Shown here piece by piece: positions 1 to 64,000 of a DNA stretch of 64,000 bases. Origin of the DNA: Pseudomonadota bacterium (GTDB lineage Bacteria; Pseudomonadota; Alphaproteobacteria; RF32; CAG-239); contig CAKJXZ020000010.1 in NCBI GenBank assembly GCA_918234285.1, positions 32,001 to 96,000 on the forward strand, in the 5' to 3' direction. How positions within the stretch are numbered: the first letter of the stretch is position 1; the number at the start of each line of letters is the position of its first letter. A program made the position numbers and the translations under genes. The notes beneath the pieces were generated by a model, which was given only the letters and a program-made list of their open reading frames with translations, was not told where the DNA came from and did no database searches.

Positions 1-1
1 A

Positions 2-277
2 ATGTTGATTTGCCTGCGTCATAGTGAGGGTAAGGAGATTGTTTTGCAACAAACCGCCATTTTTTGCAATAAAAGAATCAAAGATAAAGTTAAATATGCT
101 CAGGAATTTAATGCCGGAGAACGTTTCGGTTTTATGCGGTTCGGCGGATATACCGATATTTTTCTGCCGGAAAAAACCGAACCTCAAGTTTGCGTGGGGC
201 AAACCATGATTGCCGGAGAAACAATTATGGCGGACATTAAGTCAGACGCACCTCGTATTGAAGGAGAAATAAGATAA
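2..277 (+). CDS. psd: Phosphatidylserine decarboxylase family protein, C-terminal part (5' end outside window); catalytic Ser position is Gly
   Basis: GERFGFMRFGGYTDIFLP...VCVGQTMIAGETIMA matches the alphaproteobacterial Psd C-terminus (GERFGLIRFGSRxDVYLP...VxxGQxxxAGETVLA). Translationally coupled to pssA (TAATG). Confidence 0.85.
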   Translation: MLICLRHSEGKEIVLQQTAIFCNKRIKDKVKYAQEFNAGERFGFMRFGGYTDIFLPEKTEPQVCVGQTMIAGETIMADIKSDAPRIEGEIR

Positions 278-1101
278 TGATAAAAAAAATAAAAACAGGA
301 ACAAAATCTGTTTTGCAGACAAAGACCGAAATAAAGAAAAAAGCTATCGGTAAGTTAAAAGAAGTGCCGTTTAGAAAAATGGCACCGAATATTGTTACAC
401 TGATGGCTTTGTGCGCCGGTATTACTACCATTCGGTTCGCTATTATGGGAAAATGGACTTATGCTATTTTATGTATTTTCTTTGCCTGTATTTTTGACGG
501 ATTGGACGGCCGCGTTGCCCGCAAATTAAAAGCATCATCAAAGTTCGGAGCAGAGCTTGATTCCTTATCTGATTTTGTGAGTTTCGGTGTGGCACCGGCT
601 ATTTTGATGTATCAATGGTCGCTCCATGCCTTACCGCATTGGGGTTGGATTCTTACTCTGGTTTTTTCGGCAGCGATGTCTATGCGTTTGGCTCGGTTCA
701 ACACAATGCTCGAAAACACATCAATTCCGGAATATTGGTCACACTATTTTGTAGGTGTGCCAGCACCGATGGCAGCAGCAATCGGAGTTATGCCGCTTCT
801 GATTTGGTTTGATAACAAAGAGTTGGAATTTATTTTGCGTAATCCGTATTTTTGCGGTTTTATAATGTTTTTGGTGGCCTTTTTGATGGTCAGCCGAATT
901 CCGACGCTTTCTTTGAAAAAAACCAAAATCAGCAGCGATTGGTTTGTACCGTTAATGGTTTTGTTTGCGTTGTTTGTAAGTTGCTTAATAACAAAACCTT
1001 GGTTGACACTGGGCGTTTTCACCTTGTGTTATGTTTTGACCATACCGCTGACGGTTATGCGCTTTATAAAAGAAAAAAGAGTAGCGGAAAAAGCCGAATA
1101 A
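277..1101 (+). CDS. pssA: CDP-diacylglycerol--serine O-phosphatidyltransferase
   Basis: CDP-alcohol phosphatidyltransferase motif DGLDGRVAR...FGAELDSLSDFVSFGVAPA, plus RLARFN and FVGVPAP; follows psd. Confidence 0.95.
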   Translation: MIKKIKTGTKSVLQTKTEIKKKAIGKLKEVPFRKMAPNIVTLMALCAGITTIRFAIMGKWTYAILCIFFACIFDGLDGRVARKLKASSKFGAELDSLSDFVSFGVAPAILMYQWSLHALPHWGWILTLVFSAAMSMRLARFNTMLENTSIPEYWSHYFVGVPAPMAAAIGVMPLLIWFDNKELEFILRNPYFCGFIMFLVAFLMVSRIPTLSLKKTKISSDWFVPLMVLFALFVSCLITKPWLTLGVFTLCYVLTIPLTVMRFIKEKRVAEKAE

Positions 1102-1105
1102 AATT

Positions 1106-1137
1106 AAAAAAGTTCCCTTTTTCTGGGAACTTTTTTT
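1106..1137. terminator. Bidirectional intrinsic terminator
   Basis: AAAAAAGTTCCC-loop-GGGAACTTTTTTT between convergent genes. Confidence 0.8.
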
Positions 1138-1414
1138 ATATTAAACCTCCGGTATGAAGGCAATAATTTTGGCTCTTGAGGTTATAGTGTTTAAATACTT
1201 CGCAAGTGGCGCATAAACACCCGTTTGCTTCTAAAATACAGTCACTTTTTTCATATGCGCAGAACATTTTTTCATAATGCCCCGTATTATCAAAATTTTT
1301 CATCAGTTTGATGAAATTTTGCGGGGCATTTTTCATTTTACAATGATTAGTATACGACGGGCATTTCATGCATAGACACTTACTTAAATTTTCCAGATTT
1401 TTTTCAACTTTCAT
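1136..1414 (-). CDS. Cys-rich DUF2769-like protein
   Basis: ATG at 1414 with an upstream GAGGAG RBS; CLCMKCPSY...MFCAYEKSDC...GCLCATCEVF...YC pattern. Confidence 0.75.
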   Translation of the reverse strand: MKVEKNLENLSKCLCMKCPSYTNHCKMKNAPQNFIKLMKNFDNTGHYEKMFCAYEKSDCILEANGCLCATCEVFKHYNLKSQNYCLHTGGLI

Positions 1415-1521
1415 CTTTTTTTCTCCTCGGCAAATAGATATTATGCGCCGAGCTTTTTTCAAGTCGTAAAAAATCAAATATTGTATTTTTTTGTATTTGT
1501 ATGTTCCGCTTTTTTATTAGA

Positions 1522-1806
1522 TTATATGCGTTTAAATACACCGTTTTCCACCGGTGGAAGATATATTTTAAGTTCCGGAGTTTCTTCTATTTTATCAACA
1601 CGACCGAACAGCGGTCCCTTATATAAGTAGGTTTGCATTTTATTGATTTTTTCTTCTTCTCCCGACATTAAAACCAAAACGTCGCCATCAGGAAGATTGC
1701 AGGCATAACCGGAAATATCACCGATAGAACGAGCCAAACGAACGGCCCAAAAACGAAAACCGACACCTTGTACCCGACCACTGATTTTTAAGCACCGTTC
1801 ACTCAA
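1522..1806 (-). CDS. acyP: Acylphosphatase
   Basis: ISGRVQGVGFR and GYACNLPDGDV signatures. Confidence 0.93.
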   Translation of the reverse strand: MSERCLKISGRVQGVGFRFWAVRLARSIGDISGYACNLPDGDVLVLMSGEEEKINKMQTYLYKGPLFGRVDKIEETPELKIYLPPVENGVFKRI

Positions 1807-2291
1807 CTTTGCAAATACCTTTCTATTTCTTCCAAATCTTCTTTTACCAACCGGCGCAAATTCAATGCTGCCACATCCTCACCCCATTTTTGGTTTTGAT
1901 AAAACTCCTCCAAAAAAGAGGCATACAAAGCATCTGTAGCGCCGATTTTTTGCTTTACCAACAACAACCCCAGCAACACGGATTTCATTTTTGATGCAGC
2001 CAAAAAACAAGCCGTAAGTTCTTTATCTGACATATTATTCAGATGACGCGCAAATTCTTGCTTTAAATCGGCATCTTCTTTCAAATATAAGCCGGTTGTT
2101 GTTTTTACGTTCAATTTAAATACACTGTTCAGCTTATCTAAAAGCGGTTGCCAATGCTTTTTTTGAAAGGCTTGTAAATCAGGATTATCACTCCAAAAAA
2201 GTAACGTATCCGCCGACAAAAAACGGCAAAGATCATTAATAACCTCCGTTCTTTTCGGCGCTATACTTTTTTGATATTCGACGAGATTCAT
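1803..2291 (-). CDS. ATP12 family chaperone (short form)
   Basis: LQAFQKKHWQPLL, KSVLLGL and ASFLEEFYQNQKWGED motifs; usual neighbour of rluC in Alphaproteobacteria. Confidence 0.8.
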   Translation of the reverse strand: MNLVEYQKSIAPKRTEVINDLCRFLSADTLLFWSDNPDLQAFQKKHWQPLLDKLNSVFKLNVKTTTGLYLKEDADLKQEFARHLNNMSDKELTACFLAASKMKSVLLGLLLVKQKIGATDALYASFLEEFYQNQKWGEDVAALNLRRLVKEDLEEIERYLQS

Positions 2292-4441
2292 TATTTGAAC
2301 AATCCTTTAAGTTGTTTACCGATTTCTTTGATTTGTTTGCCGGCATCTTTAATTGTTTCTTTGGTATTGGTATATCCTTTGGATACAGCTCCGGTTGCCG
2401 ACTTGTCTTCCGGAAAATAATCTGCATAAACCGTACCCGTTAACGCCGTATGACAAGGTGCGCTGTCTGCCGAAAGAACCATATCACCAACATTATATGC
2501 GCCGCCAGAAGCAAGAATACCTATAACGTTTTTGGCCGTAGATGTTTGATTTATGCCGAGTTTAGGATTTTTAATCGTACCGGTAATTTTAACCAGTCCA
2601 CCCAATACGTTGGAAATATTAACATCGGTAATTTTACCGGAAAATGGTTGTAAATTCAAATTTATTTTATCGTTTTGCATATTGACTTTACCATCTGCAA
2701 CCAAATAAAAATCATTGGCATCGACCGCAATACCTTTCGGAAATTTCACCACACCGCCGGAAATATCGCCGCGCACAACAGCACATTTGAGTTTGGTGTT
2801 TTTGTTGTTGACATTGATATTAATCATATTCAGTAATTGCACCAAAACATTACCTTGCAGCTTTTCCAAACTCTTTATTTGTAAAACCGATTTATCAACC
2901 AAACCTATTATCTGTCCGTTCATATTGGCAAGATATTGGTCGGTATTGCTACCGGAAGTATTTATTTTTACCAAAATATTTGACTTTCCGCCTTCTTTAA
3001 TTAAAACTTCATTATTGGCAGTGCTCAACGGCTTATAAAACTGCTGCAATATGATATTTTTACCGGTAATATCGGCACTCATGGTTTGATTGGTACCGTT
3101 TAAACCGATATTACCGCTAATGGTTCCGCTGCCGGCGGTAATATTTTGAATAGCAACATTTAAAACACTCTTTTTAAGCGTAGCGTTCAACCTGACATCA
3201 TTGAGCGCCATATCATTGTTTAGTGTAAGTTTTTTCAAATTTGCGCTTATGTCGGCATTGGCCATTTTTAGGTATTGATAAGGTATGACCGTATTAGCCA
3301 TCAGTTCAGATGCTTGCGCCGAACCGATAAACCAATTTCCTAAATCGACTTTTTTATCTTCAGATTTTTTTACTTCATTTTTTTTTTGAAAATCCATTAA
3401 ATTAAAACCTTCACCTTTTATATTCAACTTTATATAAGGCAAGGCTTTAGGGGAGGTTATTTCCACATTTCCGGATATGGTGTTGTTTTTGAACACGGTG
3501 TTTTTGACATTAGCTTTAAATACACCGTTCTTGACCGAGGCGTCGCCTTTAACATTGGTCAAAACAATATCATTATCCACTACGATTTTTTTAACATCTA
3601 TATCGATATCGGCATTGACCATTTTCAGATAATCGTATGGAATTTGCGTATTCGGAATATAATCCGCCGCCGCAGCCGATTTAATAAACCATCCGCCGCC
3701 GAGAGCAGCCTGCTTTTGCCCCGTAAAGTCTTTAATGCTGATTTTTTCGCTGTCGGCATTTAATTTAATATAAGGTGTTTCATTTTCCAAACTTGCATTA
3801 ATATTGCCGGATATTTTGTTGCTTTTATAAGTTATTTCATACTTTCCGTCAGCTTTTATTTTTTCTTTAAGACCATCAATATTTCCGCTAAAATCAAGCA
3901 TATATCCCATAGCATTGATAACCGTATCAAGATCAATCGTATTAAAAGCGGAATCCTTTATTTTATTGATTGAAGATATCTTGCCGTTACCGGTAATATT
4001 TACATTTGCCACCGTGGTATCAAAATCAAAACTTATCGGCGTGTCGGAGCTTTCCATACCGGTATTCAGATGATTAATTAAAACACTGTCTTTTTCGCCG
4101 TAAAAAATTTCCGTATTGCCGGTTTCAACCCTGTCGACCACGATTTCTTTATGCAATAACGGCATAATGGAAATTTGCACCAACGCGTTTCCGATACGAG
4201 CCAGCTTTTTTTCTTCGCGATTTACGGTAACGTCGCTTAGTTCCAAACTCGGTTTTAAGGACACGCCTATATCAATATCTCCGGCTATTTTTACATCCAA
4301 ACCGGTATATTTATGGGCCATTTCCTCAATTTGCGGCTTGTATTTATTCAAATCGGCAAACTTCAAAAATCCGATAACTCCGCCGACTAAAATAATAGGA
4401 ATTAAAACAATAACACAAATTATCCATATAAATTTTTTCAT
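2291..4441 (-). CDS. AsmA family protein
   Basis: N-terminal TM helix then DLNKYKPQIE...TGLDVKIAGDI; beta-rich body; C-terminal LKCAV...GTIKNPKL. Confidence 0.85.
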   Translation of the reverse strand: MKKFIWIICVIVLIPIILVGGVIGFLKFADLNKYKPQIEEMAHKYTGLDVKIAGDIDIGVSLKPSLELSDVTVNREEKKLARIGNALVQISIMPLLHKEIVVDRVETGNTEIFYGEKDSVLINHLNTGMESSDTPISFDFDTTVANVNITGNGKISSINKIKDSAFNTIDLDTVINAMGYMLDFSGNIDGLKEKIKADGKYEITYKSNKISGNINASLENETPYIKLNADSEKISIKDFTGQKQAALGGGWFIKSAAAADYIPNTQIPYDYLKMVNADIDIDVKKIVVDNDIVLTNVKGDASVKNGVFKANVKNTVFKNNTISGNVEITSPKALPYIKLNIKGEGFNLMDFQKKNEVKKSEDKKVDLGNWFIGSAQASELMANTVIPYQYLKMANADISANLKKLTLNNDMALNDVRLNATLKKSVLNVAIQNITAGSGTISGNIGLNGTNQTMSADITGKNIILQQFYKPLSTANNEVLIKEGGKSNILVKINTSGSNTDQYLANMNGQIIGLVDKSVLQIKSLEKLQGNVLVQLLNMININVNNKNTKLKCAVVRGDISGGVVKFPKGIAVDANDFYLVADGKVNMQNDKINLNLQPFSGKITDVNISNVLGGLVKITGTIKNPKLGINQTSTAKNVIGILASGGAYNVGDMVLSADSAPCHTALTGTVYADYFPEDKSATGAVSKGYTNTKETIKDAGKQIKEIGKQLKGLFK

Positions 4442-5367
4442 TTTTTAATCTCCAATCCGAAAAATTTACAAGCTTCCGCAAAATGCTGCGGCAATGTTGC
4501 TTTAATAATGGTTTTCTTGCCGTAAACCGCCGTTAAATCTATTTCATAAGCGTGCAAATAGAGTTTATCGGCAACTTCTTTCAGGCGCAATCTTTCTTTC
4601 CCGAAATATTTGTCATCACCCAAAATCGGTGTGCCGATGCTTTCCAGATGCACCCTGATTTGATGGGTGCGGCCGGTCAGCGGTTTTGCTTCCACCAATG
4701 CGTACTTTTTACCGATATTATCCAACACCTTAATTTCCGTCAATGCTTTTTGACCGTCTTCAACAATCTGCATGCGTTCACCTATTTTTTCCAGTGCAAA
4801 ATTAATTACACCTTCGCGCGGTTCCGGACACCCTCTGACCAATGCCAAATAAGTTTTTTGCAGGCTGTGTTCACGAAAAGCTTTGGTTAAAATATCGGCA
4901 TATTGGCGATTACGCGCCAACAACAGCAATCCGCTGGTATCTTTATCAATGCGGTGCACCAGCTTCGGTCGCTCGTTATTTTCAAACATCAACGCATCAA
5001 GCAAACCGTCAATGTGCCGTGTGGTATTGGTTCCACCCTGCACGGCAAGTCCTGACGGTTTATTCAAAACAATGATGTTTTTATCCTTAAAAATAACCAT
5101 TGATTGGATGTATTCAATATCTTTGTCGCTCAATTTTTTATCATCAATCACTGCTTTTTCATTATCAAGCGGGGGCAACCGCAATTCCTGTCCGGCCGCC
5201 AGACGGGTAGAGGTTTCGGCTTTTTTACCGTCAACCTTTATTTGTTTGGTGCGCAATAGTTTTTGCAATCGACTCAAACTCAAAGAAGGATATTCGCGTA
5301 AAAACCAGCGATTTAAGCGGATTCCATCGTCTTCCGGCTTTATTTTTACAATACTGACACCGCCCAT
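4438..5367 (-). CDS. rluC: RluA/RluC family 23S rRNA pseudouridine synthase with S4 domain
   Basis: NKPSGLAVQGG, LVHRIDKDTSG, TGRTHQIRVH, PILGDDKY, LYLHA. Confidence 0.9.
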   Translation of the reverse strand: MGGVSIVKIKPEDDGIRLNRWFLREYPSLSLSRLQKLLRTKQIKVDGKKAETSTRLAAGQELRLPPLDNEKAVIDDKKLSDKDIEYIQSMVIFKDKNIIVLNKPSGLAVQGGTNTTRHIDGLLDALMFENNERPKLVHRIDKDTSGLLLLARNRQYADILTKAFREHSLQKTYLALVRGCPEPREGVINFALEKIGERMQIVEDGQKALTEIKVLDNIGKKYALVEAKPLTGRTHQIRVHLESIGTPILGDDKYFGKERLRLKEVADKLYLHAYEIDLTAVYGKKTIIKATLPQHFAEACKFFGLEIKK

Positions 5368-5368
5368 T

Positions 5369-5785
5369 TTAACGACCTCCTTTTTTCTTGGTATTTACAG
5401 CGCCGATTTTCAGCGGAATACTGCGTTTCAAACGTTTTCTTTCGGCTTTTTTATAAAACTTTTCCTGTTTTTTTTCATCAATTAACACCGGCTTTTCACT
5501 GGGAAATAAATCTTTTTCATCAATTAACACCGGCTTTTCACTGGGAAATAAATCTTTTTTATCATACATCCGCACCTTTACCGGCTGAATATCGGTTATA
5601 ACAAATCCTTCAAGTCGTTGTTTTTCGTGTTCGTTTAAGTGTTCACGTTGCTCTTTTGAGATATACACACGCCATTCCACCTGTTTTTCGGCCAACATTT
5701 TAAGACGGCGTTCTTCCGACATAGTTTTGAAAAAATCATACTCCAGAATTACCGCAAATATTTTATTATTATTCATTTCCGTCAT
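5369..5785 (-). CDS. Hypothetical protein with an internal 14-aa tandem repeat and basic C-terminus
   Basis: ORF fills the rarA-rluC gap co-directionally; no family recognised. Confidence 0.7.
   Translation of the reverse strand: MTEMNNNKIFAVILEYDFFKTMSEERRLKMLAEKQVEWRVYISKEQREHLNEHEKQRLEGFVITDIQPVKVRMYDKKDLFPSEKPVLIDEKDLFPSEKPVLIDEKKQEKFYKKAERKRLKRSIPLKIGAVNTKKKGGR
5471..5559. repeat. Perfect 42-bp tandem duplication (in frame, KDLFPSEKPVLIDE x2)
   Basis: TTTTTCATCAATTAACACCGGCTTTTCACTGGGAAATAAATC at 5471 and 5513. Confidence 0.95.
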
Positions 5786-7100
5786 CCGTATGTTTTTTCA
5801 TTTGTTTTTGTTTTTCGGCGCGCAGTTTATCAAAATATTCTATGCGTTTTTTAATTTCGCGCTCAAACCCGCGGTCTACCGGATAATAAAATTTGCGCCG
5901 TGCCATACCGTCCGGAAAATAATTTTGCCCCGAAAAACCATCATCCAAATCCTGATCATAAATATAGCCGTCGTGATATCCCAAATCTTTCATCAACTTG
6001 GTCGGGGCATTCAAAATATGTTTTGGCGGCATTAAAGAACCGGTTTGTTTTGCGGCATCATAAACTTTATACATAGCCTTATAAACACCGGCTGATTTCG
6101 GCGCGGTTGCCAAATATGCGGTAAGTTGCAAAATTGCCAAATCTCCCTCAGGCGAACCCAGGCGCTCATAAGTTTCAGAACAAGCTATGGCTTGTGTTAT
6201 TGCATTCGGATCTGCCAATGATACGTCTTCTATCGAAAAACGTAACAAACGCCGCAAAATATAGCGCGGATCTTCTCCCGCAACCAACATACGCCCCACC
6301 CAATAAAGCGCCGCATCAACATCGGAACCGCGCAAAGATTTATGTACTGCAGATATCAGATTATAATGTCCGTCGTTGCCTTTATCATAAATCGGTGCCC
6401 TCGAGCGAATTATGTTTATTATTTGGTCTTTTGTAAAAATTTCGCCTTTTTGTGCATACGACCATATATTTTCGGCAATATTCAAAATATATCGCCCATC
6501 ACCGTCGGCAATATTTTTTATGAATTCGCGTGCTTCGTCATCAATCGGTAATTTTTCGCCTTCTTCTTTTTCCGCCCGCTGTAATAATTCTTCAAAATTA
6601 TCCGGCGTTAAACGATTAAGTACAAATACCTGACAACGCGAAAGTAAAGCGGAATTAAGCTCAAACGACGGATTTTCGGTAGTAGCACCGACTAAAATTA
6701 CCGTTCCGTCCTCAACATATGGTAAAAACCCGTCCTGTTGCGATTTATTGAATCTGTGAATTTCATCAACAAACAACAACGTTCCTTTCCCTTGACCGTT
6801 GCGACGCTCTTTGGCATATTGAAAAACTCTTTTTAAATCGGCCACACCGGAAAAAACAGCGGAAATTTGTTCAAAATAAAGGTTTGTATATTCGGCAATC
6901 AATCGTGCAATTGTAGTTTTGCCGCAACCGGGAGGACCCCATAAAATAAACGAAGTTATTTTGCCGGATTTAAGCATTCTGCCGATAGGAGCATCATCCC
7001 CCGTCAGATGATTTTGACCGACAACCTCTTCCAGCTTACGCGGGCGTAATCTGTCAGCTAAAGGACGTTTAACATCTTCGGAAAAAAGCGTATCTTCCAT
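5769..7100 (-). CDS. rarA: Replication-associated recombination protein A (RarA/MgsA)
   Basis: PLADRLRP, Walker A GPPGCGKTT, DEIHRFNKSQQD, GATTENPSF, HKSLRGSD. Confidence 0.97.
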   Translation of the reverse strand: MEDTLFSEDVKRPLADRLRPRKLEEVVGQNHLTGDDAPIGRMLKSGKITSFILWGPPGCGKTTIARLIAEYTNLYFEQISAVFSGVADLKRVFQYAKERRNGQGKGTLLFVDEIHRFNKSQQDGFLPYVEDGTVILVGATTENPSFELNSALLSRCQVFVLNRLTPDNFEELLQRAEKEEGEKLPIDDEAREFIKNIADGDGRYILNIAENIWSYAQKGEIFTKDQIINIIRSRAPIYDKGNDGHYNLISAVHKSLRGSDVDAALYWVGRMLVAGEDPRYILRRLLRFSIEDVSLADPNAITQAIACSETYERLGSPEGDLAILQLTAYLATAPKSAGVYKAMYKVYDAAKQTGSLMPPKHILNAPTKLMKDLGYHDGYIYDQDLDDGFSGQNYFPDGMARRKFYYPVDRGFEREIKKRIEYFDKLRAEKQKQMKKHTDDGNE

Positions 7101-7102
7101 TG

Positions 7103-8173
7103 TTATCTTTCGTTTCCTTTATTAGTATTAACAATTATGGAGTTTTCTTTATTTTTATTTATGCGTTCTTCTTGCCGCTTTTCCAAAACTTCACGCTTAT
7201 ATTGCTCAATAGATTTTCTCAGTTCTTCGTTACTGTTTTCTTTTGGTTCTTTTATTTCTTTTTGTTCCCGTTTTTTATTATAATTTTCAATTATTTTTTC
7301 ATCAGAATCCGGTTTTTTGAATTTGTTTGCCAGTTCTTTTCCTTTTTTAACGATGGTAGAAACATTTACACTGGCTTTAGTGGCGTCAAAATCAAGGCTA
7401 CCGTTGCCGCCGCGGAAAAGTTGTTCCAAATCTATTCCGTTCATTTTACTTTTAGATTTTTTCTTTTTAGGTGCCATTAATTTTTTCATTTCTTCCATTG
7501 TCGGAACATGCCCGATTGCCTGTTCTATTTGCGCCGGAGAAATTATACATTCACTTAAATCGAGTTCATAAATATTTACACCGAAAAAATTACAGCCGGT
7601 AAAATCAACACCTCTTAAATTTACTTTACGAAGATCAATCCGTTTTAAATCAAGCATGGTTAAATTCAAGCGACTCAGATTTAATTTATGCGGATAATAT
7701 GTTGCTAAATATTCCACCAGTTCCTGCAATTCTTCTAAAGATAAGTTGTCTAAGTCGGCATCAAGTAAAATAGCATCTTGTAAATCGGCATTTTTAAGAG
7801 TTACGCCATGCATATGGGCGCCGGTAAAATTGGTTCCTATCAGTTTTGCGCCGATAAATATGGCACCGTCAAGCATAGCACCGCTTAAATCCGCCCCGCT
7901 TAAGTCCGCACCGGTAAAATTAACATCACGCAAATTAGCATTAGTTAAAATTATTTCCTGCATATTACTTCCGGAAAAATCGGCACCTTCGAGATTTTCG
8001 CCGCTGAAATTACCGCCTTGAAGAATTCTGCCGGTAAATATCAGGTTTTTATTAACTTCTTTTTCTTCAGTTTCTTCCGACAATTTAGCAATAGCACGCC
8101 ACGACTCACTTGTTTGTATCGAAGCAGGTATTTTATCTTTATTTTTTTGATGTTTATTGCCGTAATCAGTCAT
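7103..8173 (-). CDS. Pentapeptide repeat protein with charged C-terminal tail
   Basis: Runs of A(D/N)L(S/R)G and xxFxG pentapeptides; start chosen at ATG 8173. Confidence 0.85.
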   Translation of the reverse strand: MTDYGNKHQKNKDKIPASIQTSESWRAIAKLSEETEEKEVNKNLIFTGRILQGGNFSGENLEGADFSGSNMQEIILTNANLRDVNFTGADLSGADLSGAMLDGAIFIGAKLIGTNFTGAHMHGVTLKNADLQDAILLDADLDNLSLEELQELVEYLATYYPHKLNLSRLNLTMLDLKRIDLRKVNLRGVDFTGCNFFGVNIYELDLSECIISPAQIEQAIGHVPTMEEMKKLMAPKKKKSKSKMNGIDLEQLFRGGNGSLDFDATKASVNVSTIVKKGKELANKFKKPDSDEKIIENYNKKREQKEIKEPKENSNEELRKSIEQYKREVLEKRQEERINKNKENSIIVNTNKGNER

Positions 8174-8237
8174 TATCCGAATCTTTCTTTCAAACAACAA
8201 CTGTATTTTATATTATATTTTTTTAATTTACAATTAT

Positions 8238-9497
8238 TTATTTTTTGTTTTTTATACAAAAACATATTATAATTAAGCTAGGTACGCTCATACAGGCAGA
8301 TATTATAAAAAATATCTTCCATCCGACATAAGCGGCAACCACACCGCTGGTTGATGAAAAAATATCGCGGGAAGCACCCATTACCGACGATAAAAGTGCA
8401 TATTGAGTCGCTGTATATGATTTATTACATAAAGAAGAAATATAAGCCACCAAAGCCGTCGTTGCTAAACCGGAAATAAAATTTTCCACCGTTACCACAA
8501 TTATAAACAGAGGCATATTATGTCCGTACATGGCTTGTAAAGAAAAAAGCATTGTTGATAAACATTGTAATATTCCAAAATATAACAAACCATTTTTAAG
8601 ACCTATTTTATTTATAATCAATCCGCCGATAATACCGCCGCTGATGGCTGCAATCATACCATAAAGTTTCATTACGTTGGCTATTTCTATTTTGGTAAAT
8701 CCCATATCATCATAAAAAGGATTTATAACCGGATTAAAATAAGCATTACTTAAATGATACGTAAAAATAAGCAATAAAATCCAACCCCAATTTTGGTTTT
8801 GAATAAAGTTTTTCAACGGTTCCATTACCGAATCATTAAAAAATTCGGCTATACTTCTTTTTTGTTTTCTGTAAGTATATTCAACAGCTTCCGATGTATA
8901 TAAAATTGCTGCCAAACCTATAAAAATACCACATGCCATAAATTTATATGCGGTATTCCAATCAAAAAGAGCCGCCAAATAAAGCGCACCGGCACCTGAA
9001 TAAATCAACCCCAAGCGATATCCCAATACAAATATTGCTACTCCGTTTGCCTGTCTATCCGGATTTTTTTCAAAACATTCTACACGATATGCATCAAGAA
9101 CTATATCTTGTGAAGCCGATAAAAAAGCGGTAATAAAAGCCAAAAAAGCCATTAGACCGGTGTTTTTTGCCGGATTTATACATGACATCATAAAAATAGC
9201 AGAAAATAAGCATATTTGAATTATCAAAGCCCAAGAACGGCGTCTACCCATTTTATATATATATGGTAATTTTGTGTTATCAATAAACGGTGACCATAAC
9301 CATTTTACGGAATAAGGTATTTTTACTAAAGAATATCCGCCGATTAAAGCTAAAGCTATACCTGCTTGTTTTAACCATAATGTAAGAGTACCGAAAACCA
9401 ATAAAAAAGGAAAACCGCTGGAAAACCCCAGAGCCAATAATATAAGCATTTGTTTATTTATATATATATCTTTTATTTTTTGTAAGTATTTAAGCAT
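8238..9497 (-). CDS. ampG: AmpG family muropeptide MFS transporter
   Basis: LGFSSGFP, KWLWSPFID, GRRRSW, SASQDIVLDAYR, YTATQYALLSS. Confidence 0.93.
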   Translation of the reverse strand: MLKYLQKIKDIYINKQMLILLALGFSSGFPFLLVFGTLTLWLKQAGIALALIGGYSLVKIPYSVKWLWSPFIDNTKLPYIYKMGRRRSWALIIQICLFSAIFMMSCINPAKNTGLMAFLAFITAFLSASQDIVLDAYRVECFEKNPDRQANGVAIFVLGYRLGLIYSGAGALYLAALFDWNTAYKFMACGIFIGLAAILYTSEAVEYTYRKQKRSIAEFFNDSVMEPLKNFIQNQNWGWILLLIFTYHLSNAYFNPVINPFYDDMGFTKIEIANVMKLYGMIAAISGGIIGGLIINKIGLKNGLLYFGILQCLSTMLFSLQAMYGHNMPLFIIVVTVENFISGLATTALVAYISSLCNKSYTATQYALLSSVMGASRDIFSSTSGVVAAYVGWKIFFIISACMSVPSLIIICFCIKNKK

Positions 9498-10194
9498 CTT
9501 TTTTTATTTCATCATTTAACCATAGCGGATTTTTTATATTTTTTTCCAAAAACGCTCGATGTTCAGCTATTTCCTCGGCCGATAAATCAAAATGTCTTTC
9601 AATTATATTTACCTTTGAATTTGTTTTTATTTTATTAATTTTTATATTATTTTCCATGGTAAATAATCCGGAACTTTCATCGCCGTATAATAACTTATAA
9701 TACACTTCATATAATAACTGTGCATCAAGTAAAGCACCGTGAAAAGTACGCGCCGAATCATCTACACCAAACCTCTTACATAAATCTTCCAATCTATTAT
9801 GTTGCCCCGGAAATTTTTTACGTGCTATAGCTAAAGTATCTATAATTCTGTCGCTGTCCTCATACGTTTTAAAACCGCATTTTTTCAGTTCCATATTAAT
9901 AAAATTCATATCAAAAGACGCATTATGAGCTACAAAAATACCGTCATCACCCACAAAATCCACCCATTTTTGCGCAATTTCATAAAATTTAGGCTTATTA
10001 ATCAATTCTTCATTGGTAATACCGTGAATAGCTATAACTTCTTCCGACATTTCTCTTTCCGGATTTATATATTCGTGAAAAGTTTTTCCCGTCGGAATGT
10101 GATCTATAAGTTCAAGTGCACCTATTTCAACTATTCTGTCTCCGTGTTCCGGAAATCTGCCGGTGGTTTCGGTATCAAAGCATATTTCTCTCAT
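9490..10194 (-). CDS. dnaQ: DNA polymerase III epsilon subunit
   Basis: DTETTG, VAHNASFD and HGALLDA DEDDh motifs. Confidence 0.95.
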   Translation of the reverse strand: MREICFDTETTGRFPEHGDRIVEIGALELIDHIPTGKTFHEYINPEREMSEEVIAIHGITNEELINKPKFYEIAQKWVDFVGDDGIFVAHNASFDMNFINMELKKCGFKTYEDSDRIIDTLAIARKKFPGQHNRLEDLCKRFGVDDSARTFHGALLDAQLLYEVYYKLLYGDESSGLFTMENNIKINKIKTNSKVNIIERHFDLSAEEIAEHRAFLEKNIKNPLWLNDEIKKDA

Positions 10195-10772
10195 TATAAT
10201 ATCTCATCCATAAATTGCATTATCTGTACTTTATTTATATTTTCCGGTTCACCGGTATTTATTATTATATCAGCCATTTCTCTTTTTTCAGTTTGAGAAA
10301 TTTGTACTTTTATTATTTTATAAAAATCTTCTTCCGATATATTATCTCTTTTCATAACTCTTTGTTTTTGTGTTTCTTCATCTATATCTGCAATTATTAT
10401 ATAATCACAATAAATATCCCAGTTTTTTTCAAAAAGTAAAGCAGCATCAAAAAATATAACATCGGTATTACGACTGAATTTATTAATAACGGTTTTTATT
10501 TTCTTTTTTAAAAACGGATGCACTATCTGTTCTAATTTTTGCAGTTGATATTTATTATTAAATACCAAATTACGTAGACTTCTTTTATTAAAAACACCGT
10601 TTTCGAAGGTTGTCGGAAAATTTTGTTTTATTATATTTAAAAATTCGGATTTTTTATAAAAGTCACGTACCCATTTATCGGGATTATATACAACGAATCC
10701 CATCTTTTTTATTATATTAGCTAAATAAGTTTTGCCGCAGCCGATGGAGCCGGTTATACCTATTATTATCAT
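10194..10772 (-). CDS. coaE: Dephospho-CoA kinase
   Basis: IIGITGSIGCGKT P-loop and LEQIVHP; coupled to dnaQ. Confidence 0.95.
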   Translation of the reverse strand: MIIIGITGSIGCGKTYLANIIKKMGFVVYNPDKWVRDFYKKSEFLNIIKQNFPTTFENGVFNKRSLRNLVFNNKYQLQKLEQIVHPFLKKKIKTVINKFSRNTDVIFFDAALLFEKNWDIYCDYIIIADIDEETQKQRVMKRDNISEEDFYKIIKVQISQTEKREMADIIINTGEPENINKVQIMQFMDEIL

Positions 10773-10779
10773 TTTTTTC

Positions 10780-11120
10780 CTTTAATCATAAAGTTATGTA
10801 TTTTATACACATATACACCATAAAATGTGTATAAAAAAAGCGCTTAAAAAATTTCTAGCAAATTGTATACATATTGTAAAAAAATTAAGAACAGTTATTC
10901 ACATGTTCATAAAAATTTACACATATTGTTAATTATGTTTATATTTTTATTAACTATTTTTTAACTTATTGAATCATTAAAAATTTATTAATAAAAAAAC
11001 ATATCAGATATAAACATATTAATAACTATATTTTTTAATTAACAAAAATAACAAGGTTATATAATCAATCAAAAATAATTTTTAAATATTTATTTGGGAA
11101 AAATTTTTGTGCAAAATATA
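10780..11120. other. Probable chromosomal replication origin (oriC)
   Basis: Very AT-rich divergent spacer with TTATACACA (10803-10811), TGTGTATAA (10826-10834), TTATTCACA (10895-10903) and TTAA-CTATTTT-TTAAC (10950-10965). Flanked by coaE-dnaQ and rho, which flank oriC in many Alphaproteobacteria. Confidence 0.75.
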
Positions 11121-11149
11121 TTGACTTTTTGTTTTTTATTAAATATAAA
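11121..11149 (+). promoter_or_regulatory. Sigma70 promoter of rho
   Basis: TTGACT-17 nt-TATAAA. Confidence 0.6.
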
Positions 11150-11205
11150 ACACTCAATGAATTTTCAATATTCATTTCTTTTTTAACAATCATAAAAAGG
11201 TTATC

Positions 11206-12459
11206 ATGCATTTAAGAGAATTAAAAGATAAGTCTCCGACTGAGCTTTTGACTCAGGCTGAGGATATGGGAATTGAAGATGCATCTTCCATGCGTGTTCA
11301 GGATTTGGTTTTTGCTATTATGAAAAAACTGGCCGAAGATGATACTGTTATTTGCGGTGACGGTGTTATAGAGGTTATGCAAGACGGTTTTGGTTTTTTA
11401 CGCTCGGTAAAATCTAATTTTTTAGCCAGTGCCGATGATATATATGTATCACCGCAACAGGTTAAAAAATTTGCACTTCGCACCGGTGATTCGGTTGAAG
11501 GTGAAATTCGTGCTCCAAAAGAAAATGAGCGTTATTTTGCCTTAACTAAAATAAATACCATAAATTTTGATGATCCTGAAAAATCTAAAATGCGGGTTAA
11601 CTTTGATAACCTTACACCGCTTTATCCGACAGAAAAGCTTAATTTTGATATTATATGCGGCGATAAAGATTATACCACCAGAGTTATTGATTTAATATCT
11701 CCGCAAGGTAAAGGTCAACGCGGATTAATTGTAGCACCGCCGCGTACCGGTAAAACTGTAATGCTGCAAAATATTGCACATGCGATTGCGATGAATCATC
11801 CGGAAGTATATTTAATGGTACTTTTAATTGATGAGCGTCCGGAAGAAGTTACGGATATGACGCGCTCGGTTAAAGGTGAAGTTATTTCTTCTACATTTGA
11901 TGAACCGGCAACTCGCCATGTTCAGGTCGCGGAAATGTGTATTGAAAAAGCCAAACGTTTGGTGGAAACTAAAAAAGATGTAGTAATTCTTTTGGATTCC
12001 ATAACTCGTTTAGGTCGTGCTTATAATGCGGTTGTACCTTCTTCCGGTAAGGTTTTAACAGGTGGTGTTGATGCTAATGCTTTACAACGTCCGAAACGTT
12101 TGTTAGGTGCGGCGCGTAACGTGGAAGAAGGCGGTTCTTTAACTATTATTGCCACAGCATTGATTGATACCGGCTCGCGTATGGATGAAGTTATTTTTGA
12201 AGAGTTTAAAGGTACAGGTAATTCGGAAATTATATTGGATAGAAAATTAACCGATAAGCGTTTGTTCCCTACTATTGATATAACTCGTTCCGGCACACGT
12301 AAAGAAGAACTTTTGGTGGATAAAGCCACTCTTACCAAAATGTGGGTGTTACGTCGCGTACTGATGCAAATGGGTATGACCGACGGTATGGAATTTTTAT
12401 TAGATAAACTCAGAAATTCTAAAGATAATAATGACTTTTTCCAAAATATGAACTCATAA
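11206..12459 (+). CDS. rho: Transcription termination factor Rho
   Basis: [42 protein letters not shown]. Confidence 0.99.
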
Positions 12460-12461
12460 TT

Positions 12462-12995
12462 TTATAAGTCTTTATTGCGGCGTAAAAGTATATATAAAGC
12501 GCCTTGACCGCCGTGTCTTTCCGACGGATTTTTAAAAACCAATATCATTGAACGAATCCGAGGCATATTAAGCCATTGCGGAGTTTGTCGCTTTAAAACT
12601 CCTTTCGGTGCGTAAATATCATCATTTTGATGTATATTGCCTTTTCCTGTGATCACAACTACGCAGCGTTTACCTTGATTATAGCACGAAGTGATGAAAT
12701 CCTCGACTTTTTCAAAAGCATCATCTTCCTTATAACCGTGCAGATCAAGGACGGCTTCTATCGGAAATTCTTCTTTTTTAAATTTATTGAGAGTATTTTT
12801 ATCTATGCCACCTAACTCCATATCTTCTAAATTTTTAGAATAAGTGGAAAACTCTTGTTTGACGGCGTATTGACGATGATTTCTTATTTTTATCTCCGGT
12901 TGAGGTTTATTTTCAACCGTATTTATAATAGGAGATGGATTAATATCTTTAATTGTTTCAAGCCAAAACAATTCATCTTCTTTATCGGGTAACAT
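12462..12995 (-). CDS. Smr/MutS2 domain protein
   Basis: LDLHG, VITGKG, HGGQGALYILLR. Confidence 0.93.
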   Translation of the reverse strand: MLPDKEDELFWLETIKDINPSPIINTVENKPQPEIKIRNHRQYAVKQEFSTYSKNLEDMELGGIDKNTLNKFKKEEFPIEAVLDLHGYKEDDAFEKVEDFITSCYNQGKRCVVVITGKGNIHQNDDIYAPKGVLKRQTPQWLNMPRIRSMILVFKNPSERHGGQGALYILLRRNKDL

Positions 12996-12997
12996 TT

Positions 12998-14200
12998 TTA
13001 ATTAACCTTCACTGAAGATTCTTTAGGTAAAATAATGAAATATTTTCCGACAGAATTCATACGACCGGCATATTTAAGCGCCTCCTCGCCGTGTCCCCAA
13101 AAATAATCGCCGCGTACCACGCCTTTAATGGCACTACCTATATCTTGCGCAAATACAATTTTATTTATATTACGTTTATCCGGACTTAAAGTATCAAGCC
13201 AAAGCATGGAGCTGAGAGGAATATAGCGTGTATCAACCGCCAAACTGCGACCGGCAGTTAAAGAAACACCATAGGCACCGAGCGGTCCGTCGGCGGTATT
13301 TATTTTTTGAAAAATAAATCTTTCATTTTCCGCCATTAAATCTTGTGCTTTATCCGGATTTTTGCGCAACCATTCGCGAATTTTAGGCATAGAAGAATCT
13401 TCTGGTTTTATCAGACCTTTGTTTATCAATATACTACCTATACCCTTAAATTTATGTCCGTTGTTGTCGGCATATCCGATTCTGATTTCGCTGCCGTCAT
13501 CCATTTTAGCCACAGCCGAACCCTGAATCTGCATAAAATGAATGTCAACCAAATCATCACCCCAAACAATTACCGGTGCAGAAATACCGTTGTTTTCAAT
13601 GTCGCGACGATTATAATAAGGCACAAATTTGTTATTAACCACACGTCCGACTAAACGAGTATTAGGTAAATCTTTATCAAAATCATGTAAATTAAGCTCA
13701 ATTAAATCGTTCGGTTTTCCATAAACCGGATATTTGTATCTGTTGCTTTTGGTATAAGATGCATTTATAACCGCTTCGTAATAAGAGGTAAATTTTCCTT
13801 CAGCTTTACCATTGTCGGTAACGGCATAAGGTATGAATTCAGACTCGATAAAACTTTTCATCTCAGCCGAGGTTTTAATGTTTTTATTATTGAATTTATT
13901 ACACTTGTTTTGTAAATCTGCCGCAGGTATTTTTAAGTTTTCGCTGCTGATGTAGGTATTTTTACTTTTAAGTATTTGAGTACAGTTCTTTTTAAAAACC
14001 GGAATAACTTCGCTGAAATTTTCGCTGTTCCAGCCGGATAAATCGGAAAAAGCTACTTTTTTTATCTGCATATCACCGGATATATCCGTGATAGCGGATT
14101 TTTTAGAACAACCGTTAATATTACATATAATAAGTGCGACAGCAGCAAGATTAAGCGCTTTTTTTGGTTGAAACCAATGTCCAATTTTTATTTTTTGCAT
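12998..14200 (-). CDS. mltA: Membrane-bound lytic murein transglycosylase A
   Basis: Lipoprotein-like N-terminus, FTSYYE, MQIQGS, SLAVD, AQDIGSAIKG..RGDYFWGHG. Start is uncertain. Confidence 0.92.
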   Translation of the reverse strand: MQKIKIGHWFQPKKALNLAAVALIICNINGCSKKSAITDISGDMQIKKVAFSDLSGWNSENFSEVIPVFKKNCTQILKSKNTYISSENLKIPAADLQNKCNKFNNKNIKTSAEMKSFIESEFIPYAVTDNGKAEGKFTSYYEAVINASYTKSNRYKYPVYGKPNDLIELNLHDFDKDLPNTRLVGRVVNNKFVPYYNRRDIENNGISAPVIVWGDDLVDIHFMQIQGSAVAKMDDGSEIRIGYADNNGHKFKGIGSILINKGLIKPEDSSMPKIREWLRKNPDKAQDLMAENERFIFQKINTADGPLGAYGVSLTAGRSLAVDTRYIPLSSMLWLDTLSPDKRNINKIVFAQDIGSAIKGVVRGDYFWGHGEEALKYAGRMNSVGKYFIILPKESSVKVN

Positions 14201-14804
14201 TGAAAAGTCTTTCAAAAGTCCATACATCGGTGATATTTTGCACAAAGTTTTCATCACCTTCAATGATTTTTCCGGTAGCATCTTTTAAGATATTTATTTG
14301 TTCGCTTTCAAACTCCACAATAACTTTAACACTGTTTTTCAAGAGTTTTATATCTTTTATTTCACTTTTTTTAAAGCAGATAAAATCAACTTCAGAAGTT
14401 ATATTGTTTTCTTTTCTGAACAGCAGAACTTTATTAAAAGCGTCCCAAATTTTTTTACTGACCAATCCTTTTATATTTTCGATATTACCGGTGCTGAAAG
14501 ATTGTAATACCATTTCAAAAACCCGGCAAGCTCCCTGTAAAAATTTATCTTTATTAAAATCGCCGATTTTATCGGTATTATAGCTTTTATCGTTTGCACT
14601 ATCAATAGTTATGATTGTATCTTTTTTATTTTCTTTGATTATTTGTTTTATATTTTCCATAACATCTTTATCCGTATTATCAATAGGTTTTATAATAACG
14701 CGGATATTTTTTTCGTTACCGTGCGAACCGAATGCCGCGTATAAACGAGAAATAATAAAAACAACGAGAATCATTAAAAAGATTATATCAATAAAAGACA
14801 CCAT
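14151..14804 (-). CDS. Tim44/TimA family adaptor protein
   Basis: N-terminal TM helix, FNKDKFLQGA, DVWTFER...NWTL; tim44-mltA-smr synteny. Confidence 0.88.
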   Translation of the reverse strand: MVSFIDIIFLMILVVFIISRLYAAFGSHGNEKNIRVIIKPIDNTDKDVMENIKQIIKENKKDTIITIDSANDKSYNTDKIGDFNKDKFLQGACRVFEMVLQSFSTGNIENIKGLVSKKIWDAFNKVLLFRKENNITSEVDFICFKKSEIKDIKLLKNSVKVIVEFESEQINILKDATGKIIEGDENFVQNITDVWTFERLFNAKNKNWTLVSTKKSA

Positions 14805-14934
14805 TTTATTTATCCTAAATTTAGTTCTGCTACAAATATAATAACAAAAAATTTTTTAATCAACATAAAATATTTGACGTATTTAAATTTTAGTATTATT
14901 TGTATAGAAAATTTTGCAAGAAAAGGAGAAAAAA

Positions 14935-15423
14935 ATGGCAAAAGAAGAAAAAAAGGAAAATACCGTTAACGTTGAACAACCTGAAGGTATTATGATTCAC
15001 AGTCAATATGTTAAAGATATGTCTTTAGAAATTCCGTTTGCACCGGAAATTTTCAAAGAGATGAATCAAAATCCGAATGTGCATATTGATATCAGCTTAG
15101 CTAACAGATCCATCGAAAAAGATATTTTCGAAGTTGCTTTGACCGCAAAAATCAATGCTGATTTGGGCGAAAAGAAACTCTTTATTTTGGAATTGACTTA
15201 TGCTTGCTTGGCAACAGTAAGAGTTCCGGCCGAACATTTGGAACCGATATTGTTTGTAGAATTACCGCGCATGTTGTTCCCGTTCGTTCGCTCGATTATT
15301 GCCAACAATATGTCGGAAGCCGGATTGCCGGCAATGCTTATCAGCCCGATAGACTTTATTGCTCTTTATAATGCAAAAAAAGCTAAAGAAGCTGAAAAAG
15401 CCGAAAAAGACGAGAAAAAATAA
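14935..15423 (+). CDS. secB: Protein-export chaperone SecB
   Basis: QYVKDMSLEIP, LFPFVRSII, PIDFIALY. Confidence 0.93.
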   Translation: MAKEEKKENTVNVEQPEGIMIHSQYVKDMSLEIPFAPEIFKEMNQNPNVHIDISLANRSIEKDIFEVALTAKINADLGEKKLFILELTYACLATVRVPAEHLEPILFVELPRMLFPFVRSIIANNMSEAGLPAMLISPIDFIALYNAKKAKEAEKAEKDEKK

Positions 15424-15438
15424 GAAGAATTTCCGACG

Positions 15439-15909
15439 ATGCGTTTAGCATTATATCAACCGGATATTCCGCAAAATACAGGCACGCTCCTTCGTTTGGG
15501 AGCGTGTTTGGATTTGGCGGTGGATATTATAGAACCATGCGGATTTTTATTTAATGAAAAAGCCATGCGCCGCGCCGGAATGGACTATTTGGAATTTGTA
15601 AAATATCGTCGCCACGATTCTTGGGAGGATTTTTTGGCTTATCGCCGGGGGAATCCGCAAGAATACGGGCGAATTATATTATTAACCACCAAAGGAAATA
15701 TTTCTTTTTTGGATTTTGAATTTAAGCCTAATGATATTATTTTAATGGGGCGCGAGAGTGCCGGTGTGCCGGAAAATGTGCATAATTTGGCCGATGCTCA
15801 ACTGCTTATTCCGATGAATCCGCAGGCACGCTCGATTAATATGGCGGTTTCCGCAGCCATGGCCGTAACCGAGGGTTTGCGGCAAATCGGCGGTTTTCCC
15901 AAAATATAA
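15439..15909 (+). CDS. trmL: tRNA (cytidine(34)-2'-O)-methyltransferase
   Basis: YQPDIPQNTG, RRAGMDY, GRESAGVP, RSINMA (SPOUT family). Confidence 0.93.
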   Translation: MRLALYQPDIPQNTGTLLRLGACLDLAVDIIEPCGFLFNEKAMRRAGMDYLEFVKYRRHDSWEDFLAYRRGNPQEYGRIILLTTKGNISFLDFEFKPNDIILMGRESAGVPENVHNLADAQLLIPMNPQARSINMAVSAAMAVTEGLRQIGGFPKI

Positions 15910-15936
15910 CAAATCGGTGGTTTTCCCAAAATATAA
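15883..15936. repeat. 27-bp tandem duplication of the trmL 3' end
   Basis: CAAATCGGCGGTTTTCCCAAAATATAA followed directly by CAAATCGGTGGTTTTCCCAAAATATAA (1 mismatch). Confidence 0.92.
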
Positions 15937-15993
15937 AAAATAATTGAACAGTTTTGCTTTTTGTGGTATATTCCCCACAAAGGGATAAAGAAG

Positions 15994-17040
15994 ATGATTG
16001 ATTATATTTATTCGCCGCGTTTGGTAATTGCTGCAAAACGCGATTATGCGGTTGAAGGAAATCTGTTAAATGCCGCATTTATGAGTGCCGTTATGCATGA
16101 CGGCGATGCCGTGCGCAAGTTGGTACATAATGCCAGAATGGAAGGGCCGGATATTATGCGTTCGCTTTATCGTTATTATGCCGAGCATCGTGATAAAGAA
16201 ATTTTGTGGAACGAAATTAATAAAATAAATGAAAAATCGGTAAATTACGGTGAATGCGGTATTTATGCCGATACGGATAAAAACGGCAATAAAATAATTT
16301 ATGATTACGGTTGCAGTTTGCGCGGCGGGGAATCGTTTTGGGCTGATTTATCTTATTATGATAAAAGACATAATGTGTATAGCGGCAACAACGAGCAAAA
16401 AAACGTCAGTGTGGCCGAAGTTTTAAAAGATACAATCAACTTTAAGACTTATGTGCAAAACAGGCAGCCAAAAACTCCGAACGAAAAACTTAATTTGCTG
16501 TTGCAAAATCTGTTTTATGCCAAATATTACGGCGAAAAGGAGTTCAACGAAGCGACTTATCATAAGGCGTTGCAACTGCTGAACAATGATTTGGAAAATG
16601 CTTTTGCTGCAAAACAAAAACTAAAATCCAAAGATTATATGCCGGCGATAATTTTTTTAGATGAAAAATCGACGCAGGTTTTTGATAAAGTTGATTATTC
16701 AAGGCAACGTGTTTTTTATAAAACCCAAATCGGACAGGAAATTTTGCGTTTCGGTTATTTGACCGCGCTCGGTATTTATGAATTTGAGAAAGAGCCGATG
16801 CACGAGTTTTTGGATGAGGTAAAGTCGCAAGATTTATGGCAGGTGGCACAAAGTGTCATTACCCGAAAATTTGCGCATTGGGGATATCGCAAAAGCGTGG
16901 CGGCGAATCGGTTGTTGGAGTTGAATATAATAAAACCGCAACCACGGGAAAGGCTTTATAAACCTTATTATCAAGCCGATACGGAGCGGGCGGAATATAT
17001 TAATTTATATCTTTACACTAAAACAGCTGAAAAAGAATAA
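15994..17040 (+). CDS. Hypothetical protein
   Basis: 348-aa open frame with ATG after a purine-rich RBS; no family recognised. Confidence 0.75.
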   Translation: MIDYIYSPRLVIAAKRDYAVEGNLLNAAFMSAVMHDGDAVRKLVHNARMEGPDIMRSLYRYYAEHRDKEILWNEINKINEKSVNYGECGIYADTDKNGNKIIYDYGCSLRGGESFWADLSYYDKRHNVYSGNNEQKNVSVAEVLKDTINFKTYVQNRQPKTPNEKLNLLLQNLFYAKYYGEKEFNEATYHKALQLLNNDLENAFAAKQKLKSKDYMPAIIFLDEKSTQVFDKVDYSRQRVFYKTQIGQEILRFGYLTALGIYEFEKEPMHEFLDEVKSQDLWQVAQSVITRKFAHWGYRKSVAANRLLELNIIKPQPRERLYKPYYQADTERAEYINLYLYTKTAEKE

Positions 17041-17383
17041 TCGCGGCAACAACAAAGAAGTGTACGAAAGCCATTAAAACCAGCAGACTGCCTATATCTT
17101 TGGCTTTTTTGGAAAGCGGGTGAAATTCTTCGCCGATGCGGTCGATGACGGTTTCAATCGCCGTGTTGATTAATTCCATAAATAAAATCAAAAAAAGTGA
17201 GAAAAACAGAAAAGCCAAAGCCACGCCGGAAAGTGGTAAAAAACAAAGAACGAATCCGCACAACGTGCAAAAAAGCAAATCCTGACGAAAAGCGGCTTCA
17301 CTTAAAAAAACCGCGACAAAGCCGTCAAAAGAATATTGAAAAGCCTTTAAGATACGCTTGATTCCGGTGTATTCAGATTTCAT
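17018..17383 (-). CDS. dgkA: Diacylglycerol kinase
   Basis: EAAFRQ, ELINTAIETVID, KKAKDIGS. Confidence 0.93.
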   Translation of the reverse strand: MKSEYTGIKRILKAFQYSFDGFVAVFLSEAAFRQDLLFCTLCGFVLCFLPLSGVALAFLFFSLFLILFMELINTAIETVIDRIGEEFHPLSKKAKDIGSLLVLMAFVHFFVVAAIILFQLF

Positions 17384-17544
17384 TTTCTTCTCCGTTTTTT
17401 ATGAGTATATAAAGCTGTTTGCCGCAGTCAAGAAAAATTTGCGGTTTAGAAAATATATCTTGCTTGACAAATGAAATAATACGTTATATCAATGCGCCGT
17501 TATTTTTATTTTTTATAAATTTTGAAGATTATAATTTTAAATAT

Positions 17545-17925
17545 ATGGAAAAACAAAAATTGAATGTCGGCGACATCGTGTTGCGTAACAACGAGTTTTC
17601 ATCGCCGAAAATGCCGATTAAAGCCAAGGGAATTGTGCTGAATCAAAAGTTTTACGTTGATTTGGATTCGCTGATTAAAACTCCGATATCCAAGGAGGAA
17701 GCGTTGGTTTACGGTCGCAAAATGAATATTCTGTTGCCTACCGAAAGGCAAATGAATGTGATAAAGCGCAATATTAACGTGATAAATGAAAGCTTGCTCG
17801 GAATCGGCCGCGGCGATTGTCTGTTGTTTTATGACCATATTCAGGACGAATTTTGGACCAGGCGCAGTGAAGAAACCGGCAGTGAGAGGCGACGCGTTTT
17901 GTTTATTGCCCCGATAAGAAAATAA
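17545..17925 (+). CDS. Hypothetical protein
   Basis: ATG at 17545 downstream of TTGACA (17464), followed by a terminator. Confidence 0.65.
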   Translation: MEKQKLNVGDIVLRNNEFSSPKMPIKAKGIVLNQKFYVDLDSLIKTPISKEEALVYGRKMNILLPTERQMNVIKRNINVINESLLGIGRGDCLLFYDHIQDEFWTRRSEETGSERRRVLFIAPIRK

Positions 17926-17962
17926 AAAAAATCGTATCCGGTTTAAGGATACGATTTTTTTT
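17924..17962. terminator. Bidirectional intrinsic terminator
   Basis: AAAAAAAATCGTATCC-loop-GGATACGATTTTTTTT. Confidence 0.85.
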
Positions 17963-17986
17963 GTTCGCAGTATATGTAGCAGCTTT

Positions 17987-18124
17987 TTACCAGCGCTGCA
18001 TATAATTAGCATCTTTCCACCACTCGGGGTCGAAGATTTTGCATCCGAACAACTTCTTCCCTGCCATCTGACCAAGAATGCCGGCAATCACGCCAAGCAA
18101 CATAAAAATAATACCTTTTTTCAT
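17987..18124 (-). CDS. Small 45-aa membrane protein (not in ORF track)
   Basis: Manual translation: MKKGIIFMLLGVIAGILGQMAGKKLFGCKIFDPEWWKDANYMQRW*. Ends just before the bidirectional terminator. Confidence 0.6.
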   Translation of the reverse strand: MKKGIIFMLLGVIAGILGQMAGKKLFGCKIFDPEWWKDANYMQRW

Positions 18125-18340
18125 ATATATATGGATAATTTGAAATTTTGTATCGTTTCAACAGTACCCAAGGGTACAATAATTTATAAAATATAATAAA
18201 CTGAGAGAGATAATAGGGCAAAAAGCAAAAATAGTCAATAGCAAAAATAAAAAAATTGACAAATGAAAAAATATCGTCTATTTTATAATAAATTTGTATT
18301 ATTTTTTAGAACCCCTGAAAAGGCAGGGTACACAGTTATT

Positions 18341-18694
18341 ATGGCAAAAAGAGCAATTATTGTAGGCAACGTTGAGCGTCTGGCCAAGTTGATTGCGCCG
18401 GAGCGTGTGCAAATCACAGTGAATGCAAACACCACCACGATTGATGGTAAGACCATTAACGTCCGTGAGTTAATCACCTTTGAGGTGGAGACTTTTTCCT
18501 TTGAAAAACTTCCTTTTATGGAAACTCTCTGTAATTTGTCAATCGGCGACAGAGTGACGGTAACGTTTATCGAAAACGACAAGAACTGGGAAGTTTTCGA
18601 TATTGTTCACGAGCCACATCTCGGTCGATCCCCTGATGATTGGTTCAGAGATGCCCTGGAAGACATGAAATTTTGGGATAACAGAACAAAGTAA
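18341..18694 (+). CDS. Hypothetical protein (beta-rich)
   Basis: ATG at 18341 downstream of TTGACA-17-TATTTT; has its own terminator. Confidence 0.7.
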   Translation: MAKRAIIVGNVERLAKLIAPERVQITVNANTTTIDGKTINVRELITFEVETFSFEKLPFMETLCNLSIGDRVTVTFIENDKNWEVFDIVHEPHLGRSPDDWFRDALEDMKFWDNRTK

Positions 18695-18736
18695 AAAATA
18701 TCTGTCAGACTTAGCGGTCTGACAGATATTTTTTTT
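18693..18736. terminator. Bidirectional terminator directly after the tRNA pair
   Basis: AAAAAATATCTGTCAGAC-loop-GTCTGACAGATATTTTTT. Confidence 0.85.
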
Positions 18737-18810
18737 GGTAGTCCCGAGCAGAGTTGAACTGCTGACCCATCCATGTGAAGGATATGTGATAACCGTTTCA
18801 CCACGGAACT
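18736..18810 (-). tRNA. tRNA-Val(CAC)
   Basis: Cloverleaf: acceptor AGTTCCG/CGGGACT, D stem GTGA/TCAC, anticodon stem TATCC/GGATG with loop TT-CAC-AT, T arm AGCAG-TTCAACT-CTGCT, ACCA end. Confidence 0.9.
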
Positions 18811-18829
18811 GTATAAAAAAGGGAAGTAT

Positions 18830-18904
18830 TGGTAGTCCCGAGCAGAGTTGAACTGCTGACTCATCCATGTCAAGGATACGTGATAACCGTTTCACCACGG
18901 AACT
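18830..18904 (-). tRNA. tRNA-Val(GAC)
   Basis: Same cloverleaf with loop TT-GAC-AT and encoded CCA; upstream TTGACA on the minus strand near 18938-18943. Confidence 0.92.
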
Positions 18905-19344
18905 GTAATACGCACATAATATACATTTTATTGATAATGTCAAAATATTTTTTAATATTTTTTATAAATCAAAACCCGCCAAACATTAACATATGTCCGA
19001 CAGTCAGCAGGTGTATTTTATGCAATAAAGCAAATAGGGTAATAAAAGAGAGCGACGCGAATATTAAGTTATTGTAATTTGTTTGCATTTTAGACTCCAA
19101 TATATAAAATGTTATATACTTGTAAAACAAAAAAATTAAAAAATCAACTAAATATTTATAAAAAAATAAAAATAAATACTTTTAGTAGGTTTTTTTAAAC
19201 GTGTAAAATATTTTTTAACAATACTAAAAATTTGTTTTTACGAAAAAAATATGCAAAAACCAATTAAAACTTGTATTAAAAAATTGACAAGCTAAATTGC
19301 AAAATTTATATATGAATATAGTGACTACAATTACGAGGTGAATA

Positions 19345-19848
19345 ATGAAAAAGAAAAAATCCATACGCGGCAGAATAGACGATAACGCGCCTAATCCGGT
19401 AGATGTGCATGTTGGAAAGCGAATCCGTTTAAGACGCACGATTTTGCATATTACGCAACAGCAGATGGCGGATATGTTGGGGTTAACATTCCAACAGGTT
19501 CAAAAATATGAAAAAGGAATGAACAGGGTTGGTGCCAGTCGTTTATGGGATATAAGCCGTGTTTTAGAAGTGCCGATGGGTTTCTTTTTTGAAGATATGG
19601 ATGATGTTGTGGCTGCACAAAGTCCGCGTATGCTTAATATTGAGCCGGATTCCATGAGTGTTTCGGAAAAACACTTACAGTTTGATGAAGATCCGATGAA
19701 ACGCGCTGAGACATTGGAATTGATTAGAGCTTATTATAAAATAACGAATCGTGCCATAGCAAAACAAATGTTTGATTTAATGATTGCTTTATCAAAATCG
19801 ACGGCCGGTTTAATGCGTATTGATGATAAACCGAAAAATGATAAATAA
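19345..19848 (+). CDS. XRE-family HTH transcriptional regulator
   Basis: PNPVDVHVGKRIRLRR...GLTFQQVQKYEKGMNRVGASRL, a conserved alphaproteobacterial XRE. Confidence 0.93.
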   Translation: MKKKKSIRGRIDDNAPNPVDVHVGKRIRLRRTILHITQQQMADMLGLTFQQVQKYEKGMNRVGASRLWDISRVLEVPMGFFFEDMDDVVAAQSPRMLNIEPDSMSVSEKHLQFDEDPMKRAETLELIRAYYKITNRAIAKQMFDLMIALSKSTAGLMRIDDKPKNDK

Positions 19849-20575
19849 GCAAAATGAAAAACCGAAGTTTTTCGGCAGACGCCAGGGGCGGGTAATTCAC
19901 AGAGCCAAAAGTTTTCTTTTAGATAATTTTTTGCCGCGAATCCGAATTGACAGTGATAAAAAAGCGAATTTGGAACAGTGTTTCGGTTCTAAAAAAGATG
20001 CTTATGCCTTGGAGATAGGTTTTGGTGACGGCGACCATTTGGCGACTCTATCGGCAAGAAAGCCGAACATCGGTTTTATCGGGGTGGAAGTTTACCGTAA
20101 CGGGGTGGCAAATCTGCTTTCTTTGATTACCGGTTTGAAAGACGGGCGCGACGAAGATTTGGCCAAAGAAATAAAATTGCTTCCGGATAGAGCTGATAAT
20201 GTCAGAATTTATGATGACGACGTTAGATTATTGTTTGCGGCGCTACCGGATGGTTGTTTTGATAAAATATATCTGCTGTTTCCGGACCCGTGGCCGAAAA
20301 GCCGTCATGCCAACCGGCGTTTTATCAACCCGGATAATTTGCGGGAATTGGCGCGATTATTGAAAAAGGGCGGTATATTGCAAGTAGCGACCGATCACCC
20401 GATTTATAAAAAATGGACATTGGAGACGATGCATAAAAACAGCGATTTCAGATGGACGGCAAAAACCTCTGATGATTGGCGGAATCCGCCGGCTGATTGG
20501 GCGGAAACCAAATATCAGCACAAGGCCGTGAGAGAGGGGCGTCGGCCGGTGTTTTTCGAGTTTGAAAGAATATAA
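19838..20575 (+). CDS. trmB: tRNA (guanine-N7)-methyltransferase
   Basis: FFGRRQG, LEIGFGDG, FPDPWPK..H..RR, ATD, TKYQ.KA. Confidence 0.95.
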   Translation: MINKQNEKPKFFGRRQGRVIHRAKSFLLDNFLPRIRIDSDKKANLEQCFGSKKDAYALEIGFGDGDHLATLSARKPNIGFIGVEVYRNGVANLLSLITGLKDGRDEDLAKEIKLLPDRADNVRIYDDDVRLLFAALPDGCFDKIYLLFPDPWPKSRHANRRFINPDNLRELARLLKKGGILQVATDHPIYKKWTLETMHKNSDFRWTAKTSDDWRNPPADWAETKYQHKAVREGRRPVFFEFERI

Positions 20576-20579
20576 AAAA

Positions 20580-20855
20580 TCAAAGTAACTCTTTTAAGGT
20601 TTCTTCGACCGAATCGGCATATTTATGCGGTTGCGGCTTGCTCTTTAGATAATAATAACTCAGCGAAAAAAGACGGATGGCCGGTGTCATACCAAGGCAG
20701 GAATTATGATTATCCTTGATTTTTTCAAATAAAGTTTTCCTTTTGAGTTTTTCACGATAACATATTTCATCAATAATTTTCCACTCGGTATTGGTCAGTC
20801 GCATGCAGGTTTTTTTATCAAAAACGGAAATAACTTTATTTACATGTTTAAGCAT
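20580..20855 (-). CDS. Ribbon-helix-helix (RHH_4-like) protein
   Basis: KKTCMRL...WKIIDEIC.RE...MTPAIRLF..YY matches the TSxRLE..W..L.EIA...LTSAxR pattern. Confidence 0.75.
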   Translation of the reverse strand: MLKHVNKVISVFDKKTCMRLTNTEWKIIDEICYREKLKRKTLFEKIKDNHNSCLGMTPAIRLFSLSYYYLKSKPQPHKYADSVEETLKELL

Positions 20856-21065
20856 AATATCCTCTCAAGTTGTTTTTTTACAGAATATAAATCATTAAAT
20901 GTATTGTTTCAATTAAAAATATAAAAAATAAACAAACTAAACCTGTAATTATTAAAAAACACGGCGGTTGAAGTTGTGGAAAACAGAATCTTTGCTCTTA
21001 TTTTTGACTCAAATTTGACTCATTGAAAATTTCGGCATTTTTTTAAAATTTTTTTAATTTTTTGC

Positions 21066-21094
21066 TTGCATTTGCGTTTTTGTTATGTTATAAG
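21066..21094 (+). promoter_or_regulatory. S10 operon promoter
   Basis: TTGCAT-17 nt-TATAAG followed by GC-rich discriminator CGCGC. Confidence 0.65.
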
Positions 21095-21258
21095 CGCGCT
21101 ACAACAATTGTTTTGAGAGGGTTTACCTCGCAGCGAAGCAAATATAAAATATAGCGCAAACCTTTGTTGCGAAAGCGTTTGCAAAGATTAACAAATTTTA
21201 GATAGCAGGGAATTCCTTGTTGGTTTTTTTTGCTGTTTAGTTATAGGAAAAGTATAAA

Positions 21259-21567
21259 ATGGAAACACAAAATATACGAATTCGCCTTAAGGCTTTTGAT
21301 CACAGATTGCTCGACCTTTCTACCACGGAAATCGTGCATACTGCCAAAAGAACGGGCGCAAGCGTCAGAGGTCCGATACCTCTGCCTAACAAAATCGAAA
21401 AGTTTACGGTAAATCGTTCGCCGCACGTTGATAAAAAGTCTCGTGAACAGTTCGAAATCCGTACACACAAAAGACTTTTGGATATTGTTAACCCGACACC
21501 GCAAACCGTTGATGCTTTGATGAAGCTTGATTTGGCTGCCGGTGTAAATGTTGAAATAAAATTGTAA
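21259..21567 (+). CDS. rpsJ: 30S ribosomal protein S10
   Basis: [24 protein letters not shown]. Confidence 0.99.
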
Positions 21568-21622
21568 TTAATGTTGGCGCCTTATAAGGGTTGTCAACCT
21601 ATTAAGAAAAGGAAAAATAATA

Positions 21623-22345
21623 ATGCGTACTGGTCTAATCGCAAAAAAATTAGGAATGTCCCGCATTTTTCAGGCCGACGGAACTCATGTTCCTGTAACG
21701 GTTTTGAGTGTTGAAGGTTTGCAGGTAGTTAATGTAAAGACTGCCGAAAAAGACGGATACAACGCCGTACAATTGGGTACCGGCGCCGTAAAAGCCAAAA
21801 ATGTAAGCAAACCGCTTAAGGGATATTTCGCTAAGGCTAAAATTGAACCGAAAAAGAAATTGTGGGAATTCAGAGTTTCTGATGACTGCTTATTGAATGT
21901 CGGTTCGGAATTGTCGGTTGAACACTTCGTTCCGGGACAATATGTTGACGTATGCGCCACCTCAAACGGTAAAGGCTTTGCCGGCGTAATGAAGCGTTAC
22001 AATTTTGCCGGTTTGGAAGCAAGTCACGGTGTATCTATTTCTCACCGTTCGCACGGTTCTACCGGTCAAAGACAAGATCCGGGTAAAGTTTTCAAAGGTA
22101 AGAAAATGGCCGGACACATGGGTGCTGAACGCGTTACCGTTCAAAATCTCAAGGTTGTTTCGGTTGATTCTGCCAGAGGCTTGATTATGGTTAAAGGCGG
22201 CGTTCCGGGTTGCGAAAACGCATGGGTAAGAATTACCGATGCCGTTAAGAAGCCGGCTACTGTTGCTTTGCCGATGCCTGCCGGATTGAAAAAAGTTGAT
22301 GAACCTGTTGTGACAGCTGAAGTTTCGGCTGAGAATGCAGAATAG
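21623..22345 (+). CDS. rplC: 50S ribosomal protein L3
   Basis: [31 protein letters not shown]. Confidence 0.99.
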
Positions 22346-22360
22346 TTTAAGGATAAAGAA

Positions 22361-22984
22361 ATGAAACAGGACATCTTAAATTTAGAAAATAAAAATGTCG
22401 GTTCCATCGAACTGAACGACTCGATTTACGGTTTGGAAGTTCGTTCCGATATTTTACAACGCGTTGTAACTTGGCAGTTAGCGAGATTACAAAGCGGCAA
22501 TCACGCTACCAAAGGTCGCTCCGATGTAGCTTTGACGCCGTCCAAGCCGTTCAGACAGAAAGGTTCGGGTAACGCACGTCAAGGCTCCAGAAAAGGTGCT
22601 CAATTCCGTAAGGGTGGTGTGGTATTTGGTCCGATTGTAAGAGATCACTCTTTTGATTTGACCAAGAAATTCAGAAAACTCGGTCTGAAGACCGCTCTTT
22701 CCGCGAAAGCGAAAGAAGGTAATCTTATCGTTATTGATGAAGCAAAGTTGTCGGCTCCTAAAACAAGTGATTTGAAAGCAAAATTAAGTGCTTGCGGACT
22801 GACAAACTGCCTTATTATTGACGGTAAGGATGTAGATGTTAATTTTGCTTTGGCAAGCCGCAATATCGAAGGAATCGATATTCTTCCGACAATCGGTGCC
22901 AATGTATACGACATCTTAAAGAAGGACAAATTGGTATTAACAAAAGATGCAGTAAGTTGCTTAGAGGAGAGATTAAATGGCTAA
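22361..22984 (+). CDS. rplD: 50S ribosomal protein L4
   Basis: [15 protein letters not shown]; operon position. Confidence 0.99.
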
Positions 22985-23291
22985 GAACAAATCAAACAAT
23001 GTAACTGCAGCAATGTATGATACATTGGTTCGTCCGGTAATTACCGAAAAATCTATGGTTTCATCGGAAGCTGGAAAAGTGGTATTCGAAGTACCTTTAT
23101 CAGCTACCAAAGAAAGCGTTAAAGCTGCAGTTGAAGCAATTTTTAACGTAAAAGTTACCAAGGTAAATACCATTAAACAGTTTGGTAAGGCTAAGAGCTT
23201 CAGAGGTCATATCGGTCATCGTTCTGACTTCAAAAAAGCTATCATTACCCTTGCCGATGGTCAAAACATTGATGTTACAACAGGAATTTAA
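22977..23291 (+). CDS. rplW: 50S ribosomal protein L23
   Basis: PVITEKS, KKAIITL. Confidence 0.98.
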
Positions 23292-23293
23292 TC

Positions 23294-24127
23294 ATGGCTT
23301 TGAATACATATAAGCCCACATCTGCAGGACGTCGCCAACTGATTCTCGTTGATAAGAGCGAGTTATACAAGGGCAAGCCTGAAAAGAGTTTAACGAAAGG
23401 TATTTCGAAAACAGGTGGGCGTGATAACTACGGACACGTTACAAGTCGTCGTATCGGTGGCGGTCATAAACGCAGCTATCGTATGATTGACTTTAAACGT
23501 AATAAATTTGATTGTGAGGCAACAGTCGAGAGAATCGAGTATGATCCGAATCGTACGGCATTTATCGCTTTAATCAGCTACAGTGACGGCGAAAAGGCTT
23601 ATATTTTGGCTCCGCAAAGACTGAAATCCGGCGATAAAGTAATTTCTGCTTCTAAGGCAGATATTAAGCCGGGTAATGCAATGCCTTTAAAGAATATGCC
23701 GGTTGGTACGATTGTACACAACATTGAGCTGAAGGCGGGCAAAGGCGGCCAGTTGGTACGTTCTGCCGGTTGTTATGCGCAAGTTGTTGGTAAAGACGCC
23801 GGTTATGTTCAATTGAAGTTGAATTCCGGCGAACTGCGTATGGTTCGTGAGGAATGTTTGGCAACGGTTGGTGCCGTTTCCAATCCGGATAACCAAAATA
23901 TATCTCTTGGTAAGGCCGGTCGTAATCGTTGGCTCGGAAACCGTCCGGTTTCCCGCGGTGTAGCGATGAACCCGGTTGATCACCCTCTCGGTGGTGGTGA
24001 AGGCCGTACATCCGGTGGTCGCCATCCGGTTACTCCGTGGGGTAAACCGACTAAGGGTGCCAAGACTCGTTCTAACAAGAAGACAGATCGCTTTATTATG
24101 AGATCTCGTCATGATAACAAGAATTAA
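23294..24127 (+). CDS. rplB: 50S ribosomal protein L2
   Basis: [26 protein letters not shown]. Confidence 0.99.
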
Positions 24128-24142
24128 TAAGGAGAAAAGCTA

Positions 24143-24418
24143 ATGACTCGTTCTGTATGGAAAGGACCTTTTGTTGATGGCTATCTCTTGAAGAAAGCTG
24201 ACGCTGCTAGAAATTCTAGCCGTAATGAAGTGATTAAAATTTGGTCTCGTCGTTCTACCATGTTACCGCAATTTGTCGGTTTAACATTTGGTGTTCACAA
24301 CGGTCACAAATTTATTCCGGTATTGGTTACCGAAGATATGGTTGGTCACAAATTCGGTGAATTTGCTCCGACTCGTACCTTCTACGGTCATACCAAAGAA
24401 ACTGCGAAGAGAGGTTAA
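24143..24418 (+). CDS. rpsS: 30S ribosomal protein S19
   Basis: [23 protein letters not shown]. Confidence 0.99.
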
Positions 24419-24420
24419 TT

Positions 24421-24777
24421 ATGGCTGAGAATAGTATTAAACAAGCAAAGGCAGTTTGCCGTTCAATCAGAACCAGTTCACGCAAGTTGAACTTGGTAGC
24501 GCAAACCATTCGCGGTTTGAAGGCTGAAAAAGCGGTTGCCGAATTAAGCTTCTCTAAGAAGAGAATCGCAAAAGTGGCTCTGGAATTGTTGCAATCTGCA
24601 ATTTCCAATGCCGAAAATAACCACAACCTTAACATTGATAAGCTCGTTGTAAGCGAAGCTTATGTAGGTAAAGGTATTGTAATGAAAAGAATGAATGCGC
24701 GTGGTCGCGGCAGAAGCGCTCGTATTTTGAAGCCGTTTTCTTCCATGACCATCGTTGTTTCGGAGCGTGGGGAGTAA
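24421..24777 (+). CDS. rplV: 50S ribosomal protein L22
   Basis: [15 protein letters not shown]; operon position. Confidence 0.98.
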
Positions 24778-24781
24778 ATAA

Positions 24782-25453
24782 ATGGGACAGAAAGTTAATC
24801 CTACCAGTCTTCGTTTAGGTGTAAATCGCACTTGGGACTCTCGTTGGTATGCTGAAAATGATAAGTTTACCGACTATCTCCACGAAGATCTGAAAATTAA
24901 AAAATTCTTGAATGAAAAGTTGGCTCAAGCCGGCATCAGCCAAATCGTTATCGAACGTTCGGCTAAAAAAGCAAGAGTTACAATTCATTCGGCCAGACCG
25001 GGTGTTGTAATTGGCAAGAAGGGTCAGGATATCGAGAATGTAAGAAAAGACATTCAAAAATTGACCGACTCCGAAGTTCAATTGAACATCGTTGAAGTAA
25101 GAAAACCGGAGCTGGATGCCAAGTTGGTTGCTGATTCTGTGGCTCAACAGTTGGAACGCCGTGTGGCTTTCCGTCGCGCCATGAAGAGAGTTATGCAGTC
25201 TGCTTTGCGTTTGGGTGCTGAAGGTATTAAAGTTAGCTGCAGCGGTCGTTTGGGTGGCGCAGAAATTGCTCGTACCGAATACTACCGTGAAGGCCGCGTG
25301 CCTTTGCACACATTGCGTGCGGATATTGACTATGCAACCTCAACAGCTCATACAACTTATGGTGCTTGCGGCGTAAAAGTATGGATCTACAAGGGCGAAA
25401 TCATGAGCCACGATCCGATGGCGCAAGACAAGAAGTTGACTGAACAAAAGTAA
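24782..25453 (+). CDS. rpsC: 30S ribosomal protein S3
   Basis: [21 protein letters not shown]. Confidence 0.99.
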
Positions 25454-25471
25454 TAACGCGAGGTTAGAGAA

Positions 25472-25906
25472 ATGTTAAGTCCAAAACGTTTGAAATTCCA
25501 CAAGCAGCATAAAGGTCGTATTCACGGCATGGCTAAAGGTGGTTCAGAATTAAATTTCGGTTTATACGGTTTGAAGGCTCTGACTCCTGACCGTGTGACG
25601 GCACGTCAAATCGAGGCAGCTCGTCGTGCAATCACACGTCAGATGCAGAGAGCAGGAAAACTGTGGATCAGAATTTTCCCGGATGTACCGGTATCGGATA
25701 AACCGGCCGAAGTACGTATGGGTAAAGGTAAGGGTGCTATCGAATTTTGGGTAGCCAGAGTTAAACCGGGTCGCATTATGTTTGAAATTACGGGTGTTTC
25801 GGAAGAAATCGCTCGCAGAGCTTTTGAACTGGGCGCCGCAAAATTGCCGGTTAAGTGCAAATTTGTAAAGCGTTTGAACTCTGATATCGTTAAAGGAGAC
25901 GCATAA
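25472..25906 (+). CDS. rplP: 50S ribosomal protein L16
   Basis: [16 protein letters not shown]. Confidence 0.99.
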
Positions 25907-26103
25907 TGGTTAAAACAAAAGATTTACGCGCTATGACGATTGATGAATTGGAAAGCAAGTTAGTAGAATGCAAAAAAGAGCAGGCTAATTTGCGTATTCA
26001 ACAATCAACCGGTCAACTTGAGAATGTTTCCAACATTCGCAAAGTTCGCCGTGATGTAGCCAAAATCAACACGCTCATTACTGAGCGCAAGAAGAATAGT
26101 TAG
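25906..26103 (+). CDS. rpmC: 50S ribosomal protein L29
   Basis: [10 protein letters not shown]...[10 protein letters not shown]. Confidence 0.97.
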
Positions 26104-26113
26104 GAGAAAGAAT

Positions 26114-26353
26114 ATGCCTAAGAGAATTCTTCAAGGTGTTGTTGTTAGTGATAAACAGGATAAAACTGTCGTGGTCAGTGTAGAGCGTCAGGTTATGCAT
26201 CCGGTTTACAAAAAATTCGTGAAGAAGAGTAAAAAATTTGCCGCTCACGATGAAAACAATCAGTACAAGGTTGGAGATCAGGTTTCTATTGAAGAATGCC
26301 GTCCGATTTCCAAGAACAAATCTTGGACTGTGATTTCGTCTGATAACGCCTAA
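26114..26353 (+). CDS. rpsQ: 30S ribosomal protein S17
   Basis: [25 protein letters not shown]. Confidence 0.98.
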
Positions 26354-26372
26354 GATATGAAGGAATAAAAAA

Positions 26373-26741
26373 ATGATACAAATGCAAACCAACCTCGATG
26401 TTGCTGATAATTCAGGCGCACGTCAGGTGCAGTGCATCAAGGTTCTTGGTGGTTCCAAGAGAAAAACGGCTTCTGTGGGTGATGTCATTGTTGTAGCAAT
26501 ACAAGATGCGTTGCCGAGAGGACACGTTAAAAAGGGCGATGTATATAAAGCTGTTATCGTGAGAACGGCCAGCGATATTCGTCGCAAAGACGGAAGTGTA
26601 ATCCGTTTTGACAGTAATGCCGCAGTTTTAATCAATAAAGACGGTGAGCCGATCGGTACTCGTATCTTCGGCCCTGTTACGAGAGAATTGCGTGCAAAGA
26701 AATTTATGAAAATCATTTCATTAGCACCGGAGGTATTGTAA
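26373..26741 (+). CDS. rplN: 50S ribosomal protein L14
   Basis: [22 protein letters not shown]. Confidence 0.99.
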
Positions 26742-27049
26742 TGCCTAAAATGAAAATTAAAAAGAACGATACGGTTATCATTTTGTCGGGCGACGACAAG
26801 GGTAAAACCGGCGTTGTAAAAAAAGCACTTCCGAGAGAAAGCAAGGTTGTTGTTGAAGGTTTGAATATGGTAAAGCGCCACACCAAACCGTCGCAAACAA
26901 CTCCGGGCGGAATTATCTCGAAAGAAGCAGCAATTCACGTTTCCAATGTTGCCATTGTTAAAGAAGGCAAGGCAACCAAAGTCGGCTACAAAACCGTAGA
27001 CGGCAGAAAGGTTCGTGTTGCTCGCAAAACCGGTGATGTAATCGATTAA
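26741..27049 (+). CDS. rplX: 50S ribosomal protein L24
   Basis: KOW motif SGDDKGKTG and EAAIHVSNV. Confidence 0.98.
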
Positions 27050-27063
27050 TGGGAGAAAATTTT

Positions 27064-27603
27064 ATGACAAACTATGAAAATTTATATAACAACGTCATAA
27101 AGAAATCTCTTGTGGAAAAATTCGGTTACAAAAATCCACATGAGGTTCCGAAGCTGACGAAAATCGTTTTGAATATGGGTGTCGGCGATGCCGTTACCGA
27201 TAAGAAAAAAGTAACATCCGCTATGGAAGAATTGGCGGCTATTTCCGGTCAACAGCCGGTTATGACCAAGGCTCGCAAATCTATCGCTACCTTCAAAGTA
27301 CGTGAAGGTATGCCGATCGGTTGCAAGGTTACTCTGCGTTCTGCCAGAATGTATGAGTTCTTGGAAAGACTGGTTAATATGGCCTTGCCGCGAATCCGTG
27401 ACTTCCACGGTATTACCGGTAAAAACTTCGATGGCAAAGGTAACTTCGCTTTCGGTATTAAGGAACAAATCATTTTCCCTGAAATTAACTACGAAAAGGT
27501 AGATGAAGTCAGAGGTCTTGATATTGTTATTTGTACAACAGCTAAGACAGACGAAGAAGCAAAGTTTCTGCTGACATCGTTTAACTTGCCTTACAAGAAA
27601 TAA
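27064..27603 (+). CDS. rplE: 50S ribosomal protein L5
   Basis: [24 protein letters not shown]. Confidence 0.99.
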
Positions 27604-27617
27604 GCGGAGATTTTACT

Positions 27618-27923
27618 ATGTCAAAAACAAGTTCGGTATATAGAAACTTGAAAAGAGTTAAGATGGCTGCTAAGTATTCGAACCGCCGTCAAAAACAAAA
27701 AGCAATCATGATGGATAAGAATGCTTCTCCGGAAGAGAGAATGCAGGCTCAGTTTGCTTTGCAAAAATTCCCGAAGAATTCTGCAAAATGCCGTATTCGC
27801 AATCGTTGCAGAATTACGGGACGTTCACGTAGTTATTACAGAAAGTTCGGTTTAAGCCGTGTTGAATTGAGAGATTTGGCAAGCTTTGGCGAAATTCCTG
27901 GTTTAGTAAAATCAAGCTGGTAA
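27618..27923 (+). CDS. rpsN: 30S ribosomal protein S14 (long, Zn-free type)
   Basis: [17 protein letters not shown]; 101 aa. Confidence 0.98.
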
Positions 27924-27937
27924 GGAGGGAAGATATC

Positions 27938-28336
27938 ATGTCTATGAGTGATCCTTTGGGCGATATGCTCACACGCATCAGAAACGCACAAAGAGCGAAA
28001 AAGAGTGACGTTGTATCACCTGCTTCTCGCTTGCGTGAAAGTGTGTTGGAAGTTTTGAAGCGCGAAGGCTACATTGAAGGCTTTGAAAAGAACAATGTAC
28101 GTCCGGGTGTTGATGAACTTCGTATTCAATTAAAGTACCATGAAGGTGCTGCAGTTATTACAAAAATTTACCGCGTTTCGACTCCGGGCCGTCGCGTTTA
28201 TTCAAGCGTGAAGGATTTGCCGAGAGTTTACAACGGCTTGGGTATTTCCATCATTTCTACTCCGCAAGGTGTTATGAGTGATAATGAAGCCCGCAAGGCT
28301 AATGTTGGCGGCGAAGTTTTGTGCCAAGTGTTCTAA
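27938..28336 (+). CDS. rpsH: 30S ribosomal protein S8
   Basis: [27 protein letters not shown]. Confidence 0.99.
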
Positions 28337-28347
28337 GGAGGTAAGGA

Positions 28348-28884
28348 ATGTCAAGAGTTGGTAAATATCCAGTTGTTGTTCCTGCCGGTGTAGAACTGAG
28401 CATCAATAACAATACGGTTGTGGCAAAAGGTAAGTTGGGCGAATTGTCCTATTCTTTTGATGACAGCCACGTTGCAACAAAATTTGAAGACGGTAAAGTG
28501 ACGGTTTCACCGTTGTCTCAAAGTAATGCAGCCAGAGCTTTGTGGGGTACAACCCGCGCTCGCATTAATGAGATGATTAAAGGTGTAAGCGAAGGCTTTA
28601 CAAAAGATATGGAATTGGTCGGCGTCGGTTATAAGGCGCGTGTTGAAGGTAAGAACCTGATTTTGTCTTTGGGTTTTTCGCATGAAGTTACTTTTCCGGC
28701 TCCGGAAGGTATTAAAATTTCCTGCGCATCTCCGACACAAATTTCAATCTTTGGTGCAGACAAACAAAAAGTTGGCCAAGTTGCGGCAGAAATTCGTAAA
28801 TATAGAAAACCTGAACCGTATAAAGGTAAGGGCGTAAAATATACCAACGAATATGTACGTCGTAAAGAAGGCAAGAAGAAATAA
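28348..28884 (+). CDS. rplF: 50S ribosomal protein L6
   Basis: [17 protein letters not shown]. Confidence 0.99.
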
Positions 28885-28895
28885 GGAATAAGTCG

Positions 28896-29258
28896 ATGAA
28901 TACACCAAAAAAATTGTTTGAAAGAAGACAAGCTCGTGTAAGATACGCTTTGAAAAACGCCGCCAACGGCAAATTAAGATTGTCGGTTTTCCGCAGCGGT
29001 AAGCATATCTATGCACAAATCATTGACGATGTAAAAGGTTTGACAGTTGCTTCTGCATCTACCTTGGATAAGGAAATCAGAGGACAAATTAAAAAATCTT
29101 CTACGGTTGAAGCCGCTGGCTTCATTGGTAAAGTAATTGCTGAAAGAGCTACAAAATCCGGTATTTCCGAAGTGGTATTTGACCGCGGCGGTTATATCTA
29201 TCACGGTCGGGTTAAGGCCTTGGCTGAAGCAGCTCGCGAAGCCGGTTTGAAATTCTAG
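28896..29258 (+). CDS. rplR: 50S ribosomal protein L18
   Basis: [24 protein letters not shown]. Confidence 0.99.
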
Positions 29259-29267
29259 GAGATGAAG

Positions 29268-29828
29268 ATGGTACAATCTACAGATCGTCATAACAAAAAA
29301 GAAGTGAAAGATGAGTTGGTCGAAAGACTGGTTCACGTTAACCGTGTAGCTAAAACCGTTAAAGGCGGACGCACCATGAGTTTCGCCGCGGTTGTGGTTG
29401 TGGGTGACCAAAAGGGTCGTATCGGTTTGGGTACCGGTAAGGCTGCGGAAGTTCCGGAAGCAATCACCAAGGCTACAAACGAAGCAAGAAAGAATATGAT
29501 TCGTATTCCGTTGCGCGAAGGCAGAACTCTGCACCACGATATTTCCGGTCGTTTCGGCGCCGGTAAGGTGGTTTTGAGAACAGCTCCTGCCGGTACCGGT
29601 GTTATTGCCGGCGGCCCGATGCGTGCTGTTTTTGAAGTTCTGGGTGTGCAAGATGTGGTTGCCAAATCATTGGGTTCCAATAACCCGTACAATATGATTA
29701 AAGCAACTTTCGATGCTTTAAAGGGTATTAACTCACCGAGAATGGTTGCAGCTAAACGCGGCAAGAAAGTCGGTGATATTGTCAGCCGCCGTGAAGGTAT
29801 GGCCAAAGACGTTAAAGAGGAGGCTTAA
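29268..29828 (+). CDS. rpsE: 30S ribosomal protein S5
   Basis: [19 protein letters not shown]. Confidence 0.99.
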
Positions 29829-29830
29829 TC

Positions 29831-30019
29831 ATGGCAACTAAAAAGAAGACAATAAAAGTTACCAGAACTGGTAGCACAATCGGACGCCCGACTTATCAGG
29901 AAACTAACCTGAGAGGTTTGGGTTTAACCAAAACCGGTCGTACCGTTGAGTTGGAGGATACTCCTTCGGTTCGCGGAATGATTAAGAAGGTGGCCCACTT
30001 AGTCAAGGTTGAAGAATAA
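29831..30019 (+). CDS. rpmD: 50S ribosomal protein L30
   Basis: LRGLGL...[12 protein letters not shown]. Confidence 0.97.
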
Positions 30020-30022
30020 AAC

Positions 30023-30133
30023 TTGGGGAGAGTGCTAAGAGATTATCATACTTGCAAATTTCTTCCTTGTGTACCGTTTTGTACACGGCGTCAGAAATTA
30101 ACTGCGTAGCATAGTCTCTTATCCCTCTCTTAA
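30023..30133 (+). repeat. Long palindromic element, copy 1 (GTAC-core hairpin)
   Basis: Nested pairs TAAGAGATTAT/ATAGTCTCTTA and AATTTCT/AGAAATT; apex TGTGTAC-CGTTTT-GTACACG. Confidence 0.8.
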
Positions 30134-30180
30134 AAGATTTATTTTAAGACTTGCAGAGAATTTGAAAAAAGGTGAAAGAA

Positions 30181-30633
30181 ATGAAACTTAACGAATTAAA
30201 AGACAACGAAGGCGCTACCAAAAATCGTAAACGCGTAGGTCGCGGTATCGGTTGCGGCAAGGGCAAGACTTGCGGCCTTGGTCACAAAGGTCAAAAGGCT
30301 CGTGCCGGTGGTGCTAAAATGGGATTTGAAGGCGGTCAAATGCCGCTGTATCGTCAGTTGCCGAAGCATGGTTTTAAAAATCCGTTTGCAAAGACTTATG
30401 CCGTTGTAAACTTGGATACCATTCAAAAAGCTATTGACGGCGGCAAGTTGGATGCCAAGTCAATCAATGTTGAATCATTGCTCAGCTCTAACGTGATTTC
30501 TAAGAAGCTGGACGGCATTCGTTTGCTCGCACGCGGTGCAGTGACCAGCAAGATTGAAATCACCGTTAATTCGGCTTCTAAAGCGGCTGTAGAGGCCGTT
30601 GAAAAAGCCGGCGGCAAAGTAAATCTCATCTAG
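30181..30633 (+). CDS. rplO: 50S ribosomal protein L15
   Basis: [22 protein letters not shown]. Confidence 0.99.
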
Positions 30634-30745
30634 TTGGCAGCTAATACAAAAATTACGGGTCGGAAGTGTCCTCACGTACCTCTATGTACGCTCCGGTACT
30701 TCCGCCCTTATTTTTTATTATTTGCGCATACTATCTGAGATTTAC
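30619..30745 (+). repeat. Long palindromic element, copy 2 (overlaps rplO stop)
   Basis: GTAAATCTCA/TGAGATTTAC and CGGAAGT/ACTTCCG; apex CGTAC-CTCTAT-GTACG. Confidence 0.85.
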
Positions 30746-30756
30746 ATGGAGATATT

Positions 30757-30788
30757 AAAAGGGAGGTGCGATAAACACCTCCTTTTTT
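30757..30788 (+). terminator. Intrinsic terminator ending the S10-spc operon
   Basis: AAAAGGGAGGTG-loop-CACCTCCTTTTTT. Confidence 0.85.
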
Positions 30789-30845
30789 AATAACATAATA
30801 AAGTAAAAAAACGGTCGGATATTCCGACAGTTTAAGATTTTATCG

Positions 30846-31634
30846 CTAACCGTTTTGTTTTTTATTGGCTTTTATTTGGGCTAAATTTCTGCCCGGCAAC
30901 GCATCACGGCTGACCGTACGTTTTGGTGCTTTTGGTTTTTTAGGAAGCTGTTTATCTTGTTCCATATTTTCATCCGATGGTAATTCGGAAGAAAAAGTAT
31001 AAGTTTCATATCCAAATTCAATTTTTTTACTGCCGTCATTATATATAGCTTGTTCATGTTTTGCTTCAGCATCTTTTGATGTAACGCTCCAAAAACCATC
31101 TTTTTCAATATTTTTAAAGTCTCTGTCGAATTCTTCATATTCAAAATTCTGGGTTGTTTGTTCGTGCGCTTTTGGTTCTTTACGCAGTAATTCTTCTATT
31201 TTTTTATGATTGTCTGTATGATTGTCTTCGTTTGTTGAGCTTAAGAGTGAATCAATTTTTGCTTTAATAGCATTTCTTTCTGCTTGTTCTTCAGTGCTCA
31301 TAACGAATTTTGTTTCCTCTTTACCCAGTCGGACGGTATTCGGCTTCTTTGAGCCTATTTCTTTATACTCAGGATTTGAATAAATCTCACTATGAGTCCA
31401 CATATCGTGAGTTTTGTTCACCGAGGTCAGAACGGAATCCGGAGCACCTTCGGCGCCTTCTTTAAAAACAGAAATGCCTTGTGCACTCATATCTTTAACC
31501 ACTTGCTCGGTTTTACTTTCTTTTTTCTTATTGCTGTCTTCTTCCAACCATTTGTTGATAAAATAGGCTCCGGCGCTGCTTAATACGACTGCGGTCGCAA
31601 CACCGGCGCATAGTTGTTTCAGATTTTTGGCCAT
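30846..31634 (-). CDS. Hypothetical protein with N-terminal membrane anchor, charged body and basic tail
   Basis: AAAGGAG RBS, TTGACA-17-TATTCT promoter, and a hairpin near 30805-30833. Confidence 0.8.
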   Translation of the reverse strand: MAKNLKQLCAGVATAVVLSSAGAYFINKWLEEDSNKKKESKTEQVVKDMSAQGISVFKEGAEGAPDSVLTSVNKTHDMWTHSEIYSNPEYKEIGSKKPNTVRLGKEETKFVMSTEEQAERNAIKAKIDSLLSSTNEDNHTDNHKKIEELLRKEPKAHEQTTQNFEYEEFDRDFKNIEKDGFWSVTSKDAEAKHEQAIYNDGSKKIEFGYETYTFSSELPSDENMEQDKQLPKKPKAPKRTVSRDALPGRNLAQIKANKKQNG

Positions 31635-31782
31635 GGCGATTCTCCTTTGTAAAATACCTCTATTGATTAAAGAATAGAGGTAAAAATAAGTTTTGTCAAT
31701 ATATTTTTACAGAGGTAATACAAGCGGATTTATACGCAATTAGCGAGCTGGCGCAGTGTAATTTCGGCGGTGTAGAATATAT

Positions 31783-31890
31783 AAAAATACGGATAATGTG
31801 ATAAATACGACGAAAGCCTTTTCTCGAGGTGTACAACAATGGTACATAAGAGAAAAGGCTTTCAGGTAGTTATCCGTTATACGGATTTTT
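31783..31890 (-). repeat. Long palindromic element, copy 3 (abuts rpoA stop)
   Basis: Perfect 14-bp stem GAAAGCCTTTTCTC/GAGAAAAGGCTTTC; apex on the minus strand TGTAC-CATTGTT-GTACA; outer imperfect pairs. Confidence 0.8.
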
Positions 31891-32900
31891 TAGAATTGAT
31901 CTGAGGTACGTTTAATCAAATCCTCAATATTCTCCGGCGGCCAACCCGGTGTATCCATACCTAAGTGGATACCCATCTTAGCCAACACTTCTTTGATTTC
32001 GTTCAAAGACTTACGACCGAAGTTCGGTGTACGCAACATTTCTGCTTCCGTCTTTTGAACCAAATCGCCGATGTAAACGATATTGTCATTTTTCAAGCAG
32101 TTAGCCGAACGAACAGAAAGTTCAAGCTCATCAACCTTACGCAACAGGTTCTTGTTGAACGGCAATTCCTCACGAATATCTTCAACTTCGCTTTCCGGTT
32201 CATCAAAGTTAATGAACGGCTTAAGCTGATCTTGCAGAATGCGAGCTGCCAAAGCAACCGCATCTTCCGGAGAAACAACACCATTTGTTTCAACAATCAT
32301 AGTCAGCTTATCGTAGTCCATAGCTTGATTAACGCGGGTGTTTTCAACCTTATAAGAAACTTTCTTAACCGGAGAATAAATCGCGTCAACATTAATCAGA
32401 CCGATAGGCGAATCGCTGGTCATGTTGGTAGAAGCCGGAACGTAGCCCTTACCGGTAGTAACGGTCAATTCCATATTGATTTTAGCACCGGCATCAAGCG
32501 TGCAGATAATGTGATCCGGATTCATGATTTCAACATCATGACCGGTTTCAATCATCGCTGCAGTGACAACGCACGGACCTTCAGCCTTTAATGTCAGTGT
32601 TTTAGCCGATTCGCTGTGAACGGCAACCGCTAATTCCTTAACATTCAATACGATATCGGTTACATCTTCCATTACGCCTGGAATAACCGAAAATTCATGT
32701 AATACGCCGTCTATTTTAATAGCGGAAACAGCGCCGCCCTGTAACGAGGACAACAAAACCCGACGCAAAGCATTACCGAGCGTCAGACCGAAGCCTCTTT
32801 CTAAAGGTTCAACCACAATTTTAGCTTTGTTTGTGCCTTCTGTTTGAGACACATCCAACTTTGTTGGTTTAATCAATTCTTGCCAATTCTTTTGAATCAC
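31890..32900 (-). CDS. rpoA: RNA polymerase alpha subunit
   Basis: [40 protein letters not shown]; GTG start. Confidence 0.99.
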
Positions 32901-32988
32901 GGGTTTAATCCTTTTCTTTAGAAGTTATATATGCATATATTTTAAGCACGACGACAGGCCTGATTCGGCCTGTGTCGTAAAATAAAAA

Positions 32989-33378
32989 CTAGACGCGGCG
33001 TCTTTTTCTCAAACGGCAACCGTTGTGCGGAATAGGCGTTACATCGCGAATCGAAGTAATGGTAAAACCGATAACCTGCAATGCTCTGATTGCGGATTCT
33101 CTGCCCGAACCCGGACCTTTTACTTCAACTTCCAATGTTTTCATGCCGTTTTCCTGAGCCTTTTTACCGGCTTCTTCGGCAGCTACCTGAGCAGCGTACG
33201 GAGTAGACTTTCTCGAACCTTTAAAACCCTGAGCGCCGGCTGTTGACCAAGAAACGGTATTGCCTTGAGCATCAGCGATGGTAACTCTTGTATTGTTAAA
33301 AGAAGAATCGATGTGAGCCACACCCGAAGTAATATTCTTTTTTTCTTTCTTTTTTCTTTGAATTGTTGCTTTAGCCAT
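32989..33378 (-). CDS. rpsK: 30S ribosomal protein S11
   Basis: [24 protein letters not shown]. Confidence 0.99.
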
Positions 33379-33392
33379 TTGCACTCACCCCA

Positions 33393-33761
33393 CTATTTCT
33401 TCTTGTTCGCAATGGTTTTACGTTTACCTTTACGGGTACGAGCATTTTGTTTGGTGCTCTGACCGCGTACCGGCAGACCTTTACGATGTCTTAAACCACG
33501 ATAGCAACCCAAATCCATCAATCTCTTGATGTTGGTACCGACTTCACGGCGAAGTTCACCTTCAACCAGATAATCGCTATCGATAACTTCACGAATCTTC
33601 ATTACTTCATCATCGGATAAATCGTTAACGCGACGGTTAAGATCGATTCCGGACTTAGAGCAAATGTCTTGAGCAGACTTGCGTCCAATGCCGAAGATAT
33701 AAGTCAGTGCGACTTCAATTCTCTTGGCACTTGGAATATTTACACCAGCTATACGAGCCAA
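33393..33761 (-). CDS. rpsM: 30S ribosomal protein S13
   Basis: ARIAGV, YRGLRH..GLPVRGQ; TTG start. Confidence 0.99.
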
Positions 33762-33830
33762 ATTTAATCTCCATTATTTAATAAATTAAAACATTCAAAA
33801 AGTTGATCACCACTTTTCAAAATTAAGCGG

Positions 33831-33859
33831 ATTATAGGCACGATATTTATCAGAGTCAA
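33831..33859 (-). promoter_or_regulatory. Sigma70 promoter of rpsM-rpsK-rpoA
   Basis: Minus strand TTGACT-17 nt-TATAAT then CCGC. Confidence 0.75.
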
Positions 33860-33944
33860 CACCTTTTTGTAAAAAAATTGAATTTTTTTTGCGATTTTAA
33901 CGATTTTTTAAAAAACACCGCGAAAAACGCCGGTTTTAGGGCAA

Positions 33945-34625
33945 TTACCTATCGTCTTCCAAACCGAGTACGTCGCTTATTTTGCGGCTGACTGCATCGA
34001 TAGTGCCGGTACCGTCTACTGTTTTGAGCAAACCACGCTTTTCAAAAAAAGGAATAGTCGGGTAAGTAAGCAAACGATAGTTAATTAGGCGATTCTGCAC
34101 GGTTGTACGGTTATCATCTTTACGGCGAGCGAATTCCGTGCCGCCGCAAACGTCGCAAACTCCGTAAATTTGCGGTTTTTGAAACTTATCGTGATAGCCG
34201 GCGCCGCATTTCATGCAGGCATAACGCCCTAAAATACGTTCCATGATGATTTCATCCGGTACTTGAATTTCTAAAACCGCCGACAGCTTAATATTCTGTT
34301 CGGCCACCAAATCTTCCAAAACCTCGGCTTGCGGCAGAGTACGCGGAAAACCGTCCAAAATAAAGCCGTGTGCGCAGTCCGGCTCGGATATGCGGCTTTT
34401 TACCATTTCGATAATCATTTCGTCATTAGCAAATTCACCGCGCTCAAGTGTTGCTTTCAGTTCACGTCCGAGCGGCGTATCTTTTTCGGCAAACTGGCGC
34501 AGCATTTCGCCGGTAGATAAGTGCGCAATATGAGTCTTTTCTTTTAAAATACGAGCCTGTGTACCTTTGCCGCAACCGGGAGCACCGGTAAATACAACAA
34601 ACAGACCTTCTTTGGCGTGCGTCAT
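33945..34625 (-). CDS. adk: Adenylate kinase (Zn-lid type)
   Basis: GAPGCGKGTQ, FILDGFPRT, CxxC...CxxC lid. Confidence 0.97.
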   Translation of the reverse strand: MTHAKEGLFVVFTGAPGCGKGTQARILKEKTHIAHLSTGEMLRQFAEKDTPLGRELKATLERGEFANDEMIIEMVKSRISEPDCAHGFILDGFPRTLPQAEVLEDLVAEQNIKLSAVLEIQVPDEIIMERILGRYACMKCGAGYHDKFQKPQIYGVCDVCGGTEFARRKDDNRTTVQNRLINYRLLTYPTIPFFEKRGLLKTVDGTGTIDAVSRKISDVLGLEDDR

Positions 34626-34628
34626 CGT

Positions 34629-35978
34629 TTAACGGTTCTTCTTACTGATTAATGCCGCCTTTTTGAGCAAACCTTCGTATTGGTAGGCAATTAAGTGCGA
34701 TTGAACCTGATTTACGAAATCCATGGTAACCTGGACCACGATAAGCAGGGTAGTGCCGCCCAAAACAAACGGAACACCGACTCGGCTGATTAAAATTTCC
34801 GGCAAAATGCAGAGGCAGACCAAATAAACGGAAGCTACCATCGTCAGACGCGTAATTACGTAGTCGAGATATTCTGCGGTATTTTTACCCGGACGAATAC
34901 CTGCGATAAAGCCACCGTGTTTCTTCAGGTTTTCAGCGGTTTCTTCCGGATTAAATACCACGCCGGTGTAGAAAAACGTAAAGAACAGGATTAAGAAGGC
35001 ATATAAAGCCAAATACAACGGCTGACCATGACCGAGTAACTGGCTCAAAGTTTGTACCCAACCCGGACCTTGTTCGGCCGAAAGATTGGCTATCGTAATC
35101 GGCAACAACAGCAAAGAGCTGGCAAAAATCGGCGGAATAACACCGGTCGGGTTAATTTTCAGCGGCAAGTGCGAACTGTCGGCTGCAGTTATGCGCATCC
35201 CCATTTGGCGCTTCGGATATTGAATCACGATACGACGTTGTGCGCGCTCAACAAACACGATGACATAGATAAGAGCTAAAGCCATAATCAGCAGCATAAT
35301 GATGGTGCCGAAAGACATTTGACCGGCACGACCTAATTCAAAAGTCTGCGCTAAAGCGTTCGGAATGTTGGCAATAATACCTACCGTAATGATAAGTGAC
35401 GAACCGTTGCCGACGCCGCGCTGGGTGATTTGATCACCGAGCCAAACGATAAACATGGTGCCGCCAACCAAAGATACGATGGTCGAAAACTTAAATGCAA
35501 AGCTAGGAATCAATACAGCGGAAGCACCGTTGGCACCGGAAATGCTCAGCAAACCGACGGCAATACCGTAACCTTGAATAATCGTAATCAAAACCGTCAG
35601 CATCTTGGTGTAGTGTACGATTTTGCGGTGTCCGGCTTCACCTTCTTTTTTGAGAGCTTGCAAAGACGGAATAACCGACTGTCCGAGCTGAATGATAATG
35701 GATGCGGAAATGTAAGGCATAATGTTGAGGGCAAAAATCGTCATACGCTCCAACGCACCGCCGGAAAACATATTGAACATACCTAAAATACCACCCGAGT
35801 TACGGCTGAACATTTCAGCCAAAACGCCGGCATTAATACCCGGAAGCGGGATAAACGTTCCCAAACGGAACACGATTAATGCCATAACGGTAAACCATAA
35901 TCTTTTCTTAAGTTCTTCAGCCTTACCAAAGGCAGACATATCTAAGCCTGCTGCCATTTTTTCTGCTAACGAAGCCAT
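34629..35978 (-). CDS. secY: Preprotein translocase SecY
   Basis: IMPYISASII, GVGNGSS, GIRPGKNT, GGTTLLIVV. Confidence 0.99.
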   Translation of the reverse strand: MASLAEKMAAGLDMSAFGKAEELKKRLWFTVMALIVFRLGTFIPLPGINAGVLAEMFSRNSGGILGMFNMFSGGALERMTIFALNIMPYISASIIIQLGQSVIPSLQALKKEGEAGHRKIVHYTKMLTVLITIIQGYGIAVGLLSISGANGASAVLIPSFAFKFSTIVSLVGGTMFIVWLGDQITQRGVGNGSSLIITVGIIANIPNALAQTFELGRAGQMSFGTIIMLLIMALALIYVIVFVERAQRRIVIQYPKRQMGMRITAADSSHLPLKINPTGVIPPIFASSLLLLPITIANLSAEQGPGWVQTLSQLLGHGQPLYLALYAFLILFFTFFYTGVVFNPEETAENLKKHGGFIAGIRPGKNTAEYLDYVITRLTMVASVYLVCLCILPEILISRVGVPFVLGGTTLLIVVQVTMDFVNQVQSHLIAYQYEGLLKKAALISKKNR

Positions 35979-36207
35979 TTTATCATCCTTTAAAAAATTT
36001 AAAACCAAATAAGGGGCACTTTTTGCCCATTGCCGATAATTTAATACATAAAAATAAAATTAATGCAACAAAAATTTGTTTATCCTCAATATTTTGTTGA
36101 TGACAAGCGAATCGGCATGATTAAAAGAGGATTTTTGTTATGTGTGGCAATTATTCCCGTTCATCGGGGTTGCGTTTTTTGAACACGGTAAATTCGGCTT
36201 TAAAGTT

Positions 36208-36942
36208 TTATTTAATTTCTTGAGTATATTTCTTTTTAATTATTTTTACGATGTCATTGACCTCAACGGACTTTGTATCGTCGGTTGTTTTTTGCTTTTG
36301 CATCTTAGCTATACGATTTTTGACCATTTCAAAAGTTTGCGGTTGCATACTCTTTTCATCGATTTTTTGGCGGCTGCGGGTTTTTTGAGTTGTTTGAACG
36401 GAAACACCGCCTTTGCTTAAAGAGGCGAGTTGTTTTTCTTTTTGGGCGTTTTCGTATTCGGTTGAAGCGCTGACGGCATAACCGATGGCGCAAGCCGCAT
36501 AAGAACAAGCCAGATAAGCGGGTAGTCCGGTTGCCGCGGCGGAAACCGCCAAACCGCCGGTTAAAGCCGCAAAACCGGACGACAGTAGAATCTCAAATTT
36601 TTTCTTTTTAGGGAGTTCGCGCCATTTATCGCGGAATTTTGTTTTTCCCGAATCGGTTAAATCTTTTAATGCGGCCAAAGATGCTTTAGGATTTCTGTTA
36701 AGTTCGGAATTGAGTTTGGCTGATGAGTGGCTGGAAAGGGCTGCCATTGACATACCCAAAAAGCCGATGAGAGGACCGCCGCAATATTGCGCAACTAAGG
36801 CAGACGGTGCTAGTGCCGGCGCCACGGCCGCAACCAACCCGCCGACGGTCATACCGCCCCACAACAGGGCATTTGCTCCCCAAAAGGCAACGCTTCGTTT
36901 ATCTTCGGTGGAAAATTTTTTCCAGTTATCCTTAAAACTCAA
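36208..36942 (-). CDS. Hypothetical membrane protein with two related hydrophobic modules
   Basis: TTG start with GAGGAG RBS; upstream TTGACA on the minus strand near 37004-37009. Confidence 0.75.
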   Translation of the reverse strand: MSFKDNWKKFSTEDKRSVAFWGANALLWGGMTVGGLVAAVAPALAPSALVAQYCGGPLIGFLGMSMAALSSHSSAKLNSELNRNPKASLAALKDLTDSGKTKFRDKWRELPKKKKFEILLSSGFAALTGGLAVSAAATGLPAYLACSYAACAIGYAVSASTEYENAQKEKQLASLSKGGVSVQTTQKTRSRQKIDEKSMQPQTFEMVKNRIAKMQKQKTTDDTKSVEVNDIVKIIKKKYTQEIK

Positions 36943-37025
36943 TACTTAGCTCCTCGTCCACATAATCATTAATCGAACGTATCCTACACCTTTTTGCGGG
37001 TTTTGTCAATCGCTTTTATTTGCAA

Positions 37026-37054
37026 TAAAAAACCCCGACCGAAGTCAGGGCTTT
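37026..37054 (-). terminator. alaS terminator
   Basis: Minus-strand hairpin CCCTGAC-TTCG-GTCGGGG followed by a T tract. Confidence 0.75.
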
Positions 37055-37062
37055 ATTTGTTT

Positions 37063-39693
37063 TTATGCAACCATTTGTTTTATGGCGGCAATGGCATCGC
37101 TTATTTTTTCTACATCGGTGCCGCCGGCCTGTGCCATATCGGGACGTCCGCCGCCACCCTGACCGCCGAGAACACCGGCCGCTGCCCGCACCATATCAAC
37201 CGCGTTATATTTGCCGGTCAAGTCTTTGCTGACCCCGACAACTACCGAGGCTTTGCCGTCTTTATCAGAGCACAAAACCACCACACCGGAGCCGATTTTT
37301 TGCGTAATATCGTCAACAAATGCCTTCAGTTCTTTCGGGTGGGCATCCGGTACCAATTTGCCGACAAATTTAACACCGTTAACGGTTTCTACCTCGTCTT
37401 TAGCCGAAGATTGACCACCGGCCAGACTTCTCTTTAAATTAAAGATTTCAGCTTCAAGTTTTTTGCGTTCTTCAAGCAATCCGGCGATTCTGGCTTCCAA
37501 ATCATTTATATTGGTTTTCAAGCCGTTGGCCGCCGCATGCAACTTATCTTCCAAAAAGCGTACATAAGAATCCGCACCGCAACCGGTTACACATTCCAAA
37601 CGGCGTACACCGGCTGCCACGGCAGATTCCGATAAAATATGGAAGTAGCCGATATTGCCGGTAGAGCTGACGTGAGTTCCGCCGCAAAGTTCGCGTGAGA
37701 ACGGGGCTTTTTCATCGCCCATGGTAACCACGCGCACATCTTCACCGTATTTCTCGTCAAACAAAGCCATGGCACCGAGGGCAACCGCTTCGTCTTTATT
37801 CATAATCACGGTGTTGACTTTCAAATCGTTGCGAATTTGCTCGTTGACGATATCTTCTACCTTGCGGATTTGTTCGGTAGTAATCTGTTTCGGGTGAGAA
37901 ATATCAAAACGCATTCTACCGGCTTCAACCGCCGAACCTTTTTGTGCCACGTGGTCACCCAACACGATTTTTAAAGCTTTATGAGCCAAGTGGGTTACCG
38001 AGTGGTTGGCACAAATTTGCGAGCGATTTTCTCTGTTGACCTCAAAGTTGGCAAATTCACCGACTTTTACCGTACCGCTCTGCAATTCACAGACATGAGC
38101 ATATAAATCGTTCAACTTGGGTTTGCAATCGATGACCTTGGCGGTAAAGTTTTTGGATACGATTGTGCCGATATCGCCGACTTGGCCGCCGCGTTCGGCA
38201 TAAAACGGAGTTTGGTTGGCTACCAACTCGAATTTACCGGAAGTTATTTCGTTTACTTCTTTGTCATCTTGTACCAAAGCTTTGATTTCGCCATCGGTTT
38301 TTAAGGTGTTGTAGCCCAAAAATTCGGTAGCACCGCATTTATCTTTGATACCGTACCAAACTTTGGCCACACCTTCGTCGCCGGAGCCGGCCCAGTTTTT
38401 ACGCGCTTCGGCTTTTTGTTTTTCCATGCAGGCATTGAAGCCTTCGACATCAACTTCGAGATTTCTGCCCTTGAGCGCATCCTGAGTCAAATCAAGCGGA
38501 AAACCGTAAGTATCATAGAGTCTGAACGCGGTTTCGCCGCTGAGTTTGGCACCGGAAGACAGTTTAGAAATTTCATCATCAAGCAGCTTCAAACCTTTAT
38601 CTAAGGTGCGACCGAAACGTTCTTCTTCGATTTCGATGGTTTCTTTAATCAGAGTTTCACGAGCATAAAGTTCCGGATAGGCATCGCCCATTTCTTTCTG
38701 CAGTGTCGGCAACAGCTTATAAATCATCGGCTCTTTGACACCGAGCATATAGGCGTGGCGCATGGCACGACGCATAATGCGGCGTAATACATAGCCGCGA
38801 CCCTCATTGGACGGCAACACCCCGTCGGCGATTAAAAAGCTGATGGCGCGCAGATGGTCGGCAATTACGTTGTGGGAAGCCTTGAGCGGGCCGTTCGGGT
38901 CGGTATTGGCAATATCGGCAATTGCTTTAATCAGGTGTTGGAACATATCGGTTTCAAAGTTGGAGTGAACACCCTGCAAAATTGCGGCAATGCGTTCCAA
39001 ACCCATACCGGTATCGATTGACGGGCGTTTTAAGTTGATGCGCGAGCCGTCCGGTAAATCTTCAAATTGGTCAAATACGAGGTTCCAAATTTCAATAAAT
39101 CGGTCGCCGTCTTCTTCCGGAGTCCCCGGCAGACCGCCCCAAACCTCCGGACCATGGTCATAAAAAATTTCGGAACACGGACCGCACGGGCCGGTATCGC
39201 CCATTTGCCAGAAGTTATCTTTGGTGGCAATACGGATAATACGGTCTTCCGGCAAGCCGGAAACCTTCTTCCAGATATCGTGTGCTTCGTCGTCGTTATG
39301 ATAAATCGTAACCGCCAGCTTTTCTTTCGGCAGGCCGAATTCTTTGGTCAGCAATTCCCATGCGTACGGAATGGCGTAATCTTTGAAATAATCGCCAAAC
39401 GAAAAGTTACCGAGCATTTCGAAAAACGTATGGTGGCGTACATCGTAACCCACACTGTCCAAATCGTTGTGTTTGCCGCCGGCGCGCACGCTTTTTTGTG
39501 CGGTGGCCGCTCGGGTATAATCGCGGGTTTCGTTGCCGGCCAGAATGTTTTTAAACTGTACCATGCCGGAATTGGTAAACATCAAAGTCGGATCGTTATC
39601 CGGCACCAAAGATGATGACGGAACTATTTTGTGGCCGTTTTTCTCGAAATAATCGAGGAACGTTTTGCGAATTTCATTTACACCGATTGTCAT
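37063..39693 (-). CDS. alaS: Alanine--tRNA ligase
   Basis: [55 protein letters not shown]. Confidence 0.99.
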
Positions 39694-39836
39694 TTTATTT
39701 CCTTAATTTTAAGCTTAAAATTTTCTCACTGACGCGCAGATTATAACAAACTTTGGCGCTTGTCTATATTTATTTACAAAAAAATATTGACAAATTACAC
39801 AAATGCGCTATAAAACCGTCAACAAATCTTATGATT

Positions 39837-40322
39837 ATGGTAAAAAGAATAATTATTTTGGCAGTTTGCTTTATGCTCTCTGCCGTCGCCGCTTCCGCTC
39901 AGCGCGACAAGTTTTTTATTGAGCGTGATTCAGTGAAAATTGCCGTAAAGGACGCCCCGAGGTCTGAACATCAGCGTTTTTTGTACGGTCTGTACAAAGA
40001 CGGTAAAGAGCTTCTTCCCATGGTTTATGATATGGTTGAGGAGCGCTCCGTTAAGCTGATGGCCTTCTTTAAGGATACGGAGATTTTGGTCTACGACACA
40101 GACGGAACTTTGGTAGACAAAGCTGTTTTGGAGTTCCCGATTGATCGCCACTCCTTTGTGCGATTTGAGGAAATTGATGGCCGCCGCGGTATAAGCGCGT
40201 ATGAGCTGGTGGTATATTACAACGACAACGATTGGATATATCAACCCATAGGCACTTACTACCGGAAAGGTCGCCATCTCTACAGAGTTATCATTACCAC
40301 CGAATTGGAGCTGATAAAGTAA
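39837..40322 (+). CDS. Hypothetical secreted protein
   Basis: Sec signal MVKRIIILAVCFMLSAVAASA; TTGACA at 39787; has its own terminator. Confidence 0.75.
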   Translation: MVKRIIILAVCFMLSAVAASAQRDKFFIERDSVKIAVKDAPRSEHQRFLYGLYKDGKELLPMVYDMVEERSVKLMAFFKDTEILVYDTDGTLVDKAVLEFPIDRHSFVRFEEIDGRRGISAYELVVYYNDNDWIYQPIGTYYRKGRHLYRVIITTELELIK

Positions 40323-40326
40323 GGAT

Positions 40327-40362
40327 AAAAGGTCGGAGTTGCTTCCGACCTTTTGTTTTTTT
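40327..40362 (+). terminator. Intrinsic terminator
   Basis: AAAAGGTCGGA-loop-TCCGACCTTTT. Confidence 0.8.
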
Positions 40363-40496
40363 GGTGAATAATCGGGAAATATATCAGTATTTTAGAGGCT
40401 TATGTCGCAGAATCAAAAAAGTAAAAAAAATACTGGAAAAATTAAAAAAAATATGCTACAATCAAAAGAAGTGTAGGGACTTTCAAAGGGAATGCT

Positions 40497-41453
40497 ATGT
40501 ATATTTGGATATTATTGGCAACGATTATGGTCGCTTTGAGCTTTTTCAACGTTGCGCCGCGCGCCGATAAGGAGCACGCACTCAACGAGATTAAGGCTGC
40601 CACGGTTGTTAACCGTTTCAAAGCGGAGCATGTGGCTATGCTGCGTAATATTGAGTGTGAAATAATATTACGACGAAATGACCAGTATTGGGACGGCGCA
40701 GATGATACAAATCCGACTAGCGCGTCAGGACCGGTGAGAGTCACCAACTCTACCAGCTTTATAGCAGAAGGATTAAAAGCCTATACCAAATTTGAAGATC
40801 ATTTACCTGTGGGATATATGCAAGGTAATAACCGTAAGGACGGCACCGGGCAAAATTATTCAATCAGCCAAAAAGAGCATTATGTGTATTGTTTGGATAA
40901 GCCGGCCGAAAGTACAATATCCGACGCATCAGCCGGACAATATTCCGGCAACTTTATTTCGTGTCGTACTACGGCAACAGGATCCAATATCGGATACAAC
41001 CGCTATTTAGTGTCGGTTATGCCGATAAAAGACCGCTGGGTAACCAAAGATGGCAGTAAAAAACCTTTGCCGATTCTTACAAATATATTAGCAAAAAATC
41101 CGAGCAGAACCGCAAAATTGGGGTGGAGCGAGTGTGATGAAAGCGGCTGTGTGTTGCATGGAATGGGGGCTCATGCCGTGCGCTTGGAATATACGGATCA
41201 TGATGAATTTGGGAACTTAAAACAAGAATTGCACCATGTTATTTTGTCTTCGCAGTCTAAGATTTGGGATAATCCGATTTTTAAGACCAGCGGCATGTGT
41301 TATGATAATACCTGTTTGTTTGCTTATGAACAAATACCGGTGGCAGATACAGCTTGTCACTGTGAAAACTTAATCAGAGAAGCAAGCGGTCAGCCGCGAT
41401 TGACCACGGAAGAATGTTATCCGGTGCCACCACCGCCGGAACAGAATCCGTAA
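40497..41453 (+). CDS. Exported Cys-rich protein, possible type IVb pilus accessory
   Basis: Hydrophobic N-terminus, then an amphipathic helix and many Cys; directly upstream of the PilV-like gene. Confidence 0.6.
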   Translation: MYIWILLATIMVALSFFNVAPRADKEHALNEIKAATVVNRFKAEHVAMLRNIECEIILRRNDQYWDGADDTNPTSASGPVRVTNSTSFIAEGLKAYTKFEDHLPVGYMQGNNRKDGTGQNYSISQKEHYVYCLDKPAESTISDASAGQYSGNFISCRTTATGSNIGYNRYLVSVMPIKDRWVTKDGSKKPLPILTNILAKNPSRTAKLGWSECDESGCVLHGMGAHAVRLEYTDHDEFGNLKQELHHVILSSQSKIWDNPIFKTSGMCYDNTCLFAYEQIPVADTACHCENLIREASGQPRLTTEECYPVPPPPEQNP

Positions 41454-41491
41454 AAAATTATTAAGAAGATTAACTTTTAAGGAGAACGCCG

Positions 41492-44400
41492 ATGAAAAAT
41501 TATAACAACAAAAAATCCATACTGGAGCGAGGTGGCTTGATGATAGAAGCCTTAGCCATGCTTGGTTTGATAGCAGTGGTAACCCCGACTATGTATAAAA
41601 AATCTGCCGAACGGACGATGGAGGTTGAAGATATCAATACCGCGACCACCATGCGTACATTTATGAATGCGGCGGAAGCGTATATGAATGCCAACTATAT
41701 CAACATTATGAAGGAAACGGAAGGTCATATGCAGCCAATCGGGGAAGACGAGAATGCTCCGAAAATTGGCGTGGTAACTATAAATCCGGCAGACTTGGAA
41801 CCGTATTTGCCATATAAATATGCCGAGAGCGGCGGTTTATATAACTACAATGCACCTACTGTTCGTGTTGTGCGTTCCGGTGACAACTTAACGGCGTTCG
41901 CGTTGTTTCCGGCAAAAGTTGGCGGAGAGGAAGGAGTCGGGCAAGAACGTACGGTACGTATTGCTTCTTTAATCGGTGCTAACGGCGGTTATGTTCCTAC
42001 TGCCGATAGTCAAACTGCCAAGAGTGCACGCGGTGTCGGCGGCGTGTGGAATTTGGATAACGATCATTATAAAGCGGTATTCGGTGAAAGTAATGACGCG
42101 AAACAGTTCTCCTTAGTGACGTCATCTTCCAATGTGGTGAACAGCTCGACTGCGGCGGCTCAAGCTGATAATACCAAGTATCTGCAACGTACCAAAGAAA
42201 ATGGCGATGGTGAATTGTGGCGTAATGCGATGCGTACGGATTTGTATATGGGTGGTGCCGATTCTGGCAGAGATCCAGATAAGATGAACGAGAATGGTTT
42301 CTTCAGCATAAAGAACATTAACCAGCTGATTGTTAATGCTGAAACTGCTACCGGTTCCTCGGTACAAGGTACACAAGATGCTGCAGCTACAACGATTGAA
42401 GCGGGAACGTATGGTTTATACATCAATAAAGCTACTGGCGAAGGTGCTACGCAAAAAGGCGGTATCAATGCCTATATTGCCGGTACTTTGCAAGCGGCCG
42501 GAAATCAGTTTTGGGCAACAGATAATACATTAAAGTATAAGGGCACCAACCTGGAATTTGACGGCACAAATTTCAGAATAGGGCTGGAAAAAGAGGATGC
42601 TACAGATAAAAAGAAGAATGTTTATGTGCTTGACGGTGTAGCTAATAATGCCGGAAGTAGCACACTTAATGTGATGGGCGATAAGATTCAAGTAGCGGAA
42701 GCCGGAAATATAGGCAATTATAAGCCTAATGCAGAAGTCCAGAAAAAAGCAAATGTGGTTATTAATACGACCAACAAGAAGGGTAGTCAAGAAACAAATC
42801 CTCTTACGATAGATGCGCCGAAATATTCAGCCGATAACAAGGCACCGGAATTCGGTGTTGATGTATCCGGCAATATGGTGGTTGAAGGTGCGTTGGCAGC
42901 AGGTCAACTTGATACCAATAAAATTCGTGCCTCCAGCCTTTCCGTCGGCTCAGCAAATATCGATGATGCGAAAAAATGGATGGATGTTGATAAAGACGGC
43001 GTTCATATTCATCAGCCGAAAAATGGTGCTCATGCGGGTACGCAAATTGAAGCCAGAGAAGGTTTTGTTGCCATGCGTGTCGGTGAAAGTAATACTATAA
43101 GCACTAGCACTGAAAATCCGGAGACTGCCGCCGTTGAAACGGATAATGATGCGCAAATCCTTATGTCTTCCGGCGGTATTACGGAAAAGGTAGCCTCCGG
43201 CAAAAATTTGACCTTGGCCGGATCCGGTGTCGGTGTTCAAATTAACGACAGCAATATCAATATCGGCAATAGTGATGCAAGAACCTTGAACACCAATAAT
43301 GGCACACCTGCCGATTATCAAGTAACTTTCGAATCAGGCGGAGACGTTAATGTTGACAGCAGTAACCTGAGCGTGAAAGCTGACAGTGCACCGGTCTTTA
43401 CCGTCAGAGGTAAAGAAAGTTTTACGGGTCAATCGGGAGATACTAATAATAGAGACAAATTATCGGGTTTGGGAGGATATCGTATAGCCGGTCACGGAAA
43501 CACGTTGTTTACCAGTGGAATGGATAGTGGTACAGATACTAATGTTGTCAGGTATTTATCTATGTCGGGAAGCTTGCCGAAAGAGAATAATGTTACTGTT
43601 CCTGCCGCGGTGAATATTATCGGCGGTCAACAAGACAGCGGGGATTTGGATCAAGCTAAAGGAGTTATGTATATCGATTTGGATGACAGAGGTTCGAATG
43701 CGTATGCCCAAGTACAAGTAAACGATAACCCTGAACAAGGTGTGGGCGAAAATGCTACAAGTACCAGAATCGGCGGTGACGAGATTTTGGCCGGCGGTAT
43801 TTATATCCGTAAAGGTTTAATTGATATTGTTCCGGATAGTTCACAATCCAATGCCGGATTTAAGGATCAGAATAATCCGACTGTATATCAGATAGGTGCA
43901 AATACCGCCGATGACGGAATGGGTGTTATCAGAGCCAGCCGCTTGGTGGCAAACAATGTTACAACTTCCGGAAAAAGAGTGATGGTGCCGGAGTTCTTTG
44001 ATAATACTATTTATAGCGAATATAACGGCGCAGACGGAACGACTCGTTATGATACTTATATGGTGAATCCGGCTTATACTTCGGTAATGAACGATATTAA
44101 GTTGGTTTCGCGCGGTGGCGCCCGTTTGAGCGATATTTTGCCGGTGTTTATTACCAAGGGTATTTATACGGCGGTTAACAACTACGGGGAATCGGCATTT
44201 AACAAGAGTGATTTCAGTGATGGTTCCGGTTTGTACATTAATAGCGACAATATTCTTAATATAAAAACTTGCCCAAGTACAAATCCAAATTCTTGTCCGA
44301 ATGATATAAATGAGCCGGCCTCGCCTATTATCGGTTTAGTGCCGTTACCGCAATGTCCTCCGGGATATGCGCGTATGATTACGGTTACTCCGGCTAACAT

Positions 44401-45880
44401 TCGTATGGCGGAAGCCGGTAGATTCAAGAATGCCTACTATAATGAAAAATTCAGAGGAATTGATATTGATGTAGATGACTTTACCAATCCGACCAATAGT
44501 GATTACTTTAAAGACAATAAGGGTAACATACAGACTATCGACTCTTTAGATGAGGCTGCTCTCGCCCGTATGAGTGAAACTGACAGAAAGAAATTAAAAG
44601 AATCACAGGTTATGAAACTGTATGCGGCGTATATTTCGACAAAGGATAGTGAAGGGAGATATGCTGTTACAAATATGAACCCGACGTATCAGGGAGGTGT
44701 TCATTTGACCGGCGGTGATGAATCATGGTCCGGTATGGTTGGCAGTAATAAGGTTCAAAATCCTGAAGGTTTCCAAGGAAAGATGGAATTGGATGTAGCT
44801 AACAGAGATTATAATCTTACAGAAGACGAGATTATTAGTACAAGCGAGGTAGCTGCAGTTACGGGTTCTAATGGTGCTATATCCAAAGAGAGAGGAGGGC
44901 GCAGAGTAACATCCTCAGAAACTGATCGTAACTCTACTTCTTCTTTACACGATGTTGGTCATACTGTTACGCATAAAATAGAAGAAACAAATACTACTGA
45001 TAAAAATGTTTATAACACGGTTCCAAGCACGGATGATGAGGATACTACGTCGTCTGGTTATGTAAAGACCGCAAATATCATCTCCAATGATATAAACTCG
45101 CAGTTGTTGACAATTCATGACCAACATCAGGATAATAATAATTCACAACACCAAACAACTGAACCGCGCCATTATAAGTTGAAAAATGATATTGATATTT
45201 CCGGTACCCGTATTTTGGCGGACCGTATCCGGAATGTTCAGTTTGAAGGTAAAAACAGTCATGGTGTGATGGAAAAAGCTTATGTGTTGACGTCGAAGAA
45301 CCCTAACTATATAGAGCCGATGACCTTCCAAAAGAGTACTTGGCTGAAAACGGCAGCAATTCCGGTTGCTAAACAAGGCAAAGATGTTGCTTCCGGTTGG
45401 ACTATTTTGATGGGCTTTATTTATCCGCGTGCGGCATATCAGAATATATTGACAACACTGCAGGTTGCCGATCAGTATCAAAAATTTGCCTCTTACGGTG
45501 ATGCTACGGCGCGTAACCGTAGCGGTTTTGATACTAGAGACAGAAAATACCGAGTGGTAGGTCGAGATAGCAACGGAAATGCAATATATGACAGCACCGA
45601 GGAGTTTTTCTACTGGAATATTTTCCCGGTTGAACAGGAAAGCTTGGAAGCATACATAACAACTTATTGTTATTTTGACCAAAACAATAACGCTTACGGT
45701 ATGTTTAAGAACAGCGGAAAAACAGGAAATGAATATAATACCGATTCGGAAGTGAAAGGCCATTTGCCGATGATTGATTATATTACGACATTTCCGGAAG
45801 GATATGAACCTACGGGCGATAATAAGAGATATCGTCAGATGTTGAACGATCCGTCGATGAAATACAACGAATTGTGGTAA
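41492..45880 (+). CDS. Giant PilV-like (Shufflon_N domain) type IV pilus tip adhesin
   Basis: Class III signal ERG|GLMIE plus hydrophobic helix. AAEAYMNANY and IASLIGANGGYV...ARGVGGVW resemble the R64 PilV N-terminus. VPLPQCPPGY and TYCYF resemble PilV-type C-termini. Confidence 0.75.
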   Translation: MKNYNNKKSILERGGLMIEALAMLGLIAVVTPTMYKKSAERTMEVEDINTATTMRTFMNAAEAYMNANYINIMKETEGHMQPIGEDENAPKIGVVTINPADLEPYLPYKYAESGGLYNYNAPTVRVVRSGDNLTAFALFPAKVGGEEGVGQERTVRIASLIGANGGYVPTADSQTAKSARGVGGVWNLDNDHYKAVFGESNDAKQFSLVTSSSNVVNSSTAAAQADNTKYLQRTKENGDGELWRNAMRTDLYMGGADSGRDPDKMNENGFFSIKNINQLIVNAETATGSSVQGTQDAAATTIEAGTYGLYINKATGEGATQKGGINAYIAGTLQAAGNQFWATDNTLKYKGTNLEFDGTNFRIGLEKEDATDKKKNVYVLDGVANNAGSSTLNVMGDKIQVAEAGNIGNYKPNAEVQKKANVVINTTNKKGSQETNPLTIDAPKYSADNKAPEFGVDVSGNMVVEGALAAGQLDTNKIRASSLSVGSANIDDAKKWMDVDKDGVHIHQPKNGAHAGTQIEAREGFVAMRVGESNTISTSTENPETAAVETDNDAQILMSSGGITEKVASGKNLTLAGSGVGVQINDSNINIGNSDARTLNTNNGTPADYQVTFESGGDVNVDSSNLSVKADSAPVFTVRGKESFTGQSGDTNNRDKLSGLGGYRIAGHGNTLFTSGMDSGTDTNVVRYLSMSGSLPKENNVTVPAAVNIIGGQQDSGDLDQAKGVMYIDLDDRGSNAYAQVQVNDNPEQGVGENATSTRIGGDEILAGGIYIRKGLIDIVPDSSQSNAGFKDQNNPTVYQIGANTADDGMGVIRASRLVANNVTTSGKRVMVPEFFDNTIYSEYNGADGTTRYDTYMVNPAYTSVMNDIKLVSRGGARLSDILPVFITKGIYTAVNNYGESAFNKSDFSDGSGLYINSDNILNIKTCPSTNPNSCPNDINEPASPIIGLVPLPQCPPGYARMITVTPANIRMAEAGRFKNAYYNEKFRGIDIDVDDFTNPTNSDYFKDNKGNIQTIDSLDEAALARMSETDRKKLKESQVMKLYAAYISTKDSEGRYAVTNMNPTYQGGVHLTGGDESWSGMVGSNKVQNPEGFQGKMELDVANRDYNLTEDEIISTSEVAAVTGSNGAISKERGGRRVTSSETDRNSTSSLHDVGHTVTHKIEETNTTDKNVYNTVPSTDDEDTTSSGYVKTANIISNDINSQLLTIHDQHQDNNNSQHQTTEPRHYKLKNDIDISGTRILADRIRNVQFEGKNSHGVMEKAYVLTSKNPNYIEPMTFQKSTWLKTAAIPVAKQGKDVASGWTILMGFIYPRAAYQNILTTLQVADQYQKFASYGDATARNRSGFDTRDRKYRVVGRDSNGNAIYDSTEEFFYWNIFPVEQESLEAYITTYCYFDQNNNAYGMFKNSGKTGNEYNTDSEVKGHLPMIDYITTFPEGYEPTGDNKRYRQMLNDPSMKYNELW

Positions 45881-45892
45881 TATTGTATTGCG

Positions 45893-45933
45893 GGAAAACG
45901 CCGGTTGGAGATATTCTGACCGGTGTTTTTTTT
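45893..45933 (+). terminator. Intrinsic terminator
   Basis: AAAACGCCGGTTGGA-loop-TCTGACCGGTGTTTTTTTT. Confidence 0.75.
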
Positions 45934-46038
45934 GCGCTCTTTAAGATGATGGCAGTATTGTTTTGTGTATAATTTGCATAAAGCGCGACAGCATTTATTT
46001 TTTTTGGTATCATATGTTGTCGTATTAAGGAGATTTGC

Positions 46039-49000
46039 ATGTATAAAAAAATTGCCGTTTTAACCGGTTTAATGTTATTGAATGTTTTTCCGGCATTTGC
46101 CGTTGACGAATATTCCGTCGACGGAGATAATTACTCGTACAGATTTTTAGTGTATAACGAAGGCGAGGAGTTGGATATCGGGGGGAAAAAGTATAAGAGC
46201 CCGTTTACGCTTTCGCAGAGCAATTTGCAGACGCTGACTGCCGCCGCGCAAAAATGGGCCTACGTTATAAAAACCACCAGCCCTAAGCCGAAAGAGGGAT
46301 ATGCAATAGTAACGGAAGATGAGTATAATGCTTCGGCAATAAGTTCGTATACAAAAATAGAAGAATCTCCTTATCCGGTAACATATGTCAATGCAACCAT
46401 AAATAATCTCCATATCATAGATGACGATGATGACGACGACGATGATGATCCGCTGGACGGAATTTACGGTATTATTACCATCGGATACGGAATTGAAGAA
46501 GATAATCCGGGATGGCAGGATTTTAACGGATTGCATTCTTTGTTGCATAATCAGTCGTTGCCGGATTTGTATACCACGCTGTTGCATGAGTTTATGCATT
46601 CGCTGGGTTATGATACCGATGTATCGCAACAGCGTCCGGAAAGTACGGATCCGAAAGGTTATTATTTTACGGAAAAAGACACCGACAACTTGACGGTTTG
46701 GGATAAAAATCTGCGACTTTATTCCGGAAGCTATGAGGTATTTGATGCGGATGACGAGATTGTTCCGACATCGCAAATGTCGGTCGGCAAAAATCGGGAT
46801 TTTGATATATTTGAATATTCTCCTTATTTTGTCGGAGAAGAAACCATTAAGGTTTTGGGCGGTCAAGACGATTATGATGATGCCCGGGTTGCCATTATTC
46901 AAAACGGTGGTTTAACCAGTTATTCCGCCAGTTATGATAGTAAAGAAACACGGCCGCAAGTCTTCGGGATGCCGATACATAATGCCGACAGCTTTGAACC
47001 GGATTTGGCGCATACCGAGCTGCGCAACAGCTTTATGTCGCACCAGGCTTTTCGTAACTGGTTGGTGCCGATGGAAGCCGAATTGGCGCTTTTGAAAGAT
47101 TTGGGATATAATATTGAATTGCGCGATTACTTCGGTAAATCGTATTATTTGGATGATATAACCGATACCTTTGCTACCGGCTATTCCGAATGGAACGGTA
47201 GCGCTTATACCGGTAATCCGAGTAATGTAGCGCAAGGCGTTGGTCTGCATATATACGGCGACAACAATAAAATTACGCAAACTTCGGATATAGTGACCAA
47301 CGGTGAGGGTTCTTTCGGTGTCAGAATAGACGGCGTGAACAACCAATACACCTTGAGTGGCGGTAGCAGTATCGAAACCAACGGTAAGGAAAATCTGGGA
47401 ATTGCCGTAACTTGGGGTAAGGGCCATATCGTGAATATCGAAAAAAATGCGGAGGTAACGGCTACGGGCGATGAAGGTATTGCGGTTGCGTTCGATTTTG
47501 GGGAAAATATGTTCGGCAATTTGGACGATACCCGCGGTTCGTATATCAATTATGACGGCGAAGATAACAGAGTTCCCTTGAGCGAAACCGACAAGGCTCT
47601 GGTTAAGCAATTCAATGTTGCCGGTACTTTGAGCGGAAAGCTGGCGGCAATTTATATTGCGGATAATGCCCACGTCGAAGCAATCAATATATTGAACGGG
47701 GCATATATCAACGGTAATATCGTTTCCGATTGGAATTCCGAAAAATCCGGCCCGAAAAGCAGAGTTATGCGGGAAGAATCCGGTGAATGGACTTATGTCG
47801 ATGTCAGCGACGAATCGCAGATATATTTTACCGACATCAATATAAATGTAGGCTTTAACGGCACGATTAACGGCAGTATCGACGGAGAGGTAACGGACGG
47901 CATAAATACTCTGAGATTGAACAACGAGGGAATCGTAAATATCAAAGGCGAGAAAATTGCGGTTTATTCTTTTGACAATTCTGGCGCGGTAGATATCGAT
48001 AACGCCGTTGTTTCCGTACAAAACGGAGAAATCACCGGCATCGGCGAAATAAATGCTGTTGACAATCTGGAGTTGGCTGCAAACATAAAACAAATTGATA
48101 ATATTGTGAATTTACAAAGTGATGCACTGTTTTCAACTATAAACGATGAAATAGGTACGGTGGAGATTATGCAGTTGAATGCTGACAACGCAAAGATTTC
48201 TTTTGATTTGGGTGATAAATATGTGCTGAAAAATGCCTCGCAAGATGATACGGCGTCTATTTCAAAAATTATCTTAACGATGGAAAATGCCGATACTTTG
48301 CAAGACGGCGCAACTTATGAATTGTTCGGCGATGCCGATAAGGTACTCGATTTGGGTGATTCTTACGGCAACGTTTATTATAACAACAAAAAATATTATC
48401 TGACGCAAGATGATCAGCAGAAAAATTTGCTCCGCGCCAGAATGTCTGACGAAAAAGTTACGCTGCACGAGGCGGTGGAAAATGAATCGGCCATAAATTA
48501 TATTATGACGAAAGACAACAAACAAACCGAAGATGTCGGAACGGTTAACGGCGGTTATTTTGAAATCAGCGGTGAGGATGTGGATGTTAACGGTTATAAA
48601 GGTTTAACGGTTGACGGCGAACACAACTCGGAAAAAACCGTACTCAAAACCGGTATTTACGGCGCAAAAGGCAGTAACGTCAGCGTGGTAAACAACGGCA
48701 ATTTGGAAGTGATTGCCAAAGATAAAGAAATTGTACTCGGCGGGCAAGACGAAACAGCCGTTTATCTGGATAACGGCAGCGTGTCGTTGAATGCAAGCAA
48801 ATATGCCATAAACGTTGACGGGGCGATAAAGGGTACGGAAGACGGCAAAAACGAGATTAAAGCCACAGGTAAATCCGTTTCTTTAAATGAAGTTGACAAT
48901 GTAAGCATTACAGCGATGAGCACCGAAATAAATATGGGGGATGTTGCTCATAACACGACCTTGATTTCCAGTTTCAGCGATATAAACGTTGCAGATGACG

Positions 49001-50361
49001 CATTTTTGGCGGCCGACGGAAGTAATGAGCTTTCCAGTATTGGCGGCACAATTAATCTGCTTAACGGGAAGGCATCGCCGATAACCTTGAACAAAATAGA
49101 ATTACTCGACGATACTAAGCTGAATATTGACATTGACTTGGCAAATGAGACGGCCGACCGTCTGGTTGTGCCTGCAACGGAGAATTTATCTTTAGATGGC
49201 GCAAAATTGAACATTGATAAGGTGAATCTGTTAAATCAGAATGCCGCGTTGACCGCCGAAAAAATCAAAATACCGTTTATCAGCGAAGAATTTAATAACC
49301 AAAACCTGTTGGGGAACGTTGAGGTAGCAAAGTTGCCGTCGTTGCTTACGCCGATTTTCAAATACGATTTCGGCTATAACGAAGATAAAAAATCCGGCAA
49401 TTTTGTGCTGCAAAGAGGTTCGTCGTCGCAATACGAAAGTTATAACCCGGCGATTGTGGCGGCTCCGGTTGCGACTTTGAGCGGATATTTGACGCAGTTG
49501 CACGCTTATGATACGGCGTTTAATAACATCGGCGAAGGATTCAGGACAACGGGAAATCGGGCAAATTATCAAGGACAAACCACGGTTATGCCGGATAAAA
49601 CGCTATGGATTAAACCGTCTTCTTCTTTTGAAAAGCTTAATTTGAAAAACGGTCCGGAAATTAAAGACAATATGTATGATGTTTATGCCGGAATCGATGC
49701 ACCGACCGCAAAAGTTTTCAGCGGCGGTGATCTGCGCTACGGAGTATATGCCGGCTATAATTATTCTCGCCAGAAATATGAAGGCAATACCATTCGTCAA
49801 AACGGAGGAACGCTCGGCTTGGTCGCTCATTTGTATAAGAACGGTTGGTTTAATACCGCAACCGTGAATGCCGGCTTGGATAAAGCCGAGGAATCGACAA
49901 TGTACGGCAAGGAAGATTTTAATATTTTCAGATACGGTATTGCCGATAAAATCGGGTTTAACTGGTTGTCGCAAAAGAAAAATTTTGTGGTTCAGCCAAG
50001 TTTATTGCTGAGTTATACAACCATCAGAACTTCAAACTATTATAATGCGGCCAATGTCAAAATCACCTCGGACCCGCTGCATGCGTTTAACGTTGCTCCG
50101 GGAGTAAGACTTGCCTGCAATTTGCGCGACGGTTGGCAGCCGTATGCCGAGGCAAAAATGGTGTGGAACATTATGAATGATACCGATTTTGCGGCGCAGC
50201 GCATTAATTTGCCGGAAATGAGTGTTAAGCCGTACGTACAATACGGCGTCGGCGTACAGAAAATCGGCGCCGGCAGAATCTCCGGCTACGGGCAGGTTGA
50301 TATGCTGAGCGGAGGCAGAAGAGGTGTCGACATGACGGTTGGCATCAGATGGGCGTTTTAA
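46039..50361 (+). CDS. Autotransporter with putative zinc metallopeptidase passenger
   Basis: Sec signal, LLHEFMHSLG, beta-helix-like middle, and a C-terminal amphipathic beta-barrel ending VGIRWAF. Confidence 0.85.
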   Translation: MYKKIAVLTGLMLLNVFPAFAVDEYSVDGDNYSYRFLVYNEGEELDIGGKKYKSPFTLSQSNLQTLTAAAQKWAYVIKTTSPKPKEGYAIVTEDEYNASAISSYTKIEESPYPVTYVNATINNLHIIDDDDDDDDDDPLDGIYGIITIGYGIEEDNPGWQDFNGLHSLLHNQSLPDLYTTLLHEFMHSLGYDTDVSQQRPESTDPKGYYFTEKDTDNLTVWDKNLRLYSGSYEVFDADDEIVPTSQMSVGKNRDFDIFEYSPYFVGEETIKVLGGQDDYDDARVAIIQNGGLTSYSASYDSKETRPQVFGMPIHNADSFEPDLAHTELRNSFMSHQAFRNWLVPMEAELALLKDLGYNIELRDYFGKSYYLDDITDTFATGYSEWNGSAYTGNPSNVAQGVGLHIYGDNNKITQTSDIVTNGEGSFGVRIDGVNNQYTLSGGSSIETNGKENLGIAVTWGKGHIVNIEKNAEVTATGDEGIAVAFDFGENMFGNLDDTRGSYINYDGEDNRVPLSETDKALVKQFNVAGTLSGKLAAIYIADNAHVEAINILNGAYINGNIVSDWNSEKSGPKSRVMREESGEWTYVDVSDESQIYFTDININVGFNGTINGSIDGEVTDGINTLRLNNEGIVNIKGEKIAVYSFDNSGAVDIDNAVVSVQNGEITGIGEINAVDNLELAANIKQIDNIVNLQSDALFSTINDEIGTVEIMQLNADNAKISFDLGDKYVLKNASQDDTASISKIILTMENADTLQDGATYELFGDADKVLDLGDSYGNVYYNNKKYYLTQDDQQKNLLRARMSDEKVTLHEAVENESAINYIMTKDNKQTEDVGTVNGGYFEISGEDVDVNGYKGLTVDGEHNSEKTVLKTGIYGAKGSNVSVVNNGNLEVIAKDKEIVLGGQDETAVYLDNGSVSLNASKYAINVDGAIKGTEDGKNEIKATGKSVSLNEVDNVSITAMSTEINMGDVAHNTTLISSFSDINVADDAFLAADGSNELSSIGGTINLLNGKASPITLNKIELLDDTKLNIDIDLANETADRLVVPATENLSLDGAKLNIDKVNLLNQNAALTAEKIKIPFISEEFNNQNLLGNVEVAKLPSLLTPIFKYDFGYNEDKKSGNFVLQRGSSSQYESYNPAIVAAPVATLSGYLTQLHAYDTAFNNIGEGFRTTGNRANYQGQTTVMPDKTLWIKPSSSFEKLNLKNGPEIKDNMYDVYAGIDAPTAKVFSGGDLRYGVYAGYNYSRQKYEGNTIRQNGGTLGLVAHLYKNGWFNTATVNAGLDKAEESTMYGKEDFNIFRYGIADKIGFNWLSQKKNFVVQPSLLLSYTTIRTSNYYNAANVKITSDPLHAFNVAPGVRLACNLRDGWQPYAEAKMVWNIMNDTDFAAQRINLPEMSVKPYVQYGVGVQKIGAGRISGYGQVDMLSGGRRGVDMTVGIRWAF

Positions 50362-50378
50362 GCTGAAACAGGGCAAAG

Positions 50379-51125
50379 ATGATGGCGGTGACGCAAAATC
50401 TGAAAAACATAATCGATAGATATATTGCGGAATTTAAGCAAAAATACCATCTGCCGAAAACCGTGAAGCCGTCGCTTCCGATTGTGTGGTTCGGCAACAA
50501 GGAAGAATACGATAGGTCGCCCTTAAAAATCGTGACGGTGGGATTAAATCCGTCGTTAAAAGAATTTGAAAAACCGCGGTTTACACCGGTTAATTTGAAC
50601 GATGATGATGTAGCGGAAAAACTTGCGTTGACGCTTAATGATTATTTTAAGAAAAATCCGTACAAAGCTTGGTTTAATGATTTTGAAAAAGTTATTAAAT
50701 GGTTTGATGCAAGTTATTATGAAACGATGAATAAGCCGAACAGGGCGCTGCATATTGATATTTATTCCGCCATTGCCACCAATCCGACATGGGGAAAACT
50801 TGATGAAGCGGAGAAAAAGCAGTTTAATCAAACGGCCTTGTTTGTTGAGCTTTTGCAAGAGCTTAATCCCGATATGATAATCTGTTCGGTAAATCAGAAA
50901 GTTTTTAAGGATGTCTTTTCGGATTTTTGTTTTGTTAAGCAGGCAGAGAAAATCAGTAAAAAAATCAGCCCTAAAAGCGGAAAAAAATGCGGATTTTATA
51001 TTCGCAAATATAAAGATGAAAAACACAACAGAATATTGATCAGCGGGAGAAACATGAAAGGGCAGCCTTTCGGCGGAGTGAGCGAACCGGAATTGGCAGA
51101 GGCAATAAAGGAAATAGCGGATTAA
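50379..51125 (+). CDS. Uracil-DNA glycosylase-like superfamily protein
   Basis: PIVWFGN...KIVTVGLNPS and LNPDMII resemble UDG-like motifs. Confidence 0.55.
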   Translation: MMAVTQNLKNIIDRYIAEFKQKYHLPKTVKPSLPIVWFGNKEEYDRSPLKIVTVGLNPSLKEFEKPRFTPVNLNDDDVAEKLALTLNDYFKKNPYKAWFNDFEKVIKWFDASYYETMNKPNRALHIDIYSAIATNPTWGKLDEAEKKQFNQTALFVELLQELNPDMIICSVNQKVFKDVFSDFCFVKQAEKISKKISPKSGKKCGFYIRKYKDEKHNRILISGRNMKGQPFGGVSEPELAEAIKEIAD

Positions 51126-51262
51126 GCCGATTTTATTGTTTGTCGCTATTTTGTTGGCGACGAAAAATCAATAGAGCTTAACTTTTTGTTGCAAAAAAAC
51201 AAAAAAATCAATAAACTTAGGCAAATATCTGTTGCATTTAAAATGTTGAAAAGGATAAAACT

Positions 51263-51382
51263 ATGAGAGATTTTCGTGCCGTTGTTGCTCGTCTAAAAAG
51301 CGTATCGTTGTTTGCGGCTTTTTTTGTTTGCACTGCCGGAATTGCAAATAATGCCGCAGCCACACCGAAACTTTTAACATAA
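51263..51382 (+). pseudogene. Signal-peptide-only ORF (39 aa), probable truncated secreted protein gene
   Basis: AAAGGA RBS; MRDFRAVVARLKSVSLFAAFFVCTAGIANNAAATPKLLT*. Confidence 0.45.
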
Positions 51383-51402
51383 AATATAACTTCTGATAAG
51401 AT

Positions 51403-51972
51403 ATGAAAAAATTGATTTTTTTACATGGAGCCGGAGCCGATAAAAAAGCTTATAACGATTTAATGAGTAAAATCGCTCGGATATTAAGAGCGGATTTAGT
51501 CAGCTTTGATGCTCCGTTTAAGCATCCCGATAAACCAGGTAAATATAAATGGTTTAATAAGTTTGTACAAGACGGACGACGTGATGCGGTTGTTGAAGAT
51601 TATACTTATTCCTTACAGTACATCAAAGAACAACTAAAAAATCTTCACACAGATACCGAAAATATCATTCTTATCGGACACTCACAAGGCGGAGGTATGG
51701 CCGTTCATATCGGTTTAGAAATTGAATTATCAGGCGTTATCAGCATCAACGGCGATTTACCCTATAATATTTCGTATAAAAAAGTAACAAATACACCTAT
51801 TTACTGGTTGCAAGGCGAAAAAGATACTTATATTGACGATAATCGTAAAAAATCATATCAGCAGATTTTAAATAATAACAATTTCCATTTTTTGACACTG
51901 AAAAACAGTACTCATAACGACTTTAATGATGATTTGTTAAAAGTCATTGAGGATAAAATTCCTGATTTATAA
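51403..51972 (+). CDS. Alpha/beta hydrolase (phospholipase/carboxylesterase-like)
   Basis: FLHGAG, GHSQGG nucleophile elbow, GEKD, STH. Confidence 0.88.
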   Translation: MKKLIFLHGAGADKKAYNDLMSKIARILRADLVSFDAPFKHPDKPGKYKWFNKFVQDGRRDAVVEDYTYSLQYIKEQLKNLHTDTENIILIGHSQGGGMAVHIGLEIELSGVISINGDLPYNISYKKVTNTPIYWLQGEKDTYIDDNRKKSYQQILNNNNFHFLTLKNSTHNDFNDDLLKVIEDKIPDL

Positions 51973-51997
51973 AAAACAGCATTATAGGAAGAAACAA

Positions 51998-52447
51998 TCA
52001 GAGATTTTTTAAATACACCCGGGTTGGTTTGCCCTCGCGGGTAGGCATCGTCTGCCAAAAGGTAAAGCCGTATTTCTCATAAAGGCCGATTTCGTCGGTG
52101 GAAATATAAACTTTTTCGGTGCCGGCGGATTTTAAGACCTCGCAAATATGGGCGATTAATTTGCCGGCGTTGCGGTGGCCGCGATAGGTCGGAAAGGTAT
52201 ATACAAAGCCAATCCACGGCGACAGTTCCGGTGCGTCAATCTCATCTTGCGGCGCCAAAGTTGCAAACGAAACCAGCTTATCGCCGTCGGTCAGCATATA
52301 AACTTCGGTCGAATCCCCGCACATCTGCTTTAATTTATCATTTTTCAACCAGTCGTGCAACAACTCTGCCGCCGACCAATCGCCTTTGCCGATTTCCTTT
52401 AGCCAATGTGCCTGATTTTCCGATTGATAGTATTTTATAAACTGCAT
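51998..52447 (-). CDS. GNAT family N-acetyltransferase
   Basis: PWIGFVYTFPTYRGHRNAGKL, GLYEKYGF. Confidence 0.92.
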   Translation of the reverse strand: MQFIKYYQSENQAHWLKEIGKGDWSAAELLHDWLKNDKLKQMCGDSTEVYMLTDGDKLVSFATLAPQDEIDAPELSPWIGFVYTFPTYRGHRNAGKLIAHICEVLKSAGTEKVYISTDEIGLYEKYGFTFWQTMPTREGKPTRVYLKNL

Positions 52448-52463
52448 CTAATGTTCCGTTGTT

Positions 52464-53087
52464 TCACCTTAATTTATCCATTTCATCTTGCAAATTAGCG
52501 AGAAATTTTCCGGCATGGGCGCCATCCATTTGCGTATGGTGAAACTGGAACGAGATTGGCAGATAATATCGAAACCACCGCTTTTTATAGTGGCCCCAAA
52601 TCATAAACGGATTGTTGAAAATTCCGCTGTTCATGCCCACCGCACCATCAATTTGTGTATCAATAATCGCCGATGTCCCGATAACCATACTCTCTTCCGA
52701 CAAATCCTGATCAACACAACTTTCTGCAGCTTGTTCTGTATATTTGAGATATTCCCTATTAAAGGTTTCCAAATCATCGGACTGCAAAATATCACACGAA
52801 CTGACTTCGCCGGTTTTGTTTTTAACAATCGTATTGACCGCCAACGTTTTGTATTGCATTAATTTATCGCCGACCGGAAGCAGATAAAACTCTTTAACAG
52901 ACGCGGCAGCTTTACCAATGCAAAAATCAAGCAACATATTAAATTTCAGGTGTTTCTTTTTACTGATTTTAACCAGATTCGTCACCTCAAACGTTTTGAA
53001 AAACGTCACCATCGGGTTCGGTGCCTTCATCCAAAGTTCAAACGCTTTTGCCCGCGTTGTATTTATAGGATTAACCTCTCTTGCCAT
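52464..53087 (-). CDS. CatA-like (chloramphenicol acetyltransferase fold) O-acetyltransferase
   Basis: LPISFQFHHTQMDGAH catalytic motif; TTRAKAFELW N-terminus. Confidence 0.85.
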   Translation of the reverse strand: MAREVNPINTTRAKAFELWMKAPNPMVTFFKTFEVTNLVKISKKKHLKFNMLLDFCIGKAAASVKEFYLLPVGDKLMQYKTLAVNTIVKNKTGEVSSCDILQSDDLETFNREYLKYTEQAAESCVDQDLSEESMVIGTSAIIDTQIDGAVGMNSGIFNNPFMIWGHYKKRWFRYYLPISFQFHHTQMDGAHAGKFLANLQDEMDKLR

Positions 53088-53210
53088 TGTTTTTCTCCTT
53101 TAATGTCTCCCTGTTATATATTATATAAAAATTTTTACAAGATTCTTTTTGACATCTCGCATTTTGCAGTGATAATTAAAACAACCGTTATTTTTATAAG
53201 GAGATAAAAT

Positions 53211-53555
53211 ATGCCGTACATTGAAGCAAAAATGAGTATAAAACTGGATGAGCACCAGAAAGATGACCTGCAAAAGAAGTTGACCGACGCCGTATCGGTT
53301 GCGTTTGGTAAGCCGAAAGCCTATATTATGGCATGTATCGAGGACGATAAATCGCTGTATATGGCAGAACGTAAGCTCGAAAAGGGAGTCTACATCGCTA
53401 TTCGCCTGTTGGGTTCTGCGTCTAAATCGGCATGCCAGGGGTTAACCGGCGAGATTTGCCGCATTTTGCAAAGCGACTACGGTATTGATGGCGCAAATGT
53501 ATATGTAACCTATCATCCGGCTGACCTCTGGGGCTGGAACGGCGGAATGTTTTAA
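53211..53555 (+). CDS. MIF/phenylpyruvate tautomerase family protein
   Basis: Catalytic Pro2, GKPKAYIM, C-terminal WGWNGGMF. Confidence 0.88.
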   Translation: MPYIEAKMSIKLDEHQKDDLQKKLTDAVSVAFGKPKAYIMACIEDDKSLYMAERKLEKGVYIAIRLLGSASKSACQGLTGEICRILQSDYGIDGANVYVTYHPADLWGWNGGMF

Positions 53556-53651
53556 TTGTCGGCATAACCGGCGAATTTCTAACCGTAAATTCTGACGATT
53601 ACGAAATATAAAATTATCTGTGGAACGACGGATTAAAAAGAAGACTATCCG

Positions 53652-56600
53652 TTATTTGCCAGCCGTCTTCATATAACGATGCGCCAACCGGTTGGCAATG
53701 CCTGCAGGCATATCCTTGAACTTAACCGTCGCCAGATTGTTTTCAATCTTAGTTACCACACATTTGAGCTTGGCGTTAACGTCATCAAAACGCAGTTCCA
53801 ATTCATGCTCTTCGCCGAGTTGCCAGCTGTATTGATTAACGATAACCGCATCATAGCGGCTGATTTCTATAATCTCCACGTTTGCCGCCAAAGCGCCTTC
53901 TTTCTGCACCTCGTATCTCGCCTCAATATTTTCCGGCATAACGTAGATATTTCCGTATTGATAATATTGCTTTGCCTGCTGACGAATTTCGGTTTCTTTC
54001 ATGCCTAAGCGAACAAAGCTGTTTTCATCGTCAAAAGTATTGACCAATTTATCCCAATCATAATGAGTCACCGGCGAAGGCGTATGCATTCTTACTTTAT
54101 CATTTATGCTTAAGCCGAAGCTTCCGGTTTTAGTCGTATAAAGCTGAACATTTGACGGCACTAAACGGCGATAATCATTATCAATAACCACCAAATACCG
54201 GCTACTGTCCGCATCACGATTACCGTTACGCAGTTCGGCATAGTTATTGACATAGCCGTCATGAATCGTCAGATTTGTATCCATAGTGTTGACATAAGCA
54301 TTATCGGCATAGAGCGTATCAAACTCGACACCACGCTCGCTGTCAACATAATCATTAACTGAAATTACCGCATTTTTAACTCTGAAGTCATAATCATAAA
54401 TACTGTCTTCAACGTTTTTGAACTTCGACGGAATATCTTTAAGCGAAGTTTGTTCTTTGTATTCGTTACGTTGCGGATTAGTGACTATATTTTCCACAAT
54501 ATCTTTATCCACGCCGATAATATCCAAAGACAAAGGTGTCCCTTCACCATAAGCATTAATACCCTTGGCATTGTGTATCTCGCCTTTGCCGCCGAAAATC
54601 TCGTCATTATAAGAAGTTTGTGTCTGCTTGTATCCGTCCGGATTGGCCTTAGTGGAAACGTTAGAATCCGGCGCCTTATCCGAATTTACATAAATATTAT
54701 CCGCCATCAATGTCACATCGGCCAATCTGCCTCCGTCCGGATAATAATCCGCATTATCGCCGTTGTTGCCGCGAACCGTCAGCGAATAAATCTTTAAGTT
54801 GGAATCGGAACGCTCTGCCGTATCAATCGCATCTAACACACTAATCATAACATATTTAGGCACAACGTTACCACCAGAAGGACTGTCATCGCCATAAATC
54901 AAACCGTCGTGCGGATAAAGAATATCTTCAAAATCATCTTGCGGTATGTATTCTGACGAAGATAATCCGATTTCGCCGATGGTTAAATTTTGAGCTTTTT
55001 GTGTAATCTCCAATCCGTCGCCGGACGTGATATATCCAATGGCGGCATCGCTTTCCAAATTCAAATCCAACGTTCCGTGTTTGGAGATTATCTGATAAAT
55101 CTTCGTTTCGCTATCCGAATTGGCAGTTCCGGTAATTTTTAAATCATACTCGGCTTCAAAACTTACCGAAGAATCCGGATCTGCCGCCGTATCTTGCATA
55201 TATTTGAAATTCTTATCCTTGCTGCCGATATTGTTGCTGGCAATAACCGAAATATTACGACCGCTTACCGCTGCTTCATCGCCGTCTGCCGTGTTTATCA
55301 CCGAATAACCCTTGAAATATTCCTCGTCATCCGGTGTCGGACTGACATCTGCCTGTTTCCAATCGGCGGCCGTCAGCAAAACATTGCCGTCTGCCATAAC
55401 ATTTTTCACATTCATATCAGAATCTTTGGCGCGCAAATTAATCAAACGTGCATCAGACTTGTTATCATTAGCGGCAATCGCCATGACATCTCCGCCGACG
55501 TTGATGTTAACGGAATCAGTCCAATCGCGAGTGGAGGCATCAATAGAAAAGCCCGGACTGGTGTTGTCGGTGTGACCGATATCTCCGTCTGATACTTTCA
55601 TTACCAAATCCCCGGCGGCGGAAATTAAGGTTTTATATGACTGTTGCGGATTACCTAAATCGGCGTTTTGATGTTTGTTGCCGGATGTATCGATAATTCC
55701 GTTCAAAATATCACCGTTAGCTTGTTTTATTACAATATCGCCGGCGGTCGCTTCAACATAATTGTCGTTGGCACTGTCTAATTCACCGATAATTAAGTCG
55801 GAATCACGGTTATTGATGATAATATTTTGCTTTTGCGCCAAAACTTTGCCCTCAATCTTTATACCGTTTGCACCGCTGTTGTTTATTGCGATATCGCCGG
55901 TTTTACCGATAATCTGACCGGTAGTTGCCACTTTCATACCATCTTTGGAAGTATTATCAACGGTGGTTTTGCCGTTATTTGCAACAACTTGGCCGGCAAT
56001 TTGCATACCGCCGTTATTGATATTGGTTAGGTTAATGTCGCCGTTTGCGGCATAAATATTACCGCTCGGAGTTATCGTAAATTCTCCGGCACCGCGATTT
56101 TCCGTCACAATATTGCCGTTGCCGGAATTATCCAACACGCCGGCAACAGTTAAGGTCGCCGCTTCGGCTGTGTTTTCTATTTTAATATCGCCGGAAGTAC
56201 GGTTTTGCAAAGCAGAACCTTGAGTAAATACTAAGTCTGATTTTTGATTCTGTACCGTTAAATTGCCTTGCGTGTTGGTTATTTTACCCGCAATTTCGGC
56301 ACCGTTAGCACCGGTGTTGGTGATGATGGTATTGCCGGAAACGTTGTTGTTTATCGCACCGTTCAGCGCCAGTTTACCGTCGCCGGAGTTGGTAATTGAA
56401 ATGTTGCCGGTATCATTATTATCAACCGTAGAGTCAGCGGTTAATACCAAATCTTTGCCGATGTTTTCAATTACAACGTCACCGCCGGTGTTATCCAAAT
56501 CGCCGCTGACAGTCGTGCCGTTGCCGGAGTTGGTAATGCTTAAATTGCCGCCGACATTGTTAACCGTAGAGGCAAGGGATAAAGCACCACCGGAGTTGGC

Positions 56601-59600
56601 AATACTCGTATTTCCGCCGGTGTTGCTGACCGAGCCGGACATAGCGGCATCACCGGTGTTGGCTATAATAGTGTCGCCGCCGCTGTTTTTAAGAGTTGCG
56701 GCATAGGTTAAACTGTTCTTATTGTCAATAGCAGTGTTACCGTCTTTATCGATGATGGTGCCGGCAATCTTTGCCCCCTTGGCGGCGGTGTTGATAATGG
56801 AAATGTTACCTTTATCGGCCGCAACCTCTCCGGTTGAAGTTAATTCAAAACTCTCCGCACCGCTATTGTTGAGCCCGATATCTCCCGTACCGGAATGCGC
56901 TATCTTTCCGGCCACGCTAAATACGTCGTCTTTGTTTTCAATCCTGATATTTCCGCTTTCGATATTTTTGATTTCAGCACCGTCGGCAATGATTAAATCG
57001 CCTTTATTATTGGTTATGACGGTATTTGCCTGATTGTTTGTAACTTTGGCCGACGAGGCAAATTCCGCACCGTTATCGCCGTTATTGGTGATATCTACTT
57101 TTCCGTTATTATTGCTGATTTGACCGAAAACAGCCAATTTATCGCCGGCATTTTCTACGGCAATATTGCCTTTATCGGCCGTAATATCGCCGGTTGCGGT
57201 TAAAGACAAAGTTCCCGCGGTGTTATTTACGGTAATATTACCTTCTTCAGCCGATACCTTTTGTGAGATATCACTGCCATCGGCACCATGGTTGGCAATT
57301 TCGATATTGCCCTCAGTATCGGTAATGTCGCCCGAAACGGTCAATTTACCGCCGTTGTTTTCAATCGATACCTCACCATTGTCGGTAGAAACATCTCCGC
57401 TGATGGTTGTTCCGGAATCCGTACTGTTGTTTGTAATATCAACATCTCCTTTGGCGGTTGAAATATCACCGGATATATCAAGGGTTTTGGTGTTATTGAC
57501 GACGGTTATGTCGCCGGTGGTTGCGGTTATATCTCCCTCTATCAAAGCGGCGTCTGTGCCTTCGTTTATGATATCGATTTTACCTTCTTTGGCTGTAATA
57601 TCGCTTGAAACAGAGAGTTTTTTACCGCTATTATTAATTAATATATCACCAACTGTTTCGGCTGTGATATCTCCGTCAATGGACAGGTTGCCGTTGCCCT
57701 CATTTATAACGCTGATGCCGCCTTCGGTTTCGGTGGCAATCGAAGCATCTTCGGCAATTTCTAAATCGGCGCCGTGGTTTTCAATATCAATATCGCCCTG
57801 ATTTGCCGATATATCAGCTGAAATCTCCAATTTTTCAGCCTTGTTGGATATCAGGATATCGCCCTTATCGGTAATGACATCACCGGAAACGGAAGTTGCA
57901 TCACTACCTTCATTGGTGATGGTTATATCGCCTTCGGTATCGGTCTCAAGCCAAGCATCAATTACCGACAGCTTGCCGCCGCTACCGTAAATATTTATAT
58001 TTCCGGCTGTTTCCGTAACAACAGTTGCGTCTTCTATATTAAGGTTGCCCGCGGTATTGTTGGTGATGCCGATATTACCGTTGTGGGCGGTAATATCGCC
58101 GGTAATGATGGTGTTACCGCTGCCGTTGTTGACAATACTGATGTTTCCTTTGTTCAAACTGTCGATAGCACCGTTCATCCGCAAAATATTGGCGGTATCG
58201 GCATTACCTAAAGTAATCCCTTGAGCGGCATTCGCCGTGTCGTTTTCAATAGCGGCATTTTCCGTAATAACCAAATTACCTTTGGCATTACTGATTGCGA
58301 TTGCGCCGTTTTTGTTGGTAATTTCAGCGGAAACTTCAGTGTATGATCCTAAGTTATTAATAACCACATCGCCGCCTTGGTTGCTGACATTGCCGCCGAC
58401 CTTTACAAAGGCATTATTTCCGCTGTTGGTACCTAAAATATTTACCGAGCCGTCCTGATTATCAATCGAACCGCTGAATGTCATATTCAAACCAGCGTTG
58501 GAGAGGGTGGTATTACCTTTTTTATTGGTGATTGTGCCGCCGATTTGCGCCTGCTTGGCATTCTCTTTGTTATTGATTACAACGGCACCGTCATAATTGA
58601 TAATTGAACCGGTATAAGTCAAAATATCGCCGCCATTGTTTGTTATGGTTATATCTCCCTTTTCGTCGGTAATGATACCGCCGATTTCGGCGCCGTTCGT
58701 TCCGGTGTTGGTTATGCTGACATTGCCTTTATAATCAACCACATCTCCCATAAGTTTAAGTGCGCCGGCATTGCTGTTTGAAATGTTTATATCACCTTCT
58801 TGAGCAAAAATACGATTTTTAAGATTTGCCACACTTCCGGCATTGGTTATTACTATATTTCCCTTATTTGTGCTCTCCACAATACCGGATATATTAAGGT
58901 TATCTCCGCTGTTAGCAATCGTAATGCTGTCTTCGGCATTAGCGGTGTTGTTCGAAATTTGCGCGTTATCATCGATATTAAAATCTCCGCCGGAATTGGA
59001 TAGATGAATCGAACCGTCTTCATTTTTTATAACGCTCGTAATTTCCGTAAGCGAACCGGTATTATTTGCCGTTATATCTCCGCCTTTATTGGTGATATTA
59101 CCGGTAATTTGCAATTGTCCGGCAGTGTTGGTAAGCGAGGTATTGCCCCCGGTATTGTTAACCGTACCGCTCAATTCCAGCATTGTGCCGCTGCCGGAAA
59201 TTGCCGTATTTCCGTCCTTATTCAAAATACTTCCGTCGACCAGCGTTTTTCCCGTACCGGTATTGGCAATGGTAGTATCGCCTTTTGTATTGGTGATGTT
59301 TGAAGTTGTCTGCAGGTCTTTGCCGGTATTGTAAATTTCGATATTGCCCTGTTCGGTGTTGGAAATCGCGCCTGATATCGTCAAGTCTTTAGCCGTGTTA
59401 CGGATAATAATGTCACCAATTCTGGCGGTTACTGCTTTATCGATAGTCATACCGGTGTTTCCCGAACGATTGTCAAGCAAAATCGCCGTGGTTTTATCGT
59501 CTTCGGTTTTGCCCTTGCCCCAGGTTTGAATTGCCGATTGAATGTTGAGCAATTCTCCTCCCGGATTATTGACAACGGTTATCATTCCCTCAGCCTCGGA

Positions 59601-62600
59601 ATTCACATAATTATGATATATCTCAGCCGATATGGTCATATTGCCTTTGTTATTGATTATCGTTAAATCGCCTTGTTCATCAGTAATATATCCGGCAATA
59701 ATCGCCGTGTCGCCGTTATTTTGTAACGACAAATTACCGCTGTCGGCATTTATTGAACCATACAAAGCTAAAGTATCGGCATTGTTGGTTATACTGATAT
59801 CGCCATTCTTTGCCCGAACGGTTGCGTCTTCCGAAGCGGTCAATCCTTTGGATACAATGGTTATATCACCCTGATTATCGGTTATTTCATCGGTAATTAC
59901 GGTAACTCCGGTACCTGTACCCAAAACGGAAATATCACCTTTTCGAGCTAGAATTTTGCCGTTCAGTGTTAATTTACCGGTACCGTCATTTTGAATATTG
60001 ATATTGCCGATGGTATCTGTAATATCGCCGTTGATATCAATATCATCATCACCGTAGCTGTATATTGCAATATTGCCTTTATCTGTTATGTTACCCGCAA
60101 TATCCGCCTTTCCGCCGTTAATCGTAATATCAATCAATCCGCCGGCAAAGATTGTGTCGACAATGTTACCTATTTGCAATATTTGCGCAATATCCAGACC
60201 ATTATTTGCTTCGACATTTAATTTGCCGTTTGCCGTTTGCACCAAATAACTGTCATCGACAAGGCTTCTTCTCACATTATTTCTGATAATGCCGTCCAGT
60301 ATAAGTTTGCCGGCGGAGGTAATATTTGTTTCTGCATGATTCTTTGAATTTTTCGTGATAGTCGCACTTTCCGTATCAATACCGTTCGTTTCGACAACAC
60401 CTTCAAAATAAGCATTGGTAATATTTTCCACATTCAGCGGTTTATCGGTTTCATTGACAATGGTTATATTTTGATAACCGTCGGCAGTCGTAATATTGCC
60501 GGTTATTGTACCGGTGGAATTTTCGCTGATTATCTTGGAAATTCTGACACCGTTGTTCGTTACTGTTTCCGGCAGATTATACAGATATATTGCGCCGTCT
60601 TTATAAATTGCCTTAATATTATTAACATCGTTCAAATACGGACTTACTGTACCGCCGAGATTTATCATATTAACCTCGCCCGAAGTCGGGTCGGTAATTA
60701 AATTATTTAACATTTCATCGGTAATCGTGATACTGCGCTCGGTATAACCGGTTTTGATATTGCCGGCGATGTTCACGCTGTCGGCATTGATAAACACGCC
60801 ATCCGATGCAAACATATTACTGCCGGAATTTAAGGCGAATTCGGAGCCGGAACCCATAACAATACCGATTAATCCGTTGGTTGAATACGCATTTAAGGTG
60901 CCGATATCAAGGTTATCCGATAATACCAGGATGTTTCCGCTTTCGCTCCAAACATTCAGTATCGATGTATTTATATCATCAACAAAGAAGACATTTGCTT
61001 CCATTGTCGGATTAGGGATATCAAACGTATCGGCAAACGGATGGAGAACATCATAATAATTATTTACAGTCACACCGACAGTGCCGTCATCTCCACTCAC
61101 ATAATGAGCACCGTCTGTAGGTAATTCATTAAATGCTTTGTGTCCGGATATATTATTGATATATTCATACGCGTCTTTTCCGCTGACAGCCTGTTCTTTG
61201 TCGGCAAATTCGGCATGATTCTTTCCACCGATAAACAATCCGTTGCCGGTTGCCGAATCAACGTTTATTTCTCCAAATATTACCGAGCGAGGCGAATAGT
61301 TGTCAATTTTTACACCGCCCGAGGCAACTCTGAATTCACCGTGGCCGCTGATATTGCCGTTATATGCTCCGTCAATGTTTATACGCGCATTTTTATAGTC
61401 AATATCATTGAAGACGATTAAATACAAATTATCAACTCTTTCATATTTTAAGGCATCGGTGGCCAGCAAGTTATCATACTCTGCCTGTAACGAATTCTTT
61501 TTGGTATTGAGCGCGGTTTGAGCCGCCACATTGGAGTTTTTGCGAGCGGTATACGCACCTATTTGATTGTTAAGAAGGCTTAACTCGGATTTTATCTGTG
61601 TCAATTCCTTAAACGTCGGCTCATCTCCGGTTACATCCAAATCCGTTACCGAAACATATTTGCCGGAACTGTTTTCATAGGTAGTAAATTTGCCCACTGT
61701 TGTACTTTGAAGGCGAGAATTGATGGTGCTATAACCGTCTTTTATCGTTGTTATTTGCGCTTCGGTAAAATCATATCCTTCCAAAAATTCCCAAAATGTA
61801 GGGGTTTCCTTTTTTTCGGAATGGCCGTAGTTATGAATGTTTATATCATTGATCTTCTCTTTGTAGGCAACAGTGATTTGATTGTATTGCTCAAGGGATA
61901 TCTGATTTTCGTTTTCTCCGACAAGAAGTGCATCGGCCGTGCCGTAATTCAGAGCAATGTTCGCTTTTTGCGCATCACTCAAGCCGTAGTCATTAGCATC
62001 GATAAACTCGGCTATTGTCGGAATTTCCAGTTTTTCGGTGTAACCGTAGTTGTATGCATTAATTTCTTCAAGTTTGCTGCCGTAGGCGTTGATAAACTGA
62101 TTATATTGCTCTTGCGTTACTTTATTTGCATCAGTCTCATCAATCAACAAATCGTAAAGATCATTTTGGATTATGGTATTGAAATCGCTGTTGCCGTCTG
62201 CATCAGTTTTAGCTTCGGTTAAAATATATCCGTCTGCTTGCAGCTCGTTGATTTCGCTGAGTTTCGTCAGGAGCGGTGTTTTTTGGGCATCAAAGTAGTT
62301 TATGGTTGCTTCTAAATCAGATATTGTGCCGTTCAGTTCTGTTAACGCTTCATCGATACTCCTGATATCAGCGGTTATGGCAGCCAAATTATTATCTTTG
62401 GCTTCTTGCCCGTCTATTAACTGACCGTCATAGAGTATGTAATCACCGTCATAAAACCCTTTTAATGTTGACATATCAACGGTACCGTCGCGGTTAATCC
62501 GCATATATCTGCTGTTACCCTGTCCGGCAACAATTTCGCCGTCATTCTTTAGCGAATAATTATTTGACGGCTTGTCAACCGTAGAACTGCCGGAATCCGT

Positions 62601-63998
62601 AATAAACCACAAACTCTTGGTTACCCAACTTACTTCGGAGGTTGGTTTCATAATGCCGACGGAATAGCCGATATCAATATCTTGACCGGAAGTAATATCG
62701 GCTCCCGAATTCACGTTCAGCGTATTGTTAACCTTTCTCGATAAGATTCCGCCCTCGGTCGTTGAAGCTATAAACGCATCATTTTCAGTATGAGCATACT
62801 GATCCAGATTGTTGACTGATTTATTCATGTAATCAATATCAACTAAATTTCCAGCCTGCAACGAACCGCTGTTTTCTACCACATTATTGATTGTTAAATA
62901 AAGATAAGACAACGCAGAAGGCACACCCTCAAAGTTGCGGGCATCCGAAAAAGTGCGAACGGCCAAATCATTGTTTGAATTAAAGCTGATGTCTAATTTT
63001 TCGCCAGCCGTTATTTTTGATTTGTTATCAAGCTCCAGTTTGTTGGTATTTGTAACTTCCAGCGTATTTTCAAAACGCGGTGCGGAAACCAAACCGCGTA
63101 AATCTCCATCGATTTTTTGCTTAAACAAAGATGAGGTTACCGCCTGTATTTCTGCATTACGCGCGGCATTAAGCACCGAATTTTGCAATTTGATTTCGCT
63201 GGTTTGCGTTAACTTATTGATTAAAGTAAAGTAGCTCACTGCCACCGCTCCGCCGCCGGCACCGGAATACTTGATGAAATCATTGTCATGCGTACGCATA
63301 TCAGACGATGCTTTCAAATCTATGTCTTTGGCCTTTATTTGCGAGTCTTTAATCAGTAATTGCGCGCCGGCCGTATATTCGTTCAAAGTATAATTGTTAA
63401 TTACCGAGATAAAGCCGCCGCCGTTGTTCCATGCAGATTCTCGCAAAATTTCCTTATTATCGACACCTATTTTTACTTTTCCTTTGGCATTAATATTTGA
63501 GTTCTCGACTTTTATATCGGTAGAAGTCTCAAAATTAAGGAACAGATCACTCAAACTGACATTAATGAAACCGCCGGAACCGTCCGTTGTTTCAACATCA
63601 AATATATTTTCGGATTTGTTGGAAATATCCCATGAATCGGTCTTAGCGGCATCAGAAGTCAGATTTTTTAAATTCAGAATGGAATCTCCTCGGAGAGTGT
63701 TGTGTGCTTCGGTATCGCTTACGTTAATAAATCCGCCGGAACCGGAGCCTTTACTCATGGTCGAATCTCTGTGTGTATTGATGTTAACGGAAGCGGAGCC
63801 GACATTAAATTTGCCGCCGATATTAGCATTTGTATCTGAAGTCAATTCCGAATCAATTCGGATTCTGCCACCGCTGACAATAACACCGAGGTTAAACGCA
63901 CTCAAGTCCGATTTGATTTTTGAATTATGAGTCGCATTAATAACGGCATTTTGTAAAACCGTATTCGTGCCGGAAATATTCAAATTCAGCGTACTGGT
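53652..63998 (-). CDS. Giant filamentous beta-helical repeat adhesin with C-terminal PilZ-like domain (5' end outside window)
   Basis: Frame open to the window edge (>3443 aa). Many G.I.N..G.I.I.N.G repeats. C-terminus ARYEV...IIEISRYDA...LKCVVTKIE...VKF fits the PilZ barrel pattern. Confidence 0.8.
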   Translation of the reverse strand, partial: TSTLNLNISGTNTVLQNAVINATHNSKIKSDLSAFNLGVIVSGGRIRIDSELTSDTNANIGGKFNVGSASVNINTHRDSTMSKGSGSGGFINVSDTEAHNTLRGDSILNLKNLTSDAAKTDSWDISNKSENIFDVETTDGSGGFINVSLSDLFLNFETSTDIKVENSNINAKGKVKIGVDNKEILRESAWNNGGGFISVINNYTLNEYTAGAQLLIKDSQIKAKDIDLKASSDMRTHDNDFIKYSGAGGGAVAVSYFTLINKLTQTSEIKLQNSVLNAARNAEIQAVTSSLFKQKIDGDLRGLVSAPRFENTLEVTNTNKLELDNKSKITAGEKLDISFNSNNDLAVRTFSDARNFEGVPSALSYLYLTINNVVENSGSLQAGNLVDIDYMNKSVNNLDQYAHTENDAFIASTTEGGILSRKVNNTLNVNSGADITSGQDIDIGYSVGIMKPTSEVSWVTKSLWFITDSGSSTVDKPSNNYSLKNDGEIVAGQGNSRYMRINRDGTVDMSTLKGFYDGDYILYDGQLIDGQEAKDNNLAAITADIRSIDEALTELNGTISDLEATINYFDAQKTPLLTKLSEINELQADGYILTEAKTDADGNSDFNTIIQNDLYDLLIDETDANKVTQEQYNQFINAYGSKLEEINAYNYGYTEKLEIPTIAEFIDANDYGLSDAQKANIALNYGTADALLVGENENQISLEQYNQITVAYKEKINDINIHNYGHSEKKETPTFWEFLEGYDFTEAQITTIKDGYSTINSRLQSTTVGKFTTYENSSGKYVSVTDLDVTGDEPTFKELTQIKSELSLLNNQIGAYTARKNSNVAAQTALNTKKNSLQAEYDNLLATDALKYERVDNLYLIVFNDIDYKNARINIDGAYNGNISGHGEFRVASGGVKIDNYSPRSVIFGEINVDSATGNGLFIGGKNHAEFADKEQAVSGKDAYEYINNISGHKAFNELPTDGAHYVSGDDGTVGVTVNNYYDVLHPFADTFDIPNPTMEANVFFVDDINTSILNVWSESGNILVLSDNLDIGTLNAYSTNGLIGIVMGSGSEFALNSGSNMFASDGVFINADSVNIAGNIKTGYTERSITITDEMLNNLITDPTSGEVNMINLGGTVSPYLNDVNNIKAIYKDGAIYLYNLPETVTNNGVRISKIISENSTGTITGNITTADGYQNITIVNETDKPLNVENITNAYFEGVVETNGIDTESATITKNSKNHAETNITSAGKLILDGIIRNNVRRSLVDDSYLVQTANGKLNVEANNGLDIAQILQIGNIVDTIFAGGLIDITINGGKADIAGNITDKGNIAIYSYGDDDIDINGDITDTIGNINIQNDGTGKLTLNGKILARKGDISVLGTGTGVTVITDEITDNQGDITIVSKGLTASEDATVRAKNGDISITNNADTLALYGSINADSGNLSLQNNGDTAIIAGYITDEQGDLTIINNKGNMTISAEIYHNYVNSEAEGMITVVNNPGGELLNIQSAIQTWGKGKTEDDKTTAILLDNRSGNTGMTIDKAVTARIGDIIIRNTAKDLTISGAISNTEQGNIEIYNTGKDLQTTSNITNTKGDTTIANTGTGKTLVDGSILNKDGNTAISGSGTMLELSGTVNNTGGNTSLTNTAGQLQITGNITNKGGDITANNTGSLTEITSVIKNEDGSIHLSNSGGDFNIDDNAQISNNTANAEDSITIANSGDNLNISGIVESTNKGNIVITNAGSVANLKNRIFAQEGDINISNSNAGALKLMGDVVDYKGNVSITNTGTNGAEIGGIITDEKGDITITNNGGDILTYTGSIINYDGAVVINNKENAKQAQIGGTITNKKGNTTLSNAGLNMTFSGSIDNQDGSVNILGTNSGNNAFVKVGGNVSNQGGDVVINNLGSYTEVSAEITNKNGAIAISNAKGNLVITENAAIENDTANAAQGITLGNADTANILRMNGAIDSLNKGNISIVNNGSGNTIITGDITAHNGNIGITNNTAGNLNIEDATVVTETAGNINIYGSGGKLSVIDAWLETDTEGDITITNEGSDATSVSGDVITDKGDILISNKAEKLEISADISANQGDIDIENHGADLEIAEDASIATETEGGISVINEGNGNLSIDGDITAETVGDILINNSGKKLSVSSDITAKEGKIDIINEGTDAALIEGDITATTGDITVVNNTKTLDISGDISTAKGDVDITNNSTDSGTTISGDVSTDNGEVSIENNGGKLTVSGDITDTEGNIEIANHGADGSDISQKVSAEEGNITVNNTAGTLSLTATGDITADKGNIAVENAGDKLAVFGQISNNNGKVDITNNGDNGAEFASSAKVTNNQANTVITNNKGDLIIADGAEIKNIESGNIRIENKDDVFSVAGKIAHSGTGDIGLNNSGAESFELTSTGEVAADKGNISIINTAAKGAKIAGTIIDKDGNTAIDNKNSLTYAATLKNSGGDTIIANTGDAAMSGSVSNTGGNTSIANSGGALSLASTVNNVGGNLSITNSGNGTTVSGDLDNTGGDVVIENIGKDLVLTADSTVDNNDTGNISITNSGDGKLALNGAINNNVSGNTIITNTGANGAEIAGKITNTQGNLTVQNQKSDLVFTQGSALQNRTSGDIKIENTAEAATLTVAGVLDNSGNGNIVTENRGAGEFTITPSGNIYAANGDINLTNINNGGMQIAGQVVANNGKTTVDNTSKDGMKVATTGQIIGKTGDIAINNSGANGIKIEGKVLAQKQNIIINNRDSDLIIGELDSANDNYVEATAGDIVIKQANGDILNGIIDTSGNKHQNADLGNPQQSYKTLISAAGDLVMKVSDGDIGHTDNTSPGFSIDASTRDWTDSVNINVGGDVMAIAANDNKSDARLINLRAKDSDMNVKNVMADGNVLLTAADWKQADVSPTPDDEEYFKGYSVINTADGDEAAVSGRNISVIASNNIGSKDKNFKYMQDTAADPDSSVSFEAEYDLKITGTANSDSETKIYQIISKHGTLDLNLESDAAIGYITSGDGLEITQKAQNLTIGEIGLSSSEYIPQDDFEDILYPHDGLIYGDDSPSGGNVVPKYVMISVLDAIDTAERSDSNLKIYSLTVRGNNGDNADYYPDGGRLADVTLMADNIYVNSDKAPDSNVSTKANPDGYKQTQTSYNDEIFGGKGEIHNAKGINAYGEGTPLSLDIIGVDKDIVENIVTNPQRNEYKEQTSLKDIPSKFKNVEDSIYDYDFRVKNAVISVNDYVDSERGVEFDTLYADNAYVNTMDTNLTIHDGYVNNYAELRNGNRDADSSRYLVVIDNDYRRLVPSNVQLYTTKTGSFGLSINDKVRMHTPSPVTHYDWDKLVNTFDDENSFVRLGMKETEIRQQAKQYYQYGNIYVMPENIEARYEVQKEGALAANVEIIEISRYDAVIVNQYSWQLGEEHELELRFDDVNAKLKCVVTKIENNLATVKFKDMPAGIANRLAHRYMKTAGK

Positions 63999-64000
63999 AT

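Follow-up and report, generated by a model that had tools for sequence, protein, structure and literature searches.

The window, a 64,000-nt stretch of DNA, holds three long hairpins at the ends of rpmD, rplO and rpoA. The lineage is known, going by record titles, only from gut and rumen metagenome assemblies. The genes and features are as follows.

29831-30019, plus strand: rpmD (L30), host gene of copy 1 (TIGR01308, 75.8 bits)
30016-30138, plus strand: copy 1, hairpin repeat between the cistrons rpmD and rplO (model R1, 76.6 bits, E 1.2e-16)
30066-30090, plus strand: apex of copy 1, a six-pair stem that includes GTAC, with a T-rich loop (columns 65-89 of alignment A1)
30172-30633, plus strand: rplO (L15), host gene of copy 2 (TIGR01071, 162.8 bits)
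30610-30751, plus strand: copy 2, hairpin repeat of the long subtype of about 140 nt (model R1, 52.3 bits, E 1.8e-10)
30671-30695, plus strand: apex of copy 2, a CGTAC/GTACG stem and a covarying variant (sequence reading and covariation table)
30762-30782, no strand assigned: short G+C-rich hairpin between A- and T-runs, resembling a bidirectional terminator (terminator scan for the minus strand, T-run of the plus strand by reading)
31776-31900, minus strand: copy 3, canonical and full-length, adjoining the rpoA stop (model R1, 111.4 bits, E 1.8e-25)
31825-31850, minus strand: apex of copy 3 (sequence reading and alignment A1)
31890-32900, minus strand: rpoA, host gene of copy 3 (NF003513, 539.4 bits)

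All three hairpins were found where the original prediction had placed them, and the apex strings that it quoted are present at the apex positions listed above. The calculated RNA fold energies are -39.0, -32.8 and -36.4 kcal/mol for copies 1, 2 and 3 with z-scores of -4.07, -4.78 and -8.64 respectively, and none of 200 shuffles of each copy folded as well. The shared GTAC apex was also recovered, as the pattern GTACC-N3-7-TGTAC occurs four times in the window against 0.10 expected and 27 times in the genome against none for the reversed control. The fourth match in the window (21767-21780) has neither hairpin arms nor a model match. GTAC is not avoided (observed/expected 0.87), and its reading as a restriction-related word was rejected.

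Copy 3 follows the family consensus from end to end, with a 5' A-run and a 3' T-run beside the rpoA TAA at 31890-31892, and its opposite strand scores only 34.6 bits with model R1. Copies 1 and 2 are diverged subtypes. Copy 1 has the rpmD stop (30017-30019) at its start; its outer arms have diverged and it carries neither a terminal A-run nor a T-run. The rplO reading frame runs into the first bases of copy 2, where the 5' arm holds the rplO stop TAG (30631-30633). A T-run is absent from copy 2, and the separate terminator said to follow it is indeed there, as the G+C-rich hairpin with T-runs 11 nt past its end. A degenerate partial unit was seen by eye on the 3' side of copy 3 (about 31700-31775, minus strand), where the model detects nothing with filters off. 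Recombination between copies 2 and 3 was considered as a way to invert the secY-rpoA block and was rejected because the two copies sit at one and the same block end.

The three hairpins belong to a single family of interspersed repeats. They are among the 23 genomic copies that went into model R1, and all three match it across its 124 positions. The arms had been described as having no evident similarity between copies; this was not borne out, since they are homologous and one model scores all three. The covariance model and genome scan proposed with the original prediction extended the family well beyond the window: in the 2.0-Mb genome, 52 nhmmer matches were obtained (23 full-span and 29 partial copies), spread over many contigs with no single array.

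The element is an imperfect palindrome of about 115 nt, or about 140 nt in the long subtype. From 5' to 3', a canonical copy is composed of the stop codon, an A-run, a conserved outer arm with a 3x3 internal loop, a variable inner stem, the conserved GTAC apex over an asymmetric loop, the complementary arms and a T-run, where the A/T termini occupy columns 12-16 and 136-140 of alignment A1. The asymmetric internal loop, which had been noticed from the sequence, consists of 3 nt in its 5' strand and 4 nt in its 3' strand in the consensus structure. The two arms repeat, in inverted order, a unit of about 35 nt that is not itself palindromic. The sole small hairpin is the apex, and the whole element forms a nested hairpin of about 50 pairs which is best conserved at its tip.

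Compensatory changes were observed in 25 of the 34 consensus pairs. Paired cells amount to 92.7%, compared with 75.7% in shuffles and 35-52% when the partners are slid, and changes on both sides were found in 151 cells against 45.7 in shuffles, a value that none of 500 shuffles reached. The covariation predicted next to GTAC is present, with UA in 22 copies and CG in one (copy 2). The GTAC of the apex is itself able to covary to other pairs and therefore the apex sequence is not strictly fixed. Across taxonomic families, our alignments show covariation in the stems and conservation of bases that stay unpaired. There is no excess of G-U pairs over A-C mismatches (13 and 11 in alignment A1, 19 and 14 in 38 copies from relatives, of 2057 cells), and the complementarity is thus strictly Watson-Crick.

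We noticed that one or more 3'-half units trail 15 of the 23 full copies and never lead them, and that four contigs of the assembly end within repeat arrays. The C51 and C36 copies are nearly identical and lie behind unrelated genes, and the C59 copy carries a 15-nt duplication of the element's 5' end. Inner stems were observed in alignment A1 to travel with the copies from locus to locus.

The copies abut stop codons closely. A same-strand open reading frame of at least 100 aa ends with its stop between -15 and +8 nt from the element start in 20 of the 23 full copies, and copy 1 also adjoins a stop, that of the 62-aa rpmD. Of the 23, none is located within a gene, and 21 abut the stop or the last codons or overlap no more than these. 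Among 37 strong copies sampled from 20 regions in 18-20 other genomes, 33 lie behind an open frame of at least 80 codons, and for 32 of these the first base of the stop falls between -1 and +11 nt relative to the match start; these counts include orthologous sites and are not independent. The abutting stops are TAA or TAG, where TGA makes up none of 53 compared with 194 of 986 genome-wide. As predicted, all three window copies take the orientation of the upstream gene, at or just inside its stop, with copies 1 and 2 on the plus strand and copy 3 on the minus strand inside 2 kb. Orientation relative to the gene is essentially invariant (sense only), and the strand opposite to a copy scores 30-43 bits where the copy itself scores 100-123.

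The genes that host the copies have core housekeeping roles and belong to conserved operons; they include nusG, ileS, rpoA, rpsA, dnaK, PFOR, rpsD, PPDK, rplA, tuf and fabG, among others. Most are codon-adapted (median percentile 88.8, with 9 of 19 at or above the 90th), and two are poorly so, namely mutL (12th percentile) and recR (7th).

The family was found in all 24 other genomes of the genus and in 139 of the 149 genomes sampled from the taxonomic family, covering 20 of 20 genera. Among representatives of 150 other alphaproteobacterial families, a longer relative was found in 10 (9 of 149 if the unpublished G214 is set aside), and the long subtype of copy 2 and its apex recur in other such families. 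An orthologous hairpin occupies the rpmD-rplO junction in no fewer than 10 of 30 genomes, which belong to nine genera, and this operon-internal copy is conserved without A- or T-runs. The rpoA copies of five genera, copy 3 included, share a homologous inner stem with compensatory changes. Some sites, rpmD-rplO and rpoA, are ancient. The rpsA site, in contrast, is filled in only one of 30 genomes examined, the present one, where the element starts exactly at the stop and the relatives have a spacer of 22-25 nt. Copies are inherited vertically at some sites and newly gained at others. The strongest regularities of the family were absent from the original prediction: the near-obligate abutment to stops, the bias towards codon-adapted hosts, the conservation of rpmD-rplO and rpoA across genera and the downstream 3'-half arrays.

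At rpoA and rpsA, the copy sits in the slot that is occupied in relatives by an ordinary terminator. The element was observed in 6 of 16 related rpoA loci; in its place, the other 10 have a short G+C hairpin between an A-run and a T-run. Two congeneric species have a plain terminator 22-25 nt past the same rpsA TAA, behind an identical C-terminus. At least four terminal T residues are found in 19 of the 23 copies, as read by eye from alignment A1 rather than counted by script. A stable hairpin with an immediate U-run is present in the sequence of copy 3 and not of copies 1 and 2. Termination cannot be the role that all copies share, given that copies 1 and 2 have no U-run and that a separate terminator lies behind copy 2.

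The variable inner stem as a captured native terminator, or the terminators of empty sites as decayed elements, was also considered; this idea had been prompted by 7 nt of stem sequence that a partial unit here shares with the rpsA terminator of two congeners. Local alignments of empty 3' regions to all 23 copies were equalled or bettered in 160 of 200 and 68 of 200 shuffles, and the idea was rejected because the alignments are no better than shuffles and the inner stems move with the copies.

Public RNA runs are available as assembled contigs of relatives, which do not show ends or strand and may include DNA. One RNA-library contig of a relative with about 96% identity spans rpsE, rpmD, copy 1 and rplO (window positions 29585-30638). 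The bins 30726-30847 and 31458-31823 have no cover in any of four RNA runs, and X4 RNA contigs end or start at the copy 1 apex (30071, 30075); neither observation is readable as a transcript end.

The explanation that we consider probable, by a modest measure, is a repeat that is copied as DNA and serves as a terminator or as a hairpin at the 3' end of the mRNA. The repeat would be copied at the DNA level and, in the transcript, would form a long 3' hairpin. Copies with a U-run would act as an intrinsic terminator and also as a barrier against 3' exonucleases, while copies 1 and 2, which have no U-run and lie inside an operon or before a separate terminator, may be stabilising or processing hairpins. 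With the stop codon directly adjoining, no single-stranded spacer would be left unprotected, and a ribosome that terminates there could open the stem at its base. Abutment within a few bases is more than purifying selection alone accounts for. The missing G-U excess is unusual for selection on an RNA fold of one strand, which counts against an RNA role, and it fits a constraint at the DNA level or a DNA copying mechanism at least as well.

A tentative possibility, which we regard as rather unlikely, is that the repeat is selfish non-autonomous mobile DNA with the hairpin as a single-stranded substrate for a transposase or recombinase. Its position at stops would then reflect target choice (DNA behind terminating ribosomes, or terminators) rather than an RNA function. 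The strictly Watson-Crick complementarity is in keeping with such an element, and the conserved asymmetric loops could set its strand and orientation. Further points in its favour are the fresh rpsA gain exactly at the stop, the near-identical copies at unrelated loci, the C59 duplication and the absence of TGA among abutting stops; the trailing 3'-half units are also expected if repeated insertion at the stop pushes older copies downstream. The CGTC REPs typical of Alphaproteobacteria likewise have no known transposase, according to the available part of one review of the subject (PMC3733652).

The search for a mobilising enzyme argues against selfish DNA. No plausible mobilising gene was found within the window, as had been foreseen, and this assembly, which is 100% complete, yielded no Y1/RAYT gene (PF01797, 0 matches), no IS110 and, for TnpB, a sole profile match of 19.4 bits that is below the cut-off. 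The one reverse transcriptase, on C27, is not near any copy. The 12 tyrosine recombinase matches (PF00589) in the genome are not tied to a copy, and no recombinase was seen beside any copy examined. The suggested co-occurrence with HUH/RAYT transposases fails among relatives too: Y1 genes are patchy (31 of 81 genomes of the taxonomic family) and belong to multi-copy or broken IS200-like units whose end hairpins are unrelated to the repeat, and genomes of the same genus without any Y1 gene still hold 16-18 repeat matches. With its filters off, the model reaches no more than 17 bits beside tnpA, on a generic A/T-flanked hairpin. An origin from IS200/IS605 elements was rejected as their end hairpins differ in sequence from the element. 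No consistent target-site duplication was found in the flanks of 60 copies, and the motif that recurs after the T-run is part of the downstream partial unit and not a target. Furthermore, the orientation tracks the gene and not one replication direction, and retention of the same operon-internal site in nine genera is hard to reconcile with a pure parasite in genomes of 1.2-2 Mb. The original proposal of a non-autonomous element stands in so far as the family is dispersed and new copies arise; the HUH/RAYT partner was not found.

An unlikely variant is a mobile element whose insertion, in sense orientation, is directed to the bases immediately after a TAA or TAG stop by a targeting rule not yet described. 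One conceivable target is DNA or RNA that becomes accessible as the ribosome halts and the polymerase moves on. New copies would push older ones downstream and the older ones would lose their 5' arm, by means of an unrecognised enzyme that would be common to several alphaproteobacterial families with small genomes.

It is distinctly improbable that the copies are structured cis-regulatory RNA sites whose apex and internal loops are bound by a conserved host protein, perhaps a nuclease or an RNA chaperone, with the repetition arising as one protein is recruited to many highly expressed mRNAs. Such binding would agree with the unpaired bases conserved across taxonomic families over covarying stems, the sense-only orientation, the bias to codon-adapted hosts and the operon-internal copy that is kept without A- or T-runs. 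Against it stand the covarying apex, the lack of G-U tolerance and of a candidate protein, and the tandem 3'-half arrays and near-identical paralogous copies, which look like the dynamics of a DNA repeat. A known RNA family was not recognised either: Rfam gave no match at the elements (27000-36000, both strands, E up to 1), and the sole match in this region is Alpha_RBS at 33729-33802 (25.1 bits against a gathering score of 38).

Kinship with the Rickettsia palindromic element RPE-1, which the original prediction had suggested, is very improbable. RPE-1 is likewise a palindromic repeat of similar size from an alphaproteobacterial lineage, but it is known for in-frame insertion within genes (PMC3733652, in the part available), whereas the present copies lie behind stop codons. 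In a six-frame search of the whole genome, the RPE1 profile TIGR01045 gave one match, on the minus strand of the copy 2 apex, which covers 13 of 48 profile positions with 11.3 bits (cut-off 30, E 0.83). The other 22 full copies were unmatched, and 6 of 14 unrelated control genomes match at the same threshold.

The attC recombination sites of integrons also lie behind stop codons, as imperfect palindromes in which the ends are conserved and the centre varies; they follow promoterless cassette ORFs in one array beside an integron integrase. The present repeats can scarcely be attC-like sites of an integron-like system: hairpins behind stops in gene orientation, Watson-Crick covariation, conserved bulges and the tyrosine recombinases of the genome would suit it, but the hosts are core genes in conserved operons and not promoterless cassettes, and the copies are scattered with no recombinase beside those examined.

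REPs are described as hairpin-forming intergenic repeats with tens of copies, and REPINs as hairpins of about 100 nt that persist vertically (PMC3337134, PMC3116915, PMC3733652, each in the part available). In the same portion of PMC3733652, a REP unit is a palindrome of 20-40 bp with a GTAG or CGTC tag, found mostly 3' of coding regions and often less than 20 bp from the 3' end, and GTAG REPs can provide the stop codon. The present repeat resembles them in lying 3' of coding regions near stop codons. It differs in that its arms are not themselves REP palindromes, its apex has neither tag, its best-conserved part is the tip and its orientation to the gene is essentially invariant; moreover, this genome has no RAYT, where a REPIN population would be expected to have a single-copy RAYT, usually flanked by repeats. 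By what route REP-like repeats spread when they have no enzyme of their own, and whether they are put to use by the host, has long been an open question. The present family unites strict stop abutment, conservation across genera in the ribosomal-protein operon and the lack of a recognisable transposase, and this combination makes it a good system for both. The repeat is one of the most regular non-coding features in the small genomes of this lineage, and its model helps annotation by marking gene ends, telling true terminators from repeats and explaining contig breaks.

The ERIC (IRU) element is a 127-bp enterobacterial repeat that is co-transcribed with flanking genes; its effect on the stability of the upstream mRNA depends on orientation, for which a ribosome-induced opening of the structure has been proposed (PMC2229807, in the part available). 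Compared by description and not by sequence, both are long imperfect palindromes of similar size. ERIC occurs in both orientations, and the available part of that paper reports neither a stop-codon rule nor 3'-half arrays (PMC2229807).

SPRITE is described, in the available part of PMC3049150, as an 18-bp duplex with AAAA/TTTT termini, in which a long stem is followed by a U-rich tract, with about 30 copies in one species group that are enriched near coding 3' ends. It is linked there neither to an IS or transposase that would match it nor to a defined target duplication, and it has been proposed to be a co-opted terminator (PMC3049150). On that portion of the description, the likeness is one of kind and not of sequence, namely the AAAA/TTTT termini, the stem with a T-rich tract and the enrichment at coding 3' ends, and the present repeat too has no matching transposase and no definable target duplication. 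The present family differs from what is described there in that about 50 pairs form a nested hairpin whose apex and internal loops are conserved, that it spans a taxonomic family and beyond, and that it has operon-internal copies without a U-run.

An ordinary bidirectional terminator also presents an A-run, a hairpin and a T-run right behind the gene, in the same genomic slot. The element has about 50 pairs rather than 5-15, is homologous between loci and conserves unpaired bases, and some of its copies have no T-run or a separate terminator behind them. Word searches of the literature, with the supplements of the cited papers outside their scope, returned no description of the repeat family, which is apparently undescribed so far and similar in kind to REP, ERIC and SPRITE.

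Three long hairpins were found at the 3' ends of rpmD, rplO and rpoA, as the original prediction had claimed, and the apex strings quoted for them were recovered at the tips of all three. The features of this region are:

26741-30633, + strand, S10-spc ribosomal operon, including rpsE-rpmD-rplO (rpmD 29831-30019, rplO 30172-30633)
30016-30138, + strand, copy 1, hairpin behind rpmD
30610-30751, + strand, copy 2, hairpin behind rplO
31776-31900, - strand, copy 3, hairpin behind rpoA
31890-36008, - strand, secY-adk-rpsM-rpsK-rpoA block (rpoA 31890-32900)

The S10-spc operon and the inverted secY-adk-rpsM-rpsK-rpoA block are convergent, with the block facing rplO. As RNA, copy 1 folds at -39.0 kcal/mol (z-score -4.07), copy 2 at -32.8 kcal/mol (-4.78) and copy 3 at -36.4 kcal/mol (-8.64), and none of 200 shuffles of each copy was as stable. 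The window contains four matches to the apex pattern GTACC-N3-7-TGTAC, where 0.10 would be expected; the fourth (21767) lacks a hairpin and falls outside the family. Unlike several related loci, the window has no rplQ 3' of rpoA, and rpsD lies outside it (C3:119829-120443 of the host genome, G000). Two ORFs were observed to have no Pfam or NCBIfam match: one of 262 aa (30846-31634, -) between copies 2 and 3, with its own promoter-like site (31671-31699) and a terminator-like hairpin (30814-30828), and one of 244 aa (36208-36942, -) between secY and alaS. The Rfam Alpha operon ribosome binding site matches weakly upstream of rpsM (33729-33802, -; 25.1 bits, gathering score 38).

The apex pattern occurs 27 times in the host genome (2,005,265 bases in 71 contigs) and its reversed control not once, and the flanks of most matches can be aligned over their whole length. 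An nhmmer profile gave 52 matches, 23 full-length and 29 partial. The full copies, aligned as A1, share one plan: an A-run, a conserved outer arm with a 3x3 internal loop, a variable inner stem, the apex, the complementary arms and a T-run. The covariance model built on A1 (R1) scores copy 3 at 111.4 bits, copy 1 at 76.6 bits and copy 2 at 52.3 bits, and with filters off the remainder of the 64 kb yielded no further notable match; copy 3 has the canonical form, and copies 1 and 2 each represent a diverged subtype. Since the copies align over their full length and all three in the window fit R1, the claim that their arms are unrelated is wrong.

None of the 29 partial matches begins before model position 39, and 28 extend as far as the 3' arm; isolated 5' halves are absent from this set. 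At 15 of the 23 full copies, at least one 3'-half unit follows downstream in the same orientation. Some units within an array are near-identical, a sign of tandem duplication, and others differ in the inner stem, a sign that they arose separately. Arrays of 3'-half units are cut off by the ends of four contigs (C51:1-200, C7:38083-38216, C40:1-60 and C56:3839-3894), and therefore the true copy numbers exceed our counts. A full copy behind a TolC-like gene is preceded by a tandem duplication of the element's initial 15 nt, including the TAA (C59:10172-10200).

The position of the family against stop codons is very regular. In the host genome, a same-strand ORF of 100 aa or longer ends next to 20 of the 23 full copies, with its stop between -15 and +8 nt relative to where the element begins; the exceptions are copy 1, which abuts rpmD although this host is only 62 aa, one copy 42 nt from an ORF and one at a contig end. 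The stop is located 5-9 nt upstream of a fixed column in 14 of 21 cases (19 TAA and 2 TAG), and the rplO and tuf frames extend a few codons into the element. Orientation tracks the gene and not the chromosome arm, as copies 1 and 2 on the + strand and copy 3 on the - strand lie within 2 kb. Eighteen other genomes were sampled as well, through 20 regions, none longer than 20 kb, picked for containing listed matches; 11 of the regions come from 9 congeneric genomes and 9 from other genera. Together these regions hold 65 matches, 37 of them full-length at 55 bits or more, the others being one strong match cut by a region end, weaker or partial matches, and opposite-strand echoes; opposite-strand scores are 30-43 bits. 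An open frame of 80 codons or more precedes 33 of the 37 strong copies, and for 32 of these the first base of the stop falls between -1 and +11 nt relative to the start of the match. The 33 stops are TAA in 25 cases, TAG in 7 and TGA in 1, the TGA being inside the element. TGA forms 194 of 986 long-ORF stops genome-wide versus 0 of 53 abutting stops, a non-independent set with orthologues among its sites. The feature is both real and regular.

Sites of different age were observed. The rpoA site holds the element in 6 of 16 related named loci, and in the remaining 10 its place is taken by a short G+C hairpin between an A-run and a T-run; the RpoA C-terminus is of equal length in both cases. In four further genera the rpoA copies have a homologous inner stem with compensatory changes in place. 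A hairpin at the rpmD|rplO junction, which has no A- or T-runs, is found in at least 10 of 30 genomes (9 genera), and the rplO stop site is filled in at least 7 of 30. The rpsA site is occupied in G000 only (1 of 30), and two congeneric species (S1 91% identical) have a plain terminator 22-25 nt past the same TAA with an identical protein end. The shared rpoA and rpmD|rplO sites together with the rpsA copy indicate that copies are both long inherited and newly gained, exactly at the stop.

Matches occur in 24 of the 24 remaining genomes of the genus, in 139 of 149 sampled genomes of the taxonomic family (20 of 20 genera) and, with one genome per family, in 10 of 150 families of the class (9 of 149 without the unpublished G214, on which nothing else depends). 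The class-level positives are all small genomes (1.1-2.3 Mb), and in three of the four read the matches are of the 140-nt type, one apex resembling that of copy 2. The nearest RpoA loci (best identity 93%) belong to alphaproteobacterial metagenome-assembled genomes from human, ruminant and other guts.

Pairing statistics were computed on an RNAalifold consensus structure, where 25 of 34 predicted pairs show compensatory changes. Paired cells form 92.7% versus 75.7% in shuffles and 35-52% with partners slid, and 151 cells are changed on both sides versus 45.7 in shuffles, a value reached in none of 500. G-U pairs are not commoner than A-C mismatches, with 13 versus 11 in A1 and 19 versus 14 in relatives, where 38 copies gave 2057 cells, 93% of them Watson-Crick; the complementarity is therefore strictly Watson-Crick. 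This fits a DNA-level constraint or copying process and fits less well with a one-strand RNA fold; template switching, as presented in PMC8794818, can create and maintain hairpins. In most copies, the region of the 3x3 internal loop in the conserved 5' arm includes a perfect -10-like hexamer, TATAAT (A1 columns 21-26; window 30032-30045 region).

We consider a repeat copied at the DNA level, which in the transcript would serve as a terminator or 3'-end hairpin, to be the most likely reading; both its function and its copying route are inferred. The main rival is a selfish element with a DNA-hairpin-based mechanism, kept in play by covariation that is strictly Watson-Crick and by the precision with which copies are placed at stop codons. 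The element occupies the terminator slot, with an A-run at its start and usually a T-run at its end, favours highly expressed genes and is retained at operon-internal sites. The conservation of unpaired bases, kept despite strict Watson-Crick pairing, argues that these bases matter. The hosts are nusG, mutL, ileS, a histidine kinase, an unknown protein, rpoA, rpsA, dnaK, a FadL-like porin, PFOR, rpsD, an OmpA-like lipoprotein, PPDK, TolC, thyA, a PPIase, recR, fabG, rplA, tuf, rpmD and rplO. On a codon-adaptation index trained on 16 S10-spc cluster genes, 19 hosts have a median percentile of 88.8 and nine reach the 90th or above; mutL (12th) and recR (7th) are low. A close relative's RNA-library contig spans rpsE, rpmD, copy 1 and rplO, which is weak evidence, as such contigs do not prove transcription.

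A REPIN mobilised by a RAYT was rejected, as no Y1 gene was found in G000, the Y1 genes in 31 of 81 taxonomic-family genomes belong to IS200-like units with unrelated ends, and three same-genus genomes devoid of any Y1 gene carry 16-18 element matches each. The suggested likeness to RPE-1 did not hold either (11.3 bits, cut-off 30). No IS110 was found in G000, and its sole TnpB profile match is below the cut-off. The IS200-like units of relatives, which are absent from G000 (for example L218:1370-2010 of genome G072, L217 and L219), consist of a Y1 transposase gene of ~150-165 aa, end hairpins and a ~80-nt 5' hairpin over the start region. G000 has a single 343-aa reverse transcriptase (C27:9733-10341; L130:1261-2292, -; RVT_1 63.7 bits), with a tyrosine recombinase (C27:3984-4463) ~5 kb away. 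It also has 36 paralogous ORFs of ~200-470 aa in tandem runs and at contig ends (C36:6991-10819, L220; C69:25404-28483, L221; other contigs), for which Pfam gives only weak LRR and DUF4893 matches; the C69 run begins right after a 314-aa tyrosine recombinase (C69:24575-25075). In G000, GATC is strongly depleted (1769 observed versus 7577 expected, ratio 0.23) and CTAG is under-represented (0.35), with GTAC near expectation (0.87).

No Rfam family matches the element and our literature searches found no published description, and the family is apparently previously undescribed. A terminator or 3'-end hairpin role of this kind has also been proposed for REPs, in the account of PMC3733652; for ERIC, whose orientation-dependent effect is linked in PMC2229807 to ribosome-induced opening; and for SPRITE, described in PMC3049150 as having AAAA/TTTT ends, a location near CDS 3' ends and no known transposase. 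The family belongs to a known kind, the small palindromic interspersed repeats, for which its positional rule is unusually strict.
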